The notes beneath the pieces were generated by a model that was not told the DNA's origin, searched no databases, and was given only the letters and a program-made list of their open reading frames with translations. 64,000 nucleotides of DNA, from NCBI GenBank assembly GCA_965213925.1, contig OZ243927.1, positions 608,001 to 672,000 on the forward strand, in the 5' to 3' direction. This document shows positions 1 to 64,000 of this stretch, one piece after another; position 1 is the first letter of the stretch; each line of letters starts with the position of its first letter. The translations under genes and the position numbers were made by a program. The stretch comes from Trueperaceae bacterium (lineage in GTDB: Bacteria > Deinococcota > Deinococci > Deinococcales > Trueperaceae).

Positions 1-266
1 GGGAGATAAGTATCAAGCATCATGCAGGCAAGTGGTCGGAGGTCGCGCCCTTCATGGACGAGGCGCGTTACGCTGAATTTAGTCAACGCTTGAACCTGCA
101 AGAACTCCTCATCCGCACCTCGCATACGCGCTTAGCGGGGCAGTTCAAGGTTGAGCATAAAGACCCTTTCGACCGCTTGCTCGCAGCGCAAGCGCTACTG
201 GAGGGCGTCACGCTCATAAGCAAGGATGAGGTATTCGAGCAGTTTCCTGTGGCTAGGGTATGGTGA
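1..266 (+). CDS. PIN-domain (VapC-like) toxin, 5' end outside the window
   Basis: The frame from nt 3 reads EISIKHHAGKW...HKDPFDRLLAAQALLEG..LISKD, matching typical VapC motifs (WEIxIK, HxDPFDR). Confidence 0.85.
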   Translation, partial: EISIKHHAGKWSEVAPFMDEARYAEFSQRLNLQELLIRTSHTRLAGQFKVEHKDPFDRLLAAQALLEGVTLISKDEVFEQFPVARVW

Positions 267-280
267 GGCTTAGTACTGAA

Positions 281-1420
281 TTAAACCGAAACTTTTGAAC
301 GAAACGCATGAATCCGCCCCGAGCGCTCCCGTAAGAAGCCGCCCGCATACCCATTTCGCACCGCCAAAATCTCGCTCATGATGCTGTGCGCAATCTCGGC
401 GGGCGTCTCTGCGCCGATGTCTAAGCCGACGGGGTTATGAACTCTGTCCTGCTGTGTTTTTTCTTGTGCTTCATCCGGCTCGAGTCCCTCTTCCGACAAC
501 GCTTCGACCATCTCTTCAAACCTCGAGCGCGGTCCCAACACGCCGATATAGGGCGCGTCAGATTTCAGCGCAAACGCGAGGCTCCCCTTGTCCCGCTCCA
601 AGTGATGGTTCATCACCACAATGAAGCTGCGCGGCGTAATTTTCACGCGCTCCTCGAACCGTGAGGGGTGCGAAATGACCAGCTTGTTGACGTTGGGGAA
701 GCGCTCTTCGGTTGTAAACGCAGGACGGGCGTCCACGACGGTTACATTGAAGCCGAGGCTATGCGCTTGTGCCGCGAGCGGCATCGCGTCGTGTCCTGCA
801 CCGAAAATAACAAGCTCGGGCGGCGGTAGGCTCACGTCGATAAAGACCTCGACTTCGCCGTTCTCGAGTTCGAAACGGCGCATCTCGGAACGTTGGGCTA
901 GAGAGGTGAGTTTTCGCTGCGCGACCTCTTGCACCTCTTCCCTAAGGCGTTCGTCGTTCAAGTCGCCGACGGTTTCGCTCTCTGAAATAAACATGCGAGA
1001 GGTTGTAGGAACCTTGTCAATCGACGAGGTCATCACCGTTGCTAAAACGCTGCCTTGCTGCGCTTTAACTGCCTCTTGCCACGCGGTGAAGGCGGGGGTG
1101 CTTTGGCTGGGCTCGAGGTAGACCTCGACCGCCCCGCCACAGCCGAGCCCGAGTCCCCACAAGACCTCTTCGCTCAGGTCGAAAAAGTGCGTCTGCGGCG
1201 TTCCGTTCGCCATGACCTCTTTCGCGATTTCGCCGATTTCTGCCTCTAAGCAGCCGCCTGAAATCATGCAGACTTGCTCGCCCGCGCTGTCTACGAGCAT
1301 CTTCGTGCCTTCGCGCCGATACGCCGAGCCCACCACGCGCACGACGGTGGCGATGACGGCGTCCTTGCCCGCTGCCTTTGCCGCTTGAATTGCCTCTAAA
1401 AGTTTGTCTTCTTCGCGCAT
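281..1420 (-). CDS. XdhC/CoxF/CoxI-family molybdoenzyme maturation factor
   Basis: Motifs GSAYRREG, ISGGCLE, LGLGCGG, GAGHD and PVGLDIGAETPAEIA; last gene of the cox cluster. Confidence 0.9.
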   Translation of the reverse strand: MREEDKLLEAIQAAKAAGKDAVIATVVRVVGSAYRREGTKMLVDSAGEQVCMISGGCLEAEIGEIAKEVMANGTPQTHFFDLSEEVLWGLGLGCGGAVEVYLEPSQSTPAFTAWQEAVKAQQGSVLATVMTSSIDKVPTTSRMFISESETVGDLNDERLREEVQEVAQRKLTSLAQRSEMRRFELENGEVEVFIDVSLPPPELVIFGAGHDAMPLAAQAHSLGFNVTVVDARPAFTTEERFPNVNKLVISHPSRFEERVKITPRSFIVVMNHHLERDKGSLAFALKSDAPYIGVLGPRSRFEEMVEALSEEGLEPDEAQEKTQQDRVHNPVGLDIGAETPAEIAHSIMSEILAVRNGYAGGFLRERSGRIHAFRSKVSV

Positions 1421-1460
1421 GTTTCTACTGCCTACTTTCGTACCTGTTCATTTTCCGCAC

Positions 1461-2666
1461 TCATTTTCTCAGGTGAATCTCGTCCGCCAACGCTCGAAAT
1501 GAAGCTGCGTCTCGTGCGTTCGTTAAGGTGTCCACATAGGGTAACGCGGTGAGCATACCACGCGCGGTCGGTGTATAACCTTTTGTCTCGAGCAGTGGAT
1601 TAAGCCACACCACCCCCGCCGAGCGGCGGTGCAGCTCGCGCATGGCGCGTTCTAGGGGCGTTTGGTCGTCCGTTGTATCGAGTCCGTCGCTGGCGATGAT
1701 AACGAGTGTGTCTTTTGTAAGTCTCGCGCTGTGCCGCCGCGCAAACGTCTCCAAACTTTCGCCCAAGCGCGTACCGCCACCCCAAGCTTCGCCTAAGTCT
1801 TGTAATGAATTTCCTTGCCTGAGTGCCTGTCTAAGTTCCGCGCTGATACGGCGTAACTGGGTGGAGAAGACGAAGGCTTCAACCCTCGAGGCGCGTCTCG
1901 TCAACGCCTGCGCAAACTGCAGCAGCACGCCGCTATGCGCCGCCATCGAGCGGCTTCCGTCCAAGAGGAGCACGAAGCGCGGTTTGCGCGGCGGGTGGGT
2001 GAGCCAGAGGGGTATCACGGCTTCGCCGCCCGTTTGCAAAGAGTGACGGAGCGTGCGCCGCACGTCGAAACGTTGACCATGCTTTGAACTGCGCCAGCGG
2101 CGGCTCTTGCCGAGGCGCAGGCGCGTGGCGAGGTGTTTGGCGGCGGCAAGCATTTTGTCCATGTCCTCTTGAGGTAGCGTCATAGGGCGTTCAGCTTGCG
2201 CGGCGGCGTAGCTGAACCAAGCGCGGAGCAGCGGGTTATGACCTCTTTCGCCTTCGCTTTCACCCACTTGAAGCTCCGCGGAGGTGGCGTCGCGCTCCCT
2301 CTCCACTTCACGTTCTGATAATTCATCCTCTCGCGCTTCGCTGTCCTTGTCCACCTCTTCGTGGGGCTCGGCGTCCCGCGTGCTCCCTTTCGCCTCCAAC
2401 CTCTTGTCCAAAAAGAAGGCGTAAAAGAGCGTGTCGAACTGCGCGGCGTCCTCCAACCGGGTGCAGAGCACGAGCTTGAGGGCGGTGCGAAACTTCGTCC
2501 GGTCCGCGACGCCGACAGTTTCCGTCGCACGGAGAGCGTCGCTGACCTCTTGCGGACCGATGGTGAAGCCTTTAGCGCGGAGGCGTTCGCAGAAAGCTGA
2601 GAGGTTGCGTGGCAAATCGCCGTGCGGGAATTTTTGAAGGAAAGGATGGGGTAGAGGCTGGCTCAT
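1461..2666 (-). CDS. coxE: CoxE vWA-domain protein
   Basis: DGSRSM MIDAS motif, WGGGTRLG, SDGLD and VVWLNPL; follows a MoxR AAA gene. Confidence 0.9.
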   Translation of the reverse strand: MSQPLPHPFLQKFPHGDLPRNLSAFCERLRAKGFTIGPQEVSDALRATETVGVADRTKFRTALKLVLCTRLEDAAQFDTLFYAFFLDKRLEAKGSTRDAEPHEEVDKDSEAREDELSEREVERERDATSAELQVGESEGERGHNPLLRAWFSYAAAQAERPMTLPQEDMDKMLAAAKHLATRLRLGKSRRWRSSKHGQRFDVRRTLRHSLQTGGEAVIPLWLTHPPRKPRFVLLLDGSRSMAAHSGVLLQFAQALTRRASRVEAFVFSTQLRRISAELRQALRQGNSLQDLGEAWGGGTRLGESLETFARRHSARLTKDTLVIIASDGLDTTDDQTPLERAMRELHRRSAGVVWLNPLLETKGYTPTARGMLTALPYVDTLTNARDAASFRALADEIHLRK

Positions 2667-2672
2667 AAGGAT

Positions 2673-3557
2673 TTAGGTACGCTCGAGCACCCGCTCCAAC
2701 TCCCCCTTACGCGCCTCGACGGTCTCCCAATCCTCGAAATCCTTGACGATGCAGCCCAAGGTTTTCTCGAGAACGTGTGGCGCCAATTTTTCATGGTGGA
2801 GCGACATCAACGCCGTGCCCCAATCCAGGCTCTCCGCTACGCCGGGAAGTTTATTGAGAGGAAGCCCGCGCAAATACGTCATCACGCGCCCGATTTGCTC
2901 CGCTAGACGCTCGTCAATACCGGGCAGCCTTGCGCGCAAAATCTGCACCTCTTTATCGAAACTTGGATAGGGCTGCCAGAGGTACAAGCAGCGCCGCCTA
3001 AGCGCATCGGAGAGGTCGCGGATGCGGTTGGAGGTGAGAATCACGAAGGGTTTGTGCTGCGCCTTGATGGTGCCGAGTTCGGGGATGGTGACTTGGAATT
3101 CGCCTAGCAGCTCCAACAAAAACGCCTCAAACTCTTCGTCGGCGCGGTCGATTTCGTCAATTAAAAGGACGGGGGATTGTTCAGGTTCAGAAATCGCCTC
3201 GAGAAGAGGTCGGCGCAAGAGAAAATTAGGACCGAAGATTTCGGCTTCGCGCTGTTTGACGCTCGCGCCCTCATTCTCCGTCAACCGGATGTGGAGCATC
3301 TGCTTGGGGTAGTTCCACTCGTATAAAGAGGTCGCCGCGTCTAGTCCCTCGTAACACTGCAAGCGGATGAGTTTCGTATGGAGCATCTCCGCTAAGACTT
3401 TCGCGCTCTCCGTTTTACCGACGCCCGCCGGACCTTCCACGAGAAGGGGTTTGTGCATCGCCGTGACGAGTTCTAAGGCAGTTGCTAAAGCGTCATCTGC
3501 GAGATAACCTTTTGTCTCTAAACGACTCTGGATCGTCTCGGCAGTTAAGTCCGTCAT
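2673..3557 (-). CDS. coxD: CoxD MoxR-family AAA+ ATPase
   Basis: GPAGVGKT, RLQCYEGLD, LLIDEIDRAD and LSDALRRRC. Confidence 0.92.
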   Translation of the reverse strand: MTDLTAETIQSRLETKGYLADDALATALELVTAMHKPLLVEGPAGVGKTESAKVLAEMLHTKLIRLQCYEGLDAATSLYEWNYPKQMLHIRLTENEGASVKQREAEIFGPNFLLRRPLLEAISEPEQSPVLLIDEIDRADEEFEAFLLELLGEFQVTIPELGTIKAQHKPFVILTSNRIRDLSDALRRRCLYLWQPYPSFDKEVQILRARLPGIDERLAEQIGRVMTYLRGLPLNKLPGVAESLDWGTALMSLHHEKLAPHVLEKTLGCIVKDFEDWETVEARKGELERVLERT

Positions 3558-4558
3558 GCTGCTTGTAAGTACCGCTCGGGGTCGTGGTCGAAGCGGCGTT
3601 TGCAGTTCGGGCAGCAGAAGTAGTAGGTTGCGCCGTCTAACTCACTTGTATGACGCGCGTGCGCCATATCGACGCTCATACCGCAGACGGGATCAACAGC
3701 CTCTTCGGTTGTTTTCGTTGGTCCCATTTTCGACGCGTTGACCTCTTGCTGTTTCGCGGTCTGATAAACTTGCACCATTTCCGCAAAGATCGAAAGTGCG
3801 ACTTCGGCGGGGCTTTTGGCGTTGATGTCGAGCCCAGCGGGGCTACTGACGCGCCCAAAGTCGCTCACGCCCATCGTATCCAGCACGTCCTTAACAGTAG
3901 CGGCGCGTTTGCGACTGGCGACTAAAGCGAGGTAGTGAGGCTGCGCGGGGATAAGGTGTGCCAACGCTTCCTCATCGTAATGACCCATCGAGGCGACGAC
4001 GGCAGCGAGTTTACCTCTTTGCGTGCTCGAGAGTGACCCCAACCAGTGTTCCAAATGCCGCACCTCAAAGAGCTTGACCATCGCCGTGCCCAAGTCCATC
4101 TCCACGGCGGAGCGTTCCCCTTTGTCGTAGGCGAGTGTGACCTCATAACCCAAGAAGTCGCCCTGCTTGGCGAGGGCAATCGCGATGGGCGACGTACCGA
4201 CAACTAAAAGGCGCTTCTTTTCCAGGTGAGGTTCTAAATACACGTCCACCGCCCCTTCGCTCGAGCACGACATCGGCACCCATACCTCGTCGCGTCCGGC
4301 GGCTTCATCCTTCGCTGGAAGAGGGTCGGGGGTGATGCGCACTAGGCGGGGTTGCTCGAGTTTGAGTGCCGAGAGCGCCTGCTTGCGGATGATGTCGCGC
4401 GAGCACGCGCCGCCGATGAAGCCCTCCATGTGACCGTTCTCTAAGATGACGGCTTTATCGCCTAAGTGTGAAGAGACGGGGGGTTGTCTCGAGACCACCG
4501 TCGCCAATACAAAGCGTTGCTCCTCGTTTTTCAGTTCTAAAATGCGTTCTAAATCCAT
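3554..4558 (-). CDS. coxF: CoxF/XdhC-family protein with C-terminal YHS domain
   Basis: FIGGACS, MSCSSEG and PAGLDI, with C-terminal VDPVCGM...YYFCCPNC. Confidence 0.85.
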   Translation of the reverse strand: MDLERILELKNEEQRFVLATVVSRQPPVSSHLGDKAVILENGHMEGFIGGACSRDIIRKQALSALKLEQPRLVRITPDPLPAKDEAAGRDEVWVPMSCSSEGAVDVYLEPHLEKKRLLVVGTSPIAIALAKQGDFLGYEVTLAYDKGERSAVEMDLGTAMVKLFEVRHLEHWLGSLSSTQRGKLAAVVASMGHYDEEALAHLIPAQPHYLALVASRKRAATVKDVLDTMGVSDFGRVSSPAGLDINAKSPAEVALSIFAEMVQVYQTAKQQEVNASKMGPTKTTEEAVDPVCGMSVDMAHARHTSELDGATYYFCCPNCKRRFDHDPERYLQAA

Positions 4559-4606
4559 TATCCCTCGTCAATTTGGCAGGTCGAAGTCCCATTGCTCCAG
4601 TGTGTT

Positions 4607-4635
4607 GTAGGGGCGGGTTTGGAACCCGCCCCTAC
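4607..4635. repeat. GTAG-type REP palindrome
   Basis: GTAGGGGCGGGTTTGGAACCCGCCCCTAC. Confidence 0.85.
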
Positions 4636-4670
4636 GCCGCGCAAACGGAATGGGTGATGGAGCGAGCGGC

Positions 4671-4698
4671 GTAGGGGCGATTCATGAATCGCCCCTAC
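4671..4698. repeat. GTAG-type REP palindrome
   Basis: Perfect 28-bp palindrome GTAGGGGCGATTCATGAATCGCCCCTAC; related copies at 28811 and 57446. Confidence 0.9.
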
Positions 4699-4737
4699 AT
4701 CAGCGCCGTCTAAACGTCCAGCCGAAACAGCGCCGCC

Positions 4738-7092
4738 CTATCCCCGAACGCCCGCGTCCCTAAGTGCCTTCCACACCTTTTCACGCTTTAGGGGCATGTC
4801 GAGGTGACGCACGCCGAGCGGTGAAAGCGCGTCCACGACAGCGTTTACGAACGCCGCAGGCGAGCCCACGTTGGGCGACTCGCCCACGCCCTTCGCGCCA
4901 ATAGGGTGGTGCGGTGACGGGGTGACGGTGTTGTCCGTCTCCCAACTAGGCGTCTCATACGAGGTCGGCAAGAGGTAGTCCAAGAAGTTCGTGTTCTGGT
5001 TGTGTCCGTCCTCGTCGTAGGTGATTTCTTGCATAAAGGCGATCGCGAAGCCCTCAGTCAGCCCCCCGTGAATCTGCCCCTCGACGATCATCGGGTTAAT
5101 CACCGTGCCGCAGTCATCCACCGCCAAGAAGCGGCGCACTTTGACCTCGCCCGTCGCTTTGTCCACGTCTACGACGCAGATATACGCGCCGTGCGGGAAG
5201 GTCATGTTGGGCGGGTCGTAGTAGTAAGTGGCTTCTAAGCCGGGCTCTAAACCTTCGGGCGGATTCGTGTAGGCGGCGAACGCCACCTCTTGCATCGTGA
5301 CGCTCTTTTCGGGTACGCCCTTCACCTGAAACTTGTAATCCTCCCACTCGACATCCTGCTCGCCCGCTTCCAAAAGGTGCGCCGCGATCTTCTTCGCCTT
5401 CTCGCGGATGCGCCGCGCCCCGAGTGCGAGTGCGCCCCCGGCGACGGGCGTGCTGCGGCTGGCGTACGTGCCGAGCCCATAGGGAGCCGTATCCGTGTCG
5501 CCCTCTTCGACGGTGATGTTGGCGATGTCCAAGCCGAGTTCTTCCGCTACAATCTGCGCCCAGGTCGTCTCGTGTCCTTGCCCCTGCGACTTCGTGCCCG
5601 CGCGGACGATGGCGCTACCCGTCGGGTGGATGCGGATTTCAGAGGAGTCGAACATCTTGATGCCCAAGATGTCGAACTGCTTACCGGGTCCTGCACCGAC
5701 GATCTCTGTAAAGGTCGAGATGCCAATGCCCATGTACTCGCCGCGCTCGCGCTTTTCGGCTTGCTCTTTTAAGAGGTCTTGGTAGCCGATGCCGTCCAAT
5801 GCCTTTTGAAAGGTCGTGTGGTAGTCGCCACTGTCGTAGGTCCAATTGAGCGCGGACGGGTACGGGAACTGCTCTTTTTTGATGAAGTTTTTGAAACGGA
5901 GGTCGGCGGCGTCCATCTCCAGTTCATCAGCGAGCACGTCCATCGTCCGCTCGATGAGGTACGCCGCTTCGGTCACGCGGAACGAGCAGCGGTAGGCGAT
6001 GCCGCCGGGCGTCTTGTTGGTGTAGTAGGCGTCCACCTGGGCGTAAGCAACCGGGAAGTCGTACGAGCCCGTGCAGACACCGAAGAGCCCCGCAGGAAAC
6101 TTCGAAGGGTCCGCCGCCGCGTCGAACGCACCGTGATCTGCGATGGTCGAGACTTTGAGCGCGGTGACTTTGCCCTCTTTGGTCGCGCCGATTTTGGCTT
6201 CCATGTGGTAGTCACGGGCGAACGCCGAGGTCGTGAGGTTCTCCGTGCGTGTCTCCACCCACTTCACGGGCACGCCGAGCGTCAAGGAGGCGACGATGGC
6301 GCACACGTAACCGGGATACACAGGCACTTTGTTGCCAAAGCCGCCGCCGATGTCGGGCGAGACCACGCGGATGTTGTTCTCGGGGATGCCCGATACGAGC
6401 GAGAAGACCGTGCGGTGCGCGTGCGGCGCTTGCGAGGTCATGTAGAAGGTCAACTTGTTCGTCGCGGGGTTCATATCGGCGACGCAGCCGCAGGGCTCGA
6501 TAGGTGCGGGGTGGCAACGCTGGTAGGTCATCTTCTGGGTGACGACGACTTCGGACTCGGCGAGCGCCCTATCCGTGCCGTCTTCGTCACCAACATTCCA
6601 GGTGAAGATGTGGTTGTTGCGTTGCTCGCGGTCATCGCGCAGGACGGGGGCGTCGGGCTCAGCAGCTTGGTACGGGTCCACCACGACGGGCAGCGGCTCA
6701 TACGTAACTTCGACAGCGGCTGCGCCGTCGGCAGCCGCTTCGCGCGTTTCGGCGACGACGGCGGCAACCTCTTGGTAGTGGTACATCACCTTGCCGATGC
6801 CCAAGACCATCTGCTTGTCGCCTGCGAGGGTCGGAATCCAGGAAAGCCCGGCGGCATCTAAGTCTTCACCTGTAATGACCGCCTTGACGCCCGGCACTTC
6901 CAGCGCTTTAGTCGTGTCGATGCTGACGATTTTGGCGTGAGCGTGCGGGCTGTGGACTAAGGACATGTAGAGCATTCCAGGGAGGACGTGGTCGTCTAAG
7001 TAGTTGCCTCTACCCTGAATGAAGCGCGGGTCTTCTTTGCGTTTGACGCTCTGACCCACCGAACGGCATTTTTTAGTTGCAGTAACGCTCAT
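4738..7092 (-). CDS. coxL: Aerobic Mo-Cu carbon monoxide dehydrogenase large subunit, form I
   Basis: Active-site motif AYRCSFR, plus DIGGGFGNK and GAKGVGE; gene order M-S-L. Confidence 0.95.
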   Translation of the reverse strand: MSVTATKKCRSVGQSVKRKEDPRFIQGRGNYLDDHVLPGMLYMSLVHSPHAHAKIVSIDTTKALEVPGVKAVITGEDLDAAGLSWIPTLAGDKQMVLGIGKVMYHYQEVAAVVAETREAAADGAAAVEVTYEPLPVVVDPYQAAEPDAPVLRDDREQRNNHIFTWNVGDEDGTDRALAESEVVVTQKMTYQRCHPAPIEPCGCVADMNPATNKLTFYMTSQAPHAHRTVFSLVSGIPENNIRVVSPDIGGGFGNKVPVYPGYVCAIVASLTLGVPVKWVETRTENLTTSAFARDYHMEAKIGATKEGKVTALKVSTIADHGAFDAAADPSKFPAGLFGVCTGSYDFPVAYAQVDAYYTNKTPGGIAYRCSFRVTEAAYLIERTMDVLADELEMDAADLRFKNFIKKEQFPYPSALNWTYDSGDYHTTFQKALDGIGYQDLLKEQAEKRERGEYMGIGISTFTEIVGAGPGKQFDILGIKMFDSSEIRIHPTGSAIVRAGTKSQGQGHETTWAQIVAEELGLDIANITVEEGDTDTAPYGLGTYASRSTPVAGGALALGARRIREKAKKIAAHLLEAGEQDVEWEDYKFQVKGVPEKSVTMQEVAFAAYTNPPEGLEPGLEATYYYDPPNMTFPHGAYICVVDVDKATGEVKVRRFLAVDDCGTVINPMIVEGQIHGGLTEGFAIAFMQEITYDEDGHNQNTNFLDYLLPTSYETPSWETDNTVTPSPHHPIGAKGVGESPNVGSPAAFVNAVVDALSPLGVRHLDMPLKREKVWKALRDAGVRG

Positions 7093-7099
7093 GTGTCTC

Positions 7100-7597
7100 C
7101 TAATCCGCTGCCTGGGCAGGCTCTGAGAGGGCCTCGGCGGCTTGCTTCACAGCTTTAACGATGTTGTTGTAGCCGGTGCAGCGGCACAAGTTGCCCGATA
7201 TCGCGAAGCGAATCTCCTCTTCGCTCGGGGTCGGGTTGTCCTGCAACAGCGCGTGCGAGGTCAGGATCATGCCGGGGGTGCAGTAGCCGCACTGGAGCCC
7301 GTGCTGGTCCCAGAAGGCTTGCTGCAAGGGGTGGAGGTTCGCGCCGCCGCCCATGCCCTCGATGGTGGTGACGTCTGCGCCTTCGGCTTGTACCGCGAAC
7401 ATGGTGCAGGACTTGACGGGGACGCCGTCTACCAAGACCGTGCACGCGCCGCAACTCGTCGAGTCGCAGCCGACGTGCGTGCCGGTGAGACCCGCGTCGC
7501 GGATGGCGTAGGCTAAGAGGGTGCGGGGTTCGACGTCTAGCGCAACCTGTTTTCCGTTGACGTTGACTTCGACGGTTTGCTTTTTAACTTCACTCAC
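7100..7597 (-). CDS. coxS: CODH small subunit (two 2Fe-2S clusters)
   Basis: [19 protein letters not shown] and NLCRCTGY. Confidence 0.95.
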
Positions 7598-8469
7598 GCT
7601 ACTTCGACTCCTAAACGTGCGGCGGCGCGGTATAGGCCCCTCGAGACCAACACCCGCACCATATCTCTCTTGTATTCGGCTGAGCCCCGCGTGTCGCTCT
7701 TGGGCTCCGCCACCTTCATCGCCGCTTCGGAGGCGGCTTCAATCGACTCTTCCGTGAGGTAGTAGCCGCGCAAAATCTCTTCGGCTTCCTCCGCCCGGCG
7801 CGGCTCCGGCGCGACCGCCGCCATGCTGATGCCGACTTCACGAATAGAGTTATTCTCACCCAAGGTCACTTGAACGGCAGCGGACGCCGTCGCCCAGTCG
7901 CCGATTTTGCGCTTGACCTTTTCGTATGCGCCTGCCGTATAACGGTCTAACGTAGGAAAGCGCACTTCGGTCAGCATTTCGCCCTCTTGCAACGAGGTTT
8001 GGTAGTGTCCGGTCAAGAAGTCGTCGATATCCTGCGTGCGCGTACCGTTTTGCCCGCGAATGACAACTTCCGCCCTCGACGCTAGCGCCGCTGACCCCCA
8101 GTCGCCCGAGGGGTCGTTATACGCGAGGCTGCCCGCGACGGTGCCGCGTCTACGGACGATAGGGTCCGCGACGGTGCGCGACACGTCCGCGAGCAGGTGA
8201 TACCTCTCGTTGATGAGCCCGGACGACTCCACATCCGAGCTGCGCGTGAGCGCGCCTAAACTGAGCGTTCCATTTTCGTTAAGGTAGCCCAAACCCTCAA
8301 TTTTGTTGATATCGACTAAAACGCCCGGCTGTATCAAGCGGTAGCGCATGTCTGGGATGAGGCTCTGACCGCCCGCTAACAGTTTGGCGTCCGCGCCGTG
8401 CTGGGCTAAGAGGTCTAAAGCCTCTTCAACCGACATCGCGCGGTGATACTCGAAGCTTGCTGGAAACAT
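7594..8469 (-). CDS. coxM: CODH medium (FAD) subunit
   Basis: [10 protein letters not shown] start at 8469 preferred over the ORF-track start at 8511; [16 protein letters not shown] and DTRGSAEYK. Confidence 0.93.
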
Positions 8470-8576
8470 GGTTGAACCTGTTATCGTGACCACCCTCTTG
8501 AGAGCGCCCAAATGTGGGCGCTGGACCGTGTCAAGGTTTGATGCAGAGTCGTTCTGCTCCTTGCTATAAAATTCAC

Positions 8577-8632
8577 CTGTAAGAGCATAACAGAGAAAGA
8601 GGGTGTAAGTAAAAAAGACTGTGCTGTAAGAG
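8577..8632 (-). promoter_or_regulatory. Putative cox promoter with direct repeats
   Basis: Extended -10 TGtTATGCT (TATGCT at 8584-8589, minus strand). CTCTTACAG at 8577-8585 and 8624-8632, with a CTTACAC variant at about 8603-8609. Confidence 0.45.
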
Positions 8633-8684
8633 GGATTTTTTACATCTAATTAAGAAAAGATGAAGGTGCTCGGCACAGATTTGT

Positions 8685-8936
8685 AGGTGTCCCGTTTTGT
8701 GTTTAACTACACTGTCAATTAAGATTTGCGACACTGTTGTCACCCCGAGCTTGTCGAGGGGTCTCGCCTTCCAATCCCAACTAGTCGAGATTGGAAGACG
8801 AGATTCTTTCGCGGAGTCTATCCTATGCTCGCGTAGGGCTCAGAATGACATGACTCACTTTTTAGTTGACGGTGTACTGACTCGCGTCTTTTACGGACAT
8901 GATGTCGCTGTGCACGCGAAGCGTGGTACACCGCCT
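8685..8936. repeat. Family D hairpin element, interrupted by a family A MITE
   Basis: 8685-8702 is identical to 58663-58680 and 8922-8936 is identical to 58730-58744. Confidence 0.8.
8708..8876. mobile_element. Family A MITE-like element (copy A1)
   Basis: Outer TIR TACACTGTCAATTAA/TTAGTTGACGGTGTA (13/15); inner hairpin TGTCACCCCGAGC...GCTCAGAATGACA. Confidence 0.8.
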
Positions 8937-8945
8937 AAATTTTAG

Positions 8946-8970
8946 GAGGGCTCGAGTGACTCGAGCCCTC
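8946..8970. terminator. Hairpin downstream of otsB
   Basis: GAGGGCTCGAG-TGA-CTCGAGCCCTC, an 11-bp stem. Confidence 0.55.
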
Positions 8971-8991
8971 TCAATTCCCAAGAAGTTTGAT

Positions 8992-9690
8992 TCAGAGATA
9001 GCGTTTCAAATAAGCGACAACTGCGTCCACATCCGCCAAACGCTCTTGCGCTTTTGTCTCGCCTTGTCCGACTTTGACGCTCAGTCCTGCATCTAAATCC
9101 GCTAAAACCTCGAACGCTTCCTCATCGGTCGTATCGTCGCCGATGAAGATGGGTTCTTTGTCCGAATGCTCTTGGACCAGCCGCTCGACCGCCCGCCCCT
9201 TGCTGTACCCCTCAGGACGCAACTCCAAGACGTTCTTGCCCCACAAGCGGCTCAAATTTTCGGGTTGTTGTTGCGCCCAAGACTCGAGCCTCTCTCTACC
9301 CTCAGCCGAGACCTCTCTGTAGTGAAAGGCAATCGCTGACCCCTTATCCTCCACCTTCAACCCTTCAAGTTCAGGGAAGTCCTGCCGCACTTCGTCCAAC
9401 GTCTCTAAATCCTCTTGAGAAACCGCCGGCGCGACCTCTCCCCCCAGCACGCCCTCTTCCATCCCGTGCACGCCGATAACGCGCAGACCCTCGACGTGTA
9501 AGAGGCTGCTTAGGTCATCGGCGGCGCGTCCCGTGACGATGTAAACCGGATGCGCTTCGTTCAGCCTTGTGAGCAGGTCCGGCACCTCTTCGTGCGGATG
9601 CGCCTCATCTGGATTATCGACGACTTCTGCTAGCGTACCGTCGTAATCGAGCATCAGGAGTGGATTTTGAACGGTGGGAACATCGCTCAT
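8992..9690 (-). CDS. otsB: Trehalose-6-phosphate phosphatase
   Basis: HAD motifs LDYDGTL and GDDTTDE; overlaps the otsA stop. Confidence 0.93.
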   Translation of the reverse strand: MSDVPTVQNPLLMLDYDGTLAEVVDNPDEAHPHEEVPDLLTRLNEAHPVYIVTGRAADDLSSLLHVEGLRVIGVHGMEEGVLGGEVAPAVSQEDLETLDEVRQDFPELEGLKVEDKGSAIAFHYREVSAEGRERLESWAQQQPENLSRLWGKNVLELRPEGYSKGRAVERLVQEHSDKEPIFIGDDTTDEEAFEVLADLDAGLSVKVGQGETKAQERLADVDAVVAYLKRYL

Positions 9691-11060
9691 GAGGATGCGT
9701 TACGTCCCTCTAAAGAATTTAGGAAACCTTCCGCCCAGCCGTGCACGTCGAGCGACTTGACCTGCTCTCTAAGTTTGGCGGCGCGTTCTCTTCGCTTCTC
9801 CTCTGGCGTGGTCAGCGCCTCTTTAATCGCGGCGCTGACCTCTTCGATGTCGAAGGGGTTGACGCGCAAGGTCTCGGTCAGTACGTTGGCGGCTCCGGTC
9901 AAGTTCGACAAGATGAGCGTGCCTTTTTCGGTGATGAGCGAGAACTCCTGCGCCACCACGTTCATCCCGTCGCGGATGGGCGTGATCAGCGCGGCGTCGG
10001 CGGCTAAGTAGACGCTCGCCAACTCCTCCTGGGGAAACGAGCGGTAGAGGTAGCGCACCGGCACCCAGTCGCCCTGCATGTACGCGCCGTTGATGCGCCC
10101 CGCGATTTCGTCCACGGTGCGCTTGAGTTCTTGATACGACTCGACCCTCGTGCGGCTCGGCGAGGCGACTTGGTAGAGCGTGACCTTGCCCTGGTAGTCG
10201 GGGTTGTGCTCTAAAAAGTGCTCGAAGGCTAAGAGGCGTTCGGGCAAGCCCTTCGTGTAGTCGAGCCGGTCCACGCCCACGATAATGTGTTCGCTATGGA
10301 TACTCGCTTTTAGCTCCTCGGCTCCCTTTTGTACGCTCTCTTTGTCAGCGAATCCCTCAAAACGCGCCGTGTCGATGCCGATGGGGTGCGCCTCTGCGCG
10401 AATCGTGCGCCCTTCATAATAGACGCAGTTGCCCTCGACGGTTGCGCCCACGTCCTTGGCAGCCTCTAAAAAATTGCCCGCATACGCCTCGTTGTGAAAG
10501 CCCAAGAGGTCTGCGCCCAAGAGTCCTTTGGTCAATTCTTTCGCCCAGGGCAGCGTACGCCACACCTCGACGGCGGGCCACGGGATGTGGAAGAAAAAGC
10601 CGATGCGGGCGTCCGGTTGTTGCTCGCGCACAAAGCCGGGCGCTAAGAGCAGGTGATAGTCCTGAATCCACACCGCGTCGCCTTCTGAATACGTTTCCGC
10701 GACGGCGTCCGCGAAGCGCCGGTTGACCTCGGCGTAGTCGTCGAAAAACTCTTGTCGAAGGTCCATCTGTTCGATAAAATAGTGGCAGACGGGCCAAAGA
10801 ACGCGGTTGGCGAGCCCGTAGTAGTAGTTGCCGACCTCTTCATCGCTGAGCTTGAGGCGTTTGACCTCTAAGATGGGGTCGTCTTCGGGATACTGAATAC
10901 TCGGGACTTCGTCCGCCTTCTCTTCGCCCCAGGCGACCCAGACGCCGCCGCGCTTCTCTAAAACGGGCAAGAGCGCCGTGGTGAGACCGCCCACCGAGGG
11001 TTGCCAACTGCCGTTCTCCTCTTGCAGTGGTTCGCGGTTGGAGACGATTATGAGTGACAT
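9687..11060 (-). CDS. otsA: Trehalose-6-phosphate synthase
   Basis: SNREP, GGL, WIQDYHL, FFHIPWP, VDRLDYTKG and DGMNVV. Confidence 0.95.
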   Translation of the reverse strand: MSLIIVSNREPLQEENGSWQPSVGGLTTALLPVLEKRGGVWVAWGEEKADEVPSIQYPEDDPILEVKRLKLSDEEVGNYYYGLANRVLWPVCHYFIEQMDLRQEFFDDYAEVNRRFADAVAETYSEGDAVWIQDYHLLLAPGFVREQQPDARIGFFFHIPWPAVEVWRTLPWAKELTKGLLGADLLGFHNEAYAGNFLEAAKDVGATVEGNCVYYEGRTIRAEAHPIGIDTARFEGFADKESVQKGAEELKASIHSEHIIVGVDRLDYTKGLPERLLAFEHFLEHNPDYQGKVTLYQVASPSRTRVESYQELKRTVDEIAGRINGAYMQGDWVPVRYLYRSFPQEELASVYLAADAALITPIRDGMNVVAQEFSLITEKGTLILSNLTGAANVLTETLRVNPFDIEEVSAAIKEALTTPEEKRRERAAKLREQVKSLDVHGWAEGFLNSLEGRNASS

Positions 11061-11419
11061 AGCTGTCCTTCAAAAATAGTTCTGAACTTCAAACCCTGTT
11101 TCATGCTCAACCTCAGTTCCACTAGATAGTTCCCTGTAACGTCCGACACAGTGTTGTGCCGTTTCGATCTGATCACGACCGTCCCCCTCGCTGCAGCGTA
11201 CATCAATGCTGGTGGCGCTGCACGCACGATTTAGCTTCACGCTGAGCGTGTTACAATCGTCTGCCGCCTCTAGTATAGCGGCGCGATCAGCCTAGCATTC
11301 TCGCGTCAGAGAACTTTGTCATCGTTCTTGACACTTTCTAATCTTTTCGGCTGTGAAACTGGCGCGTGTACCATTCTTACGCCGCTCAAACGCTTCGAAA
11401 AAACTGTTTCGTGCCCTTT

Positions 11420-11448
11420 TTGACAAAGCTGCGCTACAAGCATACAAT
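11420..11448 (+). promoter_or_regulatory. Near-consensus sigma70 promoter
   Basis: TTGACA-17 bp-TACAAT. Confidence 0.75.
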
Positions 11449-11458
11449 GGAACGCGAA

Positions 11459-11595
11459 TTTTAGAGCGAACGTTCGTTAGGCAGAACGCGAGGAGATACG
11501 AAACCGCTTTGCAAGCACAGATTAAGCGGAGGCGCGCTTTCGTCGGACGACTTCTAACTCTCCGGTGAGGTCTGTAACGTGGCGCGTCCTAGAGC
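11459..11595 (+). ncRNA. Candidate rod-like structured RNA or 5' leader
   Basis: Five nested complementary blocks directly after the promoter (see findings). Confidence 0.35.
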
Positions 11596-11664
11596 GGGAG
11601 GTGCAAAAGGACCGACGCCGCGCATTACGGATACGCACGCCAAAAATATAGGACGAGGTGAACG

Positions 11665-11985
11665 GTGAGCAGTCATAGAGATATCGAAAGGGACAAAGAG
11701 GCGACAAAGCGGCAGCTCGAGCGGCCACAGCCCGCCCAAAACGGCAAGAATTGGTTGGGACACGCAGCAGGCAGCCGCGCCGCCAAAATCGACGCGATGC
11801 TCCTTAGGGGCGAGCCTTTGGGTAAGATGGCGGCGGCTTTCGACGCGGAGCAGCGCCGCGAGGTGGTCAGGAGGAGCATCTTAAAGCACTTCAAGCACCT
11901 GGAGAAAGAACACGGCTTGAGCGTGGTCAAAGAGGGGGCGGCGTATAGGTTTGGGCTCGGGGAAAACAGTCGTCGGGCGCGGTAG
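11665..11985 (+). CDS. Small basic hypothetical protein, possibly winged-helix
   Basis: GAGGTG RBS before GTG; 106 aa; helix pattern ending GLSVVKEGAAYRF. Confidence 0.65.
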   Translation: MSSHRDIERDKEATKRQLERPQPAQNGKNWLGHAAGSRAAKIDAMLLRGEPLGKMAAAFDAEQRREVVRRSILKHFKHLEKEHGLSVVKEGAAYRFGLGENSRRAR

Positions 11986-12013
11986 CACTTACCCTGACAC
12001 CTGACTACCTTAC

Positions 12014-14563
12014 CTACTCCCCGCCTAGCGCCGTGACAGGGGAAAGCTTCGCGGCGCGGCGGGCAGGCAGAAGCGAGGCTAGAAGCCCGACCACGGGCGA
12101 ACTTAGCAGCGCTAGGGCGATGAGACGCCAAGGGTAGACGGGCGTGATGCGGTAGCCCGTAAGTGCATTGGCACCCGCCGTAATCACCGTCGAGAGCAGC
12201 ACGCCGCTGGCGATTCCCAAAACCGTACCGACGACGATGATGACCACCCCTTCCGCCGAGATGAGCCGCCGCACGCCGCGCCGCGTGAGCCCCAAGGTGC
12301 GCAAAACCGCGATCTCGTGCTGGCGGCTACTTAAGTTCATGCCGAGCGTGTTGGCGACGCCTAGTGCGGCGATAAAGACCGCCAAAATGAGCAAGCCGTT
12401 CGTGGTCGCGAAAGTCTGCTGCGTTAGGGTAAGGATGCGCTCGCGGTAGGACTGGTTCAAGGTGATGTCTAAATAGAGTTCTGGAAACGCTCCTATGAGT
12501 GACTCGCGCACCGCTTGCGGGTCCGCGCCCTCTTGCAGGGTCATCACGAAGAGGTCGGGCGTGCCGCCGCCGAAGAGGTCTGCGTCTTTTAAGCTGCCGA
12601 CAAAGGCTTCGCCGCCGCCTGTGAAGTCCACGATAACACCGCCTACCTCGAAGCCTTGAAAGCCCTCGTTCGTGCGGAGCTGCACCTCGTCGCCCTGCTC
12701 GACGCCGAAGCGGTCTAAAATCGTGTTCGCCGCTAAGACCTGACCGCCACTGCGCAGTGTCTCGTAGGCGGCTCTCGCGTCGCCTTGTCCCTCGATAAAC
12801 TGGAACGTGCCGAAGCCGCCGTCGGGATTAAAGCGTTCAGGGTCCACCAGGACGAGCGCGACGCTGCGCCCTCTCGCCCCCTCTTCGGCTTCAAAGCGCA
12901 CCACGCGCACGCCGACGCCGCTGACGACGTCCAGTTCTGGCACACGCTGCGCCGCCGCCTGCTCGAAGCCTTCGGGGAAGCTCACGGGCGTCGTGACAAA
13001 GAGGTCGCCGACGATAGTCGTGTCCACCCAAGCGCGGATCGACTGGTTGATGCCCGCGACCATCGCGCCGACGCCGATGGTCAAACCCATGCCGACGATG
13101 ACCGCGCCTATAGCCACGCCGTTACGCTCCGCGTTGCGCAGGGTAAAAGACGCGCCCAGCTTGCCCGCCACACCGTAAACGCGCGTGAAGATAGGGCGCA
13201 AGAGGGTAAGTACGGGGGGCAACAGTAGCGGCGTGATGAGGGTGATGCCTAAAAAGAGCAGGCCCATCGCCAACGCGCTGCCGAAGAGCGCCCAACCGCC
13301 CTGCCACGGGCTGAGCGCCGCAGCGACGCCGCCGATGAGGAAGGGCCAACCCAGGTGCGGGTTGCGCGAGGGGGCTTCTTCGGTCTGCCTCGAGGCGGCG
13401 ATGGGGCGCGTCTGCGAGGCAGCCTGAGCCGGCAAGATACCCGCTAAGAGCGAGACCAGCACGCCGACCGTGCTCGCCAAGAGAACGTTGTTGACGGGGA
13501 TCACCAGCGTGCGAAACTCGAAGCCTAAACTCTGCGCCTGAAGCTGCGTAATGCCCAGCGAGAGAAGCACCCCGAGCGTGAGCCCGAGCGCGACCCCGAG
13601 CAAGCTCACGAGCGCCGCTTCGACCAAGGCTAAGCGCTGCACCTGCGCCCGCGTGAAACAGATCGTGCGCAGGAGCGCGTACTCGCGGGTACGCTCGACC
13701 ACGCCCGCCGCGAAGGTGTTGTACGCCATAAAGCCGCCCAGCGCGATGAGCGTCGCGGCGAGTACGCGTAGACCCGCTTGGATCGTGTCCACCACACCCG
13801 TCGCCAGGTTGCCGCTGCCTGCGGGCAGGGTGACGGTATACGCGCTTCCTAAGGTAGACTCGAGCCGCCTTTGCACCTCCGCCGCCGCGCTGCCGTCCGC
13901 GACCAAGACCTCTAAGAAAGACGCCCGACCCGAAAGCCGAAACGCCTCCTGCACGTCGCTAAGGTTCGCAATCCCGACCCGTCCGCCGTTGGTGCTCGGT
14001 AAGCCGATGGAGTCGTCCAAGAGTCCGGTGACGGTGAAGGGCACGTCGCCGAAGCGCGAGGCGAAGGCGATCTCCTGACCGACCTCGTAACCGCGCGTGC
14101 GAGCGAAGCCAGACGCGAGCGCGACGCCTCTCGAGCCCGCCTCTGGGAGTGTGCCCTCTTCAAGCTCCGCCGGCAAGTCTTCGGGCATCTGCGTCTCGCG
14201 CCCCGAAAGCTGAAAGCCCGAGTCCACGCCCGGAATCACCGAGTCGGAAAAGCCCTGAATGTCGCGCACGGGCTCGGCGCGTTCGTTTAGAACTGGGTGC
14301 ACGCGTAAGACGCCAGGCGTGTTCTCGACCTGGTCTAAGATATCGTCAACCGAAAAGACCGCCCGACCCTGTGCGCCAGGGGTGACGAGCAAGTCTGCCT
14401 TGCCCGCCGCGGCGTCCAGCGTGCTTCTGACGTTGGCTTCGACGTTGTCACCCACGGATAGTGTGGCGAGCACCGCCGCGATGCCGAGCGCGACCCCGAG
14501 AGTGGTCGCCACGCTGCGCCAAGGGTGGCGCAGCAGATTACGAAAGGCTAAGCGCAATAACAT
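12014..14563 (-). CDS. ABC transporter permease with two FtsX/MacB modules
   Basis: AFRNLLRHPWRS and two ERxREYA/RQHEIAVLRTLG motifs; leaderless TACACT-6 nt-ATG. Confidence 0.9.
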   Translation of the reverse strand: MLLRLAFRNLLRHPWRSVATTLGVALGIAAVLATLSVGDNVEANVRSTLDAAAGKADLLVTPGAQGRAVFSVDDILDQVENTPGVLRVHPVLNERAEPVRDIQGFSDSVIPGVDSGFQLSGRETQMPEDLPAELEEGTLPEAGSRGVALASGFARTRGYEVGQEIAFASRFGDVPFTVTGLLDDSIGLPSTNGGRVGIANLSDVQEAFRLSGRASFLEVLVADGSAAAEVQRRLESTLGSAYTVTLPAGSGNLATGVVDTIQAGLRVLAATLIALGGFMAYNTFAAGVVERTREYALLRTICFTRAQVQRLALVEAALVSLLGVALGLTLGVLLSLGITQLQAQSLGFEFRTLVIPVNNVLLASTVGVLVSLLAGILPAQAASQTRPIAASRQTEEAPSRNPHLGWPFLIGGVAAALSPWQGGWALFGSALAMGLLFLGITLITPLLLPPVLTLLRPIFTRVYGVAGKLGASFTLRNAERNGVAIGAVIVGMGLTIGVGAMVAGINQSIRAWVDTTIVGDLFVTTPVSFPEGFEQAAAQRVPELDVVSGVGVRVVRFEAEEGARGRSVALVLVDPERFNPDGGFGTFQFIEGQGDARAAYETLRSGGQVLAANTILDRFGVEQGDEVQLRTNEGFQGFEVGGVIVDFTGGGEAFVGSLKDADLFGGGTPDLFVMTLQEGADPQAVRESLIGAFPELYLDITLNQSYRERILTLTQQTFATTNGLLILAVFIAALGVANTLGMNLSSRQHEIAVLRTLGLTRRGVRRLISAEGVVIIVVGTVLGIASGVLLSTVITAGANALTGYRITPVYPWRLIALALLSSPVVGLLASLLPARRAAKLSPVTALGGE

Positions 14564-14842
14564 GGGCTGAGTGTAACAGAGCCTAGCGGCGCGCTGCGCA
14601 TTCTGGTGAGCCTTTTTCGCTCGCTCCTAGAGGTGTGATGGACCTTACAACATTCGAGCGCAAGCCTGCGCCGCAGTTGACGCCGCAGCGAAAAAGAGAG
14701 AACCGCACCTCGGTCAAGCGAAGGGGGCTTGCCCGGAAACGGTATTCGCACGAACGTATCTGTTACGGACTAAAGCGCGCGACGCTCAAATGTACGTGGC
14801 ATTTCTCACATCGGCTGCTACACTGGAAGACGGAACCTCTCT

Positions 14843-15991
14843 ATGCACTCATTTTCTTCCTCCGATAATGCGACGGCGTCCGACCAGGCTGACTTAGTGA
14901 GCTATAGGGGAGCGGCGCAAGAGAGCGAAATGCTCAACCAGTTGCGCTGGCGGGCTTCACAGCTCGTGCTCGTGATCAGCTCGCTCGCGATGGCGCTGCA
15001 GTCCCTCCTTTTCATCTTTGTAACGGGAACCATGAGCTACGGCGCAGCGGCGCTCCTAGCGGGGAGCCTCTGGTTCGCGCTGGGCGCGGTTGTTCAAGGG
15101 CTCGTGCGCCGCGTCTCCCCGCCCGTGGAGCGCCTAGGATACTTGGGCGCGCTCGCGCTCTTTTTAGGGTTCTACACGCGCACGATGGTCGGTATTTTCG
15201 CGTCTTCGCGTTCGCCGGGCGAGATGGGCGAAATTTTCCCCTGGTTCGCGACGGTCTTTATCGTGGCCTTTATCATCTATAGCGGGAGGATCGCCTTGCT
15301 GCTCTGCGGCGGCGTCGTGCTCTACACCTCGGGGTTGAGCGGCTACCTCATCCTGCGCGCGGCGCTACAGGGCGCGGAGGTTATGGCGCTCGAGGCGTCT
15401 TTAGACCTCTTCGCCGCCAACGTCATCTCGCTCCTCATGCTCTACGTGCTCAGGCGCACGACCGAGGCGTGGGCGAGAACGCAAGTCCGGGCGGAAGCGT
15501 TCGCCCAGCTCGCGAACGAGGACGCGCTCACAGGGCTCTATAACCGCCGCTATCTTAATGGGGCGCTCAAAGAGGAGCTAGAACGCGCCCGCCGCTACGA
15601 CCACCCGCTGAGCGCCGCGCTCTGCGACATCGACGAGTTTAAGCGCGTCAACGACCGCTTTTCGCACGGCGTCGGCGACCAGGTCCTCCAAGAGGTGGCG
15701 CGAATCATGGAGGGAAGCGTGCGCCGCGTCGATACGGTGGCGCGTTACGGCGGCGAGGAGTTCGTCCTCGTCTTCCCCGAGACCGAGGCGGCGCAGGCGC
15801 GTATCGTCTGTGAAAAGATTCGTAAAGAGGTGGAGCGCCACACCTGGACGCACCTCCACCCCGAGCTCAGCGTCACGCTCAGCGTCGGCGTAGCGAGCGG
15901 CAACCAGAGAACCCCGGAGCAGCTTCTTAGCGCCGCCGACCACAAGCTCTACGAGGCGAAGCGCGCGGGGCGAAACCGGGTGCGGCTCTAA
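14843..15991 (+). CDS. Membrane-bound diguanylate cyclase
   Basis: N-terminal TM helices, DALTGLYNRR, RxxD I-site and GGEEF. Confidence 0.92.
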   Translation: MHSFSSSDNATASDQADLVSYRGAAQESEMLNQLRWRASQLVLVISSLAMALQSLLFIFVTGTMSYGAAALLAGSLWFALGAVVQGLVRRVSPPVERLGYLGALALFLGFYTRTMVGIFASSRSPGEMGEIFPWFATVFIVAFIIYSGRIALLLCGGVVLYTSGLSGYLILRAALQGAEVMALEASLDLFAANVISLLMLYVLRRTTEAWARTQVRAEAFAQLANEDALTGLYNRRYLNGALKEELERARRYDHPLSAALCDIDEFKRVNDRFSHGVGDQVLQEVARIMEGSVRRVDTVARYGGEEFVLVFPETEAAQARIVCEKIRKEVERHTWTHLHPELSVTLSVGVASGNQRTPEQLLSAADHKLYEAKRAGRNRVRL

Positions 15992-16401
15992 GCGCCGCGC
16001 TTACCCAAACTCACGAAGAGCAGCGCCCAGCCGACGAGCTGCAATACGCCGCCGATAGGCGTAACTGCGCCGAGCCAAGAAACGCCGCTCAACACAAGGA
16101 TGTAGAGGCTTCCTGAAAAGACGAGGCTGCCAACGAAGATGAAGAGCGCGGCGCGGCGCGCTTTCACAGGTAACGCGCCGATCGCTAAGAGCGCGAGCGC
16201 GTGATACATCTGGTAGCGCACACCCGTCTCGAAGGTCTCTAGGCGTTCCGGCGTGAGGACGCCCTCCAAACTGTGCGCCCCAAAGGCGCCTAAGCCAACC
16301 CCGATAAACGCCAACACCGCCCCAAGTCGCGCGGGCTGAACTTCAAACCCTCTTGCCCCTTGCATCTCTCTACTTGCCATCATCCAAACCTTTCCGCTCA
16401 A
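15988..16401 (-). CDS. DUF423 (YgdD/TMEM256) membrane protein; real start may be downstream (e.g. 16365)
   Basis: LGAFGAH, FETGVRYQMYH, FSGSLY and TPIGG. Confidence 0.88.
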   Translation of the reverse strand: MSGKVWMMASREMQGARGFEVQPARLGAVLAFIGVGLGAFGAHSLEGVLTPERLETFETGVRYQMYHALALLAIGALPVKARRAALFIFVGSLVFSGSLYILVLSGVSWLGAVTPIGGVLQLVGWALLFVSLGKRGA

Positions 16402-16410
16402 ACCTTTCCG

Positions 16411-17112
16411 TTATGCGGCGACCTCTTCTCTCGTTTCGGCAGGCGTGCGCTCACCTTTAAGGACGCCGTCCGCAAGTTCTAACACGACGTCCACCTTCTC
16501 CGCCAAACGGGGGTCATGCGTCACGACGATCACCGTGCGCCCCTCTTCGGCAACTTCTCGCAAGGTCTGCAACACGACCGCGCCACTTTTTGAGTCTAAA
16601 TTTCCGGTGGGCTCATCAGCGAAGACGACAGACGGGTTGTTCGCCAACGCCCGCGCCACGCTGACCCGCTGCCGCTCGCCCCCTGAAAGCTTGTAAGGAA
16701 GATGGTTCGCCCGCTCAGCGAGCCCGAACCGCGCCAACAGAGCGAGCGCTCTCTCCTTGCGTGCCGCCGCGTCTACGCCCGCGAGTCCCATAGGAAAGGC
16801 AACGTTTTGCTGCGCGTTTAAGACGGCGACTAAGTTATAAGACTGAAAGACGAAGCCGAACTCGCGTAACCGCAACTCAGAGCGCCTGTTTTCGCCCAAG
16901 CTGCTAACCTCTTTGCTATCTAGGATGACGCTGCCGCGAGAGGGCACGTCCAAACCTGCTAAAAGGTTGAGAAGCGTAGACTTCCCCGAGCCCGACGGGC
17001 CCATGATGGCAGTGACTTTGCCCGCCCGAAAGGCGTAGCTGAAACCCGCTAAAGCGGTCACATCGCCGGAGGGGTCTTTATACACTTTGCTGAGGTCAGA
17101 AGCGCTGAGCAC
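16411..17112 (-). CDS. ABC transporter ATP-binding protein (LolD/MacB type)
   Basis: [17 protein letters not shown] and ADEPTGNLD. Confidence 0.93.
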   Translation of the reverse strand: MLSASDLSKVYKDPSGDVTALAGFSYAFRAGKVTAIMGPSGSGKSTLLNLLAGLDVPSRGSVILDSKEVSSLGENRRSELRLREFGFVFQSYNLVAVLNAQQNVAFPMGLAGVDAAARKERALALLARFGLAERANHLPYKLSGGERQRVSVARALANNPSVVFADEPTGNLDSKSGAVVLQTLREVAEEGRTVIVVTHDPRLAEKVDVVLELADGVLKGERTPAETREEVAA

Positions 17113-17196
17113 GCTTTAGAGCATAACGCGCACGGCGTGAACCGTTTGCAAGCTGCCTTGCGTAAAGTTTCACGTTTGAAAAGTAGTTGAAAGCAA

Positions 17197-17330
17197 CCCA
17201 GTCGAGCTGGGCGAACGGTGAGCAATAAGTTGAAAGTAAAAGACTTTTATCTTCACTCATTGCGGGCGGTCTCCCTGCGGTCGGAGCATTGCTCGGAACT
17301 CATTGCTATCTTAGACTCGCCGACAGCCGT
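17197..17330. repeat. Family C dispersed repeat
   Basis: CCAGTCGAGCTGG..GAACGGTGAGCAAT..CTCATTGC, similar to 56262-56392. Confidence 0.6.
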
Positions 17331-17340
17331 TGTAGTAATA

Positions 17341-17964
17341 TTAGTCGTCCCCCTCTACCTCTTCGGAACTGCTAGCGACCTCTTCAGAGGGCGGTTCAGG
17401 CTGGCGTAAATCCAGCCCGTTCGTCCGGTTCGTCGCCCTCGCCAACCCCTCATTCAGCATCAGCTCGATCCCGTCCGCTGCGCGGCGAACGACCTCTTCG
17501 AAAAGCTCACGCTCATCCTCGCGAAAGCGGCTCAAGACCCAGTTTTCCACCTTCCAGCCCTCGGGCGGACGACTGACGCCCACCTTGAGCCGGTGAAAGT
17601 CCGCGCCGACTCGGTTTTTAATGTCCGCCACGCCGCGCTGACCGCCCGCGCCGCCCCCGGTCTTAAAGCGGAGGCGACCGAGGGGCATGTCCAGGTCGTC
17701 GTGGACGACGAGCACCTCTCCCGGTGCGAGCCCCTGTTTGGTCATAGTCGACTGCACCGCGCTTCCCGAAGCGTTCATAAAGGTGAGCGGCTTGATGAGG
17801 CGCAGCGCACCCCACCGGACCTCTTCCGCTTGTTTCCCTTTGCGAAAGCTGAGCGCGTGCCGCCGCGTAAGTTCGTCCAGCACAAGAAACCCGGCGTTGT
17901 GCCGGGTGTTCTGGTAGCGCGGTCCGGGGTTGCCTAAACCGACGATGAGTTTGATGTCAGACAT
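17341..17964 (-). CDS. pth: Peptidyl-tRNA hydrolase
   Basis: GLGNPG, TRHNAGF, KPLTFMNASG and HDDLD. Confidence 0.95.
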   Translation of the reverse strand: MSDIKLIVGLGNPGPRYQNTRHNAGFLVLDELTRRHALSFRKGKQAEEVRWGALRLIKPLTFMNASGSAVQSTMTKQGLAPGEVLVVHDDLDMPLGRLRFKTGGGAGGQRGVADIKNRVGADFHRLKVGVSRPPEGWKVENWVLSRFREDERELFEEVVRRAADGIELMLNEGLARATNRTNGLDLRQPEPPSEEVASSSEEVEGDD

Positions 17965-18602
17965 TATTCAGCAGAGGTGTCTTCCTCTGACTCCTCTGAG
18001 ATTTCGTCATCTTGACCGATAACTTCAGGCTGCGTGACCTCTTCCTCGGCAGGTTCCTCTTCAACGGCGCGCGGCGCTAAGACCGTGATAAGCGTGCGCT
18101 CAGGCTCGTCTAAGATTTCCGCTTCCGAGGGCAGCATCGGAATAACATCCGAGATGTGGATGGAGTCGCCGATTTCCAAGTCGCTTACGTCTACCTCTAA
18201 GTTGTTGGGGATGAGGCGCGGCAAGATATTGATGCGCACGTCGCGGCGCTGGATGTCCACCTGACCGCCCTGCTTAGCTCCTGCGGGCGTGCCCACGAAG
18301 TCGACGACAACGGCCACCTCGACGACTTGACCCGCGGTGACCGCGTAAAAGTCCACGTGGATGGGCTCGCGGCGGCGCTTATTCATCTGCACGGCGCGGA
18401 CCAGCACGTCGTGGCTCTCGCCGTCGATTTCCAAGTCGATGATGTTCGAGGTGCCCTGCGAGCGAAACGCCTTGTCGAACGCTCTCGTCTCGATGCTCAC
18501 GGGAATGTTGGTCTCTTTGTTGTAGACCACGCCGGGCAGGTGCCCCGTTTTGCGGACGGCGCTCGCCTCTCCGGGCGTACGTTTTTCTGCGACTAACTTC
18601 AT
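17964..18602 (-). CDS. rplY: 50S ribosomal protein L25/Ctc
   Basis: LPGVVY and PIHVDFY, acidic tail; prs-rplY-pth synteny. Confidence 0.95.
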   Translation of the reverse strand: MKLVAEKRTPGEASAVRKTGHLPGVVYNKETNIPVSIETRAFDKAFRSQGTSNIIDLEIDGESHDVLVRAVQMNKRRREPIHVDFYAVTAGQVVEVAVVVDFVGTPAGAKQGGQVDIQRRDVRINILPRLIPNNLEVDVSDLEIGDSIHISDVIPMLPSEAEILDEPERTLITVLAPRAVEEEPAEEEVTQPEVIGQDDEISEESEEDTSAE

Positions 18603-18952
18603 GCTTCCTCCTTCTAATGTCTAACTCGTAATCCTTGTCTTTTGGTGTTGGGGATGACGGGTATACCCGCTTGGTTCTATATTAACGTGCGTTCGAATCT
18701 CTTCAACTCGTTTTCTGAGCGTAGCGCCCAGCAACAAGCGGTGATGATACCACTAAATGCCCCAAGCTAATGCTGCCTACGAAATTTCCCTTACAGACCT
18801 CTTTGCTCGAGGCTCGTGAGATCTGCTCAAACCTTCGAACCTCATTAGACCTCCTGCAAAAGTCCCTCTCGCTCCGCCTGTTGCGTTGCTTCGCATCACT
18901 TCGTGCACTGCTCATATTCGTAAGGCTGACGCCCGACCGCGTGAACTGCTCG

Positions 18953-18994
18953 GCGAAAGCGTGAGCCGGGCATTCGCCCGGCTCACGCTTTCGC
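18953..18994. repeat. Perfect 19-bp inverted repeat
   Basis: GCGAAAGCGTGAGCCGGGC-ATTC-GCCCGGCTCACGCTTTCGC. Confidence 0.85.
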
Positions 18995-19044
18995 AAGAGG
19001 TCTATTACTTAGAGCGATTTTCAAAGTTACTGAGGAGGTGTCAT

Positions 19045-19166
19045 GCAGATATCATCTTTGAATGTGCGGGCTGAAGTGATACTTTAGCCCCTGAGCGCGT
19101 TTGTGACCAGATGACATCCCGCTAGCCTCACGGCTGAGTGCGCGAAGCTTCCGAAGGAACCTGCTA
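19045..19166. repeat. Family B element (B1)
   Basis: GCAGATATCATCTTT...CTGAGCGCGTTT..CAGATGA..GCTAG, shared with 20371-20449. Confidence 0.75.
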
Positions 19167-20171
19167 TCACGTCTGAAAAAGCTGACTCACCGAGTCGTTC
19201 TCGTGGACGTTGTGGATGGCTTTGGCTAAGAGCGGCGCGACCGAGAGCACCTTGATATGCTCGTGCTGTCCCTCGATCGGCACGGTATCGGTCACGAACA
19301 CCTCGCTGATCGCGTCGTGGCTGAGCCGCTCCAGGGCGGGCGGCGTAAACACGGGATGTGTCGCCGCGACGCGCACGTCGGGCTGCGCGCCTAAGTCTAA
19401 AAGTGCTTCGACCGCTCTCGTGATCGTTCCAGCAGTTGAAATCATATCGTCCGCAATGATGGGGCGTTTGCCCTCGACCTCACCGATGACGTGGGTCACG
19501 CTCGTCTCGGTAGGGCTGCTGCGGCGCTTATACAAAATAGAGAGAGGTAGCCCCAAGTGGTTCGCGAGCCGCCGCGCTTCGGTCGCCCTGCCCACGTCGG
19601 GCGAGACGACGACGCTGTCTTGGAGGTCCGCCTTCTCTAAGTGACCACCCAAGATACCGAGCGCCGTCAGGTGATCTACTGGCACGTCGAAGAAACCCTG
19701 AATCTGCCCCGCGTGCAGGTCCACCGTGATGACCCTGTTCACGCCCGCCGTCTGCAAGATATTCGCCACGAGTTTCGCCGTGATCGGCTCTCTCGCTTGC
19801 ACCTTCTTATCTTGCCGCGCGTAGCCGAAGTACGGCACTACCGCGTTGATGCGCCAAGCCGAGGCGCGGCGTAAGGCGTCCGCGAAGACGAGGAGTTCCA
19901 TGAGGTTGTGGTTCACGGGCGAACAGGTGGACTGGACGATGTAGCAGTCCGCGCCGCGTACCGACTCCTCGATCTGCACCCGGCTTTCGCCGTCTGGAAA
20001 CTGTGCGACCCAACCCTTCGACAGTTCACGCCCTAAGTGTTTCGCAACCGAGGTCGCGAGTTCGGGGGTCGCGCTGCCGCAAAAGATTTTAACTTCGTCG
20101 CCAGTATTCATGACGCGACCTGGCAAGTTAGGGCGCTCATTTGGATGGTAGACAAGGGAAACCTCACTCAA
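19167..20171 (-). CDS. prs: Ribose-phosphate pyrophosphokinase
   Basis: FPDGE, PYFGYARQD, DLHAGQIQGFF and DDMISTAGT. Confidence 0.96.
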   Translation of the reverse strand: MSEVSLVYHPNERPNLPGRVMNTGDEVKIFCGSATPELATSVAKHLGRELSKGWVAQFPDGESRVQIEESVRGADCYIVQSTCSPVNHNLMELLVFADALRRASAWRINAVVPYFGYARQDKKVQAREPITAKLVANILQTAGVNRVITVDLHAGQIQGFFDVPVDHLTALGILGGHLEKADLQDSVVVSPDVGRATEARRLANHLGLPLSILYKRRSSPTETSVTHVIGEVEGKRPIIADDMISTAGTITRAVEALLDLGAQPDVRVAATHPVFTPPALERLSHDAISEVFVTDTVPIEGQHEHIKVLSVAPLLAKAIHNVHENDSVSQLFQT

Positions 20172-20221
20172 GCGTTTTGGACGAGATCGTGGCTTGACAA
20201 AACGTCAAAATGCCAAAGGTG

Positions 20222-20250
20222 AGTATACACAGAAAAATGCGCAGGCGCAA
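20222..20250 (-). promoter_or_regulatory. prs promoter
   Basis: TTGCGC-17 bp-TATACT on the minus strand. Confidence 0.6.
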
Positions 20251-20285
20251 AAGAGGGCTCACGGGTTGTGAAACTTTATACCCTA

Positions 20286-20315
20286 TTGCCATAACACCGC
20301 TCGGCCTGCTAAGCT
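20286..20315 (+). promoter_or_regulatory. Putative tRNA promoter
   Basis: TTGCCA-18 bp-TAAGCT with a TG extension. Confidence 0.45.
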
Positions 20316-20370
20316 ATCTCTTCGGAGCGCTCAGCTTCATTAGTTTTATAATAAGCTGAGATGGATGGAC

Positions 20371-20449
20371 GCAGATATCATCTTTCAACGTGCATGTTGA
20401 GCTTTGCTTAACTAGGCTGAGCGCGTTTTTAGTCAGATGATACCTGCTA
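20371..20449. repeat. Family B element (B2)
   Basis: TIR GCAGATATCATCT / AGATGATACCTGC. Confidence 0.8.
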
Positions 20450-20454
20450 GTCTT

Positions 20455-20538
20455 GCCGAGGTGGCGGAACCGGTAGACGCGCTAGATTCAGGTTCTAGTC
20501 CTCTTTGGAGGGTGAGAGTTCAAGTCTCTTCCTCGGCA
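20455..20538 (+). tRNA. tRNA-Leu (anticodon CAG), CCA not encoded
   Basis: Acceptor GCCGAGG/CCTCGGC-A; D loop GGTAGAC; anticodon arm CTAGA-TTCAGGT-TCTAG; long variable arm; T loop GTTCAAG. Confidence 0.96.
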
Positions 20539-20550
20539 TTACACCGAAAC

Positions 20551-20805
20551 ATGAGTCGTCCCGAATTCTAGGATGACGGAGCCGAACTCCTCTCGCTAGG
20601 GGAGGAAACGGACCTACTCACCCGACTTAAGGATTTGCGCGTCGAAGCGAGAAGCGTGTTTGACGGCGGTGCAGTTTTTACAGTCACGTTCTCGGTGACG
20701 CTCGACCAGACTTTGCGCCGTCGGCTAGATGTAAAAAGCGGTGAGTACGTCTCGGCGTGTTTCGGAACTGCTGCAATAGCTAAACTTCGTAAGCGGCGTA
20801 ATTGA
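20551..20805 (+). pseudogene. Degenerate ORF with a TOBE-like C-terminus
   Basis: MSRPEF*(TAG 20569) followed by 77 open codons ending [29 protein letters not shown]. Confidence 0.35.
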
Positions 20806-20861
20806 CCCCCCTCGAGATTCGCGCTATACTTCTACTCATACCCACCCCCCTAGGGGTGGTG
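20802..20861 (+). promoter_or_regulatory. copA promoter with a CsoR-like C-tract/G-tract operator
   Basis: TTGACC-17 bp-TATACT (20802-20830), then ATACCCACCCCCCTAGGGGTGGTG. Confidence 0.6.
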
Positions 20862-20887
20862 CAGGGTTAATTCGAAAGGATATCGGT

Positions 20888-23383
<2,496 letters not shown>

Positions 23384-23505
23384 GGAATGATGAGGTTATA
23401 CCGTTTTCGGGCAATTCCCGTAGGAATTATACGGAATTGCACAGCTTACTTATCCTTACGGAGGGCGTTAGAGCTTTTCAGCGGAGCGCCGAGTTTACGT
23501 CATAC

Positions 23506-24363
23506 TTAGCTCGAGACCCCCACCACCTCCGACAACCTCTCACCGCTTCGCGTATGCCGAAACCACGACCACGCGGTTCGCGGCGCACGTCCGTCCACGT
23601 TCGGCGCGGCGCGGTTTGCCGTAACGTCGTCCGAGTTGACGGTTCTCGTTTCGACGCTAAAACGGGCCGCGCCGGAGGTATTGGGCACGCTCGCGTGCAG
23701 GTGTGCGCCCGAAAAGGCTAAGAGGTCGCCGGGCTCCAAGAGGATTCTTAGTTCGTTCTCTGCCGTCTCCAAAGGCTCCGGCACGAGCGGCAAGCTCGGC
23801 GGCTCGCCCGCGCGTCTCTCTGCGCGGATGACCTCTAAGTCCCAAATGTCAGTACTGTTCTGAACCGGTTTATCCCAATAGGAGGGAAAAAAGGTGATAG
23901 TGCGCTCCGCCGTAAGCGGGTAAATAGGAGCCCACCAGTTCACAGCCTGATAGACGTTTGAGCCCCAGGTGTCGCGGTGGGCTTTGAGGGCTCTGGGGTT
24001 GTCCCCTGTATAGTCGCTGCCGTGCGGCGACACGCGGAAGAAGAGTTTGTCCCAATAGGTTTGTTCTACGTCAACGCCGACTTGAGCGAGCGCTTCCAAG
24101 AAAGTCTCTCTCGCTCCGGGATGTTTCGCCACTGTTTTTTGTAACGTATCCACTTTACCGCTAAACGTCGCTTCATCAAGGTCGAACTGGGCGGTGGTAG
24201 GCTCGAGCCCGCCAAAGACCTCTTGCGCCAGCTCGTCCACTAGATCACAGAAGTCGTACACCGCCGGAACCGCCTTAAAGATGAGGAGTGCGCCGCCGAA
24301 AAGCTGCTCGCTGAGCGAGCGCTGTGACGTGGCTTTCGTGAGAACTTGCAAAGACGGGGGCAT
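23506..24363 (-). CDS. Putative Fe(II)/2-oxoglutarate dioxygenase-like protein
   Basis: HRD (HxD)...HLHAS...RFSVETR; strong GAGGAGG RBS. Confidence 0.7.
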   Translation of the reverse strand: MPPSLQVLTKATSQRSLSEQLFGGALLIFKAVPAVYDFCDLVDELAQEVFGGLEPTTAQFDLDEATFSGKVDTLQKTVAKHPGARETFLEALAQVGVDVEQTYWDKLFFRVSPHGSDYTGDNPRALKAHRDTWGSNVYQAVNWWAPIYPLTAERTITFFPSYWDKPVQNSTDIWDLEVIRAERRAGEPPSLPLVPEPLETAENELRILLEPGDLLAFSGAHLHASVPNTSGAARFSVETRTVNSDDVTANRAAPNVDGRAPRTAWSWFRHTRSGERLSEVVGVSS

Positions 24364-24408
24364 ATGGACCTCCTCTTTTGCTTTTTATTTTATCCTACTG
24401 GCACGAAG

Positions 24409-24437
24409 GAGGCTCGAGCCTCATGGACTCGAGCCTC
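24409..24437. terminator. Hairpin after the BCCT gene
   Basis: GAGGCTCGAG-N9-CTCGAGCCTC. Confidence 0.5.
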
Positions 24438-24465
24438 TCTGTAAAGCTCAGGTCAGCCTCCCAAC

Positions 24466-26070
24466 TCAATCGGTTGGCGCGGCTGCCTCCTGCGACGTGT
24501 CGGGCAAGACCTCTTCCCTAAACTCCGTCTGCAAACCTTTATAGAGACTGATACACATGAGCAGGACCACCACGGCGAAGGGCAAACCGAGCGTAATCGC
24601 GGCGGTCTGCAAGGCGGAGAGCCCGCCGCCGATAAGGAGCACCGCCGCCACCGTTCCCTCCGTCACCGCCCAGAAAATCCTCTGGGTGACGGGCGCGTCC
24701 TCTTTGCCGCCAGCCGTGATGCTGTCGATGACCAGTGAGCCCGAGTCCGACGAGGTGATAAAAAAGGTCATGACCAGCAGGATGCCTAAAAGCGAGGCGA
24801 CGCGCCCGAAAGGAAGCTGGTCGAACATGACGAAGAGCGCCGTGGAGATGTCCGCGTTGACCGCCCCGACGATGTCGCCGACGCCGCCCAGCGCCTGAGA
24901 GAGCGCCGTGCCGCCGAAGGCGGAAAACCAGAAGAAGGAGACGATGCTCGGCACGATCAAAACGCCCAGCATAAACTGCTTGACGGTGCGCCCCTTCGAG
25001 ACGCGGGCGATGAACATACCCACGAAAGGCGACCAGGAAATCCACCACGCCCAGTAGAAGACCGTCCAGCTATTCTGCCAACTGCCGCCCTCGTACGCCT
25101 CGCCCCAGGTACTCATAAAGGCTAAGTTCTGCAAGTAGAACCCGACGTTTTGGATGAACCCGTTGAGGATAAAGAGCGTCGGACCCGCGATCACCACGAA
25201 CGCTAAAAGCACCACGGCGATGTTGATATTCAGCTCGCTGAGCCGCCGGACGCCGCCGTCGAGTCCTGCGACAACAGAAAGCGTCGCGATACCCGTGATG
25301 ATGGCGATGAGGATGACCTGCGTCGTGACCGAGTCGGGGATGCCGAAGAGGTAGTTCATCCCCGCGTTGGCTTGCCCGACGCCCAAGCCGAGCGACGTCG
25401 CCAGGCCGAAGAGCGTCGCTAACACCGCCAAGGTGTCGATAACGTCGCCGGGCCAGCTATAGATGCGCTCCCCTAAGAGGGGATAGAAGGCTGAGCGCAC
25501 CGTAAGGGGCAGCCCCCAGTTGTAGGCGAAAAAGGCGAGCGCCAAACCCACGACCGCATAGATCGCCCACGCATGGATGCCCCAGTGAAAAAACGTGACC
25601 GCCGTCGCGACTTGCGCCGCGTCCGGTGTGCCCGCTTCGGCTAGAAAGGGCGGCGTAGAGAAGTGCAAGACGGGCTCCGCCACGCCGTAGAACATGATGC
25701 CGATGCCCATGCCCGCGCTGAAGAGCATGGCGAACCACGCCCACAGGGTGAATTCCGGCTCCGCGTCCTGCCCGCCGATGCGCACCTTTCCGAAGCGGCT
25801 GAACGCCAGAAAGAAGGCGAATAGAACGAAGATATTCGCCGCGATGATGAGCAGCCAGCCGAACTTGTTCGCGATAAAGGCTTGCATGGCGCTGAAGACG
25901 CTCGCCGCTTGATCTTGATAGGCGAGCGTCAAAACGACCATGACGATGATGAGCGCGCTCGAGACGAAAAACACCGGGTTATGTACGTCGAAGCCCGCAA
26001 ACTGAACGTTTCTCGCGCCGATGTCGTGGTCTGCCTCCTTGCCCGTTTTGTTGCCTTCTTTCAGTGCCAT
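24466..26070 (-). CDS. BCCT transporter, BetP-like (glycine betaine type)
   Basis: FSAGMGIG, FHWG and WAWWISWSPFVGMFIARVSKG; AAGGAG RBS supports a start at 26070. Confidence 0.92.
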   Translation of the reverse strand: MALKEGNKTGKEADHDIGARNVQFAGFDVHNPVFFVSSALIIVMVVLTLAYQDQAASVFSAMQAFIANKFGWLLIIAANIFVLFAFFLAFSRFGKVRIGGQDAEPEFTLWAWFAMLFSAGMGIGIMFYGVAEPVLHFSTPPFLAEAGTPDAAQVATAVTFFHWGIHAWAIYAVVGLALAFFAYNWGLPLTVRSAFYPLLGERIYSWPGDVIDTLAVLATLFGLATSLGLGVGQANAGMNYLFGIPDSVTTQVILIAIITGIATLSVVAGLDGGVRRLSELNINIAVVLLAFVVIAGPTLFILNGFIQNVGFYLQNLAFMSTWGEAYEGGSWQNSWTVFYWAWWISWSPFVGMFIARVSKGRTVKQFMLGVLIVPSIVSFFWFSAFGGTALSQALGGVGDIVGAVNADISTALFVMFDQLPFGRVASLLGILLVMTFFITSSDSGSLVIDSITAGGKEDAPVTQRIFWAVTEGTVAAVLLIGGGLSALQTAAITLGLPFAVVVLLMCISLYKGLQTEFREEVLPDTSQEAAAPTD

Positions 26071-26239
26071 AAAGCTCCTTTCGCCACTCCCCCGAACTGT
26101 CAAACGTGGAACCGACCTCTTCATTGCTGATGAACACGTCGCTAAGAGAAAAGACGATAACGCTGTGTGGACGGGCGTACAGAGCAGTATAGCACCAAGG
26201 TGTGGAACGACAAATTTTATAGATAATTAGGGCAGGCAG

Positions 26240-27952
26240 TCAGGATAGACCGACTATTTCTCCCCTCTCATCAATATCGATGCGTTCAGCGGCGGGCGTT
26301 TTGGATAACCCCGGCATGGTGCGCATGTCGCCACACAGGGGGTAGATAAAACCCGCACCTACTGAAGCGCGAACTTCACGCACGGGCATCGTCCAGAGCG
26401 TCGGTGCGCCCTTCAGGGACGGGTCAGAGGAGATGGAGAGGTGCGTTTTGGCGATGCAGACGGGCAGGTGTCCGAAGCCTTGGCGCTCGTAGGTCTCGAG
26501 TTGCCGCGCCGCTTTAAGGTCGTACTCCACGTTCGCCGCGCCGTAGACTTTCGTCGCCACCGCTTCAATTTTCTCGCGCAAGCTCGCCTCGTCGGGGTAG
26601 AGAAACTTAAAGTCGCTCGGTTCGTTCGCCGCCTCGGCAACGGCTTCGGCGAGTTCTGCCGCGCCTTTGCCGCCGTCAGAAAAGTGGTTGGAGACCGCCA
26701 CTTTTGCGCCCATCGCCTCAGCAACTTCGCGGATGGCGGCGTGTTCGCTCGAGTAATCCGTCGGAAAAGCGTTGACGGCAACAACGGGTGAGACGCCGTG
26801 CACGCGGATATTCTCAATCTGTTTGCGCAGGTTCGCCGCACCTGCATGGACGTCGTCCGGGTTTTCCTCCAGCATCCCTGGCGGTAATGCTCTCCCCGCC
26901 ACGACCTTGTAGCGCCCCGAATGTGCCTTGAGCGCCCGCACGGTTGCCACGAGCACGGCGGCGTCCGGCACTAAACCGGAGGTGCGGCACTTGATATTGA
27001 AAAAGCGCTCCGCGCCCATGTCCGCCCCGAAGCCCGCCTCGGTCACGAGAAAGTCGCCCGAGCGGACGCCGATGAGGTCGGCGACCACCGACGAGTTGCC
27101 GTGTGCGATGTTGCCGAAGGGTCCGGCGTGGACCAAAACAGGCGTGTTCTCCACCGTCTGCATGAGGTTGGGCATGAGGGCGTCTTTCATCATCACGGTC
27201 ATCGCGCCCGCCGCCTTGAGGCTTTCGGCGGTGACGGGCTCGCCGTCCATGCTCTGCCCGACGACGATGCGCCCCATGCGCTCACGCATATCCTTGAGAG
27301 AGGTCGAGAGCGCGAGAATCGCCATGACTTCCGACGCGGCGGTGATGTCGAAGCCCGTCTCGCGGATAACGCCGTCCGCGCGGTTGCCCAGCCCCACGAT
27401 GATGTTGCGCAGGGCGCGGTCGTTCACGTCCAGTACGCGTCGCCACGTAATCGAATGACGGTCGAGGTGGAAAAAGTCGTCGTTTTGGTGGACGTGATTA
27501 TCGATCATCGCAGCGAGCAGGTTGTGGGCGCTCGTCACCGCGTGCATGTCACCCGTGAGGTGCAAATTCAGCCGCTCCATCGGCACGACCTGGCTGTAGC
27601 CGCCCCCCGCCGCGCCCCCTTTGATGCCAAAGGTCGGACCCATCGAAGGCTGACGAATCGCCACGGTTGCGCGTTTGCCGATGTGACTGAAGGCTTGACC
27701 TAGTCCGACGGTCGTGGTGGTTTTGCCCTCGCCGAGAGGGGTTGGCGTAATCGCGGAGACGACGACGTATTTGGCTTTAGGTCGGTCTTTAAGTTTCTCG
27801 GTGGCGTCTAGGTGGATTTTGGCGACGTCCTTGCCGTACAGCTCGAGCCACCCCTCCTCGAGCCCCATCCCCGCCGCAATCTCATGAAGCGGTTTGAGCT
27901 TAGCGTTACGGGCAATCTCTAGGTCGCTCGGAAACTTCGTCGATGTTGTCAT
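26240..27952 (-). CDS. fhs: Formate-tetrahydrofolate ligase
   Basis: TPLGEGKTT, GIKGGAAGGGY, HAGPFGNIAHG and EAGFGADMG; ATGA overlap with metF. Confidence 0.95.
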   Translation of the reverse strand: MTTSTKFPSDLEIARNAKLKPLHEIAAGMGLEEGWLELYGKDVAKIHLDATEKLKDRPKAKYVVVSAITPTPLGEGKTTTTVGLGQAFSHIGKRATVAIRQPSMGPTFGIKGGAAGGGYSQVVPMERLNLHLTGDMHAVTSAHNLLAAMIDNHVHQNDDFFHLDRHSITWRRVLDVNDRALRNIIVGLGNRADGVIRETGFDITAASEVMAILALSTSLKDMRERMGRIVVGQSMDGEPVTAESLKAAGAMTVMMKDALMPNLMQTVENTPVLVHAGPFGNIAHGNSSVVADLIGVRSGDFLVTEAGFGADMGAERFFNIKCRTSGLVPDAAVLVATVRALKAHSGRYKVVAGRALPPGMLEENPDDVHAGAANLRKQIENIRVHGVSPVVAVNAFPTDYSSEHAAIREVAEAMGAKVAVSNHFSDGGKGAAELAEAVAEAANEPSDFKFLYPDEASLREKIEAVATKVYGAANVEYDLKAARQLETYERQGFGHLPVCIAKTHLSISSDPSLKGAPTLWTMPVREVRASVGAGFIYPLCGDMRTMPGLSKTPAAERIDIDERGEIVGLS

Positions 27953-28791
27953 GCTTCCCCCAGCCAAGTCTGCCGCCACGCCTCGGTGCGCTCGACGTTG
28001 TTAAAGGTGTAGATGTGAAAACCTGTGATGCCATAAGCGGGATCAGCGAAAGCGCCCTCCAACTCACGCAAGAGGTCGTCCGGTTTATACCCGCTCATCA
28101 GCTTGAAAACCGTGCCCGCGTGCTTGCTGAGGTAGCGCAGCGAGTCGCCCACGCCGATGCGCGACGAAATCTGCATCAGCTTGACCATGTCGATGGCTCC
28201 GGCGACGCCGAGTTGGACAGGCAGGGTGACGCCCAACTGCCTGACCTCTTGCAACCAGGTTTGAATCGTCTTCGCGTCGAAACAGAGCTGCGTTGCCATG
28301 AAGTTGACAAACGCTTGTTTCTCCAAGAGGTCATTTTGCAAAACCTCTTTGGAAATCGAGGGGTGCCCTTCGGGATAAGCGGTGACGCCTAAACGGATGT
28401 CGGTGTCCATCTCGCGGACGGCGCGAATTAGCTCGAGCGAATTTCCGAAGGGTCCCGCTGGCGTTTCGCTGTCGCCGCCGACGACGAAAAGCTCTTGCAC
28501 GCCCATGTTACGAACGCGGTTGAGGATGGACTCTAAAGGTGCATGTCCTTCAACCAACCGCGCCGAGAGGTGCGGCGTAATCTGCGCGGCAGGGATGGTC
28601 TTTGCAAGCTGCTCCGTTAGCTCGAGCGTCGCCTCTATCCCCTTCGTAGGCGACACGGTGATGCTTACGCTCGCCCCCTTTGGAATAGAGGTGAACGTCT
28701 TCTCCACCCCTTTCATCGGGATGAGTTCGTATTTGGGGTGCCGCAAAAGTGCCGCCGCGCCTGCGCGACTCGGTGTGTTTAAGGTGTCCAC
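27949..28791 (-). CDS. metF: Methylenetetrahydrofolate reductase
   Basis: PHLSAR, VGGD, AYPEGHP, TQLCFD and HIYTFN. Confidence 0.88.
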   Translation of the reverse strand: MDTLNTPSRAGAAALLRHPKYELIPMKGVEKTFTSIPKGASVSITVSPTKGIEATLELTEQLAKTIPAAQITPHLSARLVEGHAPLESILNRVRNMGVQELFVVGGDSETPAGPFGNSLELIRAVREMDTDIRLGVTAYPEGHPSISKEVLQNDLLEKQAFVNFMATQLCFDAKTIQTWLQEVRQLGVTLPVQLGVAGAIDMVKLMQISSRIGVGDSLRYLSKHAGTVFKLMSGYKPDDLLRELEGAFADPAYGITGFHIYTFNNVERTEAWRQTWLGEA

Positions 28792-28810
28792 AGATACCTC
28801 ACGCCTTTAA

Positions 28811-28838
28811 GTAGGGGCGATTCATGGATCGCCCCTAC
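28811..28838. repeat. GTAG-type REP palindrome
   Basis: GTAGGGGCGATTCATGGATCGCCCCTAC, one mismatch to the copy at 4671. Confidence 0.9.
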
Positions 28839-28870
28839 GTTAGCGCTGCTCGACATTGAATTCACTGACC

Positions 28871-30166
28871 CTAGAGCTTCTTGCCCATCGTGCGTAAGCC
28901 CGTACCGGCGTCATAGGGCTTCTTGAAGGGCGTCTCTGCCACCTCTGCCCAGACGGGCTCTTCGGCGTAGCGATCCTCGAGCTTCACCTCGAGCTTCGTC
29001 CCGACTTCCGTTAAGCCCACGGGCAGCATCGCGTAACCGATGTTGCACCCCTGCGTCGGCGAATAGAACCCCGAGGTGATGTAACCGACGACTTCACCGT
29101 CCTGGTAGACGTGATAGAAGTCCGCCGGATACCACTCGATAGGCTCCCCGCCCATGCGCACGCCCGCGAGCTTGTGCGTCACGCCTTCCTCTTTAATCTT
29201 GGCGAGCGCCTCTTTGCCGATAAAGTTCTCTTTCGAGAGGTCCACCTGCCAGTTCAGCCCACACTGGTAGGGGTTCGTCTCCACGTCCATGTCCTGACCC
29301 CAAGAGAGGATGCCCGCTTCGATGCGGCGGATGTGTCCGGGAGCGATCACGCGGAGGTTGAATTCTTCGCCCGCCTCGAGCACGGCGTTCCACATCTTCT
29401 CCGCGTTTAGAGTCGCGTCGTGAAGGTAAATCTCGTAGCCTGCTTCCGCCGAGAAGCCCGAGCGCGAAATCGTCACATCGCAGCCGCCGACTTGGACGTT
29501 TTGCATCAAACCGTAGTACGGCACGTCGTCGATGCCTTCGCCGACGAGCGCTTTCATAAGCGCGGGCGCTTTCGGTCCCTGAATCTGCACGGGGCACACG
29601 TCAATTTCGTTGACCTCAACATCGTAGTCCGTCACGGCGGCGACGCCCTGCAAGTAAATCCCGATGTCCGAATCCGCTAATGAGAACCAGAACTCGTCCT
29701 CGGCGGGGCGCAGCAAGACGGGGTCGTTCAAGATGCCGCCGTACTGGTTGCAGAGGATGACGTAGCGGGCCTTGCCCGGCTGAATCTTGTCCACCGAGCG
29801 CGTGATGACCAAATCCGTAAACTTCGCCGCGTCGGGTCCCTTAACTTGAATCTGCCGCTCCACCGCGACGTTCCACATGGTCACGTCCTCGGTCAGCGAC
29901 TTGTACTCCGTCATCAGACCGCCCTCATCTAAAGGGACGTACGCCCGAGGGTGATACACGCGGTTGTAGACCGTAAAGCACCAGCAGCCCGCCGCTTGCG
30001 AGAGGTGGTGATAGGGCGACTTGCGCACGCGCTGCGAGAGGAGCATCTTCGCGTCGAAGTCGCCGCTGTTGCGCAGATTGACGGGCACGTGGCGCTTGCC
30101 TTTAAGCGCGGTGATTTCGTTCGAGGAGACGGGCGCGGATTCGGTGGTGGTTCTGTCTTTAATCAT
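28871..30166 (-). CDS. GcvT-family aminomethyltransferase, DmdA-like
   Basis: RVRKSPY..TVYN, WNVAVERQIQVKGPDA, GGILNDPVL, WFSLADSD, SRSGFSAEAGYEI and RRIEAG. Confidence 0.85.
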   Translation of the reverse strand: MIKDRTTTESAPVSSNEITALKGKRHVPVNLRNSGDFDAKMLLSQRVRKSPYHHLSQAAGCWCFTVYNRVYHPRAYVPLDEGGLMTEYKSLTEDVTMWNVAVERQIQVKGPDAAKFTDLVITRSVDKIQPGKARYVILCNQYGGILNDPVLLRPAEDEFWFSLADSDIGIYLQGVAAVTDYDVEVNEIDVCPVQIQGPKAPALMKALVGEGIDDVPYYGLMQNVQVGGCDVTISRSGFSAEAGYEIYLHDATLNAEKMWNAVLEAGEEFNLRVIAPGHIRRIEAGILSWGQDMDVETNPYQCGLNWQVDLSKENFIGKEALAKIKEEGVTHKLAGVRMGGEPIEWYPADFYHVYQDGEVVGYITSGFYSPTQGCNIGYAMLPVGLTEVGTKLEVKLEDRYAEEPVWAEVAETPFKKPYDAGTGLRTMGKKL

Positions 30167-30418
30167 GTAACTGACCTCTTAATGAATGGATTGGGTAGGG
30201 AAAGGCGGTTGTGTAGGATTAAACGTGTGGTTTGCTAGCCTCACCTCCCTTAAAGTGCCGTTCACCGCTGAGCCGAAAAAGAGACAAGACGTTGCGTCTC
30301 TGGAAAGGGTTTGTTAGAAGAGTTTGCGAAGCGGTGCTCGACCTCTCGAGACTCGAGCACCAAAGTCCTAAATCAAGAGGTCGAACAAAGAAGACAAAGT
30401 CGGTGACTACCGCGTGCG

Positions 30419-32914
30419 TCACGCCGTCACCGCGACATCGCTTTCTAGGTTGCTTTTTGCCTCTTCCACGCTCTTCGCCCGCATCCGTTTCATCTCGGGG
30501 TCGAAGAGCGGCTCCGCTTGCACGGTGGCTGAGAAGCGTTCGCCGAAGTATTCAATCTGCAAAGAGGTTCCTTCTTTGGCAAGCTGCGGTGGCAACCAAG
30601 CGTAAGCAATACCTCTTCCAACCGTGTAGCCATATGCCGCGCTCGTCACGTAGCCAATCGCTTCATCTCCGCCATAAACGGGCTCACTGCCCATCACAAC
30701 TTTAGAAGCGTCATCCAGCGTGAGACAGGTTAAAACTTGACGCGGACCCTCTTCTTTTCGCTCGAGCAAAGCCTCTTTGCCGATAAAGTCCTCTTTATCC
30801 ATCTTCACGGCGAAGCCTAAACCTGCCTCGAAGGGGTCGTGCTCGGTGTGCATGTCTTTGCCCCACGAGCGGTAGCCTTTCTCGAGCCTCAACCCGTCAA
30901 ACGCCCCGCGTCCACCCGCGATGATGCCGTACGCTTGCCCCGCCTCCCACAAGAGGTTCCAGAGGCGGTAGCCGTACTCGTAAGAGGTGTAGAGTTCGTA
31001 GCCCAACTCGCCAACGTAAGAAAGCCGCAAGGCGCGTACCGGAACCTCACGGATAAAAACCTCTTTCGCCTTGAAAAACCCGTGACCTTCGTGCGAGAAG
31101 TCGCTTTCGGAGAGGGACTGCATCACATCTCTCGCATACGGTCCCCAAATGCCGATACAGCAGAGCTTGGAGGTTGCGTCCTCCACGTGAACTTCGCCCA
31201 TCTGCGCGGCGTGCTCTTGCAAGTGCGTAACGTCCATCCCGCTGTTAATGCCGAGCTGGTAGAGGTTTTTGTCCAGTCGCGCCACCGTCACGTCGCTTTT
31301 AACGCCGCCCGCTTCGTCCAGCACGAGCGTATACGTCACGTTGCCGACGCGCATGTTCATCTTGCCCGTGGTGAGCTTGTTCAGTAACGCTGTTGCGTTT
31401 TTGCCGCTCACCTCGACCTTTTTCAAAGAGGTCATGTCAAAGAGGGCGACGCGCTCCCTGGTCGTTCTATGCTCTGCTCCAACGATGGGCGACCAAAATT
31501 TGGCGGACCAGTTGTCGCGCTTAGGAACGAAGCTTGAATCTAACCTCTTATTCACTTCAAACCACTGCGGACGCTCCCAGCCGGAGGACTCGAGGAAAAA
31601 CGCCCCCAATTCCTTCTGCTGACCATAAAAAGGCGATACCCGAAGCGGTCGCGGCTCCTCCACCGGTTGCAGCGGATGGATGATGTCGTAAACTTCGATA
31701 AAGTTCTGCGAGCCGCGCTGACGGATATAAGAGGGGCTCTTGCCGTGCGCCTCGAAGCGGTCGATGTGGTGTTCGCGCAAACCAATCGGAGACTTACCCG
31801 TCATGATCCACTCCGCCACGCACTCGCCCGCGCCGCCCGCGTGCGTGACCCAGACCGCCTCGGCTGCCCAGAACCCTTTGACCTTGGAAGACTCGCCGAA
31901 GACGCTCATGCCGTCTTGGGTGAAGGAGAAGAGCCCGTTCATGCCCCAATCGATTTCAGCCTGCTCGAGCGGTGGCAAGAGGTCTTTCGCATCATTCCAA
32001 GGACCTTCGAAATCTTCAGGCGTAAAGGGGTTCACCGAAGGCATGACCGGGGCTTGGCTTAAAGACTGAATATTCTCAGCGGCAACAGGCATGGCGCGGT
32101 GCTGGTACGAGCCGACACCGTAGGTGTCGTAAAACTGCTTGAAATACATGCTGCTGTCTTGGTGGCGCAAAATGGGCTGGGCGGTCTCGTCGTCCTTGAA
32201 GTGGCTCAGCGCTTCGAGCGGTTTGGTGTACGCCATCTGGTGCTCTAAGGGCTGTAGCGGCAGCGTAAGCCCCACCATCTTGCCGATCTTCGGTCCCCAG
32301 ATGCCCGCGCAGCAGACGACAACATCAGCCTCGAAGCGTCCTTTGCTCGTGACGACAGCTTGCACGCGCCCGTCACTGACCTCTATATCTAAAACTTCTG
32401 CGTTTCCGTGAAAGACCGCGCCACGCTCTTGCGCTTTTTGTCCCAACGCTGCGCCGATGCGCACCGCCTTGCCAATGCCATCGCTCGGAACGAAATAGCC
32501 GCCGTAAATTTTCCCTTGGTCGAGTTGCGGAATCATTTCGGCGCATTCTTCGGGCGAGAGAAGTTTTGCGCCCTCTAACCCATACGACGCGGCGAAGCCT
32601 AGCTTTCTTTTAAGTTCTTGTAAGCGTTCGGGTGTATACGCCACCTCGACGCTGCCGGTCTCGATGTAGCACGGTCCGTCCTCATGCGTCAGCGAGCTGT
32701 ACTTTTCCACCGAGCGCATCGCCAGTTTCGTCATCGAGCGCGAGCTGTTGGTTTGAAACATCAGCCCGGGCGCGTGCGAGCTGCTGCCGCCCGTTTCGAA
32801 GAGCGGACCCTTCTCGGTAACCGTAACATCGGTTGCGCCGAGCTTCATTAGGTGTTCCGTAAGCACACAGCCCACGATACCTGCGCCGATAACGACGATC
32901 TTCCCCCGACTCAT
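30419..32914 (-). CDS. Dimethylglycine oxidase/dehydrogenase (FAD domain plus GcvT domain)
   Basis: GAGIVG, GGSSSHAPG (covalent-FAD His), LEHQ, RHQD..MY, SYVGELGYEL and LRLEKGYR. Confidence 0.88.
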   Translation of the reverse strand: MSRGKIVVIGAGIVGCVLTEHLMKLGATDVTVTEKGPLFETGGSSSHAPGLMFQTNSSRSMTKLAMRSVEKYSSLTHEDGPCYIETGSVEVAYTPERLQELKRKLGFAASYGLEGAKLLSPEECAEMIPQLDQGKIYGGYFVPSDGIGKAVRIGAALGQKAQERGAVFHGNAEVLDIEVSDGRVQAVVTSKGRFEADVVVCCAGIWGPKIGKMVGLTLPLQPLEHQMAYTKPLEALSHFKDDETAQPILRHQDSSMYFKQFYDTYGVGSYQHRAMPVAAENIQSLSQAPVMPSVNPFTPEDFEGPWNDAKDLLPPLEQAEIDWGMNGLFSFTQDGMSVFGESSKVKGFWAAEAVWVTHAGGAGECVAEWIMTGKSPIGLREHHIDRFEAHGKSPSYIRQRGSQNFIEVYDIIHPLQPVEEPRPLRVSPFYGQQKELGAFFLESSGWERPQWFEVNKRLDSSFVPKRDNWSAKFWSPIVGAEHRTTRERVALFDMTSLKKVEVSGKNATALLNKLTTGKMNMRVGNVTYTLVLDEAGGVKSDVTVARLDKNLYQLGINSGMDVTHLQEHAAQMGEVHVEDATSKLCCIGIWGPYARDVMQSLSESDFSHEGHGFFKAKEVFIREVPVRALRLSYVGELGYELYTSYEYGYRLWNLLWEAGQAYGIIAGGRGAFDGLRLEKGYRSWGKDMHTEHDPFEAGLGFAVKMDKEDFIGKEALLERKEEGPRQVLTCLTLDDASKVVMGSEPVYGGDEAIGYVTSAAYGYTVGRGIAYAWLPPQLAKEGTSLQIEYFGERFSATVQAEPLFDPEMKRMRAKSVEEAKSNLESDVAVTA

Positions 32915-33010
32915 GCTCTGCTCGTAACCGTCTGACCCATGCTTGCGCTCCTAACTACGGTACTCACACCTAATGTACAACTGGTTTACATTCAACAGAA
33001 CGCTCGAGGT

Positions 33011-33031
33011 TTGTTGCAAATAAAACAACAA
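33011..33031. promoter_or_regulatory. Palindromic operator candidate upstream of the DMG operon
   Basis: TTGTTG-N9-CAACAA, with a further GCGCAACAAC half site at about 33043. Confidence 0.45.
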
Positions 33032-33320
33032 GAGGATAAATGGCGCAACAACGAGTTGGATAATTGTACATAGTGAGTAGAGTGAGGTCAAGAAGGAGCG
33101 AGCCTATCGGAGCCAAATCCGCCGAGCTTGAGCGCCTCAGCCTTCTGTAGCGCAGCCACCCTAAGTGCGACACGTCAGAAAGTCTGCTTTAGGACGCTCG
33201 CAGCGACTATTCCCGCAGAAACACTGTGTCACAACTGTTCCCTACAACATTACAAACGTGATTTTTGTTACAGTAAACTCGAGCTTGACGTGAACTACAA
33301 CTCCATCTTTGGGGGCTTTT

Positions 33321-34166
33321 ATGAAGTGGGAAAATAGAGGCAGAAGTCGCAATTTAGAGAACCGTCGGAGCGGCAAAAGTGTAGGTATTCCTCTCGGCAT
33401 CGGCGGAACGCTAGTCTTGCTCGTGCTCAGCTTGCTCTTAGGCGTAGACCTCTTCAGCGTGTTGGGGATCACCTCGCCGCAAGCAGGCATGTCGAGCCGT
33501 CCTCCTTTGGAATCCAACCCCGCCGAGGAGGAACTCACCGACTTCATGTCGTTCTTGATTGACGACACCCAAGAGGTGTGGAGCGCTATGTTCGAGGAGA
33601 GCGGGATCACCTATAGAGAGGCGACGCTCGTCCTCTTCCGTGACAGGGTGGAGTCGGCATGTGGGGTTGCGCCCTCGTCGGTCGGACCGTTTTACTGCCC
33701 GCTCGACAGCACTATCTACCTCGACTTCGCCTTCTATGACACCTTGCGTGGACGTTACGGCGCACCGGGCGACTTCGCGCAGGCGTACGTGGTAGCGCAC
33801 GAGGTCGGGCACCACATCCAAAACCTGCTCGGCACGGCGTCCGAGGTGCGTCAAGCGCAGCAGGCGCGTCCGGGTGAAGCGAACGCACTCTCCGTCGCTT
33901 TAGAACTCCAAGCGGACTGCTACGCAGGCATCTACGGCGCGAGCGCACAGGCGCGCGGGCTTTTAGAGCGCGGTGACTTGGAGGAAGGGCTCCGCGCGGC
34001 GGCGGCCGTGGGCGACGACCGTCTGCAGCGTCAAAGGGTGGGGCGCGTCAACACCGAGACCTTCACGCACGGCAGCTCGGAGCAGCGCATGAGCTAGTTT
34101 GCTCGCGGCTTCGAGACGGGCGACCCGAACGCCTGCAACACCTTCAGTCGTGCGTCACTGCCCTAG
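33321..34166 (+). pseudogene. Neutral zinc metallopeptidase (YpfJ-like) with an in-frame TAG at a conserved Trp
   Basis: GPFYCP, HEVGHH and ELQADC; HGSSEQRMS*(TAG 34095)FARGFETGDPNACNTF continues the family C-terminus. Confidence 0.8.
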
Positions 34167-34265
34167 GTGTTTTCCGGTGTGGATAGCTCCGAGGTTTACA
34201 AGAAGCGTTTAATAGCAGTTTCACTTATCCTTGCTTGAGTGCAACTATGCAAAGTAACGCTTCTC

Positions 34266-34430
34266 CGCAGATTTCACAGCTTTGCTGTAACGGAACATCA
34301 CTTAAAGTGCGTGTTAGACGACGATCTTTCTAGTGAGAGTATAACTGACCAGATGAAAGTGCAGTCGCGTGGCGCGCAGTCGCGAAGCTCCCACTGGCCC
34401 GCTAGCTGCTTTAGCGGGTATACCTGCTAT
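34266..34430. repeat. Family B element, degenerate (B5)
   Basis: CGCAGATTTCA..AACGGAAC..GTGCGTG..AGTGAGAGTAT..CCAGATGA..ACCTGCTAT, matching 54919+ and 60825+. Confidence 0.6.
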
Positions 34431-34570
34431 AAGAATCTGGCAATGAGTTACGTTGTGGACGTGCATTTTGCGCTACGCTAGAGCGTAGATATTCAAAAAT
34501 CGACTGCTGAGAATATAAAACTTGACGAGACCTCAAAAGAGAAGAATGGTTCAAGGAAAGAGGGTGGAGG

Positions 34571-36523
34571 ATGGCGCAGAACGTCACACAAAAACTCATC
34601 GAAAGTCACCTCGTAGACGGGGAGATGACCGCGGGCAAGGAGATCGGTCTCAAGATGGACCAGACCCTGACCCAAGACGCGACGGGCACGCTGGTGATGC
34701 TCGAGTTCGAAGCTCTAGGTCTCCCCAGGGTCAAGACCGAACTCTCCGCACAGTACGTGGACCATAACCTCATCCAAGCCGACCACAAGAACCCCGACGA
34801 CCACCTCTTCTTGCAGAGCGCCTGCGAGAAGTTCGGCGTTTACTTCTCGCGCCCCGGTAACGGCATCTCGCACGCCGTTCACATGGAGCGCTTTGGCATC
34901 CCCGGCAAAACGCTCGTCGGCTCGGATTCGCACACGCCCGCCGCGGGCTCGATGGGCATGTTGGCCATCGGTGCGGGCGGCTTAGAGGTCTGCCTGGCGA
35001 TGGCGGGCGAGCCTCTATACATCAAAATGCCGAAAGTTTTAGGTGTGAAGCTCACGGGCGAACTGCAAGACTGGGTGAGCGCGAAAGACGTCGTTTTGGA
35101 GATGCTGCGCCGCTTCGACGTGGACGGCGCGAAGGGCTACGTCATCGAGTACTTCGGTCCCGGACTGGACAACCTCTCGGCGATGGACCGCCACGTGATC
35201 GCGAATATGGGTACGGAGATGGGCGCGACCAGCACGGTCTTCCCGTCCGACGGCGAGGTCAAGCGCTTTCTCAAATCGCAAGGACGCGAGGACGACTGGA
35301 CGGAGCTTGTCGCGGACGAGGGCGCAGAGTACGACAAGGTCGACGAGTTGGACCTCTCCACGGTCGAGCCGATGATCGCGCTGCCGAGTTCTCCGGGCAA
35401 CGTCGTGCCGGTGAGCGAAGTCGCGGGCAAGAAGATTTACCAAGCCTACATCGGCTCGTCGGCGAACCCCGGTATGCGCGACTTCGCGGTGCCCGCGATG
35501 ATGGTCGAAGATAAGCAAGTTCATACGGACGTGTCCTTCGACATCAACCCCAGCTCGAGGCAAATCCTAGAGAACTTGACCGAAGACGGGCACTTAGCCT
35601 CGCTGATTCGCAGCGGCGGACGCCTCCACCAAGCGGGCTGTAACGGCTGCATCGGCATGGGGCAAGCGCCCGCGACGGGGCGCATCAGCTTGCGCACCGT
35701 GCCGCGCAACTTTCCGGGACGGAGCGGCACCGAAGAGGACGCCGTTTACCTCTGCAGCCCTGAAACGGCGACCGCCTCGGCGCTTACGGGCGTCATCACC
35801 GACCCGCGCACCTTGGATATGCCCTATCCGCAGTACAAAGAGCCCGACGACATCACCATCAACGCCCGCATGATCCACGAGCCGCCCCAAGACGGCGAAG
35901 ACGTCGAGATCATCAAGGGGCCGAACGTCCAGGACTTACCGCCTTTCGAGCCGCTGCCCGACACGTTAGAACTGCCCGTCTTGCTCAAAGTCGGCGACGA
36001 CGTCTCCACGGACGAGATCATGCCCGCCGGCTCGAACGTGCTGCCGTACCGCTCTAACGTTCCCGAAATTAGCAAGTTCGTCTACTACCAGGTGGACAAC
36101 ACCTATACGGACCGCGCGTTAGAGGCGAAAGAGGAGGGCGGCTCGATGATTGTGGGCGGCGACAACTACGGGCAGGGCTCGAGCCGCGAACACGCCGCGA
36201 TCGCCCCGCGCTACTTGGGCGTCAAGGCGGTGCTTGCCAAGAGCTTCGCCCGCATCCACTGGCAAAACCTCAACAACTTCGGCATCTTGCCCCTGACGTT
36301 TGCCGACCCCGATGATTTTGAGCGGATCGAGCAGGGCGACGTGCTTAAACTCGAGGGGGTCCGCGACGCCCTCGAAGGCAGCGCGACCGTCTCCGTCGTC
36401 AACGAGGCCAAAGGGGAGAGCTACAAAGCGGAGCACGAGATGAGCGAGCGCCAGGTGGACATGATTCTGGCTGGGAGCCTCATCAACCAAGTGCGCGAGC
36501 GTCTAGGTGCAGCGGGGCAATAA
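34571..36523 (+). CDS. Aconitate hydratase (short aconitase family)
   Basis: QDATG, DHN, GSDSHT, CNGCIG, RNFPGR, STDEI and NYGQGSSREHAA. Confidence 0.93.
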   Translation: MAQNVTQKLIESHLVDGEMTAGKEIGLKMDQTLTQDATGTLVMLEFEALGLPRVKTELSAQYVDHNLIQADHKNPDDHLFLQSACEKFGVYFSRPGNGISHAVHMERFGIPGKTLVGSDSHTPAAGSMGMLAIGAGGLEVCLAMAGEPLYIKMPKVLGVKLTGELQDWVSAKDVVLEMLRRFDVDGAKGYVIEYFGPGLDNLSAMDRHVIANMGTEMGATSTVFPSDGEVKRFLKSQGREDDWTELVADEGAEYDKVDELDLSTVEPMIALPSSPGNVVPVSEVAGKKIYQAYIGSSANPGMRDFAVPAMMVEDKQVHTDVSFDINPSSRQILENLTEDGHLASLIRSGGRLHQAGCNGCIGMGQAPATGRISLRTVPRNFPGRSGTEEDAVYLCSPETATASALTGVITDPRTLDMPYPQYKEPDDITINARMIHEPPQDGEDVEIIKGPNVQDLPPFEPLPDTLELPVLLKVGDDVSTDEIMPAGSNVLPYRSNVPEISKFVYYQVDNTYTDRALEAKEEGGSMIVGGDNYGQGSSREHAAIAPRYLGVKAVLAKSFARIHWQNLNNFGILPLTFADPDDFERIEQGDVLKLEGVRDALEGSATVSVVNEAKGESYKAEHEMSERQVDMILAGSLINQVRERLGAAGQ

Positions 36524-36537
36524 GAGACAGACAACCG

Positions 36538-36568
36538 AGCAGAGACCTCTTTTGCAGAGGTCTCTGCT
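36538..36568. terminator. Hairpin after aconitase, built from GACCTCT/AGAGGTC
   Basis: AGCAGAGACCTCT-TTTGC-AGAGGTCTCTGCT. Confidence 0.65.
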
Positions 36569-36680
36569 AGTACTGCGCCCTACTTATGGTGTTCGAGCCT
36601 CTTACGGGTAGGCGCTGGGCGAAGGCCTATAGCCAAAAGGCACTATCAAGTTCGTAAAACTTAGTTGACGGTGTACTGAC

Positions 36681-36868
36681 TCCAGCGTCAAGTAAAAAAT
36701 GAGTCATGTCATTCTGAGCGGAGCGCCAGCCCTACGGTAAACCATAGGATAGACTCCGAGAAAGAATCCCTGACCTTGCTGACTCCTCTGACAGAGAACG
36801 AAAGACGAGACCCTTCACGCCTTCGGCTCAGGGTGACAACAATGGCGCAGAATTTACTTAACGGTGTA
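36681..36868. mobile_element. Family A MITE-like element (A2), preceded by an orphan TIR at 36661-36675
   Basis: TGTCATTCTGAGC...GCTCAGGGTGACA core, near reverse complement of 41455-41620; 36661-36682 is identical to 8862-8883. Confidence 0.8.
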
Positions 36869-36978
36869 GTAAGTTAGAATCTTTGTATTGGCTCGAGCAT
36901 GAAAGTATGTTCTGAACGCTTCTCTCTAAATACCGCGATTTTTAGTACAATAGGGTATCTTGTAGTTAAGGAGCGTTC

Positions 36979-38175
36979 GTGCCTTCATTCGATTTCGGCA
37001 CTCAAATTTTTGCAACGCTGCGTTTCGCTGACCTTATCGATATGGCCCTTGTCGCCGTGCTTCTCTTCGGGCTGCTCAACTGGCTGCGGCAGAGCACCTC
37101 ACCGACCGCCTCGCGGCGTTTAGCGCTGACGCTGCTCATCTTCGGCGTTATCTACCTCTTGGCGAACACCTTCGAGCTTTTTTTGGTCGAGCGTTTCTTG
37201 AGCGTGCTCTTTCTCGCCTCGTTGGTCGCTGTCGTGGTCATTTTTCAGGCGGAAATCCGCCGCATGTTCACGCACCTCAGCACCTTTAATCCCTTCGCTT
37301 CGTCGGTCGACCTAGACGAGACCACCCTCGACCAGCTCGCCGAAGCCTCCATCTATCTGGCTGAGGCTAAAGTGGGCGCGCTCATCGCCCTTAGAGGCGA
37401 AGAGGCGTGGGATGACCTCGTGCAAGGGGGCGTGCCCCTAAACGGTTTGGTCAGTCAGCCGCTGCTCTATAGCCTCTTCAACCCAGATACCTCCGGACAC
37501 GACGGGGCTGTGCTTATAGAAGGAAGGCGTGTAACTCGTTTCGCGGCGCACCTGCCCCTCGCCACAGAGCTTCCCGAGGAGAGTCGCTACGGCGGTACTC
37601 GTCACGCGGCGGCACTCGGGCTGAGCGAACACTGCGACGCGCTCGTCATCGTAGTATCCGAAGAGCGCGGCGTCGTCAGCGTCGCCCAAGGGAGCGCGCT
37701 CGACGAACTCCGCTCAGCGGGCGACCTTAAAGCGTACCTGCAGGAGTTTTGGCAGCGGCATCACGCGCACTCGAAGCGCCAGCCGCGCCGCTGGATTCCT
37801 CACCTGCCGACGGCGTCGCTCTCGCTCGTCTTCGCCTGCTTGCTCTGGCTGCTCTTCGCCTACAGCCCCGAGACGGTCTCCCGGATCGTCAACGTCCCCG
37901 TCGAGTTGCGCAACTTGCCCGACGACTGGGAGCTTGTCGGTATCTCACCCAGGTCGGTCCAGGTGACGTTAGCAGGTTCCGAACAAGCGTTTTCACAACT
38001 TGACGGGAACGCGCTCTCCGTCTCGTTCGACCTCTCGAACCCGCAGAGAGGACCGCAGAAGCTCGTGATCCGTGAGGACCAGCTCAAGCTGCCCTCGAGC
38101 TTACGCCTCAACAACCTCGAGCCCGAGCAAGTGCAAGTCACCGCCCGGCCGCTCGCGGCGACCGAGCGACCCTGA
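36979..38175 (+). CDS. Diadenylate cyclase (CdaA-like) fused to a YbbR/CdaR domain
   Basis: Three N-terminal TM helices, IFQAEIRR, HDGAV, GTRHAAALG and VSEERG, then a TM helix and a YbbR-like domain. Confidence 0.85.
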   Translation: MPSFDFGTQIFATLRFADLIDMALVAVLLFGLLNWLRQSTSPTASRRLALTLLIFGVIYLLANTFELFLVERFLSVLFLASLVAVVVIFQAEIRRMFTHLSTFNPFASSVDLDETTLDQLAEASIYLAEAKVGALIALRGEEAWDDLVQGGVPLNGLVSQPLLYSLFNPDTSGHDGAVLIEGRRVTRFAAHLPLATELPEESRYGGTRHAAALGLSEHCDALVIVVSEERGVVSVAQGSALDELRSAGDLKAYLQEFWQRHHAHSKRQPRRWIPHLPTASLSLVFACLLWLLFAYSPETVSRIVNVPVELRNLPDDWELVGISPRSVQVTLAGSEQAFSQLDGNALSVSFDLSNPQRGPQKLVIREDQLKLPSSLRLNNLEPEQVQVTARPLAATERP

Positions 38176-38186
38176 AAAAGCTTCGG

Positions 38187-38262
38187 TGGCAGGTATCGTT
38201 GTGTTTAAGTCAGCCTCACTTTTAGGAATATCATCCAGTGCGTCCGGTGGTGATACTTGCGC
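38187..38262. repeat. Family B element, reverse orientation (B6)
   Basis: TGGCAGGTATC...TGATACTTGCGC; the reverse complement resembles 60823-60944. Confidence 0.55.
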
Positions 38263-38384
38263 GGTATAAGCTCGACTTCGAAAAGCTTTTAGTCGTAGAG
38301 AACCTACGAACCCGTATCTTTTCTCGAGACTGTAAGGTAAGAGGTCAAGAAAACGCGCCTCAAACGGTACACTAAGGTCTGTTT

Positions 38385-41300
38385 TTGGCGCTTCGCAAGC
38401 CTACTCACGAAACGGTTATCACCTTGTTACAAACTGCGAAAGAAACTCAATCCAAACGTCTTTTAGGTCTACCTGCGGTCGCCCGGCTCGCCCTCTTCGC
38501 CCGTACCGAGGGGCCCGCGGTGCTCATCACCACAGCGGAAAGACTTCCTCTTTTTCGCGACACGGGTCTCTTTGGTACGCTTAGCAGCACCAATCCTGAC
38601 TTAACCGACTGGCAGGACAAGCGCGAGAAGGTCGCCCTGGATTTAGAGACGGCGCTACGCCCCTTTCCGAACGACCCTGAACAGTACGCCCTCACTTTAG
38701 AGGTCGGCAGGGAGTATCCCCGAGATGACCTCTTGGAACAGCTCGTCTCGTTCGGCTATGAGCGCGACGGGATGCCCGGCGTGGTCGTGCGCGGCGACAC
38801 GCTTTCGGTTTACCTAGACGAAGAGGACGAGGAGAGGGTCTTGCGGCTCGAGTTCTTCGGCGACGAGTTGGACACGGTGCAAGTCGCAGGAGAAACGGTA
38901 GAACGCTACGTTTTAGCCCCTTTAGAAAGTGCGGAGATTGACGAAGAGGCGTGGTCATCGACCCTCTTAGAACAACTTGGCGGAACGGTCTATCTCGATT
39001 CGTCGGAGCTTTTTGCGGGCGAGCTTGATGACGCGGGGAGAATGGAAACGTTCTGGCAGTACTTGGAGACTCGAGAGATCATCTCCTTCGGACGCGACCC
39101 CTTAGAGATATCGGACGAAAAGAGCGACCTGGAGCCTTTAGGCTACTACCGGGGCAAGCTCTCCGACTTCGCAAACGATGTAGAGGGTTGGTTGGGGGGC
39201 GGTTACAGCGTTACGCTGCTTTTGAAGTTCGAACGTACCGGACGCTATTTGAAGGAAAAGGTGTTGGGGGAAAGCCAGTCCAAGTGGACTCAGCGCGTCG
39301 AGAAGCATCCCGGCGTGCTCGGGCTCGCGGTTGGCTCGGATATCGACGCAGCTTCACGCGGCGGCTACCGCGACCCGCAAGCCAAAGAGGTCATCCTCAC
39401 TGAAGACCTCTTATATGGCTACCAGGGCACGCGCAAACACAGCAAATTACCGGGGCGCAAAGTCCACGACGCCGTGCAACTCGCTGTCGGCGACTACCTC
39501 ATCCACCCCGACCACGGCATCGGGCGCTTTATGGGTTTAGAGCCGCGTCAGGTGGTGGGCGTGACTCGCGATTACCTCATCTTGCGCTACGCAGGTGAGG
39601 GCAAGCTCTATCTGCCCGTGGAGCAACTGCCAATGTTGCGCCGTCACCCCGGCACAACGGACGACCCGCCCCGGCTCTCGACCCTCGGCACGAACGAGTG
39701 GGCGCGGGCACGGGAAAAAGCGAGGGTCAATGCGCAGGTCTTGGCGCAGAAGCTCATCCGCACTTACGCCGAGCGGCAGGTTTCGAAGGGTGTCTCCCTC
39801 GGCGAAGTGCCCGATTGGGACCCCCTCATCGAGGAGAACTGCCCCTTCACCCTCACCAATGACCAGCGTAAAGCCGTCAGTTTGACGCTCCGCGACATGG
39901 CGAAAGAGACGCCGATGGACCGGCTCATCTCGGGCGACGTGGGTTTCGGCAAGACGGAAGTGGCGATTCGCGCCGCGCACCGAGCGGTGGGCAACGGCAC
40001 ACAGGTGGTCATGCTCGTACCGACGACGGTCTTGGCGCAGCAGCATTACGAGACCTTTAAGGAGCGCTTCGAAGGGTTGCCTGTGACGGTAGAGGGCTTA
40101 TCCAGATTCTCTTCCGATAAAGAAGCGCGCGCCATCCTCAAAGGGCTCAAAGAGGGCACGGTGGACATCGTCGTCGGTACGCATCGCCTCTTGTCCGACA
40201 ATGTGAAGTTCAAAAACGTCGGGCTCCTCATTATCGACGAGGAGCACCGCTTCGGCGTGAGCCAGAAGGAGAAGATGAAGGCGTTCAAGGCGAACTTGGA
40301 CATCTTGTCGCTCTCCGCGACGCCGATTCCCAGAACGCTCTACATGAGCTTGGTCGGACTGCGCGACGTGTCGCAAATTATGACGCCGCCCGCTGGACGT
40401 AAGCCGATTCAGACCGTGCTGCAACCCTATGACCGGCAAGTCGTACGCGACGCGCTGATGTTCGAACTCGAGCGCGGCGGTAAGGTCTTCTATATTCACG
40501 ACCGCATCGGCTCGATGGGCTCGAGAGCCATGTACCTCCAGAGCCTCGTCCCCGAAGCCCGCATCGGCGTGGCGCATGGGCGCATGGGCGGCGATGAACT
40601 AGAAGAGATCATGCTCCGCTTCGAAGAGGGCGCGTTCGATGTTCTCCTCAGCACCACCATCGTCGAGTCCGGCTTGGACATCGCAGGGGCGAACACCCTC
40701 ATCATCGAACGCGCGGACCGCCTCGGCTTGGCGCAGCTCTACCAGCTTCGCGGACGGGTCGGGCGGCGCAGCACCGAAGCGTGGGCGTACCTCCTCTACC
40801 CCGGGCGCCTAACGGAGCAGGCCCAGCGCAGACTCTACGCGATGGCGGAACTCAACGACTTGGGCTCAGGACACCTCTTAGCCGAAAAAGACATGGAGAT
40901 TCGCGGCATCGGCAACCTCTTGGGACCGGAGCAGCACGGGCACATCAGCGCGGTTTCTTTAGAGGTCTATACCGAGATGCTGGCTGAAGAGATCGCGAAG
41001 CTCAAAGGTGAGCAGACCGAAGCGCGTAAACCCGTCTCGATTGATTTAGGCTTGGACGCGCGGCTCAGCCCGTCGTACATCGTGGACGACGACGAGCGCA
41101 TCGGCTTTTACGGACGCTTATCTGAAACGGACAGCTTAGCGGAAATAGGACGCATTCAGCGCGAGATGCGGGAGCGCTACGGACCCATGCCCGAAGAGGT
41201 CAAGACCTTCACCGACATCGTCAAGGTGCGCCTTTTAGCGTCGCAAAAAGGTGTCGCCACCATCACCGAGCACATGACCGACGTGCAGCTCTCCTTTGAA

Positions 41301-41453
41301 CAAGAGTCGATTGACTATGACTCAAAAGCATTAAAGGCGCTACCTTATAGCGTGGAGCCGACGCGCTACCCGCCGGGGTTCAGCATCAAGAAGCGGGGGC
41401 TTAAAGGTAAAGGTCTCGAAGCAATCAGCGACGTACTTTACCTCTGCGGCTAA
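38385..41453 (+). CDS. mfd: Transcription-repair coupling factor
   Basis: CarD-like [37 protein letters not shown] and a TRCF C-terminus. Confidence 0.95.
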
Positions 41454-41454
41454 G

Positions 41455-41620
41455 TACACTGTAAACTAAGTATTGACACCTTCGCTGATGTCACCCTGAG
41501 CCGAAGGCGTAAGGGTCTCGCCTTTCGTTCTCTGTCAGAGGAGTCAGCAAGGGCAGAGATTCTTTCACTCCGCTGCGCTCTGTTCAGAATGACATCACTC
41601 ATCTTTTAATTAACGCTCTA
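41455..41620. mobile_element. Family A MITE-like element (A3)
   Basis: TACACTGTAAACTAA...TGTCACCCTGAGC...TCAGAATGACA...TTAATTAACGCTCTA. Confidence 0.8.
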
Positions 41621-41637
41621 CTTAGTTAGCATAGTAG

Positions 41638-41667
41638 GTGAGGTTGCGTAGTTTCACGCAACCTCGC
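41638..41667. terminator. Hairpin between the convergent mfd and kinase genes
   Basis: GTGAGGTTGCGT-N6-ACGCAACCTCGC. Confidence 0.6.
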
Positions 41668-41677
41668 TACTCTGCAC

Positions 41678-43687
41678 TTAACTTCTAGCTAAAACCATCT
41701 GTGTAATCGGCGCGTAGGCTTCGGCGGTGTGCTCCAAATTGCCTTCGGCGTCGTACTTATAGATGAGCTGCTCGCCGCGCTGCGCCGCGTAGAGGTAGCC
41801 CGCCTCGTCCACGGCGAGGTCTAAGAGGGCTTCGGGCGTAGCCTGGAGCGGCTTGACCGCGAACGACGCGGCGATGGCTCCGTCGGGTGTGACCTTGCGC
41901 ACCTTGCCGCTCGAGCTTTCCGCGATGTAGAGGTTGCCCGCTTGGTCGGGGGCGAGGCCGCTCAGCGTGCGCATCCCTTCGGCTTCCATCTTGAACGCCC
42001 AGCGGGTTTGATAGTTGCCCTCGGCGTCAAAGCGCTGAATCTGGCAGTTGCCATAATCGAGCACGTAGACGCCGCTCTCGTCGGCGAGAATCGTTTTGGG
42101 GTCGTTGAAGCGCCCGTGCCCGTCGCCGCGACCGCCGAAACTCTTCAGGTACGACCCGTCCGTGCTGTAGCACTGGACGTGACAGGTCTCCGCGTCGAGC
42201 ACGTAGACCGTCTCGCCCGCGCCGTCACCCGGACCGACCGCCACCGAGGTCGGGTAGAGGAGTTCGCCGGGCTTCACGCCGTAGGGTCCGAAGGAGAGGA
42301 GGCGCTCGCCAAAGGGACCCAGCTTGTGGACCATCGGGCAGCTCGCCTGACCGACGCGGTACTCGAAGATCGCCACGTAGAAATTGCCGTCACGGTCCAG
42401 CGCGACGGACTGCGGCGCGGCGGAGAAGCCGTCGCTGCTCGCGTTGACGTTGCCGAAAGAGGTGCATAGGTTGCCGTTGGTATCGAGCACGCGCAGCACC
42501 CCTTCGCGGGCGCTCACCGCGACGACCAAGCGCTCCGCCGAGGTCGCCTCGCTCACGCCGCTCAACGTGTCTAAGTTGCCCTCTAAAAGCGCCGCGACCT
42601 CTTCAAGTTCCGGGCGTTCGTCGGGGTCTTTGGCGACCATGCGCATGATAAGGGCGTCGACCGCTTGCGGGATGGCTAGGTTGAGCTGCCTGGGCGGGGG
42701 CGGCATCTGAAAAATCTGCTGGTGGACGATCACCTCGTAGCCGCCCTTAAATGCCGTTTCGCCCGTGAGCATCTCGTAGAAGACGAGCCCTAAGCTGTAG
42801 ATATCGCTGCGGTGGTCGATCTTGAGCCCTCTCGCCTGCTCGGGCGACATGTAGATGGGCGTGCCGATGCGCGCGCCGGTCATGGTGAGACGCGAGAGAA
42901 TTTTGCCGCCGGCGATGCCAAAATCCATGAGTTTAACTGCGTCGGGGGCGACGTAAGGGTCGTCCCACTCGTCGCCCTCGTTGATGCCACCTTTAATGAT
43001 CATGATGTTGGCCGGTTTGATATCGCGGTGGATGATGCCCGCCGCGTGGATATGCTGGAGCGCGTCCGCCACGCGGCGCATGATCTGGATGCTCGAGTCC
43101 GTACTCAGCTCTTCGCGCTCGATGTAGCTCTCCAGGGAGCGCCCGTCGACAAACTCCATCGCCATGAAGTGCTTCGCGCCCAAGCTGCCGTGCTCGAAGG
43201 TGCGCACGATGTTGACGTGGTCCAGGCGCTGCGCCACCTCCGCCTCGCGGTGAAAGCGGCGGATGAACTTCGCGTCGGCGACGTACTGCTCCATCGGGAT
43301 TTTGAGCGCCACAGTCTTGCCGTCACGCTTGCGGCGCGCCCTATACACGCTCGCCATGCCCCCCGAGCCGACCTTTTCCAACACGTCGTAGCCAGGAATG
43401 TCCGAGATGTCGAACGGCGAAGAGGTGTCTTCGTCCTCGCGTACCCGCGCTCGCCGCTGCGGAGGCGCGACCCGCGCCGTGCGCGCGGCGCGTGCGCCTG
43501 CTGGCACGAAAAAGCCCAGCGCGAAGGCGTGCAGCAAAACAGGCGCGAGCGCCCGCTCCGGTCCGGAGATGACCATCAGCCCGGCGCTCAGCAAAAAGGA
43601 GAGCGCGAAAAGCCCCGTACCGACCCAGCGCGGCGCGCGGAGGAGCGCAAAGGTAGCGAGAAGCGCGAGCCCGAGCAGCCAGAGCAT
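41678..43687 (-). CDS. Hanks-type Ser/Thr kinase with N-terminal TM helices and C-terminal NHL repeats
   Basis: GSGGMA, VALK, HRDIKPAN, DFG and YMSPEQ; repeated YVxD/FGG.G..G.F..P units. Confidence 0.92.
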   Translation of the reverse strand: MLWLLGLALLATFALLRAPRWVGTGLFALSFLLSAGLMVISGPERALAPVLLHAFALGFFVPAGARAARTARVAPPQRRARVREDEDTSSPFDISDIPGYDVLEKVGSGGMASVYRARRKRDGKTVALKIPMEQYVADAKFIRRFHREAEVAQRLDHVNIVRTFEHGSLGAKHFMAMEFVDGRSLESYIEREELSTDSSIQIMRRVADALQHIHAAGIIHRDIKPANIMIIKGGINEGDEWDDPYVAPDAVKLMDFGIAGGKILSRLTMTGARIGTPIYMSPEQARGLKIDHRSDIYSLGLVFYEMLTGETAFKGGYEVIVHQQIFQMPPPPRQLNLAIPQAVDALIMRMVAKDPDERPELEEVAALLEGNLDTLSGVSEATSAERLVVAVSAREGVLRVLDTNGNLCTSFGNVNASSDGFSAAPQSVALDRDGNFYVAIFEYRVGQASCPMVHKLGPFGERLLSFGPYGVKPGELLYPTSVAVGPGDGAGETVYVLDAETCHVQCYSTDGSYLKSFGGRGDGHGRFNDPKTILADESGVYVLDYGNCQIQRFDAEGNYQTRWAFKMEAEGMRTLSGLAPDQAGNLYIAESSSGKVRKVTPDGAIAASFAVKPLQATPEALLDLAVDEAGYLYAAQRGEQLIYKYDAEGNLEHTAEAYAPITQMVLARS

Positions 43688-44445
43688 CAGCCGACCTCGG
43701 CAATCACTAAGGTGATGTTGTCGGGACCGCCGCGCTCGTTGGCTAAGTCGATGAGGTACTCTACCGAAGCTTGACGGCTCGAGCGCCTGCGAATCTCCCC
43801 TAAAATCTCGTCGGACTGGATGAGCCCGTGCAGTCCGTCAGTAGAGATCACGAACACATCACCCTGCTGCACCTCGATCTGTGCGATGTCCGGCACCACT
43901 TGGGGGCGCGTGCCGAGCGCTCTCGTGATGAGGTTGCGCCAGGCGTGGTTTTGCGCCTGCTCTTCGTTCAAGAGACCCTGCTCGAGCTGCTCCTCGACCC
44001 AGGAGTGGTCTTTGGTCAACTGGTAAATTTGTTCGCCGCGTATCAGGTAGGCGCGCGAGTCGCCAACGTGCCCCAAATACGCTCTGTGGTTGCTGACCGC
44101 CACGAGCGTCAGCGTCGTGCCCATGCCTTGCCGCCCCGTATTCGAGTTGGCGGCTTCGAAGACGCGGCGGTTCGCTAGGCGCAGCGCCTTTTCAGTCAAC
44201 TTGTCGATGCCAACCACAGGTTGACCCTGCTGAAGCGCGCCCACGTAACGGCTAAACGCCTCGTCGATGACCTCCATCGCGAGCTTGCTCGCCACTTCGC
44301 CCGCCGCCGCGCCGCCCATGCCGTCCGCGACGGCTAAGAGCGCCAGCCCCTCCGCGCAGGGGAACTGCCATACCCGGTGATAGTCCTCGTTGAGAGACCT
44401 CACCCTTCCGACATCTGAACCGTGACCTATCTGCCCTAATCGCAC
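43687..44445 (-). CDS. PP2C-family Ser/Thr phosphatase
   Basis: NED, VADGMGG, MGTT, HVGDSR, STDGL and GGPDNIT. Confidence 0.94.
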   Translation of the reverse strand: MRLGQIGHGSDVGRVRSLNEDYHRVWQFPCAEGLALLAVADGMGGAAAGEVASKLAMEVIDEAFSRYVGALQQGQPVVGIDKLTEKALRLANRRVFEAANSNTGRQGMGTTLTLVAVSNHRAYLGHVGDSRAYLIRGEQIYQLTKDHSWVEEQLEQGLLNEEQAQNHAWRNLITRALGTRPQVVPDIAQIEVQQGDVFVISTDGLHGLIQSDEILGEIRRRSSRQASVEYLIDLANERGGPDNITLVIAEVG

Positions 44446-44603
44446 TCCGCTAGTTTAACGCGCTCTTTTCACCGCGCGACCTGATAAAGTCCACATTGCC
44501 GGGCCGTTCGCGCGTGTATACGAATATCGAGGAGCAACTATCACAATCTTCACACGTCCGGGCTACCTTTAGCGTAGAGAGCTGCCAAAGAGGTCGCGCT
44601 TCG

Positions 44604-44909
44604 CTAGGGTGACGCCAACTTTTCTCGGCACTGAACGCAGTACACCTGCTTAGGCACGCGCTCGCGGCAATGTGGACAGGTCACGCTGCCGCGCACCACC
44701 GACTTCACACCCATCGCGTCAAGCTCCGAGGCGATGAGAATCGCGTCCTCTTCCGACACGTCCGAAATGGTGAGTTCGATGTCGTCAGCTAGAGCGGAGA
44801 CCATGAAGGTACCGTTCGCGTAGGGTTGGGAGCCGCGCCCTTGGTTGGCGGCGTTGACGGCGGCGCGGACCTCTCTAAAGTAGGTCCATAAGGGATGCTT
44901 AGCGTCCAT
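44604..44909 (-). CDS. Small hypothetical protein with a C-terminal zinc ribbon
   Basis: CPHC..CVQC; leaderless TACCCT-5 nt-ATG. Confidence 0.7.
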   Translation of the reverse strand: MDAKHPLWTYFREVRAAVNAANQGRGSQPYANGTFMVSALADDIELTISDVSEEDAILIASELDAMGVKSVVRGSVTCPHCRERVPKQVYCVQCREKLASP

Positions 44910-44968
44910 AGCTTAGGGTAGCAGCTTAAAGGCACGCTGCTTCGTGACCTCGTACTGCGCGCCCTTCA

Positions 44969-46471
44969 TTAACTCGCCACCCCGTTACGCTTCGCCCACA
45001 CCATCAGTTCGGCCCTCGAATGCACGCCTAACTTCTTGTACAAACTCGCCACGTAGTTGCGCACCGTGTTTTTTGCGACGCCTAGCTCTTTAGCGACCGC
45101 GTCGTTGTCCAGACCTCTGGCGGAGAGCGTGAAGGTCTGCTGCTCGCGCTTGGTAAGTTGGGCGAGCTTGGTCTTCGCCTCGGACGAGACCCTGCCGCGC
45201 GCGTCCATGATCTTTTGCGCCACCGACGCGCTGAACCAGCTTGGATCGCCCATGACTTGCTCGACCGCGTCGATGAGTTCCGCCTCGGTTCGCTTCCAGT
45301 CGGACACGTCGTGGAACATGCGCAGCACGCACGCCCGTTCGTCAATCATGAGCGTTTCAGCGGAAACCTGTACGGCGTACTCGCTGCCCTCTTTAGTATT
45401 TAGGGTGACCTCTAAGGCTTGGTAGCTGCGACGCTGCTCCATCGCCGTCGCCATTACCTCCTCGGTCTCTTTTGGCCACAGCCTCAGCTCGGCTCCGGTA
45501 CGCCCCATCACGTCCTCGTCGCCGTAGCCCGTGAGCTTTCTAAAGGCTCTATTCACATCCAAAAAGCGGTCCTCGCCCAAAAAGCTGAGGGCGGCGGCGA
45601 CGGGCGCGGCGTTGAACGTTTTAGAGAAGCGCTCCTCGCTCTGCCTGAGCGCGTTCTCCGTGCGCTTACGTTCGTCGATGTCGGTGAACGTCAGGAGCAT
45701 ACAGGGCTCGTCATTGATCTCTAAAGGCTGACCGCCCACGATGACGAACTTCTTGTTGCCGCCCTGCGCCGTGAGGTAAGACTCGACGGGCTTGATCATC
45801 TCGCCGTTATGGAAGCGCTCGAGCAACCGGTCGCGACCCTCAGCACCTGCAAACGCGTCGAACTCATAGGCGGTGCGCCCGATGATCTCCTCGCGCTTAA
45901 AGCCCGTCATCTCCAAAAAACTCTTGTCCGCCTTGATATAGCGCAAGTCGGACAAGCGGCTGATTAAAGCGGGCGCAGGGTTCGAGGAGAACGCACGCTC
46001 GAAGCGCCGCTCGGCGTCGTGCTTGGCGGTGGTATCTTGAATCAAGAGAATCGCGTAAGGCTGGTCTCCACTTAGTGGGACGCCGTGGTAGCTGTGGACC
46101 CACGCTCTTTGTGTAGCGTCAGCTGAGTTTGATGCGTTATCCGAGTCGTCCGAACGGTCGGGGAAGACGTTGACCTCGAGTCCCTCTAAGCCCTCCCCGC
46201 GCAGGAGCCTATCCGCCGGGTAGCCACCTGGGGGTAGCGGGATGTCCTCTAAATCTATGAGCTTAAATCTCTCGCGGTAGCCCGCCGCGTTGCCGCCTAG
46301 GTCATCCAACGTGTCGGCGTTATGCATGGCGAGCGCAGCGCGGTTGGCGTAATGAAACGCGCCCTCTCGCGTGAGGGTCAAAACACCTTCGCTCAGGCTG
46401 TCGACGAGCGTGTTGAGGTAATCGTCCTCAAAATTACTCTCGGACGTGTTGGGTATGTTAGGTAGAATCAT
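44969..46471 (-). CDS. Multi-PAS / LuxR-HTH one-component regulator
   Basis: Three PAS-like segments and C-terminal LTKREQ..GLDN..VA..LGVAKNTVRNYVASLYKKLG; GGAGG RBS. Confidence 0.88.
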   Translation of the reverse strand: MILPNIPNTSESNFEDDYLNTLVDSLSEGVLTLTREGAFHYANRAALAMHNADTLDDLGGNAAGYRERFKLIDLEDIPLPPGGYPADRLLRGEGLEGLEVNVFPDRSDDSDNASNSADATQRAWVHSYHGVPLSGDQPYAILLIQDTTAKHDAERRFERAFSSNPAPALISRLSDLRYIKADKSFLEMTGFKREEIIGRTAYEFDAFAGAEGRDRLLERFHNGEMIKPVESYLTAQGGNKKFVIVGGQPLEINDEPCMLLTFTDIDERKRTENALRQSEERFSKTFNAAPVAAALSFLGEDRFLDVNRAFRKLTGYGDEDVMGRTGAELRLWPKETEEVMATAMEQRRSYQALEVTLNTKEGSEYAVQVSAETLMIDERACVLRMFHDVSDWKRTEAELIDAVEQVMGDPSWFSASVAQKIMDARGRVSSEAKTKLAQLTKREQQTFTLSARGLDNDAVAKELGVAKNTVRNYVASLYKKLGVHSRAELMVWAKRNGVAS

Positions 46472-46810
46472 TCGTTGGGTCGCCTCCTAGCTCGAAAGCG
46501 TTGCAGTAGAGTAGCGCAGAGACTAGGTTGGACTACTTAGCTCAACCACGCCGTATAACTTCATCCTACAATTTTTTCGGGACATACTTGACTCACACCC
46601 TTGAATTTCAGTGAAAGTGATAAAACCTAGTTTAGTAGGAGGAGAAACTAGTCTTTTTTTACCGAATGAAACCTTACAATTTTCTACTCTTAGCCTATGG
46701 CATAGTTTGAAGTGAGGCACGAAGTCACATAGTAAATGTAGCGAATGGTGTATTGGGCACTAAAGCGAGCGCTAAAGCAGATACCAAGTATACGCTCTAA
46801 AGGGGGCACT

Positions 46811-46993
46811 ATGGCAGACGATCCGAAAAAGCCAAAAGTCGGCGTCTACGACGACGCTACGAAAACGAGTACAACGACGACGCGCACGTCCGGCGAACCC
46901 GCTACCGAGGAGAAGAGCGGCGGGATACCGAGCTGGGTTATCGGGCTTATTATTCTAGCCGTCATCATCATCGCGCTTATTCTCATCTTTTAG
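46811..46993 (+). CDS. Small protein with a C-terminal membrane anchor
   Basis: AGGGGG RBS; MADDPKKPKVGVYD...WVIGLIILAVIIIALILIF. Confidence 0.75.
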   Translation: MADDPKKPKVGVYDDATKTSTTTTRTSGEPATEEKSGGIPSWVIGLIILAVIIIALILIF

Positions 46994-47010
46994 TACGTCT
47001 TTTCTAGGTC

Positions 47011-47646
47011 GTGAAGGGGGTAGGCGTGGACTTCGTGACACTCACCGATTTGGAGGGTCGCCGCGCGCGAGCAGAACTGCTTTCGCAGCGTGAGGGACAG
47101 AGGTTCATCCGCTTAGAGGATGGTCAGACGTTCTCTTTGTCTGAAGACGCGCTCGTCAAGCAGCACACCGGCGACTACTATCTGCTCCTTAAACTCAGCG
47201 AATTGGAAGCTTCAGCTGACGCGCCGAGCGGTTCAGATGGCTCGCCTCAACGCTTAGACGAAGCGGTCATCCCCGTCGCCGAGGAGCAACTCAAGGTTCG
47301 TAAGCGCCGCGTCGACGGAGCCACGGTGCGCGTTACGAAAGAGGTTCACGAAGAAGAGAGAGTGGTCGACGAACCGCTCTTCAGCGAAGAGGTCGACGTG
47401 CAGCGCGTCCGGGTGGACAGAGTTGTGGACGCGCCCGAATCCATCCGCTCCGAGGGCGACAAGACGATCATCCCGCTTTACGAAGAGGTGCTCGTTGTCG
47501 AGAAGCGCCTCGTACTTACTGAAGAACTGCATGTAACCAAGCAGCGCGTAGAGAGACGGGAGCCGCAGCGCGTGACGCTGCGCCGCGAAAGCGCCACCGT
47601 CGAGCGCTTGGAACCTAACGAGGGGGTGAGGCGCAAGGAGAGCTAG
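47011..47646 (+). CDS. YsnF/AvaK (DUF2382) domain protein; start possibly GTG 47026
   Basis: IPVAEEQLKVRKR..V.V.KEV and IPLYEEVLVVEKR. Confidence 0.85.
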   Translation: MKGVGVDFVTLTDLEGRRARAELLSQREGQRFIRLEDGQTFSLSEDALVKQHTGDYYLLLKLSELEASADAPSGSDGSPQRLDEAVIPVAEEQLKVRKRRVDGATVRVTKEVHEEERVVDEPLFSEEVDVQRVRVDRVVDAPESIRSEGDKTIIPLYEEVLVVEKRLVLTEELHVTKQRVERREPQRVTLRRESATVERLEPNEGVRRKES

Positions 47647-47709
47647 GACGAATCAGCAAGACAGCACTGACGAACGTTTGTTATTAAGAGACATCTTCAA
47701 GGAGGCAGT

Positions 47710-48747
47710 ATGGCAAATACAGTCATTGGACTTTACAACGACACAAGCACCGCCGAGCGCGTGATTGACGACTTGACTGATAGCGGTTTTAACCGCAGCA
47801 CCATCGACATGCACCGCGAGAGCGACGCTTCGGGCTTGCATGACGAGCTTACCAGCGAGGGCATTCCCCGTGATGACGCTGACTACTATGTCGAGGGGCT
47901 GCGTGACGGCGGCGTTCTGGTGAGCGTCCAAGCAGACGACGGCGACACAGACAAAGCCGTAGACATCATGAACCGCTACGCGGACGACGGCGGCTACGAA
48001 GATAAGCGCGACCTTGACGGCGATGTTGACAGAAATATCAGCGGCGGTACCGACAGGGACGCCAACTTGAGCGCTGACACGCGCACGACGGGCTCGAGCA
48101 CGGCGGGCTCAAGCACGGCGGACGATGACACCATCGAAGTCGCTGAGGAGCGGCTACGCGTCGGCAAGCGCCGCGTCGAACGTGGCGGCGTGCGCGTTCG
48201 CAGCCGCGTCGTCGAGGAAGAGGTCTCCGAAGACGTGACCCTGCGCGACGAAGAGGTCAACGTCGAGCGCGAGCGCGTGGACCGTAAGGTGGATGGCGCG
48301 GACGGCGACCTGTTCCAAGAGCGCACCATCGAAGTGACCGAGACCGACGAAGAGGCGGTGGTGGAAAAAGAGGCGCGCGTCACCGAAGAGATTCGCGTTG
48401 GCAAAGAGGTCACCGAGCACACCGAGACCGTACGCGACACCGTGCGCCGCACCGAGGTCGACGTCGAAGAGGTCGGCGCAGACCGGAGCCGCGACGACGA
48501 CTTCCGCTCGTACGATTCGGACTTTAGGGATCACTTCAAGAACGCCTCAGCGGACGACGGCACCTATGAGCAAGCCGAGCCCGCCTACCGCTACGGCTAT
48601 ACGTCTGCGAACGATTCGCGCTACGAGGGGCGCGAATTTAGCGAGGTCGAGGACGACTTGCGCCGCGACTGGGAAGCGCGCAACGAAGGGTCTTGGGACA
48701 ACTACCGCGACTCCATCCGCTACTCGTACAACCAAACTCGCCGCTAA
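47710..48747 (+). CDS. YsnF/AvaK (DUF2382) domain stress protein
   Basis: IEVAEERLRVGKR..GGVRV and EEAVVEKEARVTEE; N-terminal general-stress-like domain; AYRYGY tail. Confidence 0.88.
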   Translation: MANTVIGLYNDTSTAERVIDDLTDSGFNRSTIDMHRESDASGLHDELTSEGIPRDDADYYVEGLRDGGVLVSVQADDGDTDKAVDIMNRYADDGGYEDKRDLDGDVDRNISGGTDRDANLSADTRTTGSSTAGSSTADDDTIEVAEERLRVGKRRVERGGVRVRSRVVEEEVSEDVTLRDEEVNVERERVDRKVDGADGDLFQERTIEVTETDEEAVVEKEARVTEEIRVGKEVTEHTETVRDTVRRTEVDVEEVGADRSRDDDFRSYDSDFRDHFKNASADDGTYEQAEPAYRYGYTSANDSRYEGREFSEVEDDLRRDWEARNEGSWDNYRDSIRYSYNQTRR

Positions 48748-48759
48748 ACGCCTTTAGAC

Positions 48760-48794
48760 AGTTGGACTGGAGGAGAGGTTCCTCCAGTCCAACT
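48760..48794. terminator. 15-bp stem hairpin
   Basis: AGTTGGACTGGAGGA-N5-TCCTCCAGTCCAACT. Confidence 0.6.
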
Positions 48795-48830
48795 CATGTA
48801 GAAACCAAGAACTAGAATTCGGGGGACTTT

Positions 48831-49868
48831 ATGGCAGATAACAAACGCAACACTGAACGTGTCATCGTTGAATCTGACTCAAACGGTGTAGACAGAGATA
48901 GAACCTACGACCGAGACCGCGTTACGGAAAGCCGCACGGTCAGAAGCGACTACGACAGAAACGATTATGACAGACATGATTACGATGGCAGACCCGTCAG
49001 ACGTATCTCGTGGGGCGCAATTTTCGCAGGCGCACTCACCGCCCTGCTCACGCTTTTGCTACTCAACTTGCTCTTCTACGGTATCGGCATCTCAACGATC
49101 AACCCAGCAAGTGAGCAAAACGCTCTTTCTGGTCTCGGCACGGGTGCGCTCATCGCAACGGTCATCAGCAACTTAGTCGCGCTCTTTTTAGGCGGCTACG
49201 TCGCGGGTAAGCTCGCGGGCACGCCGCGCCGCTTTCCGAGCCTTATGCACGGCGTTCTTACTTGGGCGCTGCTCACCCTCTTCACGATCTACTTGGGCAG
49301 CACCGCTATCGGCAGTTTGGTCAGCGGGGTCACGGGCGCGGTCGGTTCTGCGTTCAGCGCCGCGACTTCGGGTATTAGCAGCGCCGCTAGCGCCATTCCT
49401 GGCAGCGCTGTTCCTAACTCACCGCAGGGTGCAGCGGGCGCGGTCAATCAAATCCCCGGTATCAGCAATGTGCAGCAGCAGATCGACCAGCTCCTCAACC
49501 GGGCGGGCGTACAAAATCCGCAGCAGGCCAGCCAGCAACTCGCACGGGTTGCCGTAAACCGTGTTCAAGCCGGCGACAGTTTGACCTCAGACCAGGCGCA
49601 ACAACAATTTTCGGATATCATCGGGCAAAATTCTGAGCTGTCCGACCAAGAGGTGGAGCAGCAGGTGCAGCAGTTCACGCAGAACGCGCAGCAGCAAGTC
49701 GACCAGGCGCAACAGCAAGCTGCTGAAACAGCCCAGACAGCCGCGAACGCGGTGGGAACAGTCTCGATCATCGCCTTTTTCGTCCTGCTGGTTGGAGCAG
49801 GGGTTGCCGCGGCGGGTAGCGCGTTCGGGAGCCCTAAGGACGAAAGGGACGCGCATAGGGTAAGCTAG
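48831..49868 (+). CDS. Membrane protein of the RISWGAIFAG type with a Q-rich region
   Basis: RRISWGAIFAG, LFLGGYVAG and HGVLTW; YDR repeats at the N-terminus. Confidence 0.8.
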   Translation: MADNKRNTERVIVESDSNGVDRDRTYDRDRVTESRTVRSDYDRNDYDRHDYDGRPVRRISWGAIFAGALTALLTLLLLNLLFYGIGISTINPASEQNALSGLGTGALIATVISNLVALFLGGYVAGKLAGTPRRFPSLMHGVLTWALLTLFTIYLGSTAIGSLVSGVTGAVGSAFSAATSGISSAASAIPGSAVPNSPQGAAGAVNQIPGISNVQQQIDQLLNRAGVQNPQQASQQLARVAVNRVQAGDSLTSDQAQQQFSDIIGQNSELSDQEVEQQVQQFTQNAQQQVDQAQQQAAETAQTAANAVGTVSIIAFFVLLVGAGVAAAGSAFGSPKDERDAHRVS

Positions 49869-49873
49869 TTCTT

Positions 49874-50032
49874 ATGGACCTCGTCAAGATTATTTTCGCC
49901 ATCATCCTGCCGCCTTTAGGTGTCTTTCTGGAAGTCGGTTTGGGCAAGCACTTCTGGATCAACATTCTGCTGACGCTCCTGGGCTTCGTGCCTGGCATCG
50001 TTCACGCGGTTTGGGTCATTGCTAGAAAGTAG
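49874..50032 (+). CDS. YqaE/Pmp3-family small membrane protein (not in the ORF track)
   Basis: MDLVKIIFAIILPPLGVFLEVGLGKHFWINILLTLLGFVPGIVHAVWVIARK. Confidence 0.93.
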   Translation: MDLVKIIFAIILPPLGVFLEVGLGKHFWINILLTLLGFVPGIVHAVWVIARK

Positions 50033-50051
50033 ATCAAAATCTAAGTAAGCG

Positions 50052-50085
50052 TGAGAGAGGTGACCTAGCCACCTCTCTCATTTTT
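50052..50085 (+). terminator. Rho-independent terminator
   Basis: TGAGAGAGGTG-N7-CACCTCTCTCA followed by TTTTT. Confidence 0.75.
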
Positions 50086-50156
50086 GTTATAGCGAGACTA
50101 GGTAAACTCTCCTTTAAGCGGGAGTAAAAAATTTCACAACTGGGGCCGAAGGGGAA

Positions 50157-51611
50157 GTGATGCAGAAACTCTACTGTTACGTCGTCTTTATACTTCTTTT
50201 TATCAGCTTAGGAGGGCTCGGCAGCGCGCAGACCGTGTCGACGCTCGAGGTGCGCGACAACCCCCACAACGTCCTCTCAGCGCTCGTCTCCTTAGAGGTG
50301 CTCGGCGCGTCTGAGGGCGCAGAGGTTGTGGTGCGCTACGAAACCGAAGGTGAGCCCACGGGCGAAACGCCCGCCTATTCAGTTGGGGAGGGCACGCAAG
50401 AGGTCACGGTACTCGGTCTATTACCCGAGACGACCTACGACGTTACCGCCTTTGTTAGCGGCGCAGGGGCTGAGGCGCAGTCCATCACCGAAACGTTCAC
50501 GACCGGTAGCCTTCCCGAGCCTCTACAGAACCTCACTATTGAAACGACGGGCGAGAGCCCGGATGGGTACACCCTCATCGAGACCTTTTTAGGACCTAAA
50601 TTCGCCTTTGCCTTCGACGGCGAGGGGCGCATCCGCTGGTACAAAAGCTTTGAAGGCGAACCCGCTCACTTCGAAACGAAGCTGCATCCGCACGGCAACT
50701 ACACGACGTTTGTGGGAACCTCCTACGGCTTTCAGCCGACGGACGGTCAGTTCGTCGAGTACACCCCGAGCGGCGAAGAGGTCGCCACGTACCAAGCTAA
50801 CGGTCCCCTCTACACCGACTCGCACGAAATTCTCCTAACAACCGATGAGAGCGGCGAGGTCGAATATGCGCACTTCTTTTCTTACGACCTGCGCCGCGTC
50901 ACCGAAGTGCCGCCCGTCGGTGGCGAAGTCGGCACGAGAACGGCGGGGCATCAGCTCTTGCGCCAGACGCCGGAGGGCAAGATTGACTTTTACTGGAACG
51001 CTTGGGACCACTTCGAGCTGGCGGACTGGACCCAGCCCAGGGGTGACCCCAACTACCAAGACTTCGACCACCCCAACTCGTTGGATTTCGACCTGGACGG
51101 TCACTACATCGTCTCGATGCGCTCTTTCGGGGCAGTCTTAAAGCTCAACGCGAAGACGGGCGCGCTCATGTGGCAGCTCGGCGGGCGAGGCAATCAATTT
51201 GAAATTTTGGATGACCCCTTGAACGGCTTTAGCGCGCAACACACCGCTTACATCACCGACGAGGGCAACTTGCTCATCTTCGACAACGGCATGACGCATG
51301 ACCCGCCTCAGAGCCGCGCCGTGGAGTATGAACTCGACTTAGAGGCGATGACCGCCAGGATGGTTTGGGAGTTTCGCCCTGAACCCAACGACGAGGTTTA
51401 CTCGCACATCGTCAGCTCGGCGGAGCGCTTTCAAAACGGTCACACGCTCGTCGGCTTCGGCGTCAAAGGGCGCATCTTCGAGGTGGACGCGCAGGGTGAA
51501 CCCGTGTGGGAAGCGTCGATCACGCGCCCTGACGATGAGGGTGAGCCGCAAGGCGTCCTCTTCTACCGGGCGAACCGTCTGCCATCTCTGCACGAGTTTA
51601 GAGAGCCGTAA
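50157..51611 (+). CDS. Secreted arylsulfotransferase (ASST)-like protein
   Basis: Signal peptide, NPHNVLSA, DSHE, DFDHPNS, QHTA, IFDNG and SRAVEY. Confidence 0.82.
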   Translation: MMQKLYCYVVFILLFISLGGLGSAQTVSTLEVRDNPHNVLSALVSLEVLGASEGAEVVVRYETEGEPTGETPAYSVGEGTQEVTVLGLLPETTYDVTAFVSGAGAEAQSITETFTTGSLPEPLQNLTIETTGESPDGYTLIETFLGPKFAFAFDGEGRIRWYKSFEGEPAHFETKLHPHGNYTTFVGTSYGFQPTDGQFVEYTPSGEEVATYQANGPLYTDSHEILLTTDESGEVEYAHFFSYDLRRVTEVPPVGGEVGTRTAGHQLLRQTPEGKIDFYWNAWDHFELADWTQPRGDPNYQDFDHPNSLDFDLDGHYIVSMRSFGAVLKLNAKTGALMWQLGGRGNQFEILDDPLNGFSAQHTAYITDEGNLLIFDNGMTHDPPQSRAVEYELDLEAMTARMVWEFRPEPNDEVYSHIVSSAERFQNGHTLVGFGVKGRIFEVDAQGEPVWEASITRPDDEGEPQGVLFYRANRLPSLHEFREP

Positions 51612-51628
51612 CCGTTAAAGAGACTCAG

Positions 51629-51832
51629 TACACTGTTAGCTAGAAAACGAGGTATGTCATTCTGAGCCCTACAGCGAGCTATAGGATAGACTCCACGTAG
51701 CGGAGAGAAAGAACCTCGTCCCCTATTCTCGACTAGCTGAGATTGCGAGTTACGGAGTTTTGGCAGAGCCAAACGAGACCCTTCGACAAGCTCAGAGTGA
51801 CAGCAGTGTCGCATTCCTTGCTTAACAGTTTA
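51629..51832. mobile_element. Family A MITE-like element (A4)
   Basis: TACACTGTTAGCTAG..TGTCATTCTGAGC..CGAGACCCTTCGACAAGCTCAGAGTGACA..TTGCTTAACAGTTTA. Confidence 0.78.
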
Positions 51833-51870
51833 CTCAACTTGCACCATAGTTCTGAGGTGCGATGTTCTCG

Positions 51871-51896
51871 AGAGGTTGACGAATTCGTCAACCTCT
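51871..51896. repeat. Perfect 26-bp palindrome
   Basis: AGAGGTTGACGAATTCGTCAACCTCT. Confidence 0.8.
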
Positions 51897-52059
51897 TCTC
51901 ATGCCCACGGTAGCGTAGTCAAATTAGCCTCTGTAACCTTTTTAGCATTGACGTCTCGCTTTTAGCGTGAGACACTGGTAAGGCTAAGGAATGGTGGGGT
52001 TCGATGTTCAGGGGAATAGTCAGACTAGTAGTAAGCAGACAGACAGTTAGACGCACGGT

Positions 52060-53324
52060 ATGAGACAACTTATCTTCCGCGTGCCCAGGGGCGAGGGCGA
52101 GCGGGTCGTCGCGGCGGCGGGGCGAACTTGAGCGGGCTCGAGGCGAAAAAGGGCGGGCTCGCTTTAGACCTCGTTTTCGTCTACGTCTCCAACCGCGAAG
52201 TCGAAGGGCTCCTGCGCGACCTCAAGTCGGTTGCGGACCTGCACATCGTTTTGCAGCCCTCCGGTACGCTGCCCTTGCATCCACCTACAGGCAGAGCCGC
52301 GCAGCAAGTTTTGGACATCCAGCCGCTCAGCCCCATTGAGGTCTTTTTGTCGGGCTTGCAGAGCATCGGCGCGTGGACGGGCTTTATCGGCTACGCCGTC
52401 ACCGCCGCCGTGATCGCCTGGATCGGGCTCTATACCAACACGCCCTACTTGCTCGTCGCCGCCATGCTGATCGCGCCTTTAGCCGGACCCGCAACGAACA
52501 CAGCGCTGGCGACGGCGCGGGGTGACCTGCACCTCTTCCGGCGGAGCTTGCTGCGCTATGTGATTGCTCTTTTCATCATCGCGGGCGCGGCGGCGCTTTT
52601 AAACCTCATCTTTGGTCAGCAAGCCGTGACGAGTCAGATGGTCGATATCAGCTCGGTCTCAGTCTTAGCAATTTTGTTGCCGCTCATCGCAGGGGGCGCG
52701 GGGGCGCTAAGCTTGATGCAGTCGGACAACAGCAGCTTGGTTTCGGGCGCGGCGGTGGGGATGCTCGTCGCCGCGTCGCTCGCGCCGCCCACCGCTGTGA
52801 TGGGGATGTCGGCGGCGCTGGGGCGCTGGGAGATGGTCCTGGGCGGGCTCTTCGTCGTGACGCTGCAACTGTTCGGCATCAACTTAGCGGGTTCGCTCGT
52901 CTTCCGGCTCTTCGAAATCTCGGTAGAGGAGCCCTACTTTCAGCGGGGCAACACGCTGCTCTTCCCGATCAATCTGGGCGTTTCTGCGTTGGCGGTTGGC
53001 GCACTGTTTGCCTTTCAACTCACCAGCTCGCCTGAGCTGGTGCGCTCGAGCTTAGCCCAGCGCGTCGCCTATCAAATGGGTCAAGCGGTGGACTCGAGCG
53101 GCGTCGCTCGGTCGGTCGACGTGAGCGCGAGCTTTACCCGCGCCAACATACCCGGTCAAGAGACGCTCTTGGGCATTATCTACGCGCAGCGACGTTCAGG
53201 CGTGTCAGGCGAAAGTGAGATGTTGGAGGCGCAACTCGAGGAGAGCGTCGGACAGCACCTGCAAACGGAATTTTCCGACTTCACTCCGCTCATCAGCGTC
53301 GAACTACTCGAGCCGCCAGAATAG
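52060..53324 (+). pseudogene. DUF389-family membrane protein, apparently frameshifted near 52120
   Basis: ATG 52060 MRQLIFRVPRGEGERV stops at about 52131; the main frame has LLVAAMLIAPL, GAAVGMLVAASLAPP. Confidence 0.6.
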
Positions 53325-53338
53325 GTGAAACAAGGTTT

Positions 53339-54412
53339 ATGCAAATTTTATTAGGTATCTTAGGTGTTGTTATCGTGCTCGCAACGCTACTAGACGTGAT
53401 CCAAAACACCCTCTTGCCGCGCGGCGGCGGGCTCTTCTCGGGGCGGATTTCTAACTTTATCTGGCGCGGCGCGCTGTGGCTGCACCGCCGCCGTCCATCC
53501 CATCAGGTGCTCTCGAGGATGGGTGTGGTGGTCTTGCTCAGCGTGGTCGTCTCCTGGGCCGTGCTCCTCTTGCTCGGCTGGACGCTGATTTTTAGCGCCA
53601 GCTTGCCCGCCGTCGTGGAGAGCCCGGTCGGGACGCCCGCCGACCTCTGGGCGCGGATTTACTTCACGGGCTACACGCTCATCACGCTGGGTCTGGGCGA
53701 CTACAAGCCGCAGGGTGCCTTGTGGCAAGTGCTCACGGTCGTCGCCTCCTCGACGGGTTTCTTTTTAGCGACGCTCGCCATCACCTACCTGCTCTCGGTG
53801 ATTTCGGCGGCGGTGCAAGACCGGGGGATGGCTCTGTACATCTCGAGCCTCGGCAAATCCCCCCACGACATCTTGAAGCGAACTTGGAACGGTGAGGATT
53901 GTAGCGATCTGACCGAGCATCTCGCCAGCTTGATGGAACTCATCGGCACGAGCAGCCAGCAGCACCTGGCGTACCCTATCGTCCACTACTTCCACTCGAC
54001 GAGCCGCAGCACCTCATCTTCGTTGCAGATCGCCTCGCTCGACCAGGCGCTAGGCTATCTGGAGCACGGCTTAACGGGCGGCTGCGAGGACGCCGCGAGG
54101 AAGATGCGCCCCCTGCAAGAGACGATCAGCGAGTATCTGGAGACGCTCGAGGTCGCCTTTATCGACGCCGCCGAGAACGCGCCCGACGTTCCCCCGGTTG
54201 GAGAACTGCGCGAGCACGGTTTTCAAACGGTGGACGAGGGGGAGTTCAGCGAGGCGTTAGAACGCTTTTCGGGGCGGCGCAGACTGCTCCTGTCACTCGT
54301 CGAGAAGGACGGCTGGATGTGGGATGAGGTGTGGGAGGAGAGCGACAAAGATTCGCCGCCCGACGACGAGGTTGACGACAACGAGGACATTAAAAAGGAT
54401 ATTGATGACTAA
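53339..54412 (+). CDS. Ion-channel (Ion_trans_2 / K+-channel-like) protein
   Basis: IYFTGYTLITLGLGDYKP pore loop and HLAYPIVHYF. Confidence 0.8.
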   Translation: MQILLGILGVVIVLATLLDVIQNTLLPRGGGLFSGRISNFIWRGALWLHRRRPSHQVLSRMGVVVLLSVVVSWAVLLLLGWTLIFSASLPAVVESPVGTPADLWARIYFTGYTLITLGLGDYKPQGALWQVLTVVASSTGFFLATLAITYLLSVISAAVQDRGMALYISSLGKSPHDILKRTWNGEDCSDLTEHLASLMELIGTSSQQHLAYPIVHYFHSTSRSTSSSLQIASLDQALGYLEHGLTGGCEDAARKMRPLQETISEYLETLEVAFIDAAENAPDVPPVGELREHGFQTVDEGEFSEALERFSGRRRLLLSLVEKDGWMWDEVWEESDKDSPPDDEVDDNEDIKKDIDD

Positions 54413-54881
54413 AGTGCTGAGGGTATTTTTTGGATTGTTCGGACTTCTTGTATGGAGCGGCGCAGCGGCGCAAGGGGTTTTGTCCCTCACGCAGAGGGCA
54501 CCCCTCGAGCTGGAGGCTTTTTCCGCAACAACAAACGGCGCGAGCGTCGAGATTGCCGTTGCTCTAACGAATACGAGTGACGAGAACCGAGTTGTGGGGG
54601 TGGCGGTAGGTGTCGTGATGGTTGACGCCTTTAACGACGTGATCGCGGTGGAGTACGGGCGTTGGACGGATGATCTGAGCACGCTAGCACCAGGAGAAAG
54701 TGCAGAGGTGACGGACAGCTTTGTCGAAACGCGGGCGGATGAGCTGTTCTCGAGCGCCCCTTTCGTCTACGCCGCGCGCTTCGAAGATGGTCAGGTCTGG
54801 AAGCAGGACTTGAGCGGTATAGCGACGGAGCTGCTGGGCCGCTTTGAGGTTGCGGTGTCCTCAGAAACCCTGCAGCCGTGA
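54405..54881 (+). CDS. Secreted hypothetical protein
   Basis: AAGGA RBS; ATG 54405 overlaps the upstream stop; signal peptide MTKVLRVFFGLFGLLVWSGAAA. Confidence 0.7.
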   Translation: MTKVLRVFFGLFGLLVWSGAAAQGVLSLTQRAPLELEAFSATTNGASVEIAVALTNTSDENRVVGVAVGVVMVDAFNDVIAVEYGRWTDDLSTLAPGESAEVTDSFVETRADELFSSAPFVYAARFEDGQVWKQDLSGIATELLGRFEVAVSSETLQP

Positions 54882-54918
54882 CTGTTAGCACGTCTAAAAT
54901 AGACTAAGTCGGAGTGCC

Positions 54919-55230
54919 GCAGATTTCAGCTCGCAGACCGGTCCCGCTCTCAGGTAAAACCTAGCGGGACAGCTTCGCTTGAGAACGGAACCTCATCTCC
55001 AAATGTACGTGCTAGTTATCGTTCATCCGTCCCTTCGGGAAACTTCGTAACGAAAGGGGACGAAGTTTTCGCAGGGCGAAACAGTGTTCTTTATAGTGAG
55101 AGCGTTGCTTCCAGTCAAGCTGGTACACGCTAGTTCTTGTGAAGCAAACGAACGGTCGCAGAACTCCGTACACCGTGACCAGATGCTACCTGCTATATCA
55201 TTGTGACCAGATGCTACCTGCTATATCATT
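54919..55230. repeat. Composite family B element (B4) with a family C piece and a 28-bp tandem duplication
   Basis: CATCTCCAAATGTACGTGCT..ACGAAGTTTTCGCAGGG..TGTTCT resembles 60833-60920; GTGACCAGATGCTACCTGCTATATCATT x2 at 55175-55230. Confidence 0.75.
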
Positions 55231-55381
55231 AAGAATGAGAGGTTCGGCTTGTGTGCTCGCCCCTAGTATCTCTAAGTAAAGTTTGCTTCCATAATTGCAA
55301 CGATGTGTGCCTAGTCACACACAATATTCTAACTGAAGAGTTACATCGCCTACACCGTCACCGAGAAAGAGGGGGTCACAG

Positions 55382-56257
55382 ATGAAAGCAACTTGGAACC
55401 TACTCACCCAGACTGCGTCGGAGTGGAGCGACGACAAGGCGTCGATGCTCGCCGCCGCGCTCGCGTACTACACGATCTTCGCGCTCGCGCCGCTGCTCGT
55501 GCTGGTCATCTCGATCGCGAGCCTCGTCTTTAGCGGGGCGGAAGCGCAGCAGACGCTTTTGACCCAAATCGAGCAGACCGTCGGACCGCAGGCGGCAGGC
55601 ATCGTACAGACGATGATCAGCAACCAGGGCGGGCAAAGCTCGGGCATCATCGCCACCATCATCGGCTTTGCGACGCTGGCGGTTGGTGCGACGGGCGTCT
55701 TCGCGCAGCTTCAGAGCGCCCTGAACCAAATCTGGGAAGTCGAGCCGAAACCCGACACAGGCATTTTACACATGGTCAAGATTCGGGCGACGGCGCTCGG
55801 TCTGGTGTTGGTCATCGGCTTTTTGCTGCTCGTCTCGCTCGTGCTCAGCTCGCTACTCAATGCGTTCGGCGGCTTTTTGAGCAGCACCTTGCCGGGCGGG
55901 GCGGTCCTCTGGCAGATTCTCAATTTCGCGCTCTCGCTCTTTGTCATCGCGCTGCTGTTTGCGCTGATCTTCAAATACCTGCCCGATGTAAAGGTGGCGT
56001 GGGGCGACGTGTGGGTGGGCGCGTTCGTGACTGCGCTGCTGTTCGGACTCGGCAGGTTCGCCATCAGTTTTTACATCAGTAGCAGCTCGACCGCTTCGAC
56101 GTACGGCGCGGCGGGCTCCTTGATCGTGTTGCTCCTCTGGATTTACTACTCAGCGCAAATTTTGCTCTTCGGCGCGGAGTTCACACAGGTCTACGGGCGG
56201 CGCTTCGGCTCGGGCATCAAGCCGGACGAACACGCCATGCGTCCTTCGGAGGCGTAA
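55382..56257 (+). CDS. YihY/BrkB family membrane protein
   Basis: AAALAYYTIFALAP, TYGAAGS and WIYYSAQILLFGAEF. Confidence 0.92.
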   Translation: MKATWNLLTQTASEWSDDKASMLAAALAYYTIFALAPLLVLVISIASLVFSGAEAQQTLLTQIEQTVGPQAAGIVQTMISNQGGQSSGIIATIIGFATLAVGATGVFAQLQSALNQIWEVEPKPDTGILHMVKIRATALGLVLVIGFLLLVSLVLSSLLNAFGGFLSSTLPGGAVLWQILNFALSLFVIALLFALIFKYLPDVKVAWGDVWVGAFVTALLFGLGRFAISFYISSSSTASTYGAAGSLIVLLLWIYYSAQILLFGAEFTQVYGRRFGSGIKPDEHAMRPSEA

Positions 56258-56261
56258 AAAG

Positions 56262-56392
56262 ATAGCAATCCAGTCAAGCTGGTTACGCAGTCGCCCGCAG
56301 GGAACGAACGGTCTTGCGAAGCAAACGGTACGGTGAGCAATGAATGAAACCCTTTAGACTCATTGCTCGTTGCTTTTTAACTCATTGCTCTT
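56262..56392. repeat. Family C dispersed repeat
   Basis: CCAGTCAAGCTGG..GAACGGT..GAGCAATGA..TCATTGCTC x2. Confidence 0.6.
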
Positions 56393-56445
56393 AATCAACC
56401 GCCCTCGAGACCTAACCACGTTATTTCGTAGGGCATAATCAACTT

Positions 56446-57369
56446 ATGAAAACTGTCTGGAGCCTTCTCAAGCAGACCGTCACCGAGTGGAACGAAGATC
56501 AGGCGACGGTCTTGGCGGCGGCGCTCGCGTACTACACTATCTTCGCCCTCGCGCCTACGCTCATCATCGTCGTGGCGGTGGCGGGGCTCGTGTTCGGGCA
56601 AGGGGAGGCGCAACAAGCGCTTTTAGACCAGGTGACGGAGGCGGTAGGGAGCGATGTGGCGGGGGTGCTGGGTACGCTGCTCCAAAACACCGCGCAGTCG
56701 GGCTCGGGCATCCTCGCGACGGTGATCGGCGTGGCGCTCCTCGTCTTCGGGGCGACCGGGCTTTTCGCGCAGCTTCAAAACGCGCTCAACAGGGTGTGGG
56801 GTGTGAAGCCCAACCCGTCGGCAGGCATCATGAACATCCTTAGAACGCGCGTTCTCTCGCTCGGGATGGTTCTGGTGATCGGCTTTTTGCTCCTCGTCTC
56901 GCTGCTGCTGAGCGCCGCACTCAACGTGGTCAACAATTATTTCAGCGATCTACTTCTGCTCCCCGGCGAAGAAACCTTCTGGCAAGTCATGAACTTCGCG
57001 CTCTCCACCGCCGTGATCACCCTTCTCTTCGCGATGATCTTCAAGTACCTGCCCGACGTACAGATCGCGTGGCGCGATGTGTGGGTAGGGGCGCTCGTCA
57101 CCTCTCTGCTCTTTTCGCTCGGTAAGTTCTTGATCAGCTACTACATCGGCACGAGTTCGGCAGCCTCCACGTATGGCGCGGCGGGCTCGCTTATCGTCCT
57201 CCTCTTGTGGATTTACTACTCCGCGCAAATTCTGCTCTTCGGCGCGGAGTTCACACAGGTGTACGGGCGGCGTTTCGGCTCGGGCATCAAGCCTGCCGAG
57301 TACGCGGTGCGCTCGGTGGCAGCTAGTGGGAAGAGTAAGGAGGAGCGAGAAACGAGCAATGAGCAATGA
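56446..57369 (+). CDS. YihY/BrkB family membrane protein, tandem paralog
   Basis: Same motifs as the upstream copy; leaderless CATAAT-6 nt-ATG. Confidence 0.92.
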   Translation: MKTVWSLLKQTVTEWNEDQATVLAAALAYYTIFALAPTLIIVVAVAGLVFGQGEAQQALLDQVTEAVGSDVAGVLGTLLQNTAQSGSGILATVIGVALLVFGATGLFAQLQNALNRVWGVKPNPSAGIMNILRTRVLSLGMVLVIGFLLLVSLLLSAALNVVNNYFSDLLLLPGEETFWQVMNFALSTAVITLLFAMIFKYLPDVQIAWRDVWVGALVTSLLFSLGKFLISYYIGTSSAASTYGAAGSLIVLLLWIYYSAQILLFGAEFTQVYGRRFGSGIKPAEYAVRSVAASGKSKEERETSNEQ

Positions 57370-57445
57370 GTCTTTGGATTCATTGCTCTGGCTCAACCTC
57401 TTCAACACACAATCAACCTTCTTAGGCGAGAGAGTGCACGGCGTA

Positions 57446-57473
57446 GTAGGGGCAATTCATGAATTGCCCCTAC
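57446..57473. repeat. GTAG-type REP palindrome
   Basis: GTAGGGGCAATTCATGAATTGCCCCTAC, with a compensatory change relative to 4671. Confidence 0.9.
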
Positions 57474-57632
57474 TGCATTTGCCTTCTTCTGTGACTTTTC
57501 CAGCGAGGTCTACCACTATTAGTAGACCTCTTATTAGTAGAACTCTCGAGACACAATCTTACAGTTTCATGAAGCGTCAGCATCAAGTCGCGTGACGCAG
57601 TTCCGCCGTTCTATCCGCGTCATACTGAACGT

Positions 57633-58628
57633 ATGGAATTCAAAACAGTCGTGGTTGGCGCGGGCATCGCAGGGTTGACGGCAGCGAGGGCTTTAGAGGA
57701 AGCAGGTCAAGAGGTCCTCGTTCTGGAGAAAAGTCGCGGTTTGAGCGGACGCGCCGCTACACGCAGGTTGCATCATCACGGAGTAGAGCACAAGGTGGAC
57801 CACGGCGCACAGTACTTCACCGTTCGGGACGAGCGCTTTCAAACGCAGGCGGATAGGTGGTTGGGGCAAGGTCACGCGGCGATCTGGTCAGAGGGCTTTC
57901 ACGCGCTTACGAGTGAGGGGTTGGAGGCTCCTTCAAGCGGGCACCCGCGCTATATTTTTCCTGACGGGATGAACTCGGTAGGTAAGCTATTGGGGGAGGA
58001 ACTCGAGATACGTACCGAAACCCGAGTTGAACGTCTGCTAAGAGGTGATAGGGGGTGGCGGCTCGAGCTAACTACCGGCGAAACTTTAGACGCCGAGCGC
58101 GTTTTAGTCAACGTCCCTGCTCCCCAAGCCTTGGAGCTGTGCCGCGACGCTGAGCTGTCCTCGGAGACAACGAACGCGCTACAAGAGGTCAAGTTTGCGC
58201 CTTGCTGGACGCTGATGGCAGGGTATCCAAAGCGTGACCTCTCGTGGCGCGGCGTCATGATCAAAGACGAAGAGGTCTCCCGAACGCTTGCGATAGTCGT
58301 CCGTAACAGCAGTAAACGGGGTGCTGAGGGTGACGAGACGGTGCTCGTCATCAACGGCAGTCCCGACTTTTCAGCCGAACATTTAGAAGACAGTCAAGAG
58401 GTCGTTAAAGAAAAGATGCTCGCAGCAGCGACGGCGTTAGGCGACTGGCTCGCCAACCCTAACTGGACGGACATGCAGCGCTGGCGCTACTCGATGGTGA
58501 CAGAACCCTACGAGGAACGCTATCTGAAAGAGGACGACTCGCTCCTTTTCTGTGGCGACTGGTGCGGCGGGGCGAAAGTGGAGGCGGCGTATCTGTCGGG
58601 GCTCGAGCTGGGTCAGGCGCTGACTTGA
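57633..58628 (+). CDS. Renalase-like NAD(P)/FAD-dependent oxidoreductase
   Basis: GAGIAG, EKSRGLSGRAATRR, DHGAQYFT, WRY and CGDW. Confidence 0.88.
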   Translation: MEFKTVVVGAGIAGLTAARALEEAGQEVLVLEKSRGLSGRAATRRLHHHGVEHKVDHGAQYFTVRDERFQTQADRWLGQGHAAIWSEGFHALTSEGLEAPSSGHPRYIFPDGMNSVGKLLGEELEIRTETRVERLLRGDRGWRLELTTGETLDAERVLVNVPAPQALELCRDAELSSETTNALQEVKFAPCWTLMAGYPKRDLSWRGVMIKDEEVSRTLAIVVRNSSKRGAEGDETVLVINGSPDFSAEHLEDSQEVVKEKMLAAATALGDWLANPNWTDMQRWRYSMVTEPYEERYLKEDDSLLFCGDWCGGAKVEAAYLSGLELGQALT

Positions 58629-58662
58629 CAGTGAAGGCGAACGAGAGGGTGGGTGTTCTTGG

Positions 58663-58744
58663 AGGTGTCCCGTTTTGTGTGTACGCGAAGAGCGTCTCTC
58701 ACGGCTCTTGCGTTACTGCGTGCACAAAACGTGGTACACCGCCT
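58663..58744. repeat. Family D hairpin element, uninterrupted copy
   Basis: GGTGTCCCGTTTTGTGTGTACGC...GCGTGCACAAAACGTGGTACACC imperfect inverted repeat. Confidence 0.75.
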
Positions 58745-59054
58745 GGAGGATGCATCCAACCTCTCTCTCCCTGCGTATCTTCTGATAACACGCTTTAACA
58801 CCTCCCTACACACCCACTTAGAGCGTGGTACCCCGCTCCCTACTTCCTAGCGACCTCTTCCGCAACGTCTTACGTCTATCTGGAGCGGGGTTTTCTATGT
58901 TTTGCCACGGACTTCCTGATGACCTCTTCTCCGCTGATGCGATCCGAACATTTTGCGGCTCGTCCGTCGCGAAAACTCCCTTTTGCACCTCTCTAACGCC
59001 CTATACTAAGAAGTATGGACGCACTTATTTGGACCTATTCAGCTCAGGTGAACG

Positions 59055-59690
59055 GTGCTTGACGCGCTCTTTAACGTGACTACGCGCCCGGTCAGCTTCT
59101 TTCGTGAACTGGCAGAAGGCGAAAAGGTGGGCGGTGCGATTTGGACCGTGCTGCTCGTGTCGCTTGTGTCGGCGGCGGCGAGTTACTTTCTCGGGCTGCC
59201 CTTTCAGGAGGCGCTCGCTAGCGCACCTTTCGCCGCGCTGACACCAATTATCACGGCGGTAGCAGGCTTCTTCACACCTCTTATCACGTGGCTCTTTTAT
59301 GGGCTCTTGGTGCGCATCGGCGCGGGAATGGAGGCGAAGCCGTGGGCGGTGGCGGGCTACGCGCTCGCGCCCCAACTCGTACTCAGCGCGTTGCTTTTAA
59401 TCATCGTCATCATGTTTCCGATCGAAATTACACCTATCGACATCGACGTGAGTGACGAGGTGGCATCTGAAGCGGCGAACGCGCGGGTGCAGCAGGAGAT
59501 CGCCTCGAGCGTCGCCGGACGCGCCGGGCAGCTCATCGGCTACGTGGGCACGCTCTGGTGGATCGTCCTCATCTTTTTGGGCGTGCGCGAGACAGCCAAT
59601 CAGCAGCAAGCGATTCGGGCGACGTTTCTCGTCGGGATGGTGGCGGTCAGCTTCGCAGTCGGCTCGTTTATCTTCGCGCCTTCTTCATAA
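59055..59690 (+). CDS. Yip1-domain membrane protein
   Basis: RPVSFF..., about five TM helices, GYALAP; upstream of an efflux operon (YknW-like position). Confidence 0.75.
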   Translation: MLDALFNVTTRPVSFFRELAEGEKVGGAIWTVLLVSLVSAAASYFLGLPFQEALASAPFAALTPIITAVAGFFTPLITWLFYGLLVRIGAGMEAKPWAVAGYALAPQLVLSALLLIIVIMFPIEITPIDIDVSDEVASEAANARVQQEIASSVAGRAGQLIGYVGTLWWIVLIFLGVRETANQQQAIRATFLVGMVAVSFAVGSFIFAPSS

Positions 59691-59712
59691 TGTTGCCGCA
59701 TAATTGTGAGCC

Positions 59713-60780
59713 ATGCTGAATGAGACGGTTGCTGTGCTCGCACTGCTGATATCCCCTATGAGCGTGTTCGGATTTGCGGCGGCGCAGACCTCATCCGCGG
59801 AAGCGGCACAGACGCTGAGTTTAGTGGATGTGACGGAGATCGCTCCCGAACTGGACGCCGACGTGATCACGGCGCGCGCCGACTTAGCGGCTGCCGAGCG
59901 CGAACTGAGGCGCGTGATAGGAGACCCGCTCGCCTTGCGCTTGTCGCGTTTGGAGGCGGAGCAGCGGGTGGCGAGTGAGCAAGCTGACCTGACCTCAGCG
60001 CGGTCAGGCGCGGAGCGAGACGCTGCGGGTCGCTATTTTGACGCACTCGAGGCGGACGACGCCTTAGACCTCGCGAGGGCGCGACGTGGCATCGCCCGAA
60101 CGACGGCGCAAGCGACGCGAATCCGCTTCGACGCAGGGCAACTCGGACAGCTCGAGCTGTCCCGCGCCCAGAACGACCTCTCCGCCGCCGAGCGCGAGGT
60201 GGCGAGCGCCGAGCAGAGGCGGACGTTCGCGTACGGCGAGTTGGCGAGCTTGCTGGGGCGAGAGGTCGACGCGTTGCGGCTCCTCGCGCCTTTCGCGCCG
60301 CCGCCCATCCCACCTTTAGAAGAGGTGCTAGGACGTCTGGACGAGAACGCGGCGTTGCAGCGCGCGGAGCAAGCGGTGGAGGTGGCGGAGGTGAGGCTCG
60401 AGCTAGCGGACAGTGCCTACAGCCCCCAACGCGACATCGAAGCGGCGGAGGACGCGCTCGCGAGCGCCCGGACGCAGCGCCGCGAGTTGCGCCGCAGCTT
60501 AAACCTCTCGGTGCGCGGCGCGTACAACGCGGCGTTAGCGGCTCGAGATGCCTATCAGAACGCCCAGGCAGCGTTGCAGAGCGCGGAGGATGAGTTGGAG
60601 GCACAGAGGTTTCGCTTCGAGGCAGGCGACGTGTCCCGCCTGACCTTAGCCGAGTCGGAGCGGAGCGTCGCGGAAAGCGCGGCGGCGCGGCGAAGTGCGC
60701 AGTATGCGCTCACTGAGGCGGTGACGCAACTAGACTTAGTCGTGCAGGGAAGCGTGAGCAGTGAGGTGCAGAGTGAGTAA
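59713..60780 (+). CDS. TolC-like outer-membrane efflux protein
   Basis: Signal peptide and two helical repeats with RFDAG/RFEAG. Confidence 0.8.
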   Translation: MLNETVAVLALLISPMSVFGFAAAQTSSAEAAQTLSLVDVTEIAPELDADVITARADLAAAERELRRVIGDPLALRLSRLEAEQRVASEQADLTSARSGAERDAAGRYFDALEADDALDLARARRGIARTTAQATRIRFDAGQLGQLELSRAQNDLSAAEREVASAEQRRTFAYGELASLLGREVDALRLLAPFAPPPIPPLEEVLGRLDENAALQRAEQAVEVAEVRLELADSAYSPQRDIEAAEDALASARTQRRELRRSLNLSVRGAYNAALAARDAYQNAQAALQSAEDELEAQRFRFEAGDVSRLTLAESERSVAESAAARRSAQYALTEAVTQLDLVVQGSVSSEVQSE

Positions 60781-60824
60781 TCGCGTGGTGATAGCATTTC
60801 CAAAACGTACTGAGACAAAGGGGC

Positions 60825-60944
60825 GCAGATATCATCTCAAAATGTGCGTGCTGCTTACGCAGTTTTCCAATTACGAAGTTTCCCGCAGGGAAGGAAACGA
60901 TGTTCTAAAAAGCGAGAGTATTTCAAACCAGATGATGCCTGCTA
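60825..60944. repeat. Family B element (B3)
   Basis: TIR GCAGATATCATCT / AGATGATGCCTGC. Confidence 0.78.
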
Positions 60945-60972
60945 TAAGTAGTCATGCGAAGAGGAATGAACG

Positions 60973-62367
60973 ATGGCAGACGCAGTAAGTACATCCACCG
61001 GAGACACAACCCCAAAGCCTCGCCGCCGCTGGGGACGCTGGCTCATTCTCATTGTCCTCGTCGTAGCGGGCGCGGCGGGCGTCTACGGCTTTTTGCAACG
61101 CGGCGACGGCGCGACAGGTCAGCGCACGTTGGTCGAGCGTGTAGAACGCGACGCCTTCGTGCGCGATGTATCGGGGACGGGCACCGTCGAGGCGGCGCAG
61201 ACGCGCACACTCACTTTCGGATCAGTCGGTACAGTGGCAGAACTGAACGTCTCCGAGGGGGACGAAGTGGAGGCGGGCGCAGTGCTCGCCCGCTTGGACA
61301 CGGCGGCCTTGGAGCGCGACTTAGCCTCGAGCCAAGCCAACCTCCAGAGCGCCCAAGCGGAAGCGCAGCGCGTGACGGCGCAAGAGGAGGCGGACAGGCT
61401 GGACGCCTCGAGCGGTACCGCGAGCGCCCAGGACACCCTCGCTAACGCCGAGCAAACCCTGCGCAACGCGCAGCAAAAGCTCGTCACGACGGAGCGTTTA
61501 GCGGAGACGGGGGCGGTCTCGAGCAACGAACTTCAGGCTGATAGGGACGCCGTCGCTCAAGCAGAGCGCGCTGTAAGCCAAGCGCAAATTGCCCTCCAAT
61601 CCGCCGAGTCGCGGCAGGGCAACTTTGACCAGCTCGCCGCCGCGCAGCGTGCGAGCAGCTTGGCGAACGTGGCGTCTTTGGAGACTGGCGTCGCCAACTT
61701 GCAGTCGCAACTGGATGAGGCGCAACTCACCGCACCCTTCGCGGGCACAGTCAGCCGCATCGACTTTGACGCGGGCGACCAGGTGGCGGCAGGTCAGGGT
61801 GGCGTCCAGATGGTGGACACCTCGTCGCTCTTCGTCGAGGCGCGTTTTGACGAAAACCGCGCGTTGGAACTGCAACGCGGTCAAAGCGCCACCATCGCCC
61901 CCGACGCCGACCCCGAAAGTCGCATCCCTGCCACCGTCGTGCGCGTCAACCCCGTTGCCACCCGCGACGAAGTGGTGGGGCAGAGCACGGGGCAGGGCAC
62001 CGCTCAAGTCGTCGCCCGGCTCGAGTTCGCCGACGAGACGAGTGACCTCTTGGCGCGCGGGCTCATTCGCCCCGGCTACACGGTGACGGCTCGCGTGGAC
62101 GTCAACCGCCTCGAGGACGCGCTGCTCATCCCTTTAGAAGCCATTAGCGAGGACGAGGGCGAGCGATACGTCTACAAGGTCAACCAGAGCGAAGAGGGGC
62201 AGGGGACGGCGCAGCGTGCGGTCATCGACGTGTTAGACAGCAACGCGACGGTCGCGGCGGCAGAGAGTAATAACTTACAAGAGAACGACCTCATCGCGCT
62301 CACCAATTTAGAGGACATCGAAGACGAAGGCGCGGTGCAGTACGACCCGTTGGAGGATGAGCGGTGA
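60973..62367 (+). CDS. Efflux membrane-fusion protein (MacA/HlyD-like)
   Basis: N-terminal TM helix, V.EGDEV.AG.VLARLD, coiled coil and LTAPFAG. Confidence 0.88.
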   Translation: MADAVSTSTGDTTPKPRRRWGRWLILIVLVVAGAAGVYGFLQRGDGATGQRTLVERVERDAFVRDVSGTGTVEAAQTRTLTFGSVGTVAELNVSEGDEVEAGAVLARLDTAALERDLASSQANLQSAQAEAQRVTAQEEADRLDASSGTASAQDTLANAEQTLRNAQQKLVTTERLAETGAVSSNELQADRDAVAQAERAVSQAQIALQSAESRQGNFDQLAAAQRASSLANVASLETGVANLQSQLDEAQLTAPFAGTVSRIDFDAGDQVAAGQGGVQMVDTSSLFVEARFDENRALELQRGQSATIAPDADPESRIPATVVRVNPVATRDEVVGQSTGQGTAQVVARLEFADETSDLLARGLIRPGYTVTARVDVNRLEDALLIPLEAISEDEGERYVYKVNQSEEGQGTAQRAVIDVLDSNATVAAAESNNLQENDLIALTNLEDIEDEGAVQYDPLEDER

Positions 62368-63176
62368 GCGGCACGGTAAGCGATGTTGCCATCTCTAGAG
62401 ATAACGTTAAGTCCTCGAGGCTCGAGCCCAAAACAACCAAGACGGGCGGCGCGGACAACGTCATCGAGGCGAAGGACCTGCGCAAAATTTACACGCTCGA
62501 GGGCGGCTTAGAGGTCCACGCCCTACGCGGCTTAGACCTCACCATTCCGAGAGGTCAGTACGCCGCCGTCATGGGACCGTCGGGCTCGGGCAAGTCCACA
62601 CTCTTGCAGATTTTAGGCTGTTTGGATACGCCCTCGAGCGGCTCGTACCGCCTCGCGAACCAAGAGGTCTCGGATTTGTCCGAAGACGAACTCTCGACGA
62701 TTCGCAATAGGCGCATCGGCTTCATTTTTCAGGCATACAACCTCTTGCCCCGTGCGAACGCCTTACAAAACGTCGCGCTGCCGCTCATGTATAGGGGCAC
62801 CTCCGCCAGCCAGCGCACCCTAGCCGCCAGACAAGCCCTCAGCCGCGTCGGTCTCGGCGACCGCTTGGACCACCGCCCGAACCAGCTCTCCGGCGGACAG
62901 AAGCAGCGCGTCGCCATCGCCCGCGCGTTAGCCACCGACCCCGACATCCTCTTAGCGGACGAGCCCACCGGCAACTTAGACAGCAAAACGGGCGAGGAAA
63001 TCTTAGGACTCTTCAGCGAACTCCACGCCGAAGGGCGCACCGTCGTGATGGTCACGCACGAACAAGAGGTGGCGGAACACTGCGAGGTCATCGTGCGAAT
63101 TTTGGACGGCAAAGTGGAGCGCGTGGAAAGGGTGGAGAACCGCCGCCACGCGGTCTTTACAGGGGAGATTCCGTGA
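62364..63176 (+). CDS. MacB-type ABC ATP-binding protein
   Basis: [17 protein letters not shown] and ADEPTGNLD. Confidence 0.93.
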
Positions 63177-63249
63177 TAGCGCGTCGAATCTCAAGAGGTG
63201 TTACAAGAAGGCTGTTAGATGCGAATCGTCTGAGCCAGCCAAGTTACCG

Positions 63250-63352
63250 TGTCACCCCGAACGGATGTGAGGGGTCTCGTCCCACAATCTCAATCAGAGA
63301 AGAAAGCGAATGCAGAGATTCTTCGCTGCACTTCGTTCCGCTCAGAATGACA
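63250..63352. repeat. Family A core hairpin without the outer TIR (A5)
   Basis: TGTCACCCCGAAC..GGGGTCTCG..GAGATTCTTCG..GCTCAGAATGACA. Confidence 0.8.
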
Positions 63353-63375
63353 AATTCGTGTAAGGGTGAGCGTTA

Positions 63376-64000
63376 ATGCTCCTAGAAAACATCCGCACCG
63401 CCTTCGAAGCCCTCCAAGGCAACCGCCTCCGCTCGGTCTTGACGCTTTTAGGCGTCGTCATCGGCGTCTTCGCCGTCACCACGACGATCAGCATGGGCGC
63501 GATTGCGACGGCAGGTATTACGAATGAGTTGCAGAGCTTCGGGGCGCAGTCGCTCTTTGTCGTAGTGGAGCAGGACAACCCGCAGGCAGAACCCCTTACG
63601 GATGACGATATCGAAGCGTTGTCGAGGCTGCCCATCGACATCTTGCAGACGCAGGGCGTCTTCGGCGTCGGGCGCTACGGGGATGAGGAGACCTCCCTAA
63701 CGGTCAACGGCACGACGCCTAACGCCGTAGAGGTGGACCGCAGCTTAGAACTCGCTCGCGGACGCTACTTCAGCGCCACCGAAGCGAGACGCGCCGCGCC
63801 CGTCATCGTCCTCTCGGCGGACGCAGGCGAGGCGTTTTTCGAGAACGGCGTGGACCCCATCGGCAAAGAGATCAGCGTCACGGTGGACGGCTCGCGCAGC
63901 TTTTACACGGTTATCGGGATCAAGGAGCGCATTAGCGGGACCTTGGGCAGTTTCGCGAACGACACGAGCGGCGATATTCCTTTAGAGACGCTGTACGTCA
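63376..64000 (+). CDS. MacB-type ABC permease, 3' end outside the window
   Basis: MLLENIRTAFEALQGNRLRSVLTLLGVVIGVFAV..., open to the window end. Confidence 0.9.
   Translation, partial: MLLENIRTAFEALQGNRLRSVLTLLGVVIGVFAVTTTISMGAIATAGITNELQSFGAQSLFVVVEQDNPQAEPLTDDDIEALSRLPIDILQTQGVFGVGRYGDEETSLTVNGTTPNAVEVDRSLELARGRYFSATEARRAAPVIVLSADAGEAFFENGVDPIGKEISVTVDGSRSFYTVIGIKERISGTLGSFANDTSGDIPLETLYV

Follow-up and report, generated by a model that had tools for sequence, protein, structure and literature searches.

Next to a gene for a dimethylglycine (DMG) oxidase, a Trueperaceae bacterium carries genes for a DmdA-like protein (P0001), a divergent MetF (P0002), a formate-tetrahydrofolate ligase (Fhs) and a BCCT transporter, which raises the question of the substrate from which P0001 would take a methyl group. 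An earlier note on this DNA proposed the candidate reaction glycine betaine + tetrahydrofolate (THF) -> DMG + 5-methyl-THF. This reading is supported by comparative evidence (the clade to which P0001 belongs, its MetF partner, its neighbours and haloarchaeal co-occurrence), and is proposed here with moderate confidence, the substrate being suggested by neighbouring genes only. If true, it would constitute a new route of betaine breakdown, in which the first methyl group passes straight onto folate.

A four-gene insertion beside a resident transporter gene

The ORF list, Pfam and NCBIfam agree on five co-oriented genes ending at exactly the limits given previously (Table 1; the window is the whole stretch of 64,000 nucleotides analysed). 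The absence of gcvH/gcvP, BHMT, Rieske and corrinoid genes from the cluster was also confirmed, in Pfam and NCBIfam scans of the 11 ORFs around it. The DMGO, DmdA-like, MetF-like and Fhs genes are a horizontally acquired insertion absent from congeners, whereas the BCCT gene is resident: it is 93% identical at the DNA level in a congener (G479) without the four upstream genes. The BCCT translation does contain the GMGIG and WWISW motifs described earlier, and it scores 588 bits against betaine_BCCT (NF047988; cut-off 650), but, as it is not part of the acquired block, it is weak evidence for the substrate. The DMG oxidase matches that of Arthrobacter globiformis (1PJ5) over its full length (905 bits, residues 3-812), and its predicted conversion of dimethylglycine to sarcosine and methylene-THF is well supported by homology. 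Fhs passes the cut-off of NF010030 (817.6 bits against 652). The promoter-like site is only a candidate, because the promoter scan as a whole was at chance level (3 sites found, 3.0 expected). The PhyH-like protein falls into atlas clusters labelled 'Fe2OG dioxygenase' or hypothetical, and its homologues adjoin a P0001-family gene at two other loci (L011, 33% identity; L118, 42% identity).

Table 1. Features of the cluster and its flanks (positions in the window)
Feature	Position	Strand	Basis and remarks
DMG oxidase, a flavoprotein of the DMGO type carrying a THF-binding GcvT domain	30419..32914	-	DAO + FAO_M + GCV_T + GCV_T_C, 831 aa; first gene of the block
P0001, DmdA-like GcvT-fold protein; proposed glycine betaine:THF methyltransferase	28871..30166	-	GCV_T + GCV_T_C; NF009133; 431 aa
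P0002, divergent MetF, S6MTHFR-like; proposed 5-methyl-THF oxidase	27949..28791	-	PF02219, 54 bits; 280 aa
Fhs, formate-tetrahydrofolate ligase	26240..27979	-	PF01268, 840 bits; last gene of the acquired block
BCCT transporter, nearest to glycine betaine uptake BCCTs	24466..26124	-	PF02028, 652 bits; resident, beside the insertion
PhyH-like Fe(II)/2-oxoglutarate dioxygenase-like protein; possibly associated	23506..24363	-	PF05721, 20.4 bits, below cut-off
Promoter-like candidate site upstream of the DMG oxidase gene	33063..33091	-	TTGACC-17-TACAAT, 10/12 matches

The acquired block would form a glycine betaine breakdown module whose first step requires neither vitamin B12, O2 nor homocysteine. 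P0001 would move one betaine methyl group to N5 of THF, yielding dimethylglycine and 5-methyl-THF; P0002 would oxidise 5-methyl-THF to 5,10-methylene-THF; FolD and Fhs would take the C1 unit to formate, with a gain of ATP; and one of two SolA/MSOX-like oxidases would convert sarcosine to glycine. FolD (C1:328829) and both oxidases (near 377 kb and 1379 kb) are encoded outside the window, in line with the earlier note. The concern raised there that the genome might encode another betaine demethylase may be partly justified. MttB and stand-alone BHMT are absent genome-wide; the only S-methyl_trans domain lies within a 1260-aa open frame, read as MetH, that adjoins a canonical MetF gene, and B12-binding domains were found only in this frame and in a 179-aa ORF. 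However, a GbcA/Stc2-like Rieske oxygenase gene (C1:1378313-1379512) adjoins a SolA-like oxidase gene under a LysR regulator. Its product, at 370 bits against a cut-off of 670, is about as near to the stachydrine demethylase 3VCA (302 bits); as a possible second betaine N-demethylase, it might carry out the first betaine step instead of P0001.

P0001 and its MetF partner

P0001 shares the segments FTVYN, WNVAVERQIQVKGPDA, LNDPV and SLADSD with P. ubique DmdA in an alignment, as the DmdA-type motifs reported earlier implied. DmdA is its best NCBIfam match (315.9 bits, cut-off 410) and its best solved relative (3TFH, 216 bits, against 41 bits for LigM), and the structure model (pLDDT 87) lies closest to 3TFH (TM 0.93, rmsd 2.1 A), followed by GcvT (TM 0.89-0.90) and LigM (TM 0.6). 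Sequence comparisons nevertheless indicate that P0001 is not DmdA, but a member of a separate, strongly conserved sister clade. Its family (48-74% identity) was found at 80 loci in Bacillota, Alpha- and Gammaproteobacteria, Actinomycetota, Myxococcota and Haloarchaea, whereas identity to true DmdA (Rhodobacteraceae proteins passing the cut-off) is 32-35%. In the phylogeny that had been suggested as a check, the family groups as a single clade (SH-aLRT 89), distinct from both DmdA (100) and an intermediate group; 59 positions are invariant in both the family and DmdA, and at 26 others the two differ in their fixed residues. Searches of the literature yielded no account of an enzyme of the P0001 type.

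The best PDB match of P0002 is S6MTHFR (7XG9, 108.6 bits), ordinary MTHFRs scoring at most 38 bits, and it falls well below the cut-off of TIGR00676 (66 bits against 294). It keeps two of the five named type-4 MTHFR residues (Pro49 and Phe269), the others being replaced (Leu48 by Ser, Arg78 by Leu, Pro268 by Thr); the gammaproteobacterial MetF partners of the P0001 family retain the YPFG loop. A MetF-like gene is present at 37 of the 80 family loci, within 1.1 kb at 36 of them, but at none of 14 true-DmdA loci or two intermediate-group loci; within the family, adjacent MetF genes were found at 0/21 SAR86-type and 1/13 alphaproteobacterial loci. Type-4 (S6MTHFR-type) MTHFR has been shown to couple with THF-dependent demethylases (Yu et al., 2025, PMC11868366). 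The resemblance of P0002 to a CH3-THF oxidase implies that P0001 would yield methyl-THF and that P0002 would work in the oxidative direction, in agreement with the argument made previously from the adjacency of metF.

Which substrate?

The suggested survey of co-occurrence across genomes showed that the P0001-family/MetF pairing recurs in distant lineages with genes for DMG and sarcosine oxidation, C1-folate metabolism, and betaine uptake and regulation. Recurrent neighbours include DMG dehydrogenase/oxidase, SoxBDAG, Fhs, FolD, SHMT, BCCT/OpuAC and BetI- or GbdR-like regulators, with DMGDH-like genes at 17 of the 80 loci, BetI at eight (fused to MetF) and BCCT at six; 21 loci, several on short contigs, have none of the neighbours tested. 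Examples are provided by Natribacillus (OpuAC, TetR, SHMT, PALP), Arthrobacter sp. H14 (PurU, SHMT, FolD, Fhs, DMGO), Halohasta (MetF and two DMGDH paralogues), and the loci L049 (GbdR-like AraC/DJ-1 regulator, MetF, Fhs, DMGDH) and L023 (soxGAD, AraC/DJ-1, DMGDH).

The strongest support for betaine as the substrate comes from Haloarchaea. Of 121 haloarchaeal genomes, 25 carry the P0001 family, each of them together with FAO_M/DMGDH-type genes; DMGDH occurs without the family in seven, and the remaining 89 lack both. S-methyl_trans is absent from all 121, as is a GbcA over the cut-off, and MttB occurs in seven, all of them P0001-family carriers, so that 18 of the 25 carriers encode no betaine demethylase of a known family. 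At a locus orthologous to that of Halohasta (G086; DMGDH genes 78% and 74% identical), two Rieske oxygenase genes occupy the place of the DmdA-like and MetF genes.

It is possible, but rather unlikely, that the same onium-to-THF methyl transfer and MetF oxidation serve a substrate other than glycine betaine, such as DMSP, proline betaine, choline, carnitine, trigonelline, or a sulfonium or arsenic analogue. Sulfonium compounds donate methyl groups more readily than quaternary ammonium compounds do, and the known direct betaine methyltransferases rely on a Zn-thiolate or Co(I), which counts against betaine. The nearest characterised relative and best structural match of P0001 is a DMSP demethylase; many carriers are marine (e.g. 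SAR86 and gammaproteobacterial MAGs); a BCCT gene also lies beside true DmdA at one of 14 loci; and BetI-type regulators, which classically respond to choline, are present. Moreover, among 20 carrier genomes, four have a true GbcA and two MttB (as do seven of the 25 haloarchaeal carriers), and the family, being often found alongside these routes, could serve another substrate in a division of labour. Against this, the recurrent partners (DMG/sarcosine oxidases or dehydrogenases, SoxBDAG, SHMT and serine/threonine dehydratase-type PALP) outline a glycine-skeleton route. The gene context makes DMSP an unlikely substrate, and no acyl-CoA ligase/acyl-CoA dehydrogenase/enoyl-CoA hydratase set of the kind that MMPA catabolism would need was noticed in Pfam scans of the neighbours. 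P0001 lies below the DmdA equivalog cut-off and outside the DmdA clade, and carriers also include soil Actinomycetota and hypersaline Haloarchaea, habitats in which DMSP is not an expected substrate.

Less probable still is that P0001 is no methyltransferase but a stand-alone, T-protein-like THF module capturing iminium or formaldehyde from an amine oxidase lacking a folate domain (an MSOX/SolA-like or OYE/DgcA-like flavoprotein), with 5,10-methylene-THF as the product, subsequently reduced by the MetF-like enzyme. Similar roles have been postulated for SAR11 aminomethyltransferases beside monomeric sarcosine oxidase (Sun et al., 2011, PMC3160333). The fold of P0001 is almost as near to GcvT as to DmdA, and at the SAR86-type loci, which lack MetF, an Oxidored_FMN gene often lies 0.4-2.4 kb upstream; DgcA-like genes occur at 17 of the 80 loci, mostly in SAR86. 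However, the P0001 clade is sister to DmdA rather than GcvT, its commonest partner resembles S6MTHFR and not the biosynthetic MetF, a canonical copy of which is already present in the genome, and the adjacent DMG oxidase, like the DMGDH/SoxA partners elsewhere, has a THF domain of its own. Demethylation of dimethylglycine or sarcosine by P0001, with betaine left to the GbcA/Stc2-like oxygenase, would fit a genome with that oxygenase gene beside a SolA-like one and with a single DMGDH-type gene (one of four GCV_T proteins is DMGO), but is very improbable, given that the second and third demethylations can already be assigned to two DMGDH paralogues at Halohasta-, L062- and G086-type loci, and to DMGDH with SoxBDAG at L023, that 13 of the 20 carriers have no GbcA-like gene at all, and that non-quaternary amines are less favourable methyl donors.

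Comparison with known systems

The proposed use of glycine betaine as methyl donor by P0001 can be set against several known systems. DmdA, a DMSP:THF methyltransferase, has the same GcvT-type three-domain fold and presumably the same chemistry, in which a methyl group passes to N5 of THF without redox change; P0001 differs in its N- and C-terminal extensions (about 40 and 30 residues), and its family in its linkage to MetF-like genes and in a gene context of betaine, DMG and sarcosine, not of DMSP. The ligM-metF-ligH operon of Sphingobium lignivorans SYK-6 (LigM O-demethylase, the type-4 MTHFR S6MTHFR and formate-THF ligase), as described by Yu et al. (2025, PMC11868366), follows the same three-part logic, combining a THF-dependent demethylase of the GcvT superfamily with a MetF that oxidises CH3-THF and an Fhs. 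P0002 finds its best solved relative there, although it lacks most of the type-4 signature residues, whereas P0001 bears only a remote likeness to LigM, which acts on an aryl methyl ether where P0001 would act on a quaternary amine.

The cobalamin-dependent MtgBCD system of Ruegeria pomeroyi, with its dedicated MetF paralogue MetF2 for methyl-THF oxidation, has been described as performing the overall conversion proposed here, in which betaine becomes DMG and THF receives the methyl group (Mausz et al., 2025, PMC12478193); no MttB-family protein was found in the genome studied here, where a single GcvT-fold protein would do the work of three proteins of the corrinoid system. In the published description of SAR11, the DmdA-like, gcvT-like AMT SAR11_1265 lies beside metF (SAR11_1264), which was proposed to oxidise methyl-THF, and the AMT was speculated to act on DMSP, removing its second methyl group, rather than on betaine (Sun et al., 2011, PMC3160333). 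A P0001-family member (57% identical) with an adjacent MetF-like gene is found in a 1.4-Mb single-contig alphaproteobacterial genome (G209). The Rieske glycine betaine monooxygenase GbcAB/BmoAB catalyses the step proposed for P0001, and at the orthologous haloarchaeal locus a Rieske oxygenase stands in for the DmdA-like/MetF pair; the GbcAB/BmoAB fold is unrelated, and this enzyme requires O2 and a reductase and releases formaldehyde where P0001 would yield methyl-THF.

Gene content and acquisition of the cluster

The earlier note described five co-oriented genes, for a dimethylglycine (DMG) oxidase, a DmdA-like protein of the GcvT fold, a MetF, a formate-THF ligase (Fhs) and a BCCT transporter, and this arrangement is borne out, gene limits included, by the ORF list, Pfam and NCBIfam (table below). 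The sequence motifs quoted there were also found in the translations and, as claimed, no gene for GcvH, GcvP, BHMT, a Rieske oxygenase or a corrinoid protein occurs among the 11 ORFs that the scan around the cluster covered. The flavoprotein has the complete DMG oxidase (DMGO) architecture, with all four Pfam domains and a match to 1PJ5 that spans residues 3-812, and is assigned, by architecture and similarity, to the A. globiformis type of DMGO. The BCCT protein falls below the NF047988 glycine betaine equivalog cut-off but exceeds the TIGR00842 subfamily cut-off (519 against 407.55). In the stretch, neither promoter-like sites (3 against an expected 3.0) nor terminator-like sites (11 against 13.1) exceeded chance, and a search of the same stretch for riboswitches and other RNAs yielded only a tRNA.

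Coordinates of the cluster genes and of associated features (positions in the window, G000:C1:608001-672000, unless a contig or locus is named)
Feature	Coordinates	Strand	Basis or remark
DMG-oxidase-type flavoprotein	30419-32914	-	DAO + FAO_M + GCV_T + GCV_T_C; 905 bits against Arthrobacter globiformis DMGO 1PJ5
P0001, DmdA-like protein, 431 aa	28871-30166	-	GCV_T + GCV_T_C (Pfam/NCBIfam)
P0002, divergent MTHFR	27949-28791	-	PF02219 54 bits; TIGR00676 66 bits (cut-off 294)
Formate-THF ligase	26240-27979	-	
BCCT transporter	24466-26124	-	NF047988 betaine_BCCT 587.9 bits (cut-off 650)
PhyH-like Fe(II)/2-oxoglutarate dioxygenase-like protein	23506-24363	-	Downstream of BCCT
PhyH-like homologue, Thiomicrospira MAG	L011:11356-12198		33% identity
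PhyH-like homologue, alphaproteobacterial genome	L118:400-1257		42% identity
tRNA	20455-20538		
Dispersed intergenic repeat, ~150 nt	34200-34360		
Second repeat element	~36656-36877		
Rieske oxygenase	C1:1378313-1379512		
Rieske gene with SolA/MSOX-like oxidase and divergent LysR regulator	G000:C1:1378277-1381810 (L001:6278-9810)		
Second SolA-like oxidase	~377 kb		499 bits
FolD	C1:328829		
Separate GCV_T protein	C1:1135150		288.6 bits
BetI/MetF-like fusion ORF (example)	L019:8410-9927		
Locus of nearest relative	L042:6805-12380		74% identity
Haloarchaeal Rieske/DMGDH locus L109	G086:C2:311000-330500		

A search of 30 relatives, two sharing the genus, 16 the family and 12 the order, found the family of the DmdA-like protein in none of them. 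The BCCT gene has a counterpart with 93% DNA identity in a congener (G479), where it directly follows the prs-tRNA region, and the flanking BCCT gene and prs-tRNA region match same-genus genomes, whereas positions 26113-34201 (the genes for Fhs, the MetF-like protein, the DmdA-like protein, DMGO and a Zn-peptidase) have a DNA match in neither of two congeners. The four catabolic genes are, thus, an insertion beside a resident BCCT gene, with a dispersed repeat at one of its boundaries, and the block is a genuine and coherent module gained by horizontal transfer. The transporter does adjoin it, as first described but, being resident rather than inserted, constitutes weaker evidence for the substrate than had been assumed.

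The dispersed repeat has 34 matches in the genome, including its own site, and many in two congeners; the second repeat element was seen only as repeated matches in congeners. Homologues of the PhyH-like protein adjoin DmdA-like genes in two other genomes, and this so far uncharacterised protein may also belong to the module.

A sister family of DmdA and its MetF-like partner

Among NCBIfam models, P0001, the DmdA-like protein, matches DmdA (NF009133) best, at 315.9 bits, under the equivalog cut-off of 410. Rhodobacteraceae DmdA proteins score 537-692 bits on this model; true DmdA sequences were taken from a search of 41 genomes of the family of Tranquillimonas, 14 of which had a match over the cut-off, and a second group in this search scored 357-381 bits. 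P0001 also fails the GcvT cut-offs (TIGR00528, 167 bits against 235.85; NF001567, 195.9 against 300), the genome encodes a separate, stronger GCV_T protein, and a Pfam scan of the neighbours of P0001 detected no GcvH or GcvP partner. Among proteins of known structure, P. ubique DmdA (3TFH) scores highest (216 bits), and it is also the closest PDB structure (TM 0.93, rmsd 2.1 Å; GcvT structures, 0.89-0.90) to an AlphaFold model of P0001 built from 33 input sequences (pLDDT 87.3, pTM 0.86). As modelled, P0001 has the GcvT-type three-domain fold with a THF site that DmdA membership requires.

The identity of P0001 to true DmdA is 32-35%, and that to the second, intermediate group is about 40%. 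In a quick-search tree (46 rows, with three GcvT sequences as the root and long outgroup branches flagged), the family (31 rows) forms a single clade (SH-aLRT 89) outside the separate DmdA clade (10 rows, 100), and DmdA joins two intermediate rows at a support of 94. The family and DmdA share 59 positions invariant in both groups and are fixed to differing residues at 26, and the identities found in 301 sampled alphaproteobacterial genomes are bimodal, with matches of at least 54% in 13 genomes and of no more than 45% in the rest. The tree, the fixed positions and the bimodal identities therefore place P0001 in a distinct orthologous family sister to DmdA, and not in DmdA itself. By sequence comparison, then, the central enzyme is assigned to a new and widespread sister family.

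Homologues are numerous and highly conserved, and bear only generic labels, for example 'aminomethyltransferase family'. Scanning a single genome per species yielded 111 relatives, the best 80 of which (48-74% identity) were kept; the hosts are halophilic Bacillota, Alpha- and Gammaproteobacteria (including SAR86, Halomonas and Enterovibrio), Actinomycetota, a Myxococcota MAG and many Haloarchaea. A third DmdA-like group (L085 and L086; 357-381 bits on NF009133, below the cut-off) occurs in Rhodobacteraceae-family genomes and Halomonas salinarum, is sometimes co-resident with true DmdA or with the P0001 family, and has a MetF-like neighbour in neither of the two loci examined.

The best solved relative of P0002, the divergent MetF of the window, is S6MTHFR from Sphingobium lignivorans (7XG9; 108.6 bits, E 3.6e-30), the next-best MTHFR match being 1V93 (37.8 bits), and ordinary MTHFRs reach at most 38 bits. 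According to the portions of Yu et al. (2025; PMC11868366) consulted, S6MTHFR oxidises 5-methyl-THF, has scarcely any reactivity towards NADH, and is the basis for a 'type 4' of MTHFR coupled with the THF-dependent demethylases LigM, DesA, CmuAB and Dmt. P0002 is nearer to S6MTHFR than to MTHFRs of types 1-3, and its gene is found 79 nt downstream of that for the DmdA-like protein, which gives it the linkage to a THF-dependent demethylase that characterises type 4. The type-4 signature is described as Leu48-Pro49, Arg78 and Pro268-Phe269 (PMC11868366, same portions); two of these five residues (Pro49 and Phe269) are kept in P0002 and three are replaced (Leu48 by Ser, Arg78 by Leu and Pro268 by Thr), as mapped through the pairwise alignment with 7XG9; the alignment of multiple partners did not include S6MTHFR. 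With its conserved motif kept only in part, P0002 is, as judged from these residues, an incomplete member of type 4. The Ser-Pro/Leu/Thr-Phe pattern is common to the haloarchaeal, actinobacterial and Natribacillus partners, and the partners fall into two types in the loop corresponding to beta8-alpha11 of S6MTHFR: Y-T-F-N in the window, Natribacillus/Bacillota, Haloarchaea and Actinomycetota, versus the S6-like Y-P-F-G in Gammaproteobacteria. Proteins of the Y-T-F-N type may use another electron acceptor or react differently with NAD(P)H. The genome has a second, canonical MetF gene, directly upstream of a 1260-aa open frame containing its only S-methyl_trans domain together with a B12-binding domain, which we read as MetH.

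Gene neighbourhoods, carrier genomes and alternative first steps

Neighbours were counted by tblastn, with proteins of the window and of other loci, over the 80 loci of the best 80 of 111 relatives. A MetF-like gene was present at 37 (within 1.1 kb at 36), full-length DMGDH/DMGO-like genes at 17, an OYE/DgcA-like flavoprotein at 17 (mostly SAR86-type), Fhs at 12, FolD at 11, a BetI-type repressor at eight, a BCCT at six, SHMT at four and an AraC/DJ-1 (GbdR-like) regulator at three; 21 loci, several on short contigs, had none of these. When loci were grouped by title and identity, the MetF-like gene was found at 37 of 59 non-SAR86-type loci versus none of 21 SAR86-type loci. As a control, the 1.5-kb flanks of 14 true-DmdA loci and of two intermediate-group loci contained no MetF-like gene; one of the 14 true-DmdA loci had a BCCT. 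The co-occurrence with metF and DMG genes proposed as a check is seen at part of these loci, and all 25 haloarchaeal carriers have a FAO_M (DMGDH-type) gene. At eight gammaproteobacterial loci (L014-L021), a BetI-type TetR repressor and a MetF-like domain are encoded in a single ORF of about 410-530 aa, located directly upstream of the DmdA-like gene, as at L019.

Pfam scans of individual loci revealed OpuAC, TetR, a DgcA-like flavoprotein, MetF-like, SHMT and a PALP enzyme in Natribacillus halophilus; AraC/DJ-1, MetF-like, Fhs and DMGDH in a gammaproteobacterial MAG (L049); PurU, SHMT, FolD, the family gene, Fhs, FTCD_C, IclR and DMGO in Arthrobacter sp. H14; MetF-like and two DMGDH paralogues in Halohasta litorea; Usp, BCCT, MetF-like and FolD in Natronococcus; and soxG-soxA-soxD, AraC/DJ-1 and DMGDH in an Inquilinaceae genome (L023). 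In Enterovibrio, MetF-like and Fhs are followed by an M19 dipeptidase and DUF5943, both known from the Pseudomonas dgc cluster. Amidase and transporter genes replace the usual neighbours at L013 and L009, which counts against a betaine context. So does the nearest relative (L042), which is flanked only by phage-integrase, Mutator-transposase and rve-integrase genes, with none of the usual partners, a setting that fits gene mobility.

Among 20 carrier genomes, true GbcA occurs in four (Halomonas, Onishia and two Enterovibrio), sub-threshold GbcA-like genes in three, including the source genome, and MttB in two; five (Arthrobacter sp. H14, Halohasta, Salinigranum, Natronococcus and Halorientalis) lack GbcA-like, MttB and S-methyl_trans genes. 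The class of Halohasta was sampled more broadly (121 haloarchaeal genomes): 25 have the family and 32 have FAO_M, with both in 25, the family only in none, DMGDH only in seven and neither in 89, counts that, the genomes being related, do not constitute a statistical test. The two genes are often 5-25 kb apart on the same contig. S-methyl_trans and GbcA over its cut-off were found in none of the 121 genomes, and MttB in seven, every one a family carrier, so that 18 of the 25 DMGDH-positive carriers have no known route from betaine to DMG. In one genome (G130, L110), the MttB gene shares a stretch of about 30 kb with the DMGDH, Fhs and family genes. The consulted portions of Anderson et al. (2011; PMC3102087) report DMGO-like genes near BCCTs in haloarchaea and leave the first-step enzyme unnamed. 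A weak Rieske match lies beside the DMGDH genes in two of the seven DMGDH-only genomes. In one of these two, the haloarchaeon G086 (L109), two Rieske alpha-subunit genes are followed by a 365-aa gene (35% identity to its Halohasta counterpart), DMGDH-1 (78% identity to Halohasta), FolD, DMGDH-2 (74%) and a PALP enzyme; the Rieske genes occupy the position of the DmdA-like and MetF-like genes in Halohasta, an apparent case of non-orthologous displacement affecting one and the same step.

In the source genome itself, a Rieske oxygenase similar to GbcA and Stc2 may compete for the first step. It scores 370 bits against GbcA, 302 against the stachydrine demethylase Stc2 (3VCA), which it resembles to an equal degree, and 311 against 3N0Q. 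Its gene adjoins those for a SolA/MSOX-like oxidase and a divergent LysR regulator; the pair of oxygenase and oxidase could serve betaine or proline-betaine N-demethylation. On the GbcA equivalog model (NF058607, cut-off 670), there is no match in the cluster and the best score in the genome is 370.5 bits, below the cut-off; none of the 10 ORFs scanned near the Rieske gene encodes a reductase. MttB-family proteins (PF06253) have no match in this genome (96.9% complete), so the MtgBCD type of route lacks a candidate there.

Proposed route and known demethylation systems

Betaine:THF methyltransferase is the best-supported prediction for the DmdA-like enzyme, and we hold it with slightly better than even confidence. 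The enzyme would convert betaine and THF to DMG and 5-methyl-THF, a product distinction from GcvT, which gives methylene-THF, that the earlier note drew for DmdA and that agrees with the text consulted of PMC5395565. The S6MTHFR-like MetF would, by homology, oxidise 5-methyl-THF to 5,10-methylene-THF, from which FolD and Fhs would take the C1 unit to formate with a gain of ATP. DMG would be converted to sarcosine and methylene-THF by DMGO, as strong homology indicates, and a SolA/MSOX-like oxidase might then yield glycine. FolD and sarcosine oxidase genes are indeed outside the window, as initially noted; FolD and the two SolA-like oxidases lie elsewhere in the genome, where the downstream steps are, thus, available.

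The first demethylation of glycine betaine was described as elusive as late as 2025 (Mausz et al., 2025; PMC12478193, in part), and the sections consulted of a December 2025 preprint (bioRxiv 10.64898/2025.12.19.695462) give the betaine demethylases as MtgE/BHMT, GbcAB and MtgBCD. According to this preprint, a double mutant of Phaeobacter inhibens (mtgB1 gbcAB) fails to grow on betaine. In a full-text literature search, with subscription journals and supplements outside its scope, no paper was found to assign betaine to a GcvT-fold THF methyltransferase. The clade would represent a fourth, widespread first-step route, for and against which we see the chances as balanced: a single GcvT-fold enzyme transferring the methyl group directly to THF, without B12, O2 or homocysteine, paired with a dedicated methyl-THF oxidase, filling a gap in Haloarchaea, many Actinomycetota, halophilic Bacillota, SAR86 and small-genome marine Alphaproteobacteria, and moving as a compact module, as into the source genome. 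If true, this would account for betaine use in organisms that have none of the three routes (18 of the 25 carrier haloarchaea and Arthrobacter sp. H14), free betaine catabolism from cobalt/B12 and oxygen, and change gene-based estimates of betaine consumers in oceans and salt lakes.

Parts of this arrangement have precedents. In SAR11, a DmdA-like AMT lies beside metF, its substrate being unknown in the portions consulted of Sun et al. (2011; PMC3160333), and a 1.4-Mb alphaproteobacterial genome has a family member (57% identical) with an adjacent MetF-like gene. An induced MetF2, which would oxidise methyl-H4F, accompanies MtgBCD in the description by Mausz et al. (2025; PMC12478193, in part). 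The ligM-metF-ligH operon (PMC11868366, in part) has the same demethylase/MetF/Fhs logic as the block in the window.
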